A DNA stretch of 64,000 bases from Mytilus trossulus (taxonomy: Eukaryota): contig NC_086385.1 in assembly GCF_036588685.1 (NCBI RefSeq), positions 25,195,216 through 25,259,215 of the forward strand. The letters run 5' to 3'. The position numbers were made by a program, and so were the translations under genes. The notes under the pieces were generated by a model. The model made no database searches, was not told where the DNA came from, and was given only the letters and a program-made list of their open reading frames with translations. Of the stretch, positions 1-64,000 are shown piece after piece; position 1 is the stretch's first letter; every line of letters begins with the position of its first letter.

Positions 1-1701
1 TCATCATCAATTGTATTATAAACTATAATTTTAGAAGCAACATATATCACTGACATCACTAATATATACTGAATTCATACAAAGAGTAAGGAAAGGTCAA
101 TTTCAACTTTGTTGAAATCAAATACAGTGAAACCTGTTTAAACCAAACCTTTATAACATTTGATACAACTGGAATTAAGAACATGACTGTATGGTTAAGA
201 CAGGTTTCAACTTGTGTGCAAGTTCCAGTTTATACGGGTTTCACTATACCATGTTGTCATTATCAAGTACAAACAGTTTACTTACAACAAGAATTTCTGT
301 GCATTTCCTCCTTTCTAACTGGCAGGCTAAATGTAAAGGGGTTTACTCTGAGCTGTTTTGAATGTTGACAGTGATATCATTAGGATCTATTTTTAGAAAC
401 AACTCCATTATTCTGAAGTTATCTCCCTTGAGTAGACTAGTATGCAATGCAGTTGGACCATCCATAGAATTGATAGCACATATATGATTGATGAATCCAT
501 CTGTTATTAAAAAAAAATTATATACTGTAAATTAAGAAATTATTGTGTGCATCTATTATTGCAATGTTTGAAGAATTAATCAAAATAAGGGGATTCTTAC
601 TGCAATTTTACGAAAAAGCTAGGTACAAATATATGTATTTGATATTAGAATGAAAATTATTGGCAATAGCAACAATGAACAGTAGTTTATTAAATCTTTA
701 AACCTATTAAAGTACACTGTCTTACTCCTATTCAGAATTCAAGCGATTTAATTACTATACATGTTGCTTTGGAATAGAAAATCGAAATAGGGGAAAGTCG
801 GCAATTTTGGCCCAAAAAATATCTAGATTTTACTTCAAATATTATGGAAAGAAATGGCGGCCGTAGATTAAGAATGACGATATGGGAGAAAACTCGTAAT
901 GGTCAACTGCAGACGACGCATCTTAGTTCCATCCTTTTCATTCTGGTAAGTTAATATAAAACTTATATATAAAAGTTGTATGCGTATTTAACATTTTTAA
1001 GAGTTAACGCTACCATGTAAGGTATGTGGGATGTTTTTAAAAGACGTAGATAAACGGGAAACGTCAAAATGTAGTACGCGGCAGAAATGAGCTCATTTCG
1101 GTTTGCCGAGGTTTCTAAACCAGAAATCACATACAAAACAGCTCTGTTTTTTTTTTATATTTGGAATACAGTATATACATTAAATACATTAAATAGTCCC
1201 GAAAAAAGGAAATTTTATTCTTATTGCCAGGAGTTGCCGACGAAAAAAAAAACTATGGAACGCCGATAGTGCCAAAAAGGTTACAATCTAATCCAATTTA
1301 ATTCATGGAAAAATGAAGTTGTACCGATAATCAAATACAAAATCGATGCAGAAAAATTGTGTTATGGAGCTACCATTTTTTGTTCATGTTAGTATGGGGG
1401 CTAGGATGAAATAAAAAAAAAATAGGGTGGACAGAATGAGACAATTTAAAAAAAAAAATCAAATGATAAAAAATGAATATTTATTAATCAACTAACAGAG
1501 GGAAAATAATATTCAACAAAAATACCATTATACAATTCAATTGAGAACAGATACTACATCGGAATAATTTATTGGCTATAAGTCAACAAATATCTTTTTT
1601 AATATTGTATTCAAAACAAATCTTATATCATAAAAATAATATGAAAGCAAAATCAAAATAATTGAATCTCATCTTAACAGTTTGATCTTTTTTTTTAGGT
1701 A

Positions 1702-4700
1702 ATGATGGATGCTTGTGTTTTTTGTCGGGTGTCTCTAAAAAATGGTGAAGAAATAACACAACTAAGAGAAAAAGGATGTAACACGGTTAACAGGACCAAC
1801 CAAACCAGAAATGATACAAATGTCACAACTCCAGGACAAAAGGTTCATCAGAAATGTAGACGTGATTACATTAATGCTAACTCAATCAAGAGGGACATGC
1901 GAGAAAAGGATGTATCGATACCCGAGCCAACTCGTGACTTAAAATCTTCTACTCCTGATTTTGAGTTCCAGAAAAACTGTTTATTTTGTGGATATTTTGC
2001 AAAATTTTCAGAGAGCAAAAGGGGAATTGACGTGTTTCCTGTTAGGACAACATATTTTTCTAACACCCTTAGAAACATCTGCAAAGAAAGAAATGATGAA
2101 TGGTCCGAAATCGTTTTGAGGAGGCTCAACATTGCACCATCAGATTTGCACGCGGCAGACGCAATATACCACCAAAACATGTAGTGTTAATTTTAGAACT
2201 GGTAAGCAAATCCCCGTCTCGAAGCAAGCAAACAAAGACGTCAAACGAACGACACCAGGACGACCAAAAGAACATTCATCAGAGAAAGCTTTCCTGCAAA
2301 TAGTTAGACAATTAGAAGAAACACAAGACGAACTTGCATCCGTAAGCGATCTTGTTCAGGCTATGGAAGACATTTGTGGAGATAAAGCGTATAGTGTGGT
2401 GCACATGAAAAAGAGACTGCAGACTTATTTTGAATCCGATATCATCATCACGGAAGTAAACGGAAAGCCCAATATAGTCACATTCAGGAGAACAGCATCA
2501 TCTATACTGAACGAATTTTACAGAAGACCATCATCTAAGAGTCCAGAAAAGGAAAAGCTATCAATGATAGAAACAGCAGCTAAGTTAATAAAAGCTGATA
2601 TTATGAGTCTTAAAGATTCAAAAGCTGTGTATCCGTCTTCTGTGGATATAAACTCAGAGCAAAACATTATATTTGTCCCAGATTCGTTACAAACATTACT
2701 ACGTGCATTATTTAGTCAAAACGACTCTTCTGTTAAAGTTGCATCTGTTGGTCAAGCTATTATTCAGGCTTCCCGACCAAGAACACTTATTGCACCGCTA
2801 CAAATTGCCCTCAGTGTACAAATGCACCATCAATTTGGATCAAGATTTTTATTGGACACTTTGAACACTCTTGGTTTCGCTTCTTCCTACACAGAGGTTC
2901 AACGATTTGAACTTAATGCCGCTGCTGCTGCTGCTCATGACAGAACCAACACACAGTTTGGGAATGGCACTTTCGTTCAGTACATAGCTGATAACGTGGA
3001 CCATAATCTGAGAACTTTAGATGGTCATGGAACATTTCATGGTATGGGCATGATTGCAGCTGTCACTCCGGGATTCAGACTTGACAAAGCTGTCCCTAGG
3101 CTGTCTCCAACACTAAAGGAAGTCTCTGACCTAGCAAAAATTAACATAGAATATTATAAAATGCAATCTAAACAATCGTTACAGGCAGAGTTCGCAACCA
3201 TGCAATATGAGCCAAATATGATCGATACAACGTGGAAGTTAGACCTTCTGTCAAAAGTATGCTGGCCTTTGACATGCAACCGACCAAGTTGGCCAGCAAT
3301 TATGCACAAAGTGATGGACGGTGACTACCCAGGAAAATCATCTGTTGTTTTTTTGCCAATGATAGACATGAATCCTAGTGATCTCACATGTATAAATTCA
3401 ACACTTAACTTCATAGGCAAGCACGCAAAGGCTCAACATTGTGTACCTATTTTGACATTTGATCAACCCCTCTATTGGAAGGCAATGAACATGCTAAAAG
3501 ATGAACAATTGAACAGTCCATTAAAGTCAGTTATCTTGAGACTTGGAGGCTTTCATTTAGAAATGAGTTTTGTAGGCGGCATTGGTCACTTGATGGAAGG
3601 ATCCGGAATTACTGAGCTACTTGAAACAGTGTATGCACCAAATGCAGTAGCTCATATGACTAGCGGAAAGGCTATTGCACGAACAGTAAGAGCACATTTT
3701 TTGATAGATACAGCTCTCACGTCAATAATCTTGTCACACATATACGGCATACCACTTCCAGATGAAATCGAAAATGAGACTGGTACCAATGATATTAATC
3801 CAGCAAATTACATAAATACCGACAATACCGATATTAACGCTGAGGACCTTTCGGATGAGTTGCATGAAGCAGATGCGATGTTGGATGAACTACTGAAAGG
3901 GGACATATCCGTCGAAAAAGCTTGCGACAATGTTTTAATAGATCAAATAAAATCTAGGATAGATAACTTTCGGGAGACACACAAAAGTTTTCGTACTTCA
4001 CAACTATGGTTCCAATATATGGATGTGATAGACATTCTCCGTAGATTCATCAAAGCTGAAAGGACTGGTAACTGGGAACTACATTTACAAACAGTCAAGG
4101 ACATGCTTCCATATCTTGCAGCTTCGGAACACAATCTGTATGTCAAATCATCATGGGTATACTTGCAACAAATGGAGAACTTGAAAACAACCCATCCCGA
4201 AGTATTAGCTTTTCTACAATCAGGCCATCATGTTATCAGGAGGAGTGATACATTCTGGGCCGGTCTTTCTTCCGATTTGGTCATAGAACAGGTTTTAATG
4301 AGAAGCTTAAAGACGACAGGCGGTATGACTCGAGGAAGAGGTATGTCAGAGGGTCAGCGAGCTCAATGGATTTTATCTATGCCAGACTGCGCGGAAATGA
4401 ACAATGCTTTGCAAGAGTTTACTGGAGTCAATTATGGAACAAGTGAACAACATAAAGAAGGTGGAGAGTCAAGGAGATCTAGAGACTGCGAAGATTTGAA
4501 AACATTTTTATCGTTTCTTATTAGCAGAAGTCCATTTGTAGAGGAAACGAGTTTGCGAAACATAGAAACAGGGGTCTCGGCGGACAAATTTGTCAATGTT
4601 GATAATTCGAAGGAATTAGGCATTAAAATACTGAAGTTCATGGACGAAAAAAAAATAGATGAATTTTCATTTAAAAGGAAAGAACAGGCCACTATCTTAA

Positions 4701-6125
4701 GTGCAAAATCGGCTATCAAAGTTGATGATGATGTCATTATTGTTGATTCACAGCTTCTCTTCCAGCGCTTTCTTGCTGCATCAAATGGTATATATAAAGA
4801 GCAGTCCGAAATATTCACCTATGAACTCTGTAGTCATCCCAGCTCAATGTTTGATCCAAATGGTCTCATGCGAACAGCACAAAAGTCTAGTCTTGCGGAT
4901 GCTATTTGGGGAAAGGGCGATTGTTGCGCATTTGAAATGAGCGAAAACGACGAAACTCAGTATGTTTTTGATGGCGGCTCTCTTCTCCATCGTATACCCT
5001 GGCAAAGCGGACTTTCTTTCGGTGAAATTTGTCAAAGGTACATTGACAGCGTAGAACGGAAATACAGTAAAGCTATAGTTGTATTTGATGGATATGCTTC
5101 GGGTCCAGATACTAAAGATGCCACTCACCAGCGGCGCACCAAAGGAATCATAGGCACAAAAGTTACATTCACAGATAGAACTCCTTTCAAATCTAAAAAA
5201 AGAAATGTTTCTGGCAAACATTGAGAATAAGCAGAACTTTATAAACCTCCTGAGTGCAAAGATGGTAGATAAGGGAATCAAAACAAAACATGCAGATGCC
5301 GATGCTGATGTATTGATAGCCCTTACTGCCATCGAATCAGCGAAAACAAAACCAACTGTTTTACTTGAAGAGGACACTGATCTTCTGGTACTACTCCTTC
5401 ATCATGCGGACGTAACATCAAATTCGCTGATATTCAAATTCGGCAATGTGTCAAAAGTAAACACACATATTAAGATATGGGATATTTTGAAGACAAAATT
5501 GCTGCTTGGTGAGGAGATTTGTACATTGTTATCTCTAATTCATGCTATCAGTGGTTGTGACACAACTTCAAGAATGTTCGGTATCAGTAAGGCAGCGACC
5601 CTAAAGAAATTTGGAGAACATGACTTTCTCAAGACTCAGGCACAGTTACTATGCAATGCTAACGCAAAGGATGATGTTATTTCTGCTGGTGAAAACATTA
5701 TTTCCTCTTTATATAATGGTGCTCCATATGAAGGACTGAATGTTCTTCGCTACAGGAAGTTTGCTGCAAGAGTATTGACAAACAAAACATGCGTTCAAAT
5801 TCATACTTTGCCGCCAACATCAAATGCGGCTTCATTTCATAGCCAGAGGGCTTATCTTCAAATGAAAATGTGGATGAACAAGGACAATCTAAATCCGTGT
5901 GAATGGGGTTGGAAAGTCGCTAATGGAAACCTTGTTCCAGTTAAGTCTACAATGGACTCAGCTCCATGTAAATTGCTGAACATTATTCGATGCAATTGTA
6001 AGACAAACTGTGACACCAAAAGATGTACTTGTAGAAAAAACGGACTTGAATGTTCAGTAGCTTGTGGCAAAAGTAAAGGAACTGGTCGTACAAATTCGTG
6101 CAAAACAGTTGATATGGACGATTAA
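1702..6125 (+). CDS. Academ transposase-XPG/PIN nuclease-Cys-rich (CXC) protein, about 1470 aa, broken by two +1 frameshifts (near 2175 and 5200)
   Basis: ORFs 1702-2184, 2132-5224 and 5205-6125 join into one protein if one A is removed from each of CAAAACATG and TCTAAAAAAAGAAATG. Transposase motifs: ADNVDHN..TLDGHGTFHGMG, TFDQPLYWKA, RLGGFH, DLVIEQ.LMR..K..GG. PIN/XPG motifs: VFDGGSLLH, VVFDGY, DADVLI, EDTDLLVLL, HAISGCDTTS. C-terminus CNCKTNCDTKRCTCRKNGLECSVAC. Probable 5'-UTR intron 946-1698. Confidence 0.85.
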
Positions 6126-6404
6126 ATGACAATCAACTTCTAAAGATTTATGTAGAATACGCAAAAACATAATAAGCATAATTAAGGGCTTTCGGTAAAA
6201 CAATTGCATGGTTTTGTTATCATAATTTATAAAGTAAATATTTTGGTTTTAAAAAAAAGTATCATACCGGTCAATCGTTTTTTATTGTTGTTATAAGATC
6301 TATTGAATTTACGAATTGGTCATTATTTGATCGATCTAAACACTTAACATATATATTTGAATTAATTTGAAGACTCATAATATAATTAGATTTTTATTCA
6401 GAAA

Positions 6405-6975
6405 ACATAAATTCCCAGTTTTTATCAAAAATACTACATTTTCACCAAACTTTTTACTTCCTATACTTCAAAAGTCATCATAGTTTAATATGTTTTATCA
6501 TTGTTATAAGATGTATTGACTTGATTAAAAATTATGTACGTTGCTATTTTCGTTTCTTAGTTATAACAAATTTCCGTTTTTCGGCGATTTTTCATCAAAA
6601 TCCAAGGTTTTCACCCATTATTTTCAATTTCCTGATCTTTGTAGTTCATCAACTTTTAAATCAATCATAACTGTAATATGATCTATTGACTTCTTAAAAA
6701 TTGTGTCCGTTGCTATTTTTTATTTTTATTCACGGCAAATTTCCAGTTTTCGGCGATTTTTCATAAAATTTCAAGGTTTTCGCCCAAAATTTTCAATTTC
6801 CTGATCTTTGCAGTTCATCAACGTTTAAATAAATCATTACTGTAATAATACCTATTGACTTCATTAAAAATTATGCAAGTTGCTATTTTTGTTTTTGAGT
6901 TACGGCAAATTACCAGTTTTCAGCGATTTTTCACCAAAAATCAAGGTTTTTCACCCAAAATTAACAATTTCCCTT
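6405..6975. repeat. Subterminal tandem repeat of the Academ element, about 169-bp period, about 3.5 copies
   Basis: AAATTTCCAGTTTTCGGCGATTTTTCA...CAAGGTTTTCACCC recurs near 6410 (degenerate), 6568, 6737 and 6907. Confidence 0.75.
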
Positions 6976-9900
6976 CATCTAAACATTCTCGATTTTTTTT
7001 ATGTTCAACAGTACACCTAAATCAGCTTGAAAAAATAGAAGAACATTCTGTTGCAATTAGTTTGAGGTTTGGTCATATTTTGGCTAGAATGACTGGACTA
7101 TTAGTAAAAATTCTATATTAAATTTTATGCAAAATCAAGTTTGTATCAAGTTAAAGAAAAGATTTTGCTACAAAAATTGGAAATTGAAATGACATCTAGT
7201 TACTGGTTATTTAATAGCTATATATATATAGTTGAGAATATAGGAATAAACAAACAAAGAGACACCACAATTTCTAATTGAGGGACATCAAAATATGATC
7301 GTTTTTCCTTATTCCTTTTACAAAAATCAATTTTCTCAATCGAATTGTTTAAAATTTTCTCTAGTTGAATTGTTTGAATATACTGTATATATGGTATGAG
7401 TTTTGCTTATTTCTAAATATTTTGGTCTCTGGTAGATAGTTGTCTTAATGGCACTACTACTACTATATCTTATTTTTATACTTGACATAGTTGTAATGAT
7501 TTCTACAAGGGTTTAATAAGCTCAGTTGTAAATTTTTTGGTAGAGACATTATTTTCAACATTCTTTTCTATCATTATTTTATTTTTCCAAAACGGACATT
7601 TTTTATTCATAGCTTTACTAAATTAAAAAAATATCTTAATGTTGTAGATAAATCATGCAAGTTGACCATGTGACTGGTTTAAGCCAGTAAAATGTTAGAG
7701 GCAATGGTATTTTTAAACTCTTTACACTACCATGATATATGGATAGTCCTAATTGTCGACCGATATCTTGTAGTAAAGACTCAACTTTTCTGTTTTCTGT
7801 CACATCAGATCTACAATTTTAAGTCATGATAAAAATAGATAAAGGGTATCAATAGCAACGATCCAAAGGGAGCAGAGCAAAAGCAGATCATCTTATACAG
7901 AAGTAAAATAGACAAAAGTGGATTTCAAAACAATTATTTTCACTGAAGCATTTATTGGAAATTTTATTAGAGTACATAATCAATGCATTTGTCACACTTC
8001 TCATTAAGTTTTTCTTCTTTTTTGTTGAGTGTTTTTTAAGGTCACTTTATATTCAGATTTTCTGTATAAGAAAATTATCCTTGGTAAGGAAAAAAATATG
8101 AGGATTAAATGATTTATTGTATATGTTGAATGCCAACTTTCAGCACAAATCTGGCTTTATCGGCTTTATTGTTGGTTGTCCAAAACAATTTCCAAAATAT
8201 ATATTTCTTGTTTTTATATTGGGTTTCCCGTTTGAATGGTTTTACACTAGTAATTTTTGGGGCCCTTGATAGCTTGCTGTTCAGTGTGAGCCAAGGCTCC
8301 TTCTTGAAGACAGTACCTTGAACTATAATGGTTTACTTTTATAAACCGTGACTTTGATAGAGAGTTGTCTCATTGGCACTCATACCACATCTTCCTATAT
8401 CTATATTTGTAACATTCAGAAGAATGGTCAATATTGAAAGAACATTCTTATAACTAACAGCAAAGCTAACCCCACTTTACCCCCAGAGACATAAATCTAT
8501 ATGCAAGCTCAGTACAAGAGAAACTTTCTTACCTCGTTCCGGGAGATTTTCTAATAACTGGACAATAGGTACAATGAGGTTCACCTACAACAAATAAAAC
8601 AAAGTACTTTATGTTATGAAACTATAAAGTTAACAATAATACATGCTTCCAACAATATTTATATTCTATTCTTATTTTATTCATTGATTCAGTATACCAT
8701 CATTTTAATACATTAGATATTTTTCTACCTTCAAAGTTGAAAAAGAAATTAACCTGAGTCATTGATAGCAAAATATGAGACTTTATGTTGATGCAGCTTT
8801 TTATTTTTTATTTTAAACATGAAATTGAATGAAAATGTCAGTTTTATAGTTTTATTACCTACCTTCCTGACTACCAGTTCTTACAGAGTCAGTATCCAGA
8901 ACACCAGAATCATTATCTGAGTTGTCCTCTCTGAAAAGATAAATCCATTTTTTTTTCTGATATGTAATTGGTTTTCCCCTATTTTCAATTAACTACTTAA
9001 ATACAAGTTATCATCAGTGTAAAGTGATCTCAAGTTAAATTAATTCTTGAAAATAACATATGACTTGTTAAAAAAGAAATGTGAGTTTCTCTTTAACTAA
9101 CATATTCAATAAGTATATTATTTTACAATCTTAACAGATACCGAGGTTTCAAATCCTCAATCAAATTTACCCTAGAATTTCTTTTTCATTCGATACAATG
9201 CTTTATCTTATTATAACATATTATCCATTTTTTTATCTACAATGATTGTTTATTTCTTTTACAAAGATAATGAAATGTACAATTATATTACAAGAGGCGG
9301 CTATTATCTTTCGCAAATGATTGTGGGTAAGTAGCAGACTGTAACAGGAACAGACTTACATGAACATTGCCAACTTTACATGCTACCATTAGTTGAGTGT
9401 TACCATCATGATCTCTAATGTTATGATCAAACCCTGGTTGTAAATAAAAATTACATCAACATCAGCTTTATTTTATTTATATATAATAAGGCCGGTAAAA
9501 TCGTAGTTAATATAGCCATCAAGTTTAATCCTAGTAAAATAAATTTACAAATGTAAGAATAATAACTCTTTTTCTGCTATATATTCGTTATAAATACAAT
9601 GTACATGTGATCCTGTTATTTGTTTACAAGTTCGATTTCAAAAATCCGAACATGATTGATTTCCCAAACTTTATACCAACCAATTCAAAACGTCCTAGAC
9701 TACCACCATTACACATACATCATGTAAGTCACTTTTTACAAATTGTAACTTGGATTGAGAAATGTCTCATTTGCACTCTTATCACATCTTTTTATATCTA
9801 TATATCCAAGCTATATAATGAATAAAGCTTCAGTCAAATCATTGTCAATTGTTTTTTAAAAAAAACTTGCAATTCACCAATAATTTAAAAGTAAACTGGC

Positions 9901-11211
9901 CATAAAATTAGTTTGTTCTTAAATTATTCTCACCACCCAAGCTTTTTTCTAGTTTTTTTAAATTTGGTTTTGAGTCTTTTTCTATCAAACTCAAAATCAG
10001 ATCTGTATGTCTCTGTCTTTGTGATAAAATTGCACTTCAAACACCTTCATATTCTGGTCAGAAAATAGATTTCCATTGGAATCGAGAAGAGCTGTTGTTG
10101 ATCCATGAGTCAATAAACATTTGATAGGTTTCAAAAAACCTGGAGAGAAAAAAGCAACTTGTACAAAAAAAGGCATTCATTTCGAATTATTTAAAACATT
10201 TTTGGAGATTTGATTTTTTTAAAGTAAAAAAGATAGTCATTAGCTTGGAAATTGATATCACACATTTGCAAAAGACACTTTATTGTGAAATATGCTAGGC
10301 TGTCAGGCTAACTTACACGAAAAAGAAAATAATCAGTCCTATTAAATCACCGTTACAAGTCTTGATTTAAAAATGCAGGGATTTAATGACATTTGAAACT
10401 ATCAGAAGAAACCAGCATATCAATGTTTAATTAATTTAGAATTTATAATCAATGTAATTTTTTCAGTTTGAATTTCATTTCTCATTGCTGAAAGTAACAT
10501 AATCCATTCTGTAGAAATTTGTAATTTTATATCATAAAAGTTTCGGACTGTGCATGCCAAAAATCCTTCTAAAATAATTCAAAACAAAACAGATAGCAAA
10601 TGTCATGTTATATAGGCTATAAAACTAATGACACATATGTGTTTATGTTGTGACTTCTTATATGACTTTGATTTTGATTAAAATGACACCAACGTTCATG
10701 CCCTCAAAACATTTCTAGAATATTCAATTACTGTACAAGGCTCTTTTTTTTAAACAATCAATTATTAGTCTTATTGGCAAAAATAAAATATATAATCACT
10801 TGAAAATAGCCTGAGGGTTAGAAAGATATCTCCATATAAAGGCTCATAACAAATTATTGATGGCCTTTACCTTTTTCTGGTACTAACTGTTGAGCTGTTT
10901 TGTCAGAACCATTTAAAGCGCTTTTTTATATTGGCTCCTGTCTGAAATAGCAGATTGGTATTGTACTGAAGTTTAGATGTACTTAATAATAGTCTTCTGC
11001 TAGTTAAAATGACAATGCAAAATAAATAATTAAAAATTGCAAATGAAAAAGTTTAGATCAATATTTCAATAAAACCGAAGCTCAGTGATGATAATATACA
11101 TGTTCAGCGAGCCTTATAAAATTTGAATTATCTTCAAACAGGACGTGACTATCTAGCATATCTGAAAATCGCATACATGGTACAGTTCAATAAAGTTTTT
11201 CATTTCAAAAT

Positions 11212-13030
11212 ACATAAAAAGTAAAATCACAAAAATACTGAATTTAGAGGAAAATCAATTCGGAAAGTCCATAATCACATGGCAAACGAATGGACAAGAA
11301 CTGTCATATTACTGACTTGGTACAGGCGTTTTCAAATGTAGAAAATGGTGGATTAAACCTGGTTTTATAGCGCTAACCCTCTCACTTTGATGACAGTCTC
11401 ATCAATTTCCGTTATATTTACATTGATGCGTTAACTAAACAGACACAATAAATAAAATAGTAGGAATATGGGTACATCAGTCATCATCGTATAACAATTT
11501 TAGAAGGAACAATTAAACAGAACACAAACAAATATCTACAAACACATTCATTGATGTGTGTGTCGGACGTCAGAAAATGTTATACGTCACATAGATTTGT
11601 CGTTCAATGTGCATACACACAATTTTAAAATTTACCTAGGTAATGTTAGCATACAGGGTTAAAAAATCAAAAGTATGTAAGAATACATTTCAGAAATAGA
11701 CCGAGATTTAAACTAGTCCAAAAGTTATCTATAGAATTAATAAGAATCCACAAATAGTTAATTCCACTACGCGATTGAATGATTTTGACGTTTGTGGTTC
11801 AACGTATATTGTAATTCATAATAGAAATATATCATAATGACATAAAATAGAACAATATCATACTGACGGGATATTTTAAAGTACAGAGTCACGTTATCAG
11901 AACCAAAGAAATACAAAAAGTCGCATATACAAAACACACCACCAAAAAATGAAAGACAATACAAACACATTGACGAGATGTATAAGTATCGAGCCAAGTC
12001 AAACGAATATCACATAACACCATTCAACAGTAAAAGTAATAATAACAATAGAACAAAGACAAATGAAAGAACTATAAAACACGTTGTTAAGATGATAAAC
12101 AACATCAGTCCGCAGAATTTATACATCAAGACCATCGTGTATTATTTGTGAAGTTGATACGGAATATTTATCAACAAGGTCTTGGTACCTTCCGATGAAC
12201 ATTTTTTGAAAAAGGACGAGACGTTCTTTGACATACCCCTGGTTCATCAACTTTCTACTCAGACACTGATGACGTTTTACAAAGTCTGAGTAGGAGCTGC
12301 AAGCTCTTGAATATCGAATAATTTGAGAAATATATATCCCATATGCAGGTGAAGTTGGTATATTGCTACTAAGGTGGGGGAAATTTATAATTTTAAATTT
12401 AAAATCGTCTCGTTTGTCATAGATTCTGGTACTGAGATGACTGTGCAAGTCAAATTCAAGATATAAGTCTAAAAATGAAGCGGATGAAACCGTGTCTGTT
12501 GTTTCTTTAATATCTAGTTCTGGGGGATATATTAATGGAACCCAATCAGAAAAGTTCGAATTGTTTATGGAAAGAACATCATCAATATATCTGAAAGTGA
12601 AATTAAATAATCTGGCTTCTTTGAACCTCTTGTCTTTGACAAGTGTCTGGAAGAACTCCGATTTATATGAAAATAAGAAGAGGTCGGCAAGAAGAGGCGC
12701 ACAGTTTGTTCCCATAGGAATGCCGACAATTTGTTTGAAAAGTCTACCTCCAAACTCAACAAATATGTTGTCGATAAGAAACTCCAGCATACTGACCACT
12801 TGTTCTTCTGTGTAGCATGTTTTACCTTTTTGTTTGTCACTATTAACAAAATATGCCTTATGAAATCCCAAAGTAATAAATTTATAGCGTATGCTGCCAT
12901 TTTTATGTTGAAAGCATTGTGGATTATTTCTTTTAGGCGATTTTTCAATTTCACATGGGGAATGGTGGTAATGACAATAACTTGGTTCAAACCCACGAAT
13001 AGTGTACTCGTGAAATTTTTTCATTCAACA
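11212..13030 (-). mobile_element. 5'-truncated Penelope-like retroelement (Naiad-type RT) with long 3' UTR
   Basis: ORF 12119-13024 has GIPMGTNCAPLLADLFL, FRYIDDVLSIN, SASFLDL, YDKRDDF..INFPHLSSNIPTSPAYGIYISQIIRYSRAC and no C-terminal GIY-YIG. The upstream part (IPHVKLKNRLKEII) is in another frame, indicating a frameshift. Confidence 0.85.
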
Positions 13031-13254
13031 TAAAATTTTAAAGACTTAGGCCGTGTTCACACCAAACGCCGTGTACATGTTTACAATTAGTTTAAAGTAA
13101 TGGACACTGGTTTCACATTAAATTTGTTCACATCTATACACCTTGTTTAATTACCTGTACATAAGATTTGTTCACACTTGTAAACTAAATGTCATTTAAA
13201 TGTTCATTACGTAGAACCGAATGCAAAGTTTTCGGACAAATTTTCTAGCAGTAA

Positions 13255-13481
13255 GGGAATGACCATTTGACTTCAAAAAGGGGGATGGAAATAATCTGAT
13301 CCCCAATTGGATAAAAATAATCTGATCATACACTCGGATGATAAAAATATTTTGAATCAAGAGTTTCCCCATACATTATAGTGTTAAATATTGAGATTTT
13401 TTTTTAAACGTTCGCGCGGAAAAAAAATCTGATTCAGTTATCAACCCCACCCCCCTATTTTGAAGTTAAGTGGTTGCTCCT
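13255..13481. mobile_element. Short MITE inside the Harbinger-type element
   Basis: Imperfect TIR GGGAATGACCATTTGACTTCAAAA / TTTTGAAGTTAAGTGGTTGCTCCT flanked by TAA/TTA. Confidence 0.55.
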
Positions 13482-13930
13482 TTATGAAAGCCATTTTGAT
13501 GATTTACAGTAGTTTAAATAAACTAAAGATGTCTCGATTGCGCATTAGAAAACGTAGGCAGCAGCAGCGTGCTTAACGAAAAAAAGGATTGAGATATCAG
13601 GGATCACTACATTTTTATCTTTTCTATTTGTTTCAAATGACATTTCTTCTCCAAGGATCGTTCTGAATAAGCATGAAATATTTGCCACTGGACGCTAAGC
13701 AACCAACAATCAATCTTCTCCAAGGAGTATTTGGCGAAGGGAAAGAGTACTGTTTTATTTTTTTATTTAAAGGTTATTTAACGGATCTGAGATACTAGAC
13801 AAACATATCATTTGCCTCACACTTTTTTTTAGTAATGCATTTATGCGTGATCCTTTTTTTAAGTAAAAACCAGTGGAGAATATTTCTATGTACGTCAAGT
13901 CGATTCGGGAAGACCTTTTCAAATGAATTA

Positions 13931-15579
13931 GGCAGCAGCTATTTAATTTTCGTAAAAGGGGGGAGTTAGATTTTTTCATGAAAAATTTTGGTGACAAGTT
14001 GAAAACATTTTTTTTCTTTCAATTTTAGGCCACACCAATTTAATTTCTTGTTCTACGGATTTTTGGACTCCAAAATTTGGGGAGAGCGAGCGATTTGAAA
14101 ATTTAAATAAAAAAATATTTATTTTGCAAATTCTTGAGGCGAAGCTTGAAAAGTAAAGGCGAGCGATTATAATTTTTTTTTGTTAACATAAAATAGTAGG
14201 TTTCAACAATATTAAAACTTGATTTATCACTGGTACTTTGTTATTTCTTTAATTTCTGAAGTATTTTTTCCCTGTTCACCAAGAAATAATTAAATCTGGT
14301 CTATATATGTGTGACTGACAATGAGACAGTTCTCCATCTAAGCCATATTCAGTTTGGGGGCAACCCCTTAATGTTATAAATATCCCTTTTTCATGTTTTA
14401 TGAGTGATCAATATAAGTTATAATATATTTGTTTGTACAAAAGGGCTCATATTTTCTCAAAGAACTATACATCTATCGTATTAAATGGTCAAAACATGTC
14501 CAAGAATTTTGTAATATTCCTGGACTTTAACCATGTTAGCACATTTACTTTTAAAACAGTTTAATATTATTCAAAATAAGTGTACCCCTTTTTTTTAGAA
14601 AAAAAGTTGTTTAAAATATGATGTAACTCTCTTCTTTTTGAGTAGAAAATTCTAAGTTTTCAAAGGTTTTGAATAGAAGAACTATACGAATCCTTGGTAT
14701 TTCTAATTTCTTTTCTACATCAGTAAAATGACCCCTTGTCTGATAATAACAAACACAGGTAAAAGTACGACATTTTACATGGGGCTTTGATACAGACCAA
14801 ACAACAAGCTATACAGGGCCCCACAATTATTAGCGTACACAATTCAAACAGGAAAACCAACGATCTAATTTATATATCCAAACGGGAAAATACCAATGAA
14901 CAACATCAATAAACGATAACTGCTGAACGACAGGCCACTGAATCAATCAGGACAGGTGCATAAACATGCAGCGGCTATAGATAGTTTTGTTCGCCAGCAT
15001 ACACTTTAATTGCCGTTGAAGGCAAATCCTTCAGAAGTTCTGTACTTTATTCTAACAACGAACATATTTTGATAGGGAATATAAGTAAGGGGGAAAGAAA
15101 CCAATGTTTTGTTCTTTATCGGTATATATTTCCGCTTTTATAAATTTATCGGAGCACTCCTCCTTTGGATAAATAGGTTTCATGCTGAAACAAATATTCT
15201 CACAGATATTTAAGAAGTGTGGTGGTGTGCTCTTATGTTTTAAATCGTTATATACAGGTTAGACTGTGATTTTTATAATATTTACAAAATAAAAACGGTG
15301 CGGGAAATGGACATGATTACATTTCCGGATGCGGGAAGCGGGAATATAAAAAAAATTAAAAAAGATCTGTTTTGAGAAAAAATAGGTGCGGGCGGGTCCG
15401 TCGAACAAGGAATCAAATTGTTGAGGCCTTAGCATTATATATATTTGCAGCTAAGAGCGAAAAAAAAAAAATCAGTGTAAAAAACAATTTATTTCTCCAA
15501 AAACTGGAAACATTTTTTTTTCCAAAAAAATCCATTGCCAACCACACACACATTCCCCCGAAAATCAATGGGTGCTGCC
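13931..15579. mobile_element. MITE (middle of the nest), TTA TSD
   Basis: Imperfect TIR GGCAGCAGCTATTTAATTTT / AAAATCAATGGGTGCTGCC; TTA at 13928-13930 and 15580-15582. Confidence 0.7.
14028..15428. mobile_element. Harbinger-type non-autonomous element (inner of the nest), TTA TSD
   Basis: TIR GGCCACACCAATTTAATTTCTTGTTC / GAACAAGGAATCAAATTGTTGAGGCC; TTA at 14025-14027 and 15429-15431. Confidence 0.8.
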
Positions 15580-17315
15580 TTATTTGTTCGGCAGTGATGC
15601 TGCTGTGAGTCTTGATCAGGGGCTAATAAAGTACGTTAATTTAAAAAAAAAAAAAAAACATAATATACATTTTAGACATCAATTTCTGAAAAGAACTTTA
15701 TTTATAATTGTTGAAATTATCAATTTTATTCAAAAAAAGTTTCCTCCTTAAATATAAACACGGTAACGCTAATGTCCTAAATGCCTAGTTTTGTGTACAC
15801 TTAACGTACACAAGGCCTACATTGAGTATCGACTGTGTGTAGCCCAAACATGATTTAAACTACATGTAAACATTGAGTTTTATCAATGGGAACGGATTTT
15901 TTGTTTAGTTTACGTGTGAGTTACACTAACACAACATCGAATTTAGGTCAGTGTGAACACGGCCTTAGTTCATGTGTCATACGCAAGTAAAGTTGGACGC
16001 CATGTTTTGTTTTACGTCCAATATTTAGTTTTCCTGTTTCTGTTAAATCCAGCTTGGAAAATTTTGATTATTTAACAGTGAAACGTACATGAACCAATAT
16101 GTATAACTGTTCACATTATAGATCACAATGGAATAACTCCAACACAATCTTAAAGACTCAGTTGGTTGCTTACAGTTTAAACTTTGATATTGTCAACAAG
16201 AGGATCAACTACTTGTCATAAAATTACTTTCAAAAAGCAAATGATCAGCAGATTACATATGGACCCTGCAAGTAACAGACATTTAGTTGGCTATTGCATT
16301 ACCTTTTTATTCAAAAGTATGAGCATTAACTGACCGAAACTCTTGAACTAAACATAAATCATGAATCTGAAATAATACCGTAAACGGTAGCAAATTTTAA
16401 AGACATTCTACATATTCATCAATTGATAACGAGATGCTCCAAAAATGAAAATGTCAAATACTTCTTTTTATATTTTCCTATGTTTATCTATAATATTTCT
16501 TTAGATGTTCTTTTTTAGCAGAATTTTTTGATAGGTCATATATTGTTCATTTACAGAAAGATTAAACAAAGGAGCGTACTACTTACAGTCATTTGTTACT
16601 GTGAATTATTGTCAGTAATTGTCAGAAAACTGTAATTACTGTTAATTTTTGAAAAACGTTTTATGTTTGACACAGAGCAGTATTGAAAACAAAACAATGT
16701 ACGATTGATATTATTTTTTTCAAAACGAGTTACAAAGTCTAATGCCTTGCAGGGTATTTTAAAAGTTTGATGTCCTTTGGAATATTTTTCAAATATAAAA
16801 CACGAAATTTCTTAAACGACCATGACCTTTCACGATAAATTTAAAACAAACTGATTGCCAACACTAAATTCTAATACATTAAAAATGCTAATGAAGGTAA
16901 CTAAATATTACATAAATTACAGTTATGTTAATTTATTGTGCAAAATAGATTATATAACACGATTCTGAAACTGACTTTGAAATAAATCATACGAAGGCAG
17001 ATCAGCATTTGAAATTGCATTTTTCAGCTCAAGTTACCCAAGTCAGATTGATTGAATTTCTCTGATCGGTAATTATTATTAGTCATGCATGATCATGTAC
17101 ATTTTATACAGAACACGTGATTATCGGTAGTCATTTTACATATACAGTCTATGTTTCAGATTTGTTTTCAAATTTGGCGAACGGACACAGCTCATATATA
17201 GAACAAACTGTATTCAGACATATACGAAGATTTGTATAAATAATGAGTTTTGCAACACATATTGTAGTTATGTACAAACACCTCGTAAAATTTGTGACTT
17301 TTCCATCTTTATAAG

Positions 17316-17566
17316 GAATTCGTTGCATTCAATCACCCATAATAGTCAGCCTTTTTCAACGCTAGATAGAGACAGTTCAACTGGTGCTTGTCCAAAGCGA
17401 TTTAATGGTGCTTGGAGGTATAAAAACCTGTCACCACTCTAATCTAAATGAATTGTACTCAAATGGTTCTCACAAAACATTTGCATATGGTATTGAATTA
17501 TACCACTGGAAAGGTGATAAATATTCCCTGAAGAAGACACAAATAATGATTCGACGCCGTCGTTAA
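17316..17566 (+). pseudogene. Terminal exon of a fibrinogen-related domain (FReD) gene, frameshifted
   Basis: [82 protein letters not shown] matches the fibrinogen C-terminal consensus FST.DRD...C......WWY..C..SNLNG.Y....GI.W..WKG..YSLK...M.IR. There is an extra A in the run at 17422-17426, W>R and G>E changes, and no upstream exons were recognised. Confidence 0.85.
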
Positions 17567-18620
17567 CATGATATTGTATGTCATAATTGATGATACTCAT
17601 TGCTTATAGACTTAGAAATAAATGCTGTTTATGGTACCTTAACGCATAAGATTACAGGAAGACGTGTATTCTCTCGTTTATATTTTGAGTGGTCATACGT
17701 ACGTAAAGAAGAAACACAAATATTGCATGCTTTCAAAATTTACTTTTAAACATAAAAAGATATATTCTCTGGGTTGTGGTAGTCTCTTTTCATCTTGCTA
17801 TTTGTTTTATAAATAACTTTAAATTATAAAATTTTATAACTTATATTATCTAATCAAAACTTCATTTTAACTAATTGATTTTTTCAACATTTTATATTTA
17901 CACTTATGAAAAATTATATGAACTATTAGTAAGCTCATACAATAATTAATTTTGATATTGCAAAAAGAAAAGAAAAACACAATTACAATAAAGAGTGGAA
18001 AAATCAGAATTTTAAAATTTTGAAAAAAGTGGGAATAACCTGTCAAACATTACTTGCTACAAATATTAATAAAAAAAAATAATCCATATTGCAAGTCAAT
18101 TTTCAGATATGTTTTGACTTTTCCTCCATTTGAAGAAAATCTGCCATTCATTAGGATTTTAAAATTTATGAAATTTTATTTTATTTTCATCAGTTCATGT
18201 AAGCCTTGAGCTAAGGTTTTGGTGACGCATAAACTCATCATGCATTGTATACTTTTCGATGGAAATAGCTAGTATATAGTTTAAAAAAGATAAAGCGCAT
18301 TTGTTTTCATATTTTCTGAGCGTCATATCTAACAATTAAACTGATCTCAGAGAAGGATACCCCTTTGATATCCTTTTTCCAAAAAAATAATTTAGATATG
18401 GTCATATTGTTTTAGCATTTATATGTCTATACAATATAAAATAATACATGTTGGTCTTGAAGTATATATTCTAGGCGCTTATATTGTATAACATCTTGAG
18501 TATTTGCTATACATGTTATAGTGTTCCTTTAATTGTCTTTGCATATTATTAACCTTTACTATATAGTACATTGGCACTCGGTACTTATGCATCTCGCCAT
18601 TGTGTCACTGTGTTATCGTC

Positions 18621-19130
18621 ATTTTTATACGACCGCAAAAATTCTTTTGGGTTCGTATAATGCTATGATGTCGTCGTCGTCGTCCGAAGACACATTTGGT
18701 TTCCGGACAATTATTTTAGTTTTAGTCAATAGATCTCTATGAAATTTTACAAGAAGGTTCAATATCGCAATAGGAAGGTTGGGATTGATTTTGGGGGTTA
18801 TGGTACCAACAGTTTAGGAATCAGGGGCCAAAAAGGGGCCAAAAACAAGCAATAACTTGTGTGTAAGTGTATGGATCTCTCAGACATTGTACCACAATGT
18901 TGCATATATCAAAGGGAAGGCTGGGATTGAGTTTCATGGTAATTGCCCTAAACATGCAGGAATCAGGGCCAAAAAGGGGCCAAAAACAAACATATTAGTA
19001 GTTTCCAGACAATAACTTGTGTTTAAGTGTATGGATCTCTCTAAAATTGTACTACAAGGTTCCATACCACAAAAAAGTCCGTGATTGAGTGTGGGGGTAA
19101 TTGCTCCAAAAGGGGTGGGTTCCATATAGG
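18621..19130 (+). mobile_element. Helentron/HINE-like non-autonomous element with internal tandem subrepeats
   Basis: Starts TTTTTATACGACCGCAAAAA, followed by a (GTC)n microsatellite and 2-3 internal repeats (GGGCCAAAAAGGGGCCAAAAAC...AATAACTTGTGT..AAGTGTATGGATCTCTC), the usual architecture of DINE-1/HINE elements. Confidence 0.55.
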
Positions 19131-20611
19131 AGACATACAGTCAAAACTCACTTTAGACGTTGGAGGCTAAGTGGAAACGCAGGTCTGTTACTTTAAATTT
19201 GTCTCGTAATGATTAAGGGCCCAGTCAGTTATAACCCAATTTGGAACTGAGAAGAACTCAAAGGGTGCCTTAAAAAATTGCGGTATCAAAAAGGGTATCA
19301 AATTTTTCAACACTTAGAAGGCTTTTGAAAATACAAAACTAGTCCAATTCTGCAGGCCTTTTTCGAACAATCGTGCAAGACGAAAACCAATTCAACAAAT
19401 ACATTTAATGGTAATTCGAGTCATCTGCACACGTATCTGTAGCATTTCGTTCAGATGTTATATATATATATATCTTCAGGGGCGGTAGGACCTTTTTCGG
19501 GACGCCTTTATTTTTTGCGGAAATTCGGGAGTGGGACTTTATTTTCACAGGAAATCGGGATTAACCCTTATCGGGACTCGGGAATTAATGATTATTTTTT
19601 CCGGTCCCTAAAACGAATGCTTCATTTTTTCGGAAATTCAGGATGACACCCCTTACTTACGCCTCTTTATCGTGTGTCATCAATGTGTTCTTTGAGCTTA
19701 ATTTCAATATGTAGTTATAAAGCTCCTGACATATTTGGGCATATAAACCTCCTTGGCTTTCAAATTTAAGGTTTGACCGTATTGATGAAGACAAATCCAT
19801 AAAAGCACTGATGGCACAGGAAATTATTAATTGATACTACTAATATTTGTTTCCTAAAATGATTGATCGCAAAATCATGATCGAATATCTATAACAACGA
19901 TTAATGATTGTAACTATGAGTTAAAATGACATTTTTTACATCTGTTTTAGTGTGAATTATTTTTTCCCTTGGCCTACAGAGGAGAATTCAGGTTGAGACA
20001 CACCTTACCCGTCGCTACTGACTTGTCTAAATCTATTATTTGTGACATAAAATATATCTTCCCAGCTTGCTCTGCTCATCCCAATTGTTAGGGTTACAAC
20101 TCAACTAAAGTAATATCCTCAATTTTAACATGTAGCAAAGTATGTTGATATGATGTACAGGATGAAAAAAAAAGAACGAAAATGCGATAAAAATGAACGC
20201 AGATGATGTGGGTAAAATGTCAGTAAGACTATAACATTTAATCCCTAGAAATCCCCGAAATATTAGTGCATGAAGTCCTGGGTCTACTACTGCTGCAATC
20301 TTCTATTTGAATATTAGAATTTGAATGCACGTATATTTCGTTATAAAAATAAGGATATTTAATGTTGAAGGGCTGCAATTGTTATGTTATTGGAAGGAGT
20401 GTCGTGAATTTTTTTTCAAGGAAGGGGATTGAACATAAATCAAGAAATTTCAATATCATCTCCCAGGTCCTTCCGATGAAAGAAATTGACGAGTCCTTAA
20501 GATATGGTTGTTCAACCTTCAACACATGAACGTCGTGTGCCGTAGAACGACACTTTGTGACGAATTTGTAAAGAGAAAGATAACTATCTAGTAACAATCC
20601 GTGAAAAAACA

Positions 20612-23461
20612 CTACTTTCTGGTAGTTGGGATAGCATCATAAGGCCGCTGCTTCCTTGCAAACGATTTTAATCGTGCCTCCTTAACAGTAAACGGTGATG
20701 TTCCGAACATAAGGCAAATAATTACTTCTATGATGTCCATGTTCTGTGTCTTCATACAAAATCGGGCAAAAACGTCCGTTACATCTGAGAATACTTCTAA
20801 TGTCTGCCAAGCTGACCCCGTCACTTTCCGGTGAAATGCTGACACAGTGTTATACCCACTTAATGCATGGAAGAAAGGAAAAGCTGCATCACGAGGACCA
20901 AACGAATTTGATGTGAAATGTACAGGAAGCCATCGACAGTCTTTATTCCTTTAAAAACCTATCAACAATTTGTCAACACCCTATCTTGCTTGTATAAGTA
21001 CTGCAATTCCTAATACTACTACTTTCTATGTCAGTACTACTTAAAATTACTTTTTACAACAATTTTCAGCAGCATACTTATCATGGCCTATCATTCGTGT
21101 ATCTGCATTTTCATGGTTACAAGGAGATGGCTAGGAAATATCCGTATTGAAATTGCAAAGAATATTTCCACCGTGAGTAGCATAAACATTTTCATTAGTC
21201 TCTAAAGAAGCAATTCTATCGGCAAGAAACTTGAAAATTCCGTTTTGTTGTCATCTTCACACAGAAAAGTATTCCAAACCCTTGGCGTTCTACCAGAATC
21301 AACAACTTTCCGTCTAGCACCAGTACTTTCCCTTTTTCGTCCCAGCCTTTAAATAAATAATTTAGTAATCATCAAATCGATGTTTACTCTTGGATACTTA
21401 TGGAAGGAAGATTTCATGTAAAGCAGTATGATATCATTTGAATAATCATCAAATATGTTTGCCTCAAGTGGTGGCAATAAATTAACCATTGCTGCCCCAG
21501 CAGCGATAAATTCGTCAGAATTTGGATCATTTGATGGCAAATCGTTTCAAGTATACCCATTTGCTGCAATTTAATACCACATCCTGACACAAAGACGGAG
21601 TAGCAGTTTGGTTTTCATGGCTAACTAAGAAATGAAAAGTCTAGAAAAGAGCTCGCAATCAGTGTTCAGGTTCTCTAGCTTTGTTTTTTTGACAAAGAAG
21701 TTTTAAGTTTCATTTAAAGGCTTTTATAGGGACACGTTCTTTTTCATCTGGGTAAAAAAGCAGATTCTCCTTTGTTTTGCATTTGCTTCAAAAGATCGTA
21801 CTGTTTGGACCAAATATCTTAGAGTTTATATACATATCTTACCTACTACTATGAATCACCAATTTCCTTAAAAGTGTCATTTTTTTTTATAAATCTGACA
21901 ACTCTTCTTGAAATGGATTTCCAAACTCGTTCATCCTTTTAGAAAGCCGTTAAAGTGTTTCGAAGAAATCCTTTTGTGTTTTCGTATAGTTTTCATGACG
22001 TCGTTCATTTGTTATAGAAAGACTCAAATCACTAAGTCTAAAACTAAAACTACTGACTTCTGGTCCATCTACCATCCATCGTCTCGAAGTGATCTTCGAT
22101 TAAATGTATGGTACCAACATCGCCGTTCACGACTCATTATTTTGTATTTGTGCCTGATCAATTGTAATATAAGAAATCAATTGCAACTTGCTGGTCTTGC
22201 GTACAGTAAAAATTACAATTTGCAAATTGCATTGCCACCCGTGGGGGATATTTGGGAAGGGAAGCAATATCTTTGAGATAGATCGGTAACCATCGAGCAT
22301 TATTTACACAATCAAGACCAATATTGGTATTATGCTTGACATGGACTGTTTGTAAAGAACGATATATGACTCATGAAATCAGCGTAATTACTGCACATGC
22401 ATGACATGTCTAGGCACATGAAGTTCTTAATTCATATGACTCTCTTTCCTTTCACCCGTTGATCACAAACTTGAACATCACACAGTCATGAACTATATTT
22501 TCTGTGTTTACGCTTTCAATACGGCTGACATTATCGATTCTTGAAAGCAAACCACATGCAATTATCTGATGTGCTTGTCTATTTCGAATTACATTTGAAC
22601 ATACATGAAAATCATTTGTCATTCTAGGTGTTGCAATATTGGCTTCCGTGAGGGCACATGTCCTTCCACTTTCACGCAATATATCACTCAGAAGCCATTT
22701 TAATGTACACTCCACCAAATATGACGATAAACTTATGTTCTCCGTACAAATCTTGCCATTCCAACTGAAATTGCTAAGCCAATATCAAAGGGTTTATCTG
22801 CAGCTATAATTGATGTTTCTCCGATATTTTAGAAAGTTAACCACCTTTTTCACCTTATCCATTAAATGCTTGATCTTTGCAACTGAAAGGGCGTGTTTTC
22901 AAACAGTGACATCAAAGAAGTAACACTTTATACTCAAACAGAAGAGCATAGATGCTTAGAGGAATGAATGACGACAAAGATATGTTTAAAAAATTCAAAT
23001 CCTTATCTGTTAGATGTACTACGATTTCCATCATTGTGCCATTATTAATAAAAGTTTGCGCATGCGCGAAATTATTAAACGCATGTGTATCATAACCTTA
23101 AAAAAATGTCATCAAACAAATTCATAACATCATTACAAATTCAAAAGCGATAATTATGTAATAAATAGTTCAAATGTGAATTTTGTAACATTGTCACGCA
23201 TGTGCAAACCCAGAACATGTCAAATATTCATTTCTAGTATACACGTCACGTGTAAAGAAGATATCCACCAAACCTGATGATAAAATTACTGAAAGAAGGT
23301 CAAAGAAAACCTTTTCTTTATAATTTGAAAAAAATGAAATTTTCTTATGGCCAGCATTTTTTTCTCAAAAAGTAAATAATAATGATGCTTCGTGCTAATT
23401 TTCATGCTTGTATCATCATTTGCACAATTCGCTTGATTTTGCTTGCTTATATCGTCCACTA
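20612..23461 (-). mobile_element. Decayed Academ element, family 2 (5' TIR intact, 3' end missing)
   Basis: Terminus on the minus strand TAGTGGACGATATAAGCAAGCAAAATCAAGCGAATTGTGCAAATGATGATACAAGCATG matches the left TIR at 34536. Relic motifs: FFHALSGYNTVSAF, ARLKSFARKQRPYDAIPTT, DILRESG.TCALTEANIAT, RQAHQI. Confidence 0.8.
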
Positions 23462-23686
23462 CAATGTCCACGAGATGATGAATTATATGTTAAAAATGGT
23501 TATTTTGAAATCTCAGGAAGAGATTTTGTATGAATTTATAGGGTTTGCTATACTTACCATGAAATTACATTAATATTATAAAGAATATGTTTGCTTTCAC
23601 AACATGTTCTCATCGCAATTGACTAGGTGATTAAAAATTACCTCCATAAGATGTACTCAACTACGCCATAATTTACCTGTGTAAAA

Positions 23687-24183
23687 GAGGGACGAAAGAT
23701 ACCAGAGGGACAGTCAAACTCATATATCGAAAATAAACTGACAACACCATGGCTAAAAATAAAAAAGACAAACAGACAAATAATAGTACAGAAGACACAA
23801 CATAGAAAACTAAAGACTAAGCAACCCGAACCCCACCAAAAACTGGGGGTGATCTCAGGTGCTCCGGAAGGGTAAGCAGATCCTACTCCACATGCGGCAT
23901 CCGTCGTGTTGCTTATGTTATTACTAATCCTGTATATAAGTCTGATTCGGTAGGTAACATTCGTGAAAAGGAAGGGTATTGTAGTTACGACATAAGGAAC
24001 ATATCCGATATCATCTGTGAAACGGTTATTCCATAACGGTCAACCAACTCGTGATGGCGTCCGTAAAATTACGAAGGGATGATTTCAACTTCGCCACTTG
24101 GAACTCTTGGTTTAATAGCTTCCTTGTGAGCAGCAATCCTCTATCAAGGAAATCATGATAGGAAATACAAGCCCGGGAATATC
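23687..24183 (-). mobile_element. Short 5'-truncated Penelope-like element (RT C-terminus plus 3' UTR) inserted into the left inverted repeat
   Basis: Translates YSRACISYHDFLDRGLLLTRKLLNQEFQVAKLKSSLR/FYGRHHELVDRYGITVSQMISDMF, homologous to the end of ORF 12119-13024. It splits GTGTAAAA|TACAGTAAC, which is intact in the right repeat. Confidence 0.85.
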
Positions 24184-27030
24184 ATACAGTAACTTCAGTT
24201 TTAATTTGTCGTTTAATTAAATAATTACAATTGTGTGAACAAAAACCTGAGTTTATTATAGGGTTGGTGGTAGATTGTGTTAAGTATATTTAACCCTATA
24301 AATTCATATAAAATCTCTTCTTAAGAATTCAAAAATAACCATTTTATATGAATTTGGTTAAATATATTACCAATGTTATTTCAACTGATCGGGCGGAGCT
24401 TACGTTTTAATTTGCATAAGGACAGTATATGTGAAGATGTGTGTGATAAGGATGATTACCGTTATAATTATTATTGATTTCTAATCACCTATCAGTGTCA
24501 TCAAAGGAATTTACAAAACAATGACTGTACACTTCATTTTTGAGTTTATCCTTAAACCCCTAACTATAGATGGACTGGTTTATTATGAGCGAACCGGTTA
24601 AACTCCGCCCAGTCAAGTGAAATAAATTGAGTAATACTTACTATGAAATTACATTTATATTATATAGAATATTTACTGATTAACAATTAGAATTTCATTT
24701 AGGTGGAGGGTGAATTCTCTCACACATATACAATTTCCAACATACATGTATATAAAAATCTATGTCAAAATTGTTAAAAAATAACTCGACTTAATTTTGT
24801 AAATACGGAAGTTATTCAAAACCGAAGTTACTAAATTTAAATTTATTACACAAAAAAGTTATGCTGTATAACTATATGTACCAATGGCAAAACTCTGTAG
24901 ATTGCATTAATAAATGCAAAAATAGACTTGAATAAATAATCTGAAGGCCAGTATGACAATTATTTCATTGAAGCTCCTTCATAATGAGTTAAATGTGTTG
25001 TAACATTATTGCAACAGTAAAAAAACATTTTTTTTTAATTTTTTTTTTTAATTTGTCATGTGAATAGGTTGTTTTTATTGCTTGTACAAATCGACAAGAA
25101 CTAATTCAACCTTAGTATCATTTACTTTTCATCTTTGAAATATTAGTTTTCCAAACTTTAGTTTATTTGAAAACAATAAGCTTCTCTCTCACTTTCCATT
25201 GTTTTCTCTAAAATTCTAATATAATAACAGAGTTTATATGATTGCTGTCATCTTTTGATAACCTGATCATTATCAATATCTTTCAAAATAAATTCTTTTG
25301 TTCTTAAATGTCAAAGAATTATCATCAATTAAAATAGTCTTTGTAAATCAGTGTCCTTAATACCAACAAAGTATAATAAAGACTCAAGCAAAAGTTGTTT
25401 CATGATTATGATAAATCTGGATCAATCTATAAACATTTTTTTGAAGTTATAGTCCCCTTGAGTACTATTTTTTCTAGATATACTACTCTTGTTAAAATTT
25501 AATAGATTTAGGTTGAAAATATTTTTGTCAAGAGAAGTCCTTCATTACAGGAATGACATGATAATTTTCCAAACCGACTAAACTTTAGAGTCTGATAGAA
25601 ATTTCTATGAATGGTAGAACCTTTGAATACAATGTCCACCAGTTCAACAATGAACAAACATTATCTTTGTGTTTAGTAAAAAAAAGAAAATGGACAAATC
25701 AGTGGAAATGTTTAAGTATACATGTTTTCAAATGGTATCATATTGCTTCTACAGAGCATTTGGATGTTGAACAAGCCAAAACTGTTGTCCTAATAAGCCA
25801 AAAAGAATGCTGACAGATGATTTTCTCCAACTATGAAAAATACGTCTGTCAATTGTGTTTTGATATTTCTAATTAAAATCTCACAATGGTAGACTGTCTA
25901 CAATATGAACCTTTAGGCACGATTGATTATAAATTATAAATTGCCATGTACAGTTCCAAATTTAAAGAAACAAAAATTTGACATATTGAACAACTCTTGA
26001 ACTGTTGCTCTTGACAAATTTTTTTTTCATAAATTATTTCGCAATCAGAAATACTAACATGCAACTTGTCAAATATAGTTCTATACATGTATTTAAAGAA
26101 AACACATGTTTGACAATATGGAAAACACTTGTACTAACTTGCTTTTGATAAGTGTTCTTAGTTGTTACATAAATGGTTTCACATTCAGAAATGCTCATTT
26201 TATTTCTCTCTTAGTTCACCTTATCTGAATTCTATACATTCTGATATGGTTCCATATATACCAACCAAAACACTTTTGGTAGTAATTGTTTGACTTCAAC
26301 CCAGTCATTTGGTTAAACTAAAAGTCACTCTGAAGAATTTTGTATTTGTCCACAGATTTGACAAAACAAAATAAATGGTATTTATATAATCACATCTTTC
26401 AAAACAGTATTGAATCAAAATTCAAAGTAACTGTTAATAAACATAGTTCAATTTTGTCTAGTATATTCTTGCATAAAATACTAACTCTATGCTAGATATC
26501 TAATATTATTTCTGCAACTGCAGAAAAAGACTAAGAAATGTTGTTAGATAATTGTCTGGTCATTATGAAACTTGAATAGTGAATACCATCAATTTGGGAA
26601 TTAAATCACACCCAATCTATTTGGAAACCTTCCTACATGTAGATAAGTCACAACTTGACTTTAACAAATCTTGACAAGACTAGATTTTTTTTGCACTCTT
26701 TGTTAATAATGAACAAAAATAAAAAAATAAACAGTGGCATTTAAAATTTAGATATTAACAAATGTCTTGCACTTATAATCATGGAATTATCATATTGCAT
26801 TTTACTTCCATGTACTAACAGACTATTGAATGTTAATTGCTAACTTTGAATCAGTCTTTTAAATACACTGCATTTCGTATATTTTGCTCTTAGATTAATT
26901 GCTTCTACAGGTGCTAAGATTTGAGAACCAATTGCAATATATATAATTGGTACAATGTTAGCCCAAAATACCTCTTCTTTTTTTCTGCGTCTTGTAAAGA
27001 CTGGCTAAAAAGAAGCTTTATATAAAGAGA

Positions 27031-27114
27031 GCACTCGCACCCGCAAAGTGGAGAGGGATTAATATAAGTTGCAAAACTTGTTTCCCAATCCACTCTAAAT
27101 AAATATGTTTAAAC
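27031..27114 (+). mobile_element. 84-bp retroelement 3'-tail insertion with TSD
   Basis: Flanked by TAAAGAGA at 27023-27030 and 27115-27122; AT-rich tail AAATAAATATGTTTAAAC. Confidence 0.6.
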
Positions 27115-28424
27115 TAAAGAGATGTATGAGATAGTTCATTTCTAAATCTTGTAAACTACTCAAATCTCCACGTCCATGTCTAGCATTTTAATGAATCTTG
27201 CATCAACAATGCTTTAAATTTGGTTTATTTACTAATATTTTACTAATGATATCTAATTTTTGCAAAATCTATATGATATGCCTTTATTCTGAACCTAAAT
27301 TCTCAAAAAAACAAATTCTAATGATAATCTATTTTTTTTTTTTTTTTTTTTTTTTCTTATATATCAGTACCTTTGAGTCCTCTATAGTTCAGCTTTCTGA
27401 TTCAATATAAACTCAAGGAAAAACTTGCAGCAGTTTGATTAGCTGTTTTAACTACCAATCTCACATTAAGATTGAAAACAGACCCAATGAATGAATACCT
27501 TACAGCAGAATCTTGCCAAACTTGTCAATGCTTTAAAAACTTTTAAAGAGCTTCCAAAAATCTCTTCCTTTCATGATTAGAAGATACATGTATTATTTGA
27601 CAGTGGTTCTCATATAGTGAGAGTAAAATATACCCTTAAGTCTTATGTTATCACCTTTTTGTGTATTTAACGCAAAATAGATCAAGTACATATAATGTTA
27701 TATGCATTGGCAATGTACACTCTGATTTATGTAATCAAATTATATAAGCTATTTCCGTGAATCGAGTCTTTGTGAAATGCACCATAATGGCATACCTAAA
27801 CTCTTCTTAATCCAAAAGACAATCTAATGTTTACTTAAAAACGTATACATCTTTTTTTTCGGTAATGCAGACAAACAACCAATTGGTCATAGCAGTACAT
27901 ACTGATAATATTAATGTTCTTCTTGTCAGTAATTAACTGACCTTGAAAATAAAAAAAAAGATAATATGAGTTGTCACAAGCTATCAACAGGTTTTAGAAC
28001 GGTGCTCCATTCTTACTGACTCAACATATAAGTAGTGTCTTAACATGTGTAAGAGAACAATTTATCAGTAAAGAAAAACTTAGAGCAATTTCCTGCTTCG
28101 AGAAAAGATTTCAGGCTAGAATCTTAGAAATTACTGTCCTGGTTAAATCTGGACATAATTATAAATTTTGTGTATTGACATGTTTTAACTTCATACACAT
28201 TTGTAAGTACTAAATAACTCTGTACTATTTTAGAGATTTGATCTGTCTTGACCATTTCCAGACACTCTTTCAATATATTATCAATATGAGTATATATACA
28301 ATTGACTGAACTGTTGGTTCATCACAAAAATCAATGTGCAACCAAAAATCAGCAAATATAACAATGTGTGTTGTACACAAAACATGCAACCTGTTTGTGC
28401 TTGCAGGTTGTTTTAAATACAATA

Positions 28425-29060
28425 AAGGTAGACCTACGTTTCCTTGATGGAACAATGTCTACAATAATCAGATAGACCTGGACTAAAATTCACTATTCTG
28501 ATTCGAATTTATTTTATTTCAGTACGTCAAATACTAAAGTTTTTATTTCCAATAATGATCTATGCTAAATATCAATGTGCAATCAATTAATAATTATGAT
28601 TTTTAGGTAAGATCAAATCTGTATTGTAGAATGCATTCAACTTACTGATCAAAAATCATGCATGTTGTTCTAGTTCCTACGTTTCCTGGATGAAACGATG
28701 TGAACATTAATCAGATAGTCTTGGGCAAAATCCCTATTCTAATTTTATTTTATTTGTGTTGCATCAACCACTTTCTATTTTCAATAAATATGGTCTCTGT
28801 TCCCTAAATGGAAAGTTAACCAAATAAACATAATCAGTTCTGGGCAAATTCCCTATTCTGATAGTGATTAACTATTAACTTTTAATAGTATCAATGTTGG
28901 TCTACGCTCCCTGTATGGAACGTTATCCAAAAAAAACAAGCAGATATTGGCAAATTCCCTATTCTTACACTTGAAGTTCTAGTGACAATAGTGGTCTACC
29001 CTCCCATGAGGACATTATCCATATTAAAATAATCAGATCTGGTCAAAATACCTTTTATGA
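28425..29060. repeat. Degenerate tandem subrepeats (about 5 copies) inside the long-IR element
   Basis: Recurrent CTACGTT(T/C)CC..ATGGAAC...AATCAGAT..GGGCAAATTCCCTATTCT near 28435, 28677, 28795, 28902 and 28995. Confidence 0.6.
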
Positions 29061-30744
29061 TTGTAATATAGTGATGTGTTTACTCCGTCTCGTGTACCAG
29101 CTGTGTAAAGACTGTAGACAATATCAATCCATCCGAACTTTCCACTCAACCCGTTTCGTAGATTGCTCTAAACAGCTAAATTTCGGTCAGCGTGGCAGAA
29201 GATTTAAAACATCCGTTTATTTTCAAAAACGGAGCACTCATGTTACATGTCGGATTTTTACAGAAAAAAAAACTGCCTTTCCTCGCAACGGACTGAATGT
29301 TTGAAAATGGCGGCTCAACAAATGTTAATTTCTAGGTCGTCGTTGTAACTCGTAATCAGCACAGTAGTGTTGACGACATGTGCATATCAGAAACTTGACA
29401 AGAGCGCTATATGAACTTTAAATTAATCGTAAAACGATATTCCAAAAACAAATAATGTCTTTTATAAAACATTAGGATTGTCAACAGTAGACTGTTAAAA
29501 ATCCTTGTCGATGAGAAACATGCGTTCACCTGAACGCAAAAAATAAAAACTGAAGTTACTGTATTTTACACAGGTAAATTATGACGTAGGTGAGTTCATC
29601 TTATGGATGTTATTTTCAACCACCTAGTTAATTGCGATGAGAACATGTTGTGAAAGCAAATACATTCTATATTATATAAATGTAATTTCATGGTAAGTAT
29701 ATTTAACTAAATGCATATAAAAATGTATTTCTGAAAGCAAATGATCGGGAGAATATCAATTAATCATCAAAACGTAATGATGTATAAAACATCTAAAAAT
29801 GGTAACAACTCCTAAAAATTTGTATTATCTGACATGTTTTAAAAGATTTCTTATATTCTATTAAATAATGAATCTCAGAATAAAAAGAGTATGAATATAT
29901 TATCAATTACATAATAACATGACCAATAAGAAAATCAAAATCTATAAGTTAATAACCCGGATATTACTTGTATTTGAATCAGGGAAATGGTACGACGGGT
30001 TGTAATTTACGTCCATGACCAGCACTGGGGCAACCAGGAATATTTCGTTGGTCAGTGATAAATGTATTGGAGAAGATATATATTTCAGGATCACGAAAGC
30101 CCGAAAAATGTAAAATTGTAAACAAAATTCTCACAGCCATTAGACGAGAAAAAAATAGATTGTTTGCATTTAATTATTCTTACAATAGCGGAAAAATACA
30201 TTGGTCTTGCAATCGGAAGTATTCTGAAAGATTTATGTATAGATGTATGCACTTTATTCAGTTGTTTACCATATTGTTCAAATAATAAATGTTTTTTTCT
30301 CATTTATTAAAACATAAAATAGTAATCATCCTTTAACGAGACGTTCCGAAAATAAATATAACGACGTGAATATAATATTGTTATTGTTTTGACTAAAAGT
30401 TGAAAGTTGTTTCACTTGTGTCAAGATTTGAAATGAAACAGGCGACATGGTTTATTGTATTTACAAATGATTTTATTGATCGACCTGTATATTCGATGTA
30501 TGATGTCAAATTTAATTAACCTGTTCCTTCCTGCAGACCACAGCAATTGATTTTTATGAAAAAAATCTTCCATCGAAATAATTCCTTACCTTTTTTTGTC
30601 AAACAAACCATCGTGAGGTAAAAAAGAAATCAACTATAAGGCCAGTACACATGGTACAAGCATATTGTATGAAAAAATATATTAGCACTTTTTATTGTTT
30701 TCGACATAATCATTACATGTGTTAGTAACCATTGACTTAAAGAG

Positions 30745-31615
30745 CTCTCAATTATCCATCCTGCGGTACAAAAAGAACTGGATTCTAATGCTGTTATTCA
30801 ATATTCGGACAGAAGGGAATTTTACCAAATATTGATGTTGACACCAAATTGTGCAATTTTTAACTTTATATTCCTTCCCTTTAATGTAAAAATAAATCCA
30901 TTCTGAGATATAAAAGTTCTCAATTATCATTCCAGCACACGAAAAAAAAAAGAGACAGAAAAACATATGGGCACTTTTAATTGTTGTCGACATAAATTTT
31001 AGTAACGGTAGATTTATAGAGCACTGCATTTGTGTTTAATTTTCCACCCTGATGTACAAAAAAATTAATGCTGTTAAATAATATTCTAGAAAAAGGGAAA
31101 ATTTTAGCACTTTTTATCAAAGCCGGCAACAAATTTTGAATTTTAAACTTAAAATCCTTCATCTTCACACTAAGATATTAAAGTACTCAATTTTCAGGCC
31201 AGTAAATATTATAAAAAAAGACAAAATACTGATAGTTTTATGGTTGTCCACAAACGTTTTAGAGACCGTAGACATTAAGTGCTTTCAATTTGTGTAAAAC
31301 TATCCATTCTGAAGTGAAAAAAATAAAATAAATGCTGTTACATAATATTCCAAAAAAAGTAAACAAATTGGCACCTTATATTAAAGCCGACAACTAATTT
31401 TGCAATTCAAACTAAAATTCCTTTCCTTTCATGTAAAATTATCCATCCTGGGGTATAACAGTACTCAATTATCTGGCCAGTACATGAGTATTATGAGAAA
31501 AAGAAATATTGGTACTTTTTATTGTTGCCGACACAAGTTTTAGTAACCGTAGACTTTTAGAGCCTTCAATTTGTGAAAAAAATATCCATCCTGAGGTACA
31601 AAAAGAATATTAGTT
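30745..31615. repeat. Degenerate satellite, about 280-bp period built from about 140-bp subunits
   Basis: TATCCATCCTGAGGTACAAAAAG-like motif at about 30753, 31043, 31301 and 31583, with related copies at about 30896 and 31440. Confidence 0.65.
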
Positions 31616-32596
31616 ATATTACATACAGCATCAGGAGTAAGTGGTCAACACTCTCTAGGTCAGATTATAATGAGTCAGGCTTAAATTCATAAATAAGAAA
31701 ATTATGTTTGTGGATAAATTAATATCTAAAAAAAAACGATGCCATCTCACGAAAAGGAAATAATTTAAATATTTTGTACACAAATTCATGGGCCAAAAAA
31801 GTGACCTCATCATGCTCTATTCTTTCTGAAAATAATTGTTTGTTGCCTCATATAACACATAATATACGACCATTACATAAGATTCTATGAATTTGCACAG
31901 AACAATAATTGAAAAAAAACACCAAAACAATGTATGGTCGACATAGTTGTAAAAATCAATTCTAAGTCTAATTTACCTTATCCAAATAAGAAGATGTTGT
32001 ATGATTGCAAATGAGACAACTCTCCAATGACACATAAATTAACAACTATAGGTCACTGCACGGCCTTCAACAATGAGCATAGCCCACACCGTATAGTCAG
32101 CTATAAAAAGCCCCGAAATGACAAATGTTAAAAATATTTTAAACAAGAAAACTAACGGCCTAATTTATGTACAAAATAAAGAACAACAAACAAATATGTT
32201 ACAGAGTAATAAACGGTAACCACTGAATTACAGGCTCCAGACTTGGGACGGGCACATACAGAATGTGGCGGGGTTAAACTCGTTTAAAGGCGCCAACCCT
32301 CACCTTAACATGGCACTGTGGTGCAACAGTATTACATAAGAACACTATAAAAATCAGTTGAAAAAGGCTTAACTCATCAGATGGATACATATAGAAATAC
32401 ATCTAACAAAAACACAAAGTGGACGTGGACGGGTACTTATACATCCCCACAACAAAATGACACTAAGTACAGATCTGAGAGTACTGGCAGTTACTGACAG
32501 CTAGTTCAAAGCCAATATATAAAAAAGAAGATGTGGTATGATTGCCAATGAGACAACTCTCCACAAGGGATAACAACTAATAAATAAAATCATGCA

Positions 32597-32673
32597 TCTA
32601 AGACTAAAATATCAATCAGTACACATCCAATATCCAATGGATTTAGTGTAAAGACGTCAAAAACAGTTTGAGA
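32597..32673 (-). promoter_or_regulatory. Type II SECIS-like hairpin in the 3' UTR of the Penelope-like element
   Basis: Minus strand reads tctcaaactgtttt-TGAC-gtctttacact-AAA-tcca-ttggatat-tgga-tgtgtactgat-TGAT-attttagtcttaga: a UGAN/NGAN quartet, helix II (gtc..tacac/gtgta..gat), unpaired AAA 11 nt above the core, a TCCA/TGGA mini-stem and helix I (actg/tagt). The base 5' of UGA is U rather than the usual A. Confidence 0.7.
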
Positions 32674-34535
32674 AAAACATGACCTTGTGCAATGCTAAGA
32701 TACGGGTATCGACAGACTGTAGAACTGTGAAGGTGCATATGTATATAAAAATAATATTAAGTTTGATTTTAATTTACTGATAACAAAATCAATATCAATA
32801 CCAATAAAAACAATATTCAAAGACTAATAACAGTGTTGAATTGGTAACCTTTTAGAATAAGTTTATTTAAAGGATCGATAAGTTCACCTGGATCGTTTCT
32901 AAATTTCCGGGCTCGGTAAACAACCTCTCCGTAAAAATTAGGATGTGTTATCCCGTTTGAAATAAGTTTTCTACAGGTACAACCAAACTCCAAAACCAAA
33001 TCTTTATATCGTTGGAAGAATTTAGTAAAGGTTTTAAGTAACTTGTGGTAACGATATCCCTGACCTTATAATTTACCAGTATTACACAGATTACGTTCAT
33101 TGAAATCCAAAACGTAACAACAGACACAGGCATAGCAAACGAGTTGTGATATATAAACACCGTAATATGGTGCCAAAGGAACATCACCGTCCAAAAAAAG
33201 GTTAATTAACAATAGGGAACGAAAAATCTTCCCATTTGTCGTAAATTTTAGTGTAGAGTTTTCCGTGTAAATCTGAAATATCTAAATCTAGGAAAGGACA
33301 GTTATAACCGTTTATATTTGATTTATTCAAAGTAATTTCCTTTAGGTAAATTTCGGCAATATATTTTGAAAGTTATTGTTTAACTAACGACAAAAATATC
33401 ATCAAATTAACGTTAAGTGTTGTGAAATTTATAAATTAAATGTCATTTAGACGGGTCTTTACTGAGTTTGGTCATAACCTGTGATTCATAACAGTACAAG
33501 AACTAATCTGTTATGAAAGGGGCGCAACTGGTGCCCATAGGAATACTTACAACCTGTCGATAAACTTCATTACCGAAACGTACATAAATATTATCAAAGA
33601 GAAAATTAACAGCTTCAATCCTCTTATCACACCCCTAGTAAGTATGTCTAGCATATTTACATTTCTCATTTGAAAAGAAGGCTTTAAATGAGTTGCAGCA
33701 AATATATTTGCATTCAGATTTACCAAAGGAAATTATCCAAAACATCCAAAGAATTGTTTACACTCCAAAAATAGTAAATTCCACTATTTTCATATATTTT
33801 ATTACAAAAGTTAATGATACGTTCCTTGATAGCAGTTAAGGAACTCGTTAAAAGCACTGAAACATTAGTTGAAGAAGCCGAGATGAAACGATATTTAACT
33901 GGTTTTTTGTGTAGTTTAGGTAACCAATACATAGTTGGGACCTTCAAATGTTAAGAAGAGGCTTTAAGCTGTGGTTGTGAGATGTTTGATATATGACTCT
34001 CTGTGGAGCGTACGGACTTGAATGTAGTAGATTTAAAATGTCATTCTTAAGAACGTCCTTGTAGTATTTACGGCATACCACCACCACATTGTTGACTGCT
34101 TTATCGACTGGTACAAACACAAACTGCTTTGAAAGTGCATGAAATTTGTTTCTTATTCTAGAAATAGGCGAATTTTACGTATTCTTTTATTTATTTCTGA
34201 ATTATTTTCAAAATGTGATTTTCGAATATCCACAATATTCATACATTTATTTAAAAAAGAATCAAGAGATTTCTTATCAGATTTTCCCCGTTTACACCAA
34301 TTATTACAATTAGATGAAAGAGCCTCTTTTGTGACCTGACGACAATGTTTCCAATCTATTTAAGATGGAGGACAATATTTTGGTCCTATTTTCAAAAAGT
34401 GTTTAACCTCTCGGTCTTGATGAATATTGAGGTCCCCCGTAATAAAATGGCCATAAGGATCACATCTTAAATTTGACGGTTTACAGTGTCAAGTTAGAGG
34501 AGTATTATTTTCTACATTGACGTCTGATGTTACTG

Positions 34536-37500
34536 TAGTGGAAGATATAAGCAGGCAAAATCGAGGGAATTGTGCAAATGATGATACAAGCATGAAAATT
34601 ACCACAAAGCATCATTATTATATACTTTTAAAGAAACAACTGCTGGCCATTAAAAAAAATCATTTTTTCAAGATGGCCATCGCCGTTTTCTAAAATGGCT
34701 GTTTTTTTCAATTTGAAAATACTGATTTTTTCTGGAAAACTTTTAGTTTACCTTCTTTTAGTGAATACCAGCTATCAGGTTTGGTAGCTACCTTCTTTAC
34801 ATGTGAATAATTCACTAGACATGAGTATTTGACACATACAGGGTTTGCGCATGCGCGAAAATGTAACAAAATTAAAAAAAAATATTTTAACTATTTACTA
34901 TAAAATAAGTTATTTGGGATTTTCAATGATATTATGATTTGGTTTGATAACATTGTTCAAGGTTATGACACACATGATTTAACAATTTTGCGCATGCGCA
35001 AACTATTCATAGATATAATGAGTGATTTGTATACACTACCAGGGCAAACTGGTATAAATCGTAGTTCATCTCATTACTCTAAAAAGCAAGTAAGTGTAAA
35101 ATCTATGATGCCACTGTTTAAAAACAAGCCAATTCAGTTGCAATGATCAGGTATTTGATGAATAAGACGGAAAATGTGGTAAAACCGAGAAAAACATCAA
35201 TAGTAACGGCAGATCAGCCACTTTTGGTAATGGATATTCAGTGGGAATTGCCTGATATGTACAGAGAAGATAAGTTTATCGTCATGTAAGGTGGATTTCA
35301 CATTGAAATGACTTGTTATAAAACTCTGGGTGATATATTACGTGAAGGTAGATGGACACATGTGTCACACATGTGTCCTCACTAAAACCATTATTGCAAC
35401 ACCTAGAACGGCATATTCTTGTATGTATGTTCAAATGTACCTAGGACTAGACACGCGCATCAGATAACTCTATGTGTTTTAGCCTGAAAAGTATATATCG
35501 GCTTAAGAAAGCTAAACACAGAAATTATAGTCATGTCATGACTCTGTGACGTTCAATGATTTGATAGACTGAAAATAAGGTCATCTCTACCACAGTTCAA
35601 TTCCTGGCGTTCAATTATAAAATAAGAACTTCTTGTGAACTTTGTAGTATGCTTATTTCATGAGTCAGATTGTGTATTAACAGTCCATATAAAGCATGAT
35701 ACTGCATTCACTTAGGTCTTGATCGTGTAACATATTCCCGATCGCGACCGACCTTCTCCGAGATATGGCTTCCCTTCTCTCAAGTCACCCACAGGTGGCA
35801 ATTGATTTTTAAAATGATAATTTTACTGTACGTAAGAACAGAAAATATTTTTCTTATAACACAATTGATCAGACAAAAACAGAATAATGCAATTGTAAAG
35901 GGCGATGTGTTGTCATAGGTTTAACCGAAGATCTCAGTAAGACGTATTGATGGTAGCTAGACCAGAAGTCAGTAGACTATCAGATAAATTTGCAAGATCT
36001 TGTGGTTTGCGGCATTCTATAATAGATGAACGACTTAATGAACACACAAGGGTTTCTTTAAAAAGATCAAAGGCAAATGATTTGAAGATCGTTTGAAGCA
36101 AATACAAAACGAAGGAGAACCGGTTTCTTATAACCAGATTAAAAAGAACAACTCCTATAATGTCGGTAAAATAAAACTGAAAACGTTTTTGTAAAAAACA
36201 AAGCTAGAGCTCTTAGATATCTTTTCTAGACTCCTATTTTTTGTCGCAGTGGACAAATTGATTTGGAATATTTCTTAATCCATAAAGACAAACTGCTACC
36301 CCGTTATTTTCTTCGGATGTCATTTAAAACAGTGGCATTACATCGGTGCAAATGGATAAACTTGAAACATTTTGTAATTTGCAGATCCAAATTCTAACGC
36401 ATTTATCGTTGATAGAGCAGCAATGGTTATTTCCAGGCCACCTTGTAGGATATCAATATTGGATGATTTTGCAATTGTGTTATACGGCCTTAAATAAAAT
36501 CTTGCATCGATAAGTATTCAAAAGTAGATATTGTGTCAGATTTACTAAATGAATCATTGAAAGGCTAGATGTGAGAAGACAAAAGTTGGGTTCTGGAGTT
36601 GTTTTCTCTTTGACGATGACAACGAAACGAAATGTTTCAAGTGTCTGGCCGACAGAAATGCTTCTGTAGAGACTAATAAGGATACTTTCCAGCTACCCCT
36701 TGTAAGCATGGAGAAGCAGATATACGAATGTTTGTCCATGTTCGGCCTGATTATGGAAATTGCTGTAGGACGGTAATTTAAGGTAGCACCGACACAGATG
36801 TAGTAGTATTAAGAATTGCAGCACTCCAAAAATATGGTGGAACAAACTGAATAGGTTTTGGCAGGAATGAAGACTTTTGATGAATTCCTGAACGTGAATA
36901 TCAAATGCGTTTGGTCCTCGTGTAGCTACTCTTCCTTTCATTCATACATGCAGTGCATGTGACACTAAGGAAATAGGTCAGTTTGGATGACATAGGAAGT
37001 ATTTCAACATGTAAGGGACGTACTTATTTCTTTGCTGAATTATAAAGACACATACAAGAACATAAAAGAAGCATTTGTTTGCATCATGTATGACAGAACA
37101 AGATCACTATTTGCTGTTAACAAGGCACGATGTACATTTTTACCCAGGAAACAGCGGCATTGTGATGTAGTTCCGCCTACAAGAATTTTTTTTCGGAGCA
37201 CATCCAAAGAGCAGCGTATCAAGGAGGATAAGTTTGGGCTCTGCCAGATTTATGTACCGATTCATGAACACTGGGGTTAGATGAAAGAAAAAAATCGAGG
37301 ACTTCTTCGGCTACCGTTAAAGTTGCATCCTCCTGTCGGGAACTTTTGAGATGAGGAGGCGAAAAATCCAGTTGTGTTGGTGACTGTAAATGCTACCGTT
37401 CTGTCCTTCCTTGCACGAGTTTTGTTATTGGCTACTGTCCGATAATTTTAAGATAACGAACCTGTCTTTCTAATAAAACTTGGCATTTGATCTTAACAAA

Positions 37501-38380
37501 GAATGTGATATCACTTGTTAAGTTGATGAAAATTATAAAACAAAATACATTTTCAAAAATTTTGCCGCCATTTTGAAACCGGAAATCAATTTTTTTGTCA
37601 TTTATGTGTGGTTTTTTTACCGTACTTTAGGAACTGTAATTTACGCTTAATAAAACCTTACATTGGATTATACCTATAACACAACTTTCAAAGATTTACA
37701 ACTGGATATGACACCATATGCAAAATGATCGGTGGCCATCTTGAAAAAATGGAAAATTTTGATGGCCAGCACCTGATTTCTTTTAATTATCGTTTAGTCC
37801 ACCTGTATACCAAATTTCATGCTTGTATTTCATGCTTGTGTTATTACTTGTTAAGTTGATGAAAATTATTAAAATATTTGTTACGTATTTGCATCTAATT
37901 TGGAACCGGAAACCACTATTTTTCCTCAGTTATGTGTCGTTTTGTCGTACTAAGAAACTGTTTTTTCATATCTTACATTGAATTATTATACATAACACAT
38001 ATTTCAAGGATTAAAATCCCTTGTAAAATTTCTTGAAAGTAAAAAAAATCAAAATTTTTGACTCGTTAGCCGACATTTTGAAACCGGAAGTCACCTTAAG
38101 TTTCATTAATGTATTGTCTAGTCGTTATTTATGAACTGTCATTTTCTTTTTATCATATCTAACAATGGATTTTACATATAACACACCTTTCAAAGGATTA
38201 AAAAATATTGGCTAATTTGTTATGACGCCATTTTCAAAATGTGTGGTGTCCATCTTGAAAAAATTATTATTTTTTCTGGCCAGCAGCGATTTTTTTATAA
38301 GTATCATTTAGTTAACCTTTATAACAAATTTCATGCTTGTATCACGATTTGCACAATTATGTCCATAATATCTCCCACTA
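34536..38380 (+). mobile_element. Decayed Academ element, family 2, both ends present, 3-bp TSD CTG
   Basis: TAGTGG...CCACTA termini; imperfect TIR sharing AATTGTGCAAAT..TGATACAAGCATGAAA; CTG at 34533-34535 and 38381-38383. Relic motifs: GGFHIEM, HTCSACDT, VNKARCTFLPRKQRHCDVVPPTR and a Cys-rich end. Confidence 0.85.
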
Positions 38381-41300
38381 CTGACGTACAATTAAAAATT
38401 TAAATTCTGCTGTTTTTTTTCTGTATGTATACGAAATAAAAGGGGGTTCTGTGCTATCAAAATGGGGAGGTATAAAGTTTTGAATGGTAGCGTCATTAAA
38501 TATACTCGATAAATTGATGAAATCAATACATCTGTTAGTATATTTAATTTTCAGAAATTTTCGTTTATGATCTATAGGTTTATCGATAAGCATGAACAGC
38601 CTATGGTGACAAACAACTGTAATTATACGCGAATATTCACAGAATGGGCTGAAGAACGAGATTGTGTATCACTCATTGAAAATATCATGTAATTTACTAA
38701 TTGGTATTTAACCAAGTGTACATGATTATTGATGCCTACCATGTTGGACATAGTTGTAAAAATCATTTCAAAGTTTAATGTACATGTACCTTGCAGGGAT
38801 TTAAAAAAATCATAGTCATTTGAAATAATGTTCAAATATAAAACACGAAAAACAAAATGCTACCACGACCTTAGACATTAAAAATCAGAAACAAGTTATT
38901 ATTTTTCATAACTTTTTTAGACCGTTTTCTCCTTTCTTTATATTATTGTCCGTTATTTTCTATTCTTTATCTTTTAGCCCCTCCTTATATCGGTTATACT
39001 TTTCATACCCGATTGTTTATAGATTGTTCTTACGTTGTGCTTTTACCCAATTGTCCATTGGAGGCGGATGACCGTCAGCAAATATGTTCAACCCGCGACA
39101 TATAATATGTGACCATCCATGTTGAGGAGCCAGTCATTCGATGGTAGTCGTTTGGGCATCTAATCACATGTATTTTTCTCTTGTTGTTTTGAACATAAAT
39201 AAGGCCGTTGGTTTTCTCGATTAAATTGTTTTAAAGTTAATCGTGTCTAGGCCTTTTATAAGCTTGATATGCAGTATTGGTTTTACTAATTTGTGAAGGC
39301 CGTCGTAGACTTTATGTGACAAACATCTACGTTATCAGGTCTCTAATGAATTGTTTGCTCATTGGCAATCATATTAATCTCCTTATTTTATATACAGTCC
39401 TGGAGTAACACATTATATTCTTAATTAAGTTTAATTGACGTCTATCACCCGGTTTGAAAATATTGATGATTAAAGTTTTTATACAACGTCATCATTTACA
39501 CTTTACTTTTGAATTACTTAGTATACATAAAGACCTTTTTATACAAATCGATTTTTACTCTTAGTTACCTAAACTTATTTTTAATCGACGCTAATGCATC
39601 CATTACACAACCAAATGAAGAAAAAGCAAAACACCTTAGTAAACACAAAGACATTTATATGTAGAAAAGAGGCGAAGGCTACCACATGGATATTTAACTC
39701 ATAAGTCGAAATTAAATCGAAAATGGAAACAGGGAATGTGTCATAGAGAAACAACCCGACCAAAGAGCAGAAATCAGCCCAAGTCCATCAATGGTTATTA
39801 AACAAAACGAGAAAATCTCACATCCGGAGGCGGGCTTCAGCTAGCCTATAAACAATGATGGAAATTAGTTCAGGATGGACGTCACATTTTACTTCGAAAC
39901 ATATTCACGAACTAACATTAGAAAAAATACAAGTCTCCTGACTTACGAAAGGCGCACACATGCGGTGGGGTTGAACATACTTTGTGAGATATTAACCCTC
40001 TTCCTGTACCTTTAGCCAATGTTGAATAAACACACAAAGAAATACACACAGTTAAAATCAGTTTAAAATGAGTTCGAGTCCGATGTTAGAATTGGTAACA
40101 AAAGTAACTTAGCAAAATGACAATGATGATCATAAATTAACAAAGGACTGCTAGCAGTTACTGATATGCCAGCTCCAGGCCTCAAGTAAACTGATCAAAA
40201 GAGTATATCCTCATATGAAAACAAACTGACAATGCAATGTCAAAAAAACGAAAAATGAACAAGGACAAACAACAGTATGAAGAACACATGAAAGAAAACA
40301 CAAAACTGAGCAACACAAACTCCACCAAAAAACCGAGGTGATATCAGGTGCTCCAGAAGTGTATGTGTTGGGATAACAGGGAAAGTGAATCTCTCCAGTG
40401 AAACATTGAGACAATCTTTAGAATAGAAGTACAATTGTCAATTCAACACAGCTTATACCGTTATTTCTTTCGATTTGTTCACTTGAGGAGAGTCTGTATA
40501 GGTATGGAACTAGACATGAAAACAAAAAGCTAAAACTTAGCAATTATTATAACATATTAGGCAATATACGTTCTATATAACCATTTTGGTGCTTGCTTCA
40601 AGTGAGGAAATAGTGGTTTTGTTCCTAGCCCGGTCGAACCAGAGACTTTTAAATTACTACATCTTTGCTAAGTACAAGGCATTTGGCTGAAAGAGCAATG
40701 ACCACAGGATCGGGGTCAAAATAGTGATGCGAGTAGAATACCATGTCCTTCTGTGGCCTGTTATCTTGTTCTCTAAACCAATGATCATGGAGGTTGCTGG
40801 TCTTGTTGAATTACATTAAGAGTACCAATTATAACCCTAGTTTTTGGTAGGGTTCGTGTTGCTCAGTCTTTAGTTTTCTATGTTGTGTTTTGTGTACTGT
40901 TGTGTGCCTTTTGGTCTTTTTCTTTTTCTTTTTTGCCATGGCGTTGTCGGTTTATTTTTTCGACATTATGAGTTTGAATGTACCATTGGTATCTATCACC
41001 TCTCTATTACTGCACAAGATGCACATTTCGACAAATATTGTGTTTTCAATTATAATCAAGGAAAAACTATTTGAAAGTCCAAAACTTGAAATGCTGACAA
41101 AACAAAAATGGACCAAACGTTTAAAATTGGACAAGGAATCAGAACTATGCTATGCAAACCAAGGTTAATGTCATATCACATTATTGTGTTCAAGTCTTGA
41201 ATATGTTTTCGATCATGATCGTCATCATCATAATCATCATCCTCATCATCATATTAATGTATTGATATGTTTATTAACTATAAAACATTCTTTATGTAAT

Positions 41301-41652
41301 TTGCGTCTCGTTATCTCATCTCAGCCTCGCAATCAGCACTTATCAATAACAGCTATTGTTTGAACCTCTATTTGACCGCCCTGAAAAATAAACAATCGTT
41401 TTAATAATAGATTAAATGTAAAAAAAAAAAAACATTTAAAAGACCTGACAAAAAACTTAAATTAGATACTTATTTTCAGATATTTATTTTGATTGCAATA
41501 ATGTAATGCATAATGCTTAAACCGGTCGAAATACAGACAAATGGTACAACTATGCGTAGTGTATGCCTTTTTTCCCTTTATTTATGCTACAATATTGTAA
41601 AGAAAATTACATGTTAAAAAACATATGACCCGTATTTTAAGACCGACATTAA

Positions 41653-41925
41653 GGTGGTACCCAACACCTTGACTTAAAGTATTTTGGCTCGTTTAATTTA
41701 CATAAAATGTTGACAAAATATTTACTTTGACCCTTTGAAAAAAATATAAAAATTTCAAAAAACTTGAACCAATCTCTTTCTCGGAAAAACATGGTTGGAT
41801 ATGTAGCAGTTTGACGAACACTAATTTTGATCACTGAGAAGCTTGATATTCCCTGAACATAACAACATGATTGAAACGTTTAGCTGATTTTACAGAGCTA
41901 TCTCCCTGTAGTGTTAGGTATAACC
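41653..41925. mobile_element. TTAA-flanked MITE (Kolobok/piggyBac-type target)
   Basis: TTAA|GGTGGTACCCAACAC ... GTGTTAGGTATAACC|GTAA: imperfect TIR and a degenerate right TSD. Confidence 0.55.
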
Positions 41926-43907
41926 GTAAATATTAGAAAAAAATAATATCAAAAGAGAAAATTAATATTGACTGACAATAACCTTGCAGACAGAACACTA
42001 ATTGAAAGACGAATGGTAAAATATTAACACAGATAAAGACAGATTGAATGCCATAAAAAAGGAAGGGCTTACAATTGTTAAGGATGATACTCATCCTATT
42101 GAAAAGTGGTAAATGTTTAGGTTTAAGACGCTGCAAATCCATAAAGTATCGATACAACTAAGTAAAAGATCGATTCATGACATTAAAAAAGTGAAACAAA
42201 AATACCGAACTCAAAGGCAAATTCATAAAGGGGAAGTCCATAAAAAGTGACAACGCCATCAATAAACGGAACAGGTGAAAAACAACTTCCATTTTCCTTA
42301 CAATTCAAACGAGTAAACAAACGGTCTAATGTATATGCAAAACGAGAAACGATAAACACCAGCAAACGACAACCACTTAGCAACAGACTCCTGACTTAGG
42401 ACAGGTGCATATAAAATGCATCGGGTTTAAATGTATTAACAGGCGCGCCAACCCTAACCCTATTGGCTAACCTGACACAGTCTTGTAAGATAACATCATG
42501 ACACTGAATACATAATTACATTCTGTAAAAAAATATTGAAAATAATTTAACTCAACTAAAAAAATCGATTTAAACTACCCAATGAAAGCCTTATACATGC
42601 TCTCACACAGAACATCCTGGGACCAAGTAAATTTACATGTACATATCTTTGAAGTCTTGTATATCCAGTTTATGTTTCTTGAATCAGAAAGTTATGCTGA
42701 TATTGATTTTTTCTAGTGTTAAGTGCATACACGAATAGTGAGCCAATAAATGAAATAACGGTCAAATGTGGAATCTGCATGACACCATTTTTTGTAGAAG
42801 GAGACAGAGGAAATTCTGCCAAAGTGGCATATTTCAAGCGCAGCCAGTTATATAAAAAAAAACATTCATTATGACATACATGTTTTCAATTTCACTGCTT
42901 TGCTATCAGATATTTGAAATTCAAATAATGCTTTTCACAAACCCAGTAATGGCAGACCCGAGAGGAGCTGTTGCGTATTTTGACTAAGGTTTTACTTTAA
43001 ATAATCTGGTCAGAGATTGACAGAATGGATACAAATATATATATATGATCTTCAAAATGAGATAAATAGTTGATATCGGTTTCCTAAAATTGAAAGGATA
43101 TGTACTATACAATAAAAATAAAACAACATCAAACCTAGTACACACTATGAGATCAAAATAGAATGGAACACACAATTATTATAAAAATACTACAACATTT
43201 GCAAATAACGTGGCACAAATACATATTGTAAATAATTAAGCTATTGTTGTCCCACTTTGACGGGCAAGACAAAAATATGTTGTTCCTGATGGCGTCGGCG
43301 GTCAATACGTCAACAATTTGTTAAAGTTTGTGATTAGGCCAGTTTAAAATGAACCACTTATTGTAGGTCAATGATATCTGGTGCGCAGTTGTATTGGCAC
43401 ACCTCATTTCTATAGAGACAATTTGGCCCCGCTCCTTCAGTCATGATATATTGACTTTGAAAGTTTTCCATAGCGTCGGCACATCGTTTAATGACTTTGG
43501 ATTTTTTTGTATGGCTTAACTGTTAAAGATTATTGTTAGGTTAGTGCAAGGAGAAACTAATAATTTTACGTCAATAATATTTGGTATGTATTTATGTTAG
43601 CATTCGCATATATCATTTCCAACACGGCTGTTTTGCCTCTCATCTTCAGTCATGGTTCATTGACTAGGAACTTTTCCGTAGTTAACATATTAATATTTCT
43701 AAGTTATATTCTTATAAATTGGTTCTTTTAAATGAAAATTCACATTAAATATCTGCATTCCTGCATCAAATTTTGCTTACTTGATAGAAAATATGGACCT
43801 AAGATTCTCTGTTTTTTACAATCCAAGATGGCGAAAGACACCCATACCATCTTAAGTGTTGCAATTTGAATTTATACAATTGCATACAACTATCAAAATT
43901 CCATTAA

Positions 43908-44088
43908 GGTGAGACATATCTCTGTGTCAACAGTTTATATACACTTTTGGGTGAGACATATCTCTGTGTCAACAGTTTATATACACTTTTGGATGAGACA
44001 TATCTCTGTGTCAACAGTTTATATACACTTTTGGGTGAGACATATCTCTGTGTCAACAGTTTATATACACTTTTGGGTCAGACATATA
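43908..44088. repeat. 42-bp minisatellite, about 4.3 copies
   Basis: Unit GTGAGACATATCTCTGTGTCAACAGTTTATATACACTTTTGG, near-identical copies. Confidence 0.95.
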
Positions 44089-45338
44089 TAGCCGACATGT
44101 TGGACAGTATGTGACACTCTCACATATATCTATTGACACTCTTTTTGGAATAAATTATATAACACTGTTTATAAATAATAATTGTTATATTGATCGTTAT
44201 TATAAGTTTACAAATATATGAATAAAACAATCATGTTTAAGTAACTGATGAGAATTAAACTATGTTCCAAAACAAAAATGTTGAATAAATAATGACTGAG
44301 ACAGCGAAATAAATAAGTTAGATGAAGATGAATCATCCCGTCAGCAGATTAAAGGGGGGGGGGGGGGGGGGGGGTATTACAGCTGAACCTAGTTGTATTT
44401 TGCCTGTTAACACGAAGGCCGTGAGTTCGAACCTTCTTAATAGAAATCTGTCGAATTCAGTCTTAATTGGTAACAATTGCCAGTCATTCCCCAGAGGTTA
44501 TACTTCATCCACCAATTGAGAGTGGTCACCATGAGATAGGCAATCAAGATAAATATGGCGTTAACAATCAAACAAATTTCGGTTAATGGATACAGAATCC
44601 AAAGATTGTTTGGCTTGAATTTAAAGATATGTTTAATTCCTATAAATGAACAATAGGAATGCATTCTGACTATGTAAGCACCTCAGAATATTGTATTATA
44701 AGAAATTATGAATAACTATAAAATACAAAATGTACAGTCATGAACATAAAAAGCGTTTCAAAAGAAACTCTCTATTTTCTAAATTAAATATAAAAAGACA
44801 AGCCGAAAATATTTATAAAACAGGCAACATCACACAAAAAATACGAAACAAACATGACGTACTATGGCCTAATATATGAGGTATACGTCTTTCAGATACC
44901 ATCCCTATTCATTTGAAAACAGACATTAACTGTTCAAGCACTAATACCAATTTTGACTAACTGCATATTAATAAAAAAGAAAAAAAAGAAAAAAAAAAGA
45001 ACCCAATAAACTAATACAGGAAAACTGTATACAAAAAGCACACACAAGTTTTTAAAAGAGATTCAGGATAGCCTGACTTCTAACTGTGCTTACGTTTCAT
45101 CAAAAAGTGTAGCAAAAAAAGTGAGCAATCAGAGTTAAATGAAAATACCTTTAAAAGAATTGACCAAAAAGTATAAAAATGTATTTCCCAAAACCACCTG
45201 AGAAGACAGTTTTAATTCATAATTTAAATAAACACACATAAGTTTTTTTTAGATCATAATTTTAATTGAATAAATTTCTAAGTAGCAAATTGATGTGCTT
45301 ATAAAGTTGCGAATGTAGTTCATACATTTTTTGCAGCA

Positions 45339-48300
45339 ATGAAACAAATCCAGATGAAATGGACACCGAGTTGTACGGTTTATCAAGTACAGTGGTCGCC
45401 TTTAAGTATTTCGGATGAGCAATTAAACAGAGATAAAAGAAATCAACATGAAATTGAACACAATGAAGATGTTAGTTCCACTGAATCTAATGATCTAATG
45501 ATTCCGATGTTACTCTTTGTACCCGGTCTATAAGTCAACCCTAGACATGAATATGACAGTGATGTGACAGAGTTTCACAATACAGTGGAATTTCTTGGGG
45601 GAAGACAAACAGCAAATTTCATTAGAGGTCCCATGTGTCATTCACAAGAGTCTGCCTATCAAAAGGACCTGTCAAATCACAAGATGAACTTAGAAGGACC
45701 AAGTCGTTCAGTAAGACAGTTAGTGAAAGGGGACTTTACAACCTCAAATGGAGTAATTGGTAAATTACTGAGTACATTTCTACAACTTATTAATAGCAAT
45801 GAAAGCGTAGAACCATTGCTCACAAATGCAATTACAAAATGTACTGAGGTCTATTCGGTGTGTCTGGCGTTTGATGGAACAGCACTAAAGACTGGATTTG
45901 AGGTCGACGATAGAACTAAACGAGCAATAGGAGGCAGTCTGGATTATGATGTAGTATACATAAAAGCAAATCCAGATCCGAAACCAGGAGATCTGAGAGG
46001 GAACATTTTCACAGAGGCTGTCGTCTCCTATTTGACTACATTATGCAACAAAGTAAGCAGTAGCTATTGATTACCTTACAAAGGCAGGAAAAACAGGAAC
46101 CTTTATGAAAGAATTATTCATTAACACAATGCTCACATGCCAATTATGTCTACACTGCCTCGAAGGCGTCGAGTACGTCGACAATATTGTCAAATATAAC
46201 CATGAATGCAGCTCCATTTGTGAAACATGTATACGTGAATCAAAAGTATGTGATCATTGTATCACAATTGGCAAAACTAGTATCCATCCTTCTCTGAGGT
46301 CCTGCAGAAAATTTGTAGAAGATAAAAAGGTTTGCATAAAGTGCTCAGTTTTAGCCTTGACATCGGACTGTAAATCTTGGAACAAAGTTGCATTGGAGGC
46401 TTTGAAAAAAGACAGAGGATGGTTCCGCTCACCCATTATTGTCTGTTCTTTCGATACTTCCTGACTGCGTCCATGTTGGAAAATCAATCAAATGCAGTTT
46501 TTTAAATTGTTACCTGCTTTTCAACAAGGAGAGGGCAAATCTGTCTATGCTCCACACGCTTAGATGTTCGACAAAGACTACGGAAATAGTCGATTGTGTA
46601 AGAACCAAAGACAGAATGTCTGTTGACACTGTTCTAAAGATCAGTAGTACGGCAGTCCGCGACATTCTGCGATCAGTAGATTTGATTGTCCATAACATGA
46701 TACCTAAACGTTTCAGACCTACTGAGAACAACAAACCAGGAATGTACCCACACCCAATTGCCATCGCGTGCAACAACCTATGTAACATTGTGTTCTGTGA
46801 CATTAACGCACTAAATAAATCATCAAGTATTTTGAAAGCTAGATTTCACAATCATGTGAAAATACAAGAGCTTCAAACAACATAAATTACTCAATGTAGA
46901 AGTTTAGTAAATTTAGCTGGTATATGTTTTGTATGCCAGTTTGGTATAAATATATTAGTTTTTGGATTAACCCGAACCGTCGGTTTATCATTAAAATCAT
47001 TAAAGTCAAAAGTCAAACTAAAGAGTACGGCTGAAACCTTCAACTTTTCAACAGAGGGTACAATATTTGATTTACGCAATCGCATTGAAAACCATCTGAA
47101 AAATGTTGAACAATCAAGACCCCACAAGAATGAACTATATATGAATGAAGACATCCAGCCGGGGATTATAACAAAGGCAGCTGAAGACATGATGTTTTGC
47201 AGTAGTGATGCAAACAGACTTGTATATCAAATCAACATTAAAGCGGATGGGGTTGGTTACAAGGGATATGCTGTTAATCTGTGTACGTATCCGAACCAAT
47301 GTTCGCGAATTCTTGATCTATGCTGCTCTGAAAACCATTTATATGCTTCTTGGAAAGGCTGAGATGGAAACGGGGAATTAATGGTATTCAATTTAGACGG
47401 GTTAAATGTAGTTAATGTATTGCAAAACAACACAGATGACTGTCAAGAAATTTATGGTCTAACTAAGTTCAGAAACGGAATAGCTTTTACAGATACAAAA
47501 GCAAAAAAGATCAAACGCTTTACAGCCGAAAATACAATTGTCATTGCTGGCACAGGGATCGAGGGATGCTCAGTTGGTTCGGCTTCACATTCCACATTCG
47601 GACAGCTCATGGGTATTGCATGCGAGAACGCTACACATAACCGTGTGTGTGATGGTCAATTTGGGTCGGTCAAACTAGTCACGACAATTAGTGGAACTAT
47701 TCCCTTTCTAGAAAGTTTACATAAACTTTACTTTACCTTTGATATTCATGCAAAAGGAACAAAATCACCAAAAGATATGACAATAGAAAACATTGCAGGT
47801 ATTAAGGACGCACTCAATTTATTTGAAAATGCTGAACAAAATGTAAAGGACCTCACCAATCTAACAACAACAACAAAATGGACCGGAGGGAACAATTTCG
47901 TTGAGAACCATGTAGTCAGTTGTACTGTCACATTCTTCAACAAAACGTCTTCTGGAAAACAAAGTTCTCACAAATCCATCATACACATCTAACATGCAGT
48001 CTTGTCTAACAACTGTTGTCGAAACCTTCATGTTGTCAGTCATGTTAAGCAGAACCTTCCAACAAAGCTCCAATACTTTAGGGATTCGGGACAATCTTTA
48101 GAGAGAGCGTCAAGAAGATAACTAAATGGTCCGCCTTCTATTTTACGAAAGAGTCCTCATATTATCCTATTCCAAAACACAGCGTAAGACTCTTATCAAT
48201 TTCGTCGTTAGAAAAAACAGACCAAATAACTGTAAGTCGTGATAACCTAAATCAACTATACACATGGAAAACAGTATTGCAACACCAAATTGAAATTGAA

Positions 48301-49930
48301 ATTAAAAAAACACTTTTTATTTTTTTGTGATATACTTTGGTAAAATAGAACAACTTAAACATCATTTAAGTATCATCTGAGTTTAATCAATAAATATCGA
48401 CTCGGTAAGTTTAACTGCACATGCAGCTACTGTACCCGTAAACTGCAAAATAGATGTTTTCATCCTCATTGTTTTCAACACTTTAAATAACAAAGTTTGT
48501 GTGATTGACACCTTGTAATGGGTCCTTGTCAACTCCAAATTGTAGCAAGATGACAGATTATTATCAGCATGAAAGAAGCAGGGATGTCGCTGTAACAACT
48601 TCACGTATTGTTGGTCATCACCATTCCACTATAAGTCGTTTTGAGATTAAAAAATGGCACTAAACGATGTTAAAGACCTTCCGAGATAAAGAAGACCCCC
48701 TATACCATTTGCTAGGGAAAATCAAGCATCATAAAGGTTGGTCTGAAGGTAACCCATTGCATTCAATACAACCCCAAAAAGAGAGTGCTGGGCATACAAG
48801 AGTCTTTTAACAAGAACTGTTTGAGATCGACTCATCGCTACTAGTTATCGTGCGATAAGACCATTTTGGAGACCTTTGCTTACGAACAGACACACAGTTT
48901 TTCGTATCCAATGTAGTGCAGAGCTTACTAAAGTTGAAAATTAGCATCGTGGAGGAAGATTCAGTGTTCCAATGGAATTCGGGTCATCTTCTTTGGACGG
49001 ATCTTAGCCCATATTTGAACCATATCGATCATATGTGGGACACTATTGGGTGGAAAGTGTGCGAAAGGACACCCCAATTCAAACACATCATGAAAAAACA
49101 ATGCCCTTCATCAGAAATGGTTGCTGCTACCTAAGCAACAAATTAGGCCATTTTTGGCAGGAATCAGAACACGTTAAGATGCGGTTATCCGTTTGAATGG
49201 AGGCTGCGCACAAAGTACTAATTCTTTGGCGTATAACGATCAACCATGATGTGAATAGTCATCTGAAGATTAATTTTGAAATGTCTGACATTGTAAAGTT
49301 CGACTACTGTCAAAGTTGTAAAATGCATTTTTTTGGACAAAAAAACACTTCATTTTGTTATTAAAATTGTGGTTATATAAATCATTTTTTTTTCAGACAT
49401 TTTTTGTTCGTTTCAATGTCAATGTTATCATAAACTATGTTTCAATAATATCATACAAATATCTTATTATATATCATCCAAAAAAAGAGGCTGATTTTTC
49501 AAGTTTTGAAAAATCAAGGTGTTGCAATACTTTTTTCCATGTGTATATATGAAAGGGCAAATACACACGGAAAGTGTGTACGACAAAGAACCGTTCGACA
49601 GGAAACGACAGCATACAAATATGGTACTCTGCCTCTTAACATGTACCAGATGTCAAACTAGACATGCACATCAATAGAAATTCATCACGAACCAACGATG
49701 GAAAGCTAAACAGAACATCCGGTTCAAAGGCATACGGAGGATGAATAGGACAAAGATCCATCATATAACGATAATGACAACGATGATTCCGATACTGAAA
49801 ATGCACATCACCAAAAAAAACACCAATAAACAATACTTCAGTTCCTGAACTTAGTTTCATGGTTAAGAGAAACATATCTAGATCTGGTCGAAACCTCAAG
49901 ATTTCTTGTCGATTGAAGGATTGCTATTGA
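45339..49930 (+). pseudogene. Decayed P-element-like (TNP/THAP9-type) transposase with an inserted NHL/beta-propeller region, split by a Tc1 element
   Basis: Collinear fragments: FLGGRQTANFIRGP, VCLAFDGTALKTG, Cys-rich CQLC..C..C..C, LALTSDCKSWNK, LPDCVHVGKS (DxxH), KDRMSV, then YPHPIAIAC...IAFTDTKAKKIKRF...IAGTGIEG..VGSA....FGQLMGIA (NHL-like), NGPEGTIS, TTVVE/NLH, TKWSAFYFT..SYYPIP. After the Tc1: GKCVRQRTVRQETT..YGTLPLNMY, an acidic tract and SRSGR. Many stops and frameshifts. Confidence 0.6.
48261..49543 (+). mobile_element. Tc1/mariner element, internally deleted and decayed
   Basis: 26-bp TIR CACATGGAAAA(C/A)AGTATTGCAACACC with TA at 48259-48260 and 49544-49545. Relics: QIIISMKEAGMS, VGHHHST, DVKDLPR and LSPYLNHIDHMWDTIG (SPDLNPIEHxW motif). 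Confidence 0.9.
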
Positions 49931-51075
49931 CGTTTTTAAAACAAGTTCATAGTCTATGAAGGAAATATTTCTGTAATGTTACATTCTTCAACATAACGTC
50001 TTCTGAAAATCATAGACATATAATCTGTCGTTCTTGAATGTATTTCAATGTAAAAAAGAAAAAAAAAAAGAAACCCTGATATGATACATTTCACTTTCGT
50101 ACAATATAAAAACTAAAATACAAATTTGTAATAGGGTCAGTCGTATAAATTTTAAAATATATTAGTCAAATCTAACGTTTTAGGACAGCATAAACATCTT
50201 CACATACTTGAATTCCGATCAAGGTCTTGAGCAAAGTATGCATTTTTATTTAAATGGAGTGCATATAACGCGCCCTGCTGGAGTCATTTTCGTAATGATA
50301 ACTATACTCATCACTGACTATATAACTATTGCTGTAAGTAAGCACTGGAGTTGTAAGTTAGAATATAATCGCCTTTTAAAAAGCGGACCGTGTTAGACTC
50401 CGTTCTGAATTTACAATGATTTCAGTTTTACTGTCGAAAGACGGCGTTAAACCACAACGAAATCAAACAATTAACAGATTATAATCAGCAAAGCACAAAT
50501 CAAAACAAAAACTGATGGTATTTATCAAATATATTTTTTTATCTGTCGGTTACGGCTTCAAAATACAAACTTCTTTCATTACACGCATGTTACAAAGGTC
50601 ATCAACTTTCTCCAAAGGCGTCACTATGCCCTTGCGTACTTACATTTTTATAGCAAACGTTAATCAAAAGACATATAAGGCATATACCGTACGGTGACCT
50701 ATAATTGTTAATGTTTGTGTCATTTTGGTCTTTTGTGGATAGTTGTCTCATTGGCAATCATACCACATCTTCTTTTTTATATATAATCTGACTGAAAAAA
50801 GTATGATTGACCTGTTAATCTGAGGTAAGAGGCATTCTTCATCATTTCGGGATTAATCTTTTGTCGGGATCCGGGATTTCAGTGTTTTAAGATCGGGAAT
50901 TCGGGATTTTGGCAAATAAAGTTCGATATTTTGGGATCAGAACCCCTCCTGCCCCCCCCCCCCCCCCCCACACCTTCTCTCTTACTTGGTACGGGCATTT
51001 ATAAATAGTGAATATGATCGTATAAATAAGTAATATTCAGCTGTCTGTGTTTACCTAGACTCATGTCTCAATCGA

Positions 51076-51997
51076 CATCGATACATTGTTCATCCATCTA
51101 TTTATAAGTATGGTAGTATAAATAAATGTACAGTGAACATCATCGATACATTGTTCATCCATCTATTTATAAGTATGGTAGTATAAATAAATGTACAGTG
51201 AACATCATCGATACATTGTTCATCCATCTATTTATAAGTATGGTAGTATAAATAAATGTACAGTGAACATCATCGATACATTGTTCATCCATCTATTTAT
51301 AAGTATGGTAGTATAAACAAATGTACAGTGAACATCATCGATACATTGTTCATCCATCTATTTATAAGTATGGTAGTATAAATAAATGTACAGTGAACAT
51401 CATCGATACATTGTTAATCCATCTATTTATAAGTATGGTAGTATAAACAAATGTACAGTAAACATCATCGATACATTGTTCATCCATCTATTTATAAGTA
51501 TGGTAGTATAAAGAAATGTACAGTGAACATCATCGATACATTGTTCATCCATCTATTTATAAGTATGGTAGTATAAACAAATGTACAGTGAACATCATCG
51601 ATACATTGTTCATCCATCTATTTATAAGTATGGTAGTATAAACAAATGTTCAGTGAACATCATCGATACATTGTTCATCCATCTATTTATAAGTATGGTA
51701 GTATAAATAAATGTACAGTGAACATCATCGATACATTGTTAATCCATCTATTTATAAGTATGGTAGTATAAACAAATGTACAGTGAACATCATCGATACA
51801 TTGTTCATCCATCTATTTATAAGTATGGTAGTATAAACAAATGTTCAGTGAACATCATCGATACATTGTTCATCCATCTATTTATAAGTATGGTAGTATA
51901 AACAAATGTACAGTGAACATTATCGATACATTGTTCATCCATCTATTTATAAGTATGGTAGTATAAACAAATGTACAGTGAACATCATCGATACATT
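51076..51997. repeat. 65-bp minisatellite, 14 full copies plus 12 bp
   Basis: Unit CATCGATACATTGTTCATCCATCTATTTATAAGTATGGTAGTATAAA(T/C)AAATGTACAGTGAACAT starts at 51076, 51141 and so on to 51986; only point variants, no spacers. Confidence 0.97.
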
Positions 51998-54429
51998 AAA
52001 AGTTAGATTCGGATATAATTGGCCAGTATTCATAGATTTTATAATACTGCATTGCAGTTCATCATGACACATCTGTGTTATAAAATGAAAAAGAACACGC
52101 TATCAAGATCATTGCTAATATATATTAAAAAAAAAAAGAACAATACAGAACTTGTGATGAACCTAGATATGCAGTGAAATGGTATCTCAAGCTTATTCAA
52201 ACTATCAGACATAGTGGACACGAGGAGCACATTTATGTTAATAAGTTGGAAATCCGCCGATCAATTACTTTAACAATACCTCAAAAAATTAAAAAAAAAC
52301 CAATTACTTACGAGAGGTACGGCTACTACTTGAACAGCTACTCTAGCTTGAAAATCATTTGGAAAGACTGAAAATGATACATCATTATAAATATTTCTAC
52401 ATGAGTAATACTCTATAGTTATGCCATTTAATAAATTTAACTCATAGTATGACATTGAACCGTCTCGCCATATACATTGTAGATGAGGATATGGGTTGGA
52501 TTTACAGAAGAGAGAAAAAAAAGGAAAAAAAAAGAGAGAATATTGACCTAAAAAATTAAAGAATACAGAAAAGAAGGAGACCCGGCAAGATCCTTATCAA
52601 AAGAGGAGCGTTTGTGTTGAAATAACTATGATAATTTCAATCCCGTCTCATTCCACGATCCTTTCTTTAAAGTCAGTGATTGTCTTTATTTATATCGAAA
52701 TGTTTCTTATTCTTTAGTAGAATTGTTCCTGTATTCCGGTAGTTGATGGCACATCATAGTTAGTCTCTGATAAATTGATTCATAAGTTTTCTCTATAAAC
52801 CTTATCATTTTTGTTTTTGTTTGGTGGGGGTGGGGCGGGTGGGGGCGTTGTCGGGATGGGTGGGTCACGATTGGGTTAGGGGTTGTAGTGCAAGAAACGA
52901 TCTTGTATGGGGTTGTGCTACTCAATCATTCTTTTTATATTGTTTGTAAACTATCAATATTTTTTTTCTGGTCCCTATTTTTCCACACAAAAAAAAGACA
53001 AATAATAAAGGCGAAACATATATAACATACATACTTAGGGTGGTGCATACTTATAATGTATCTTGTCGTCGCCAACTGTCATCATCGTTTGGATTACTTC
53101 CTCTTGGTTAGCATATTCTAAGTTACATAATGGACCTCAATAATCCAGTTGTTACTTCCGTTCACTTTGATCTCTTAATTGACGAGAAACGATAATGAAT
53201 ATCAGGTGATCTTTAATTTGAATTATTCGAGTTAGTAAATGAGTAACCTCTTGTTCATGGTATGAAAGAGGGGCGAAAAATACGAAAGGGACACTCAAAC
53301 TCATAAGTAGAAAATAAACAGACTACGCCATGGCTTAAAAAGAAAATATCAACATACAAACAACTGTACACAAAACACACCACAACATAGAATATTGAAA
53401 TACTGAGCAACATGAACCCTATCAAAAACTTGGGTGATATAAGGTGCTCCGGAAAGGTAAGCAAATCCTGCTCTACATGTGACATCTGTCGTGTTACTCC
53501 TATAAATTACAGTGATAAGTAATATCAAGTGAATATACTTCTCGCAATGACGGGTTAGCAATTGACTCTTAACTAACCCTAATGCATATTTAACTTTTAC
53601 ACTTACATTTCGTATAGACTGTATTAAATGCTGTAAGGTCGCTTAATTTTGTCAGAAAAGCTGTTACTTTTACAACTGAAATCAAACAAACATAATGCGG
53701 TTCTTATTTATGTATATAATCGTTGTATTGTTATTTTGTTTCAACAAGAAAAAAATATTTTGCATTCATAAACGAATGAAATTCACAAACCAATACATGA
53801 CAATAATTTAATGTACAATCAGAGTAAATCAGTATCGATGATACTATCCTGGTATCTAAAAAAAAAAAGAATCGTATAGTTACTTACATAAATATATCAA
53901 TGATTCATTAGGTGCCTTCAAATATATTATATTCATATTTCTGTTCCCTACATTTTGCAGAAAAAAAACAGTTACTTGCACGTGTTGCACAACGGAACAC
54001 ATACATTCGCAACATTTTTTATCTGACGCATTTACTCCAATCCCGAATGGGTCCTGTCAGACTGTTGACGGTAAATTCAATGCACCATCCACAGTGAATG
54101 CCATGGTCTCAGTCCGTTTTTTAATAATTGCAACAACTCTCAGGTGAAAGGGATTCGTGGGTGTTTTTTTCATGTCCCTATCCAACATTCCCTATCATGG
54201 TAATATAAGTCCCCGTCCAGTGACCTACCATTCAGTACCTGCCTTTTGTATTAGTCTAATTTGTCATCGTCCTTAATATGCATGAACTGTGTGCGCCTCG
54301 GTGTTAAGCAAGGAGCAATCAACAATCTATAAACCTTTCCAAATAATTAATCAATTTATACTACTAAAATAATGAGCTCCAATTTGTTAGTAGACATGGC
54401 GTAAACACGACGAATCAAAGAAATCAACT

Positions 54430-55005
54430 TTATATATAATTTATATAGGACAATGGTGTCGATTAAAAACAACACAATTCCAGGCCCTTTTGTTTTTCAC
54501 ATAATTAATATAACCAAAAATTAGCAAGTTCCGGGTCCCATCCGATACCATATCAATAGTAGTTGTCGGTTGTAGTAAGACATTCAGGGTGGGTTAAAAC
54601 AGAAAAATTTTGAAAGCAGAGAAAACTGTACACCTTATTATCAGTATGATCATTGATTATTTTATCAGATAATAATATAAATACTAAAAATTCAGGCTAC
54701 AAATAAGGCGTAGGTACTTTTCAACTTGAAAGCCGGCATGACGTAGAAACGACAAATGCAAAAATTCAACGTTTACATATAACTTATACAGGACAATGGT
54801 GTTGATTAACATTACACCATTGCAGGCCCTTTTGTTTTCCACATAATCGATATTACCAATAATTAACAAGTTCCGGGTCGACGAGTTCAAACAGAAAGAT
54901 TTTAAAGCAGAGAAAACTGTGTACCTTAAAATCAGCATGACTTTATCAGATGACAAGACGAATACAAGAAAAAGAGGCTAAAAATAAAGCGTAGGTACTT
55001 TAATT
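54430..55005. repeat. Tandem duplication, about 343-bp period, about 1.7 copies
   Basis: GGACAATGGTGT.GATTAA...CAGGCCCTTTTGTTTT..ACATAAT...CAAGTTCCGGGTC...AAAGCAGAGAAAACTGT at about 54448 and 54791. Confidence 0.75.
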
Positions 55006-55127
55006 TATTCAGTCACGGACCCGCGGTTGTGCTCTATAACATATTATAATTTATATAATGTAGAGTACGTATAGGAATCACTGTGTATAATTGATTTTGT
55101 TTATGGCCTGACAGTTTCTATAAAATA

Positions 55128-55135
55128 TATTATTA

Positions 55136-55199
<64 letters not shown>

Positions 55200-55298
55200 G
55201 ATTATTATGATTATTATTATTGTGCATACTATTATTATTATTATCCTTATTTTAGTTATTATTATTTTATCATGATTAGTATTAATATTATTATTTTA
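55128..55298. repeat. (ATT)n microsatellite running into an assembly gap
   Basis: Long ATT tract; a second tract at about 55875-55918 precedes the second gap. Confidence 0.95.
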
Positions 55299-55878
55299 NN
55301 NNNNNNNNNNNNNNNNNNNNNNNNNNNNNNNNNNNNNNNNNNNNNNNNNNNNNNNNNNNNNNNNNNNNNNNNNNNNNNNNNNNNNNNNNNNNNNNNNNNN
55401 NNNNNNNNNNNNNNNNNNNNNNNNNNNNNNNNNNNNNNNNNNNNNNNNNNNNNNNNNNNNNNNNNNNNNNNNNNNNNNNNNNNNNNNNNNNNNNNNNNNN
55501 NNNNNNNNNNNNNNNNNNNNNNNNNNNNNNNNNNNNNNNNNNNNNNNNNNNNNNNNNNNNNNNNNNNNNNNNNNNNNNNNNNNNNNGTATAGTAATATAA
55601 TATTTCACACAGAACGTAACCAAAAGTTAGCGTGCAATAAATTCTAATATTGCACTAGTGCAATAAATCTTCAAAATTCATGACGTCATCAACGTTTAAA
55701 TCTTAGTTTAAACCAATTCTTACTTTCAAATATTATATTGCTATACAATAAAAGGGTTATTGCATGAGTATTGGGGAATATTGTCCCTCGTAGAACATAT
55801 ATTGCACTCGCAAGCTCGTGCAATATAAAATTCTACTCGGGACAATATTCCCCAATATTCATGCAAGAACCCTATATT

Positions 55879-55909
<31 letters not shown>

Positions 55910-56091
55910 TTATTGTTANNNNNNNNNNNNNNNNNNNNNNNNNNNNNNNNNNNNNNNNNNNNNNNNNNNNNNNNNNNNNNNNNNNNNNNNNNNNNNNNNN
56001 NNNNNNNNNNNNNNNNNNNNNNNNNNNNNNNNNNNNNNNNNNNNNNNNNNNNNNNNNNNNNNNNNNNNNNNNNNNNNNNNNNNNNNNNNNN
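55299..56091. other. Scaffold gaps (N runs 55299-55586 and 55919-56091) around a 332-bp contig
   Basis: N runs in the sequence. Confidence 1.
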
Positions 56092-56094
56092 TAC

Positions 56095-58513
56095 CATCCT
56101 TGAAATTACCACCAGCAGCCTCTAATACTGCACCAATATTCCTGAATATCTATGGAATGAAAAGTATGCAACTGTACGCCGGTTTTGACAATGCTAAGGA
56201 CATGTCAGTGTAAGATAAGATAAAATAAAAATGCATTTGTATTTTTACTTCGTGCTCTAGGAGGCAGGAAGATAGTCTAGGTGCCGTTGGAAAAATTTTC
56301 AGGTCACGTGGTACAATTTCAGCTTCCGTTTGGCAATTTGATATATAGTGAAAGGTCGATTTGTTCATGTTATAATATTAAATGTACTCTGATTTATAAA
56401 AAATATAGCAAATTATCACAAAGAAAGATTCATTGGTAAATGTATGTTGTACTTTCTTTTGATCAATGAATCATTCATGATTTTGTCTTGAAATGGTGGG
56501 AATTTTTTTCGATCAGTTAAATCACAAGGCAAATTAATATTTCCTTAGTTCTCAAGTAAATTGATATTTATTCTAACAGATAAAGAATGTTGTTCTTACA
56601 GCCTGAAACATGAAAGTATCCTTAAGGCTCCATCCCTTGCATAGTAAGTCGATAAAAACAACATGCAATTTTCAAATAAAATGATCCAATATGTTGGTGC
56701 AATATAACTAATACGGGTTGTTTACAAATAACCAGTTCACAAACGTAATATGTCATTGTGCTTAAACTAAGACTGCAAATCCTTAAATCAATGCTACATT
56801 AGACGGTTCAGGTTGTTCTAATTTGGCTATGCTTGGTTTGGTTTAAGAATGCTTTTTTTTAATTTTCGGCCTTTCGACCACGAGGTTAATAGATGATTAA
56901 AAATATATCTACAAACATGTGCTATAGGTATTGGTATTTCATTTGTAAACAAAGCGTACATTTGTACCAATCACATAAATTATAACCGGTATTGAAATAT
57001 AGGCTACTAGACGGATGGAAAGCGGATACAGTTCTTTTTTTTTGTATGTAAGTTCGTCAATTTCTTTTCCGTTTTTCGTTTTCAGTAATAATACAACTGG
57101 AAACCAAGTCGATAAGCGATCAAGCAGTTGTTGTATGGAACACGTATCCTATTTACGTTTTGTGCTCACCTGTATCGTTTCCGGAATTATACCGCCAGGA
57201 ACCAGTTGAAGTGTAACAGGATCTCTTCCTATTTGTCCAGCCAGGTATAGAGTATTTCCAGCCAACACAGCTTGACTAAAAAATTAAAACATCAGAATAA
57301 GTCATCAGAGGAAAATAACAAAATTACAAAATTACAAAAGTACATTTTTACTTTAGATAGATAATCATTGATATTTTTTTAAGGGGACAAACATTACAGG
57401 GTCATTGTAAATTAATTACAACTGTTGATTACAAATACTCTGCCAGGACGGACTGGTAAAATTTGATAACATACACATGACGTATATTTGTTTTGCTGCT
57501 TTTTGACATGATGTTGAAAATACTTTAGAAAACTTAAATAATAAATTTATCTTATTCAAACTTCCACCTCTTTGGGTTAAAGAAACGGCAGAATGCTGCG
57601 CATTTATGTGTATCAAAATTAGTGCAAGTGATCCACTTTTAATTAGTAGAAAAAAACACTTGGTCAAACAATATAGGAGAATAAATAAAAATGGCCGACA
57701 AAAATGAAGAATAAACAAATGAAGACGAACTTTTGGAATATTCTATAATTTATTCAAATCTTCAAAAAATATACTGTTATAATTGTAATTAGTGTCTTCT
57801 TGTACTTCTCCGACAGATGTTCTATATTGTGTGCATTAAAATATGACATTTCTCGTTATATATGCGGTATCACTACACAGCGCAAACTCGAAGGGAAACC
57901 CCGTGATAAAAGAAACGGTAAACAAACGCGAAAATAAGATGCCCATCAGTTCGACACAGAACATAAACAACTTAAACATGTGCAATTATAAAAAAAATAC
58001 TTAAAATTTACAATGAAATAATTATTAAACATATGAATCAATAAATAATTGACTAATCAATTGTTACTTGCATCCACTGGCAAACATTTTAATGCACATA
58101 CAGGTCGAAAACATATCAACAATCACACTGTAAAGTGGATTTGGAATTTCGGCAGCACCTTTATTTACATGCATACATGTACGCTCCCAGCAACCAATGT
58201 ACGGGAGTATTCTCCCCTGAACCCTGTTCCCCAAAGAGAAGTGTCAGTAAAGATTTGTTGATTTTGTAAGCTTGCCTTACACAATTACACTTTTTAAAGT
58301 GACAAATCATGGTACATGTGGTAGTGCATTTCAGTTTCACATTTACTTCTGAATTATTGAGTCTCCCTTGACTCTCAAAATACCATTAACCCTACTTCCC
58401 CAAGTGTTCGTATAACAATACCTGAAAGGTAAATCTAATATAGGAGCTTTGTCAGTTTCAATAATCTTCTTTGTAACAGGTATACATGATGGTCTGTGTC
58501 TCGAATATGGTGT
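56095..58513 (-). CDS. RIDA: RidA/YjgF/UK114-family imine deaminase, partial (exons 58422-58513, 57170-57275, 56095-56149); 3' exons not visible
   Basis: Spliced translation: TPYSRHRPSCIPVTKKIIETDKAPILDLPF|SQAVLAGNTLYLAGQIGRDPVTLQLVPGGIIPETIQ|IFRNIGAVLEAAGGNFKD. Canonical GT-AG sites; intron positions and phases (2, 0, 1) are those expected for animal RIDA. The next intron runs into the N gap. Confidence 0.9.
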
Positions 58514-58984
58514 CTGAAATACAAGAAGGAACAGATGAAAACGAATAGTAAACCCGCAAAAAATCCTCCTGGCTTCCCCCTCAAGAATGTCAAATGGTTG
58601 TCCTCTTAGATGATTTAAAACAACATCCATGAGTAATTTGATATTAAAATCACAAATGTATGGGTTAAAACGAGATAAATTTCAAAAGGGCCACGAATGT
58701 CAATCAGTTGAAGAAAACTGATAAAACCATCATACAAACATAGGTCTACAGAACATTTATAATTTATACAGAGAACTTAGTCTAATGATTAAGCAAACTG
58801 CGCTGCCACACAGTAGGCGCGGCAGTCTTTGTTTCAATACCAAACACATCAAATTGATAAAGTGCTTATTTTATTTTGGGTAGTGGTGCTTAGTGACAAA
58901 GAAAACAAACATCATTCACTTCATAATTACATACCTTACGTCATCATTAGGTGATTTGATATTGTCATATATTTTTAACAGTAT

Positions 58985-59380
58985 GTTTGTTGTATATTGC
59001 CAATGAGACAACTATCAACCAAAGTTGAAATGAAGTGGATGTTAGCAATTATAGGTAACCACGACCTTCAACAATGGAAAAATCACATACAGTATAGTCG
59101 GTTATCAAAAGCCTCGACATGAAAAATATGTAACAATTTAATTGAGAAAACTAACGGCCTAATTTATAACAAAACAATTTACGAAAACCAAGAATGACCG
59201 ACATGAACGTACGACAACAAATGAACAACGGGTTCCTGACTTGGGACAGGCACATAAAGAATGTGGCGGATTTAAATATGTTTGTGAGGGCTCGACTCTC
59301 CCCTAACCTGGGAAAGTGTGGTTACATCAGAACATACATGTAGGAACAAACTTTAAAAATCAGTTGAAAAGGGCTGAACT
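58985..59380 (-). mobile_element. 5'-truncated copy of the Penelope-like 3' end (abundant dispersed repeat)
   Basis: Aligns with 31985-32380 (TTGCCAATGAGACAACT...GTATAGTC...CTGACTTGGGACAGGCACAT...AAATCAGTTGAAAAGGGCT). Confidence 0.75.
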
Positions 59381-59521
59381 AGTTGTCAAGTTATTTTGTT
59401 AAGTTACAAGTTTTGTTAAAGATTTCTATCTTCATTTCTGAATACAACAGTTTCCACTTGAATTTATGCAAGCAACATGCAGCCAATCAATCAATATACT
59501 AACGCTTCTAAAAACAGTCAC

Positions 59522-59600
59522 CTTGCTTCTCATGGTCAGGTATGGATTGTATGCCTGATAAGAAAATAACTAGAAGCAAAACTACTAGAAAAGACCTCAT
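59522..59600 (-). CDS. Candidate first coding exon encoding a signal peptide, probably of the RidA-like gene
   Basis: ATG at 59600; MRSFLVVLLLVIFLSGIQS-IPDHEKQ followed by a GT donor (phase 1). The downstream RidA exon starts in phase 0, so an intermediate exon is required. Confidence 0.5.
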
Positions 59601-62264
59601 TGCTAAAGTTTAATAGATTTTTCGACAACTTACAACTTCAAAGATATCAATGCTAGTGTTTGACAACTAATTCGACAACTAAGATATGCAAACAGATGTG
59701 ACAAAGATTGATAAACAAGTTATTTTTAAATGATGTGTTAAATGCAATGATGTGCAGAATTTAAATAATCAAAAAAATTATCCCAAAAAAATGTGTAAAC
59801 CTAAGGGAAAATGTTTCATCTTGATACATGTTAATTGCTATAAGCTGAAAGAAAGATAAAGTAAAATGCATATTAAATTTACAGCCTATATTCTATTTTG
59901 AAAAAGGTCTGATGTATAACCATGTGATACTCCAAAATCCATTGAGATAAAGTTAAAAAACAAAAAATTACAAACTCTTAGGAACAATTAAAACGGATAG
60001 TCCTAAATGGCAAAATCAAAAGCTCAAACATATCAAATAATTGAAAAGCAACTGTCATATTTCTAACTTGGTACAGGCATTTTCTTATGTATAAAATATT
60101 GTATTAAACCTGGCTTTATAGATAGATAAACCTCTCACTTCCATGAAATTTGCATAGAATTCCATTATATTGACAACAATGTGAGAGCAAATCAAACCGA
60201 CACGATAGGTAAAAGTGTAAAAAATTGGGGAACAGCAGTCACTAGAAAAATAATCTTTAGAAATTACTTTAGAAATAATCCACAATTTATTCTTATTGAT
60301 TCCTTTATAACATCACACATATGTTTTATTGCAAACTACAAAGGAATGTTTTGAATTGAACCCTATGAATGCGACGTTTTTAGAAAAACCAAATATTGTA
60401 CATTGTTTTATTTAGTGACGGATCAAAGACATTCAAACAGCGGATCCGGACGGCCCACGAGAAAATGCAAAAGTACAAATGATCGGTCGAACCCCCCTGT
60501 CATGGATCCTCCAAGAGTTACGGAGGTCACACATTTTGTTGACCAGAGCAACATATCATTGACTGTTGACTGATTCTGATCAGTTGACCACCCCATACGT
60601 CGGTCAAATGATTAGAGTTGTGTGGGATTTGTCTGTCGTCCTAAATGTGGTTCAAGGCTATGATCTTTGAGTTAGGAAGATAATAAGTTTCTTACACCTT
60701 TTCGAATATGTTTTTCAAAGATTTTTCTTAATTTTCCTTGGTTAATATTCTATTCAGGGAATGCTTTTGTTTGTCTTCTTCTTAACTTTCAGACTAAAAT
60801 GAAATATCCTTTGGCAGCGTCCAGATCTAGCAGCAATTGTTAAATGTCGTAACTGTGTTTGATATTTGCCACATTAAATGAATTACATTAACTTATGGAT
60901 AAAGTACTTTTCTGGAAATCAGACATGTATGTAAATAGATTATCAGAAAAAAAGGCAATTAAAGCACTTTCAAAACTTCCTCCCATTAAACCAAAGTTAA
61001 TACTCATATCTGACATTAAATTAAATTAAATTACATTTAACGGACAATAATTGTAACTTAATGAAACGCACAAAAGAGGCTTCGGTCTAAGATCATCAAC
61101 AGATCAGCATCGTCACAATTTTTTAGGATACATGTTTCGTTATTATCAACTACAAACTGTTTTTGCTGCCGTCTTTGCTAGATATAATAGTAGATTTGTT
61201 TTGTTAATTTTATTAAAGTTCTGTTGTATACCATTTATTTGTGTTTACACAATGTTGTCTCCTAGATTCCAATTATTGTCATGATATCCTTATATGTTTG
61301 TTTGGATTGCTCACACGATTTTGTAAATAGGACGGAACTATAAAAAAAACTGGCATGCAAGTGAGAGTTTAACCTGGCTATAAACACTAGATACCAGGCG
61401 TATAATTTGGTTACGCCATATATGCGTCTCGTGCAAATTAGACTAATTAATAGCGTTCAACTCAACAGTTTAAGATCGATTCAAATACGAAGTTAAGGAG
61501 CATTTTAAAACGACTAAGGTTATATATTCCTTGTTTCGAATGATTCAACATTTTACAAAATTACAATAAATGTACAAAAACCAGGGTTGACCGACCATAT
61601 TGTGAAAACGCCTGCAACAATTCAGGAATATGGCGGTTGTTTTCCAGTTGCTAGTCGGTTTTGGCAGGTTTTAAAGATAGAATAATCCTGTTTTTAATTT
61701 ACGTTGAAAGTCGGAATTATTGTTCATACATTTTTCGCTATGTCACAAAGTAACTTTTGTCTTTTATGTTTGTTTTTTTGTTTTGTACCAAACTGTTAAG
61801 TTTATCTATTTCCAACTGTTGTACAGTTTGTGTTTGTGTTTTTTAAACGTCTGCTCTAGGCTAGTTTGAGGGTTTAGCGCTGTCAAACATGTTAAAACCG
61901 GACGGATTTTATGTACCAGTTCAATAATAGAAACCTGTAAATCGGTGGTTGGCGTTGGGTGCTGTCTGTCATATCTGTTTTCGTTAATCTTTTTATCCAA
62001 TGGCTTTCTCGTTTGCATAGTTTTGTATTTGTCCTTATGAGGCTATATAATGCTTATTATACAGTATTTGTTCTCCTCATTGTTAAAGGAAGTTCGGAAA
62101 CCTATAGTTTTTCACATTTAATACTAGAAATAATAGTACTTATGAACTGGAAATGAACATCCAAACAGTCCAATGGCAGCTTCTTTGAATTCATGCGCCG
62201 ATTCAACAGTTACATCCTATGTAAAATTTGTTTCCACTTATTATGATGCATATCTTCACATCAA

Positions 62265-62665
62265 AATAAGGAGATGTGGTATATGATTGCCATTGAGACA
62301 ACCATCCACAAACGTTCATATTAAGTTCAGTGGATGTAAACAGTTAAAGGCTCCGTAGGCCTTTAACAATGAGAAAAACCCATACCGTATAGTCGGCTAT
62401 AAAAGGCCCAGACATGAAAAATATGAAACAATTCAATTATTTATAACAAAACAATTTTATGAAAAACAGATATGACAGACATGAATCATCGACAACCATA
62501 GACCTACAGGTTCCAGACTTGGGACAGGCACATACAGATTGTGGCGGGGTTAAACATTTTTCATTTTCGAATGCTTCAACCCTCCCTAACCTGCGAAAAT
62601 GGTGTAGCAGTACAATATAAGAACAAATTATGAAATGAGTTGAAAAGGGCTTAGCTCATCAGATC
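62265..62665 (-). mobile_element. 5'-truncated copy of the Penelope-like 3' end (abundant dispersed repeat)
   Basis: Same motif order as 31985-32380 and 58985-59380. Confidence 0.75.
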
Positions 62666-63007
62666 GATCCAAAGTATATATGTATGCTTAACATATTTAC
62701 ATCATCCATGTTTTGAATATTGTCTAAAGTGTCAGCGTTGTAGGTTTGGAAGATACCACAAATAAATTAATATCTTTTTATGCTTTTTATGCTTTTTCAT
62801 GATCAAGATCATACTACATTTCTATACTTAAAGTGTTGAATTGATCTACAAATAATCAGATCTTGATACTCATAGTTACTTTTCACACATCATAGGTTGT
62901 GATATACATGTCAAATGACAAGTGTTAAAATATATTTAGTTTATTCAGCTATAGTATCATAATATGTTGACAAAAAAATTGAAAATAGCACGTTTAATAA
63001 TTTCAAT

Positions 63008-63049
63008 GCGTCCGAAGCGCTTTTCTGGATTTGCCTTCATCAGGAACGC
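63008..63049 (-). ncRNA. Minimal type I hammerhead ribozyme
   Basis: gcgttc-CTGATGA-a-gg-caaat-cc-a-GAAA-agcgct-TC^-ggacgc: catalytic core, short stem II, palindromic stem III (AGCGCT) and stem I GCGTTC/GGACGC. Confidence 0.8.
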
Positions 63050-63358
63050 TCGAAGCCAAACATTTGAAATCCAAGGATGTATAAGAACCGAAACCGTTGA
63101 AGAGCAATATGACAAACATACCTAAAATTGATTGCCAACTTCATCTAAAGTCAACTTTGCCTGAGGGAGTTGAAACCTTAGTTTCTTAACAATTTCAAAA
63201 TTTATAAACGGACAATTTTAGAAAAATTTGTTAAATCCTGTCAGTACCGAAGTGCTGACTACTGAGCTGATGATACCCTCGGGGACTGAAAGTCCACCAG
63301 AAGAGGTATCGACCCAGTGGCGTAAAAATATGAAAACAACACGTTTAATATTTTCAAT

Positions 63359-63400
63359 GCGTCCGAAGCGCTTTTCTGGATTTTTTGTCATCAGGAACGC
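63359..63400 (-). ncRNA. Second hammerhead copy with disrupted stem II
   Basis: gcgttc-CTGATGA-caaaaaatcca-GAAA-agcgct-TC-ggacgc; the GG of stem II is lost. Confidence 0.65.
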
Positions 63401-64000
63401 TCAAAGCCAAACATTTGAAATCCGAGGATGTATAAGTACCGAAACCGTTGAAGAGCTATATGACAAAAATACTTAAAATTGATAGAGCATTGCTTTTTGT
63501 CTTTTTACTAGTTTCACATATTTACTGATCTTCGTTAATTTACCTAGCAAAGTGTTTTGGTAACTCTAAACTTAATCATTATAATTGACTATTCAAAAAT
63601 ATAAAAAAAAGAGACAAAAGATACCAAGAAAACGATCTAATACGTAAGTTGAAGAGAATACAATAGCCAAAAAGATAACCAGACAACAGTCCACAAACAC
63701 TACACAATACACTAAAGATTGTGCATTACTAATACATGTACGACAATAAAATTGAAGGTAACCTACGAAAAACGTGAAAAAAAACAAAACGCAATGATTA
63801 TAGAAAATTTCATTCAAATTTTAAAATTCAATTTACAATTTTAACACGACATGCCGTGTAATGAACACAATACAATTGCAAACTACAAAAAAAGGAATAC
63901 ATAACAAAGACGATTTTCATATATTTTAAGGATGTTCACTGTAGCAAATACAATTCAAAATTCTAAATGCAATCGTTTTGTATCAAGGTTTCCGATCAGA

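Follow-up and report, generated by a model that had tools for sequence, protein, structure and literature searches.

We found that a 64,000-nucleotide window of the Mytilus trossulus genome (contig NC_086385.1, positions 25,195,216 to 25,259,215, forward strand) contains a dead copy of a recently mobile mussel transposon lineage. In the reading we favour, which we regard as probable, this is a P-related cut-and-paste lineage that ends in GAGGG...CCCTC and duplicates 6 bp of target, and a propeller-SAP insert takes over from GTP the task of holding the transposon end and the target DNA. A more far-reaching view, which we put forward tentatively, is that it represents an undescribed sister group of P at the superfamily level, old and active, which has dropped GTP and built in a RAG2-like propeller, as an independent origin of the recombinase-plus-propeller arrangement. 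A search of the literature, with the curated repeat library Repbase outside its scope, found no description of this architecture and nothing on the combination of transposase, propeller and SAP domain.

The original prediction was that the fragments of the window copy join into one protein, and its pieces, all on the plus strand, are indeed collinear with one intact 1011-aa relative, to which they are 40-54% identical (80% in the last short piece). The copy is broken by several frame changes and by three stops in its longest piece, and Pfam gave nothing above cut-off on 10 broken window fragments. The predicted motifs lie where they had been placed, namely AFDGT at 45867-45881, TSDC at 46360-46371, PDCVHVGK (DxxH) at 46460-46483, DRMSV at 46610-46624, and the Glu motif, which is split over two different frames as TTVVE (48009-48023) and NLHVV (48023-48037). 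The HTH region together with the opening strands of RNase H (45540-46058, 54% identical to the intact protein) include the first catalytic Asp (45873-45875; Asp in 67 of 68 covering rows), and are followed by a Cys-rich module between the first two Asp residues (46138-46344), predicted to bind zinc through 10 conserved Cys. The second Asp (46366) and DxxH (46463-46474) lie in the stretch 46360-46684, where the P-type insertion domain also begins (its first half, with DRMSV at 46610); next comes a predicted six-bladed NHL-type beta-propeller of ~335 aa (46685-47690), which has two stops in the window copy and contains a SAP motif (~46990-47105; SAP Pfam matches in relatives). The second half of the insertion domain, with the catalytic Glu (48021-48023), occupies 47691-48260 and is frameshifted, and the C-terminal remainder of the transposase, with an RQRTVR motif, an acidic tract and an SRSGR tail, lies at 49546-49891. 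An upstream exon at 42710-42847 encodes one half, CxxC, of a C2HC-type zinc finger. It was detected by tblastn with the corresponding exon of the intact element (50% over 46 aa, E 1e-11) and recurs in three sister copies; RNA-type contigs show splicing of its counterpart in the intact family. Both this exon and the SAP motif inside the propeller had been overlooked in the original prediction.

The Tc1-like insertion at 48261-49545, originally called a Tc1 element, shows inverted ends together with a duplicated TA, and is missing from all four sister copies on the same chromosome. The Tc1 label is taken from these ends plus a motif; Pfam gave no Tc1 match in the two fragments scanned. The right end had been suggested at 50407. 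Related copies at four other loci, however, align straight through this position, and three of the four stay collinear with the 3' region of the gene up to 50797-50926. CGGGA subterminal repeats with a C-rich terminus at 50797-50970 (nhmmer E 2e-15) place the right end near 50,970 rather than 50,407. No left end was found by motif, blastn and nhmmer scans of the window, nor in three sister regions extended upstream, nor at five related loci. The element at 19478-19663 on the plus strand carries both ends, its own right end included, and is therefore read as a decayed MITE in its own right, from a related family, rather than as the left end of the window copy. It is likely that the window copy was already dead when segmental duplication multiplied it five-fold along its chromosome.

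The Mytilus trossulus genome also holds two near-identical copies of an element of this lineage, 10,756 and 10,724 bp long and 99.6% identical, which lie at unlinked sites with different flanks. Each has an open 1193-codon exon, with one difference in the 3579-nt exon, and contigs from four RNA-type runs are spliced at three GT-AG introns of this family. These copies supply an intact enzyme, the recent mover of the 10.7-kb element. Ends are known for the multi-copy families C1, C3 and C7 and for the window family, and homologues of the window copy are multi-copy and dispersed, with ends and target duplications, rather than single-copy and end-less. The lineage is a transposon, as one half of the original prediction held, and not a domesticated single gene. 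A host gene domesticated from a P element, the other half of that prediction, would be in keeping with the transcription and splicing of the intact family and with C6, which has one intact 1088-codon ORF and no recognisable ends within 40 kb. But three families are dispersed with ends and duplications, the window copy is broken, and the three mussel families sit in different parts of the tree, which refutes domestication for the lineage; as to the C6 type, two M. coruscus relatives lie on different contigs. Overall, we consider domestication highly improbable.

GAGGG...CCCTC ends are common to three divergent autonomous-type families and their MITEs, and the subterminal repeats of the three families point the same way at both ends. 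CA...TG inverted repeats with 7-8 bp duplications had been expected, whereas the copies show GAG...CTC ends and 6-bp duplications. In the Mytilus trossulus genome, where all duplications were measured, a 6-bp duplication is exact at 11 of 21 paired ends and within one mismatch at 13, as against 8 of 420 cross-pairs taken as control; 8 of the 21 lack a duplication at the called termini, some owing to miscalled poly-C ends. Among short elements, 15 of 21 have a duplication of exactly 6 bp (three loci overlap the paired-end set), and four further exact cases come from a second family and one each from C3 and C7 elements. As a control, both canonical P copies of the same genome that have two ends and distinct flanks show CA...TG and 7 bp. 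A reading of 8 bp is excluded by the flanks, both extra bases being present in 4 of 33 sites and neither in 10. The duplicated bases are A/T in 168 of 198 positions, with a flanking C in 13 and a flanking G in 14 of 33, and the 33 target sites share an AT-rich preference alone, of the form (C)-AT-rich-(G), with no long common sequence and no common type of locus. Guidance of targeting or regulation by the propeller, as originally suggested, is conjecture, the AT-rich preference being the one pattern seen at these sites. In contigs of four DNA runs searched for empty sites of one derivative, where the flanks were poorly covered, no spanning joint was seen among the matches listed. An abundant family of mussel MITEs also gains a likely mover. 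Furthermore, since duplication length and termini delimit superfamilies, a P-like enzyme with 6-bp duplications either widens or splits the P group.

The P-like catalytic core, the Cys block and the propeller between DRMSV and the Glu were all borne out on intact relatives. Because whole-model fold searches were filled by propellers, the N-terminal half was folded alone, and in a Foldseek comparison it matched Drosophila P transposase best (6pe2, E 3.8e-8; 6p5a, E 1.7e-7), the next unrelated match having an E of 9e-3. It aligns to residues 151-418 of 6p5a with Z 12.4 and rmsd 4.3 over 261 residues, the next match having Z 6.2. On the intact protein (XP_063412869.1) PF21787 matches above cut-off (E 7e-6), a single-sequence search of solved structures gave no match, and profile searches gave propeller and SAP matches only and none to a transposase. 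For the second half, hhalign to canonical P of the same genome gave a moderate match, against a thin profile of 8 ORFs, with a probability of 75%, E 2.6e-5 and Glu aligned on Glu, and a plain HMM gave no match in this C-terminal half. The catalytic residues are conserved (D156 in 67/68 rows, D322 in 71/72, D/E355 in 76/76, H358 in 74/76 and E882 in 56/57), and clustering of D/D/E is predicted from these alignments and a model of pTM 0.88. The spacing from the DRM/MKV motif to the Glu is 454-523 aa in 40 of 43 rows, as compared to 135-149 aa in all eight canonical P ORFs; the remaining three are either fragments or probably the product of gaps in gene models, and no intact relative lacking the propeller was found.

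All 10 Cys of the Cys-rich module are kept in 64 of the 68 rows spanning both Asp residues, and canonical P ORFs from this genome lack the module. Five proteins with a long N-terminus (P0003, P0013, P0041, P0272 and P0269) gave no match to a THAP domain, and a CxxC...H..C finger stands in its place. The modelled propeller (residues ~433-772) matches NHL propellers with Z ~24-26 and rmsd 2.4-3.0, SOQ1 and NHLRC2 come out best in profile comparison (E 1e-22 to 1e-27), and the models place it, together with its internal SAP motif, in a loop of the domain that binds GTP in P. It is the least conserved folded part, at 26-29% as compared to 36-42% in the N-terminal core, and few of its surface-type residues are conserved, a pattern as compatible with a scaffold as with a DNA clamp. 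SOQ1 and NHLRC2 are, to our knowledge, not known as DNA binders. This kinship, along with the fact that the propeller evolves fast and yet is kept by each family, would suit a module for protein docking. It might anchor the transpososome on a host factor (a protein of chromatin, repair or the cell cycle) or control its stability, while catalysis would either do without GTP or use it in another way. We judge this unlikely, though a serious competitor, as the SAP motif and the basic residues conserved in it and in the first blades point to nucleic acid, and the target sites show their (C)-AT-rich-(G) preference rather than a common type of locus. Alternatively, the propeller may bind RNA in the manner of the TRIM71 and Brat NHL domains and either have RNA guide the targeting or let the element regulate itself via its own transcript. 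TRIM71 NHL domains, some of them RNA-bound, tie with others for the best fold match (Z ~24), with a profile match of E ~1e-10; but six-bladed NHL propellers all score alike, SOQ1 and NHLRC2 score far higher by sequence, and no long sequence is common to the 33 target sites, which leaves RNA binding improbable.

PMC7776569 describes Drosophila P as the only transposase using GTP, which is bound in the insertion domain, makes contacts that include K400, D444, N447 and D528, and pairs with a terminal G. In columns mapped with moderate confidence through canonical Mytilus P motifs, a mapping that may shift by a few positions since the C-terminal profile match is moderate and the plain HMM blank, K400 is replaced by D/A in 71 of 73 rows, Asp is found at D444 in 14 of 61, Asn at N447 in 3 of 61, and the D528 column is mostly L/T/V, with no Asp among its seven commonest letters in 56 rows. 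The transferred end of the mussel element is C. Going by these columns, the mussel transposase likely has no need of GTP as a cofactor. In our preferred reading of a propeller-SAP insert replacing GTP, the N-terminal zinc finger and HTH would read each family's own subterminal repeat word, and the RNase H core would cut and join with a 6-bp stagger at AT-rich sites, catalysis proceeding without GTP. The insert likely stands in for GTP by holding the transposon end and the target DNA at the active site, where the propeller might clamp DNA or bridge subunits, just as the RAG2 propeller serves RAG1 as a clamp or subunit bridge. A relative with the P fold, replaced GTP contacts, a C end and a propeller in the GTP domain makes the role of GTP and its substitutes testable.

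Named relatives at the protein level come from corals, Priapulus and other marine animals. None of 56 candidate viral contigs proved to carry the lineage, and neither the 77 metagenome loci nor the four matches in prokaryote bins, which are likely host DNA, showed both ends of one copy, although several of these 81 loci have a single GAGGGG-type left or CCCCTC-type right end with repeats. It is also conceivable, though rather doubtful, that this is an ordinary family of the P superfamily which Repbase or Dfam already lists as P or as unclassified, without remark on its extra domains. An M. edulis protein is automatically named P transposase-like RNase H domain protein in UniRef, curated bivalve libraries exist, and the library of PMC10294476 may hold the mussel family. 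On the other hand, the 6-bp duplications, GAG ends and absent THAP fall outside the descriptions of P consulted, and the branch to canonical P is very long. This possibility bears on novelty and not on mechanism. If the view of a GTP-free sister group of P is true, the lineage offers an independent recombinase-plus-propeller origin with an intact, expressed copy ready to assay.

Like Drosophila P (6p5a, 6pe2) and THAP9, Galileo and 1360, the mussel transposase has an HTH, a split RNase H D/D/E core, D(2)H and a helical insertion domain in the same order, and like the P superfamily the lineage has short terminal inverted repeats, internally deleted derivatives, MITEs and introns. Cleavage with a 17-nt stagger is, along with a need for GTP, a further hallmark of P. 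P elements end in CA...TG, whereas the mussel lineage has GAG...CTC ends, a 6-bp duplication and one-orientation subterminal repeats at both ends. Unlike P, it also has a 10-Cys module before the second Asp, an insertion domain that houses a 335-aa NHL propeller and its SAP motif, replaced GTP-contact residues and a C2HC finger instead of THAP. This comparison draws on PMC7776569, PMC10824691 and PMC3698922, the last giving a duplication of 7-8 bp for the P superfamily; for hAT, from which the mussel lineage differs with its 6 bp, PMC4122938 gives 8 bp. The fold match to Hermes (hAT) reaches only a Foldseek E of 0.2, and a tree without an outgroup splits 31 propeller proteins from five canonical P proteins by one very long branch (100/100). 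IS3EU, Dada, Ginger and Polinton are DNA transposons that share the 6-bp duplication, but they have other ends and transposases unlike that of P, whereas the mussel fold is P-like. With SOQ1, NHLRC2, teneurin and TRIM71 the propeller shares six blades and the repeat signature IAG-G-G-DG-A-F-P-G, but unlike theirs it is broken by a SAP motif and forms part of a transposase. Finally, RAG1-RAG2 and Transib likewise pair an RNase H recombinase that has zinc-binding inserts with a six-bladed propeller, and their ends too are asymmetric. However, RAG2 is a kelch propeller and Transib/RAG have CAC termini and a 5-bp duplication, whereas the mussel propeller is of NHL type and in the same chain, with GAG termini and 6 bp. 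RAG1 (Foldseek E 9e-3, Z 5.1, rmsd 6.0) and Transib (Z 4.4) match far below P, and we regard the resemblance to RAG as one of analogy and not of kinship.

One long plus-strand gene lies in pieces across 45.5-49.9 kb of the window. On alignment, the pieces are collinear with an intact relative, in agreement with the original prediction that they form one long protein, and all the motifs it named were located at defined positions. The gene is interrupted at 48261-49545 by a nested insert with inverted ends and a TA duplication, which is absent from all four sister copies on the same contig (C13). Farther upstream, positions 42710-42847 hold an exon containing a CxxC motif. The right end had been tentatively placed at 50407, but alignments of four other loci run across this position, and three go on collinearly to an end at ~50797-50970 containing a CGGGA cluster and a C-run. 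A left end of the window copy was looked for and not found. A 42-bp tandem repeat (43910-44077) lies within an intron of the element, and a 65-bp satellite (51076-51997), far longer in one sister copy, lies just past the right end. Another repeat occurs as two decayed copies in opposite orientations (20846-23686 and 34534-36966), the latter within an insertion missing from one sister copy.

In the 1.3-Gb genome containing C13, which an exact protein match assigns to Mytilus trossulus, 100 amino acids of the window matched 10 places, five on C13 and five elsewhere. The flanks of the C13 copies match one another for tens of kb at about 88-98% identity, and several of these copies have alignment breaks at two shared positions; all five would therefore appear to stem from a single dead insertion that segmental duplication multiplied. 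This five-copy duplication, with copy-specific insertions and deletions, covers window 19141-58995 and C13 24.9-25.8 Mb. On contigs C1 and C2, open 1193-codon exons differing at 1 of 3579 bases lie in elements of 10,756 and 10,724 bp. These elements show 99.6% identity to each other, and their flanks are unrelated. Further intact ORFs (34-36% identity) are present on C3 (1118 codons) and C6 (1088 codons), and the C7 ORF is frameshifted. The C6 ORF (L031, C6:17633198-17636461) has no recognisable ends within 40 kb and is a candidate orphan or domesticated copy; M. coruscus has 93-95% relatives of it.

The C1/C2 element starts with GAGGGGGGGCGAGA, finishes with its complement, and is flanked by TATATT and AATGGT. 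Ends of this kind are also found in the C3 (8.7 kb) and C7 (4.9 kb) elements, with ATTATT and CTTAAT, respectively, and four C3 derivatives have exact 6-bp duplications. End searches gave 33 and 40 matches, of which 30 each were fetched and 22 paired; among the 21 pairs with both termini called, the 6-bp duplication was exact in 11 and had at most one mismatch in 13 (cross-pairs, 8/420). A scan of short elements not presupposing length returned exactly 6 bp in 15 of 21, 4 bp in one and none in five, three loci being common to both sets of 21. Of the 198 target bases at 33 sites chosen because their 6-bp match is exact, 168 are A/T. C precedes the duplication at 13 of these sites and G follows it at 14; an 8-bp reading was excluded since the two co-occur in only 4/33. 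Unlinked near-identical copies with such ends and duplications support a DNA-transposon lineage, and its identity as a transposon is virtually certain. The expected 7-8-bp duplications and CA...TG ends were not borne out: the lineage has 6 bp and its own termini, whereas canonical P of the same genome, taken as a control, has CA...TG and 7-bp duplications in both copies with two ends and distinct flanks (a second canonical family yielded no usable flanks). The subterminal word is family-specific, and every copy has the same orientation at both ends, with plus-strand counts at the two ends of 11 and 5 (CGGGA), 7 and 5 (CGTGA), and 8 and 5 (CTGTTA) and none on the minus strand in all three families. 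An abundant MITE family of 140-210 bp with GAGGGGGGATAGGA ends and 6-bp duplications (loci L102, L103, L112-L132; window 19478-19663) probably has as its autonomous partner a lineage member close to the window family.

In contigs of four putative RNA runs, the long exon is preceded by three upstream exons spliced to it across GT-AG introns (14 differences over 3236 bases), and this splicing argues that the contigs are RNA. Spliced contigs of runs X15-X18, which carry three organism labels, show the intact family (L029) at about 99.6% identity, and an M. edulis protein (P0272) is nearly identical by inspection, hinting at recent spread through hybridisation or transfer.

The N-terminal half gave 36 homologue hits, and with E no higher than 1e-30 there were 201 cluster representatives, including some unrelated NHL-repeat proteins. 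Hosts with a name comprise Mytilus species, Priapulus caudatus, the corals Oculina, Porites, and Montipora, and also Paramuricea. Lineage members in prokaryote genome bins (L253, L254; protein P0015), one with a typical left end, are likely host DNA. Catalytic residues and 10 cysteines are close to invariant in a 93-row alignment, the most distant rows end in ExxFsxxR as in canonical P, and the very distant members P0056, P0064, and P0069 (24-26% identity) keep all inserts. In a 1011-residue model (pLDDT 91.9, pTM 0.88), residues about 433-772 are predicted to adopt the fold of a six-bladed NHL propeller (Z 24-26), inside which a SAP motif occupies about 540-580. The N-terminal half modelled alone (pLDDT 93.3) matches Drosophila P transposase far above all others, over P residues 151-418, and a language-model search agrees. 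Motif spacing is 454-523 aa in 40/43 rows vs 135-149 in canonical P. The model match, conserved residues, and spacing support the proposed P-like core with RNase H fold, Cys module, and propeller insert, and the modelled fold is very probably P-related. The region following the propeller matches canonical P over its catalytic Glu and the latter half of its insertion domain (probability 75%, E 2.6e-5), and the propeller itself has no counterpart in that alignment. This places the propeller in a loop that links two helices of the GTP-binding domain. In a tree built without inserts or outgroup, one very long branch lies between 31 propeller proteins and five canonical P, and the three mussel families are scattered; six of 37 full-length rows were omitted as partial or near-duplicate.

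GTP contacts, and bonding of GTP to the transposon's terminal G, are listed in PMC7776569, and PMC10824691 states that human THAP9 keeps F443, D444, N447, and D528. Most canonical Mytilus ORFs have the matching motifs MKV, FFDCLN, and QDPLE (all three in 6/8); in the divergent canonical-type ORFs L155 and L163 of this genome, the FFDCLN motifs are altered. In the propeller lineage, the K400 column is D/A, N447 is G/S, D528 is mostly L/T/V, and D444 is varied (Asp 14/61); the element's terminal base is C. Since the aligned contact columns are mostly replaced, GTP use appears to have been lost. The protein is most likely a cut-and-paste transposase, in which zinc finger and HTH would bind the one-way subterminal repeats specific to each family, and the RNase H core would integrate at AT-rich sites with a 6-bp stagger. 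The propeller-SAP insert may assume GTP's positioning role, a replacement we favour slightly at best; alternatively, the propeller might dock a host protein or bind RNA.

No account of this architecture turned up in the literature searched, which covered titles and abstract starts together with text from PMC10294476 and PMC4122938. The analysis contributes intact recent copies and their termini, a target duplication of 6 bp, the way the repeats are oriented, and the mapping of the GTP site. The propeller lineage would work like a P element, but differs from P in four defining features, namely the THAP domain, the residues contacting GTP, the termini, and the length of the duplication (7-8 bp according to PMC3698922), and we file the element as a P-related lineage rather than a P member.
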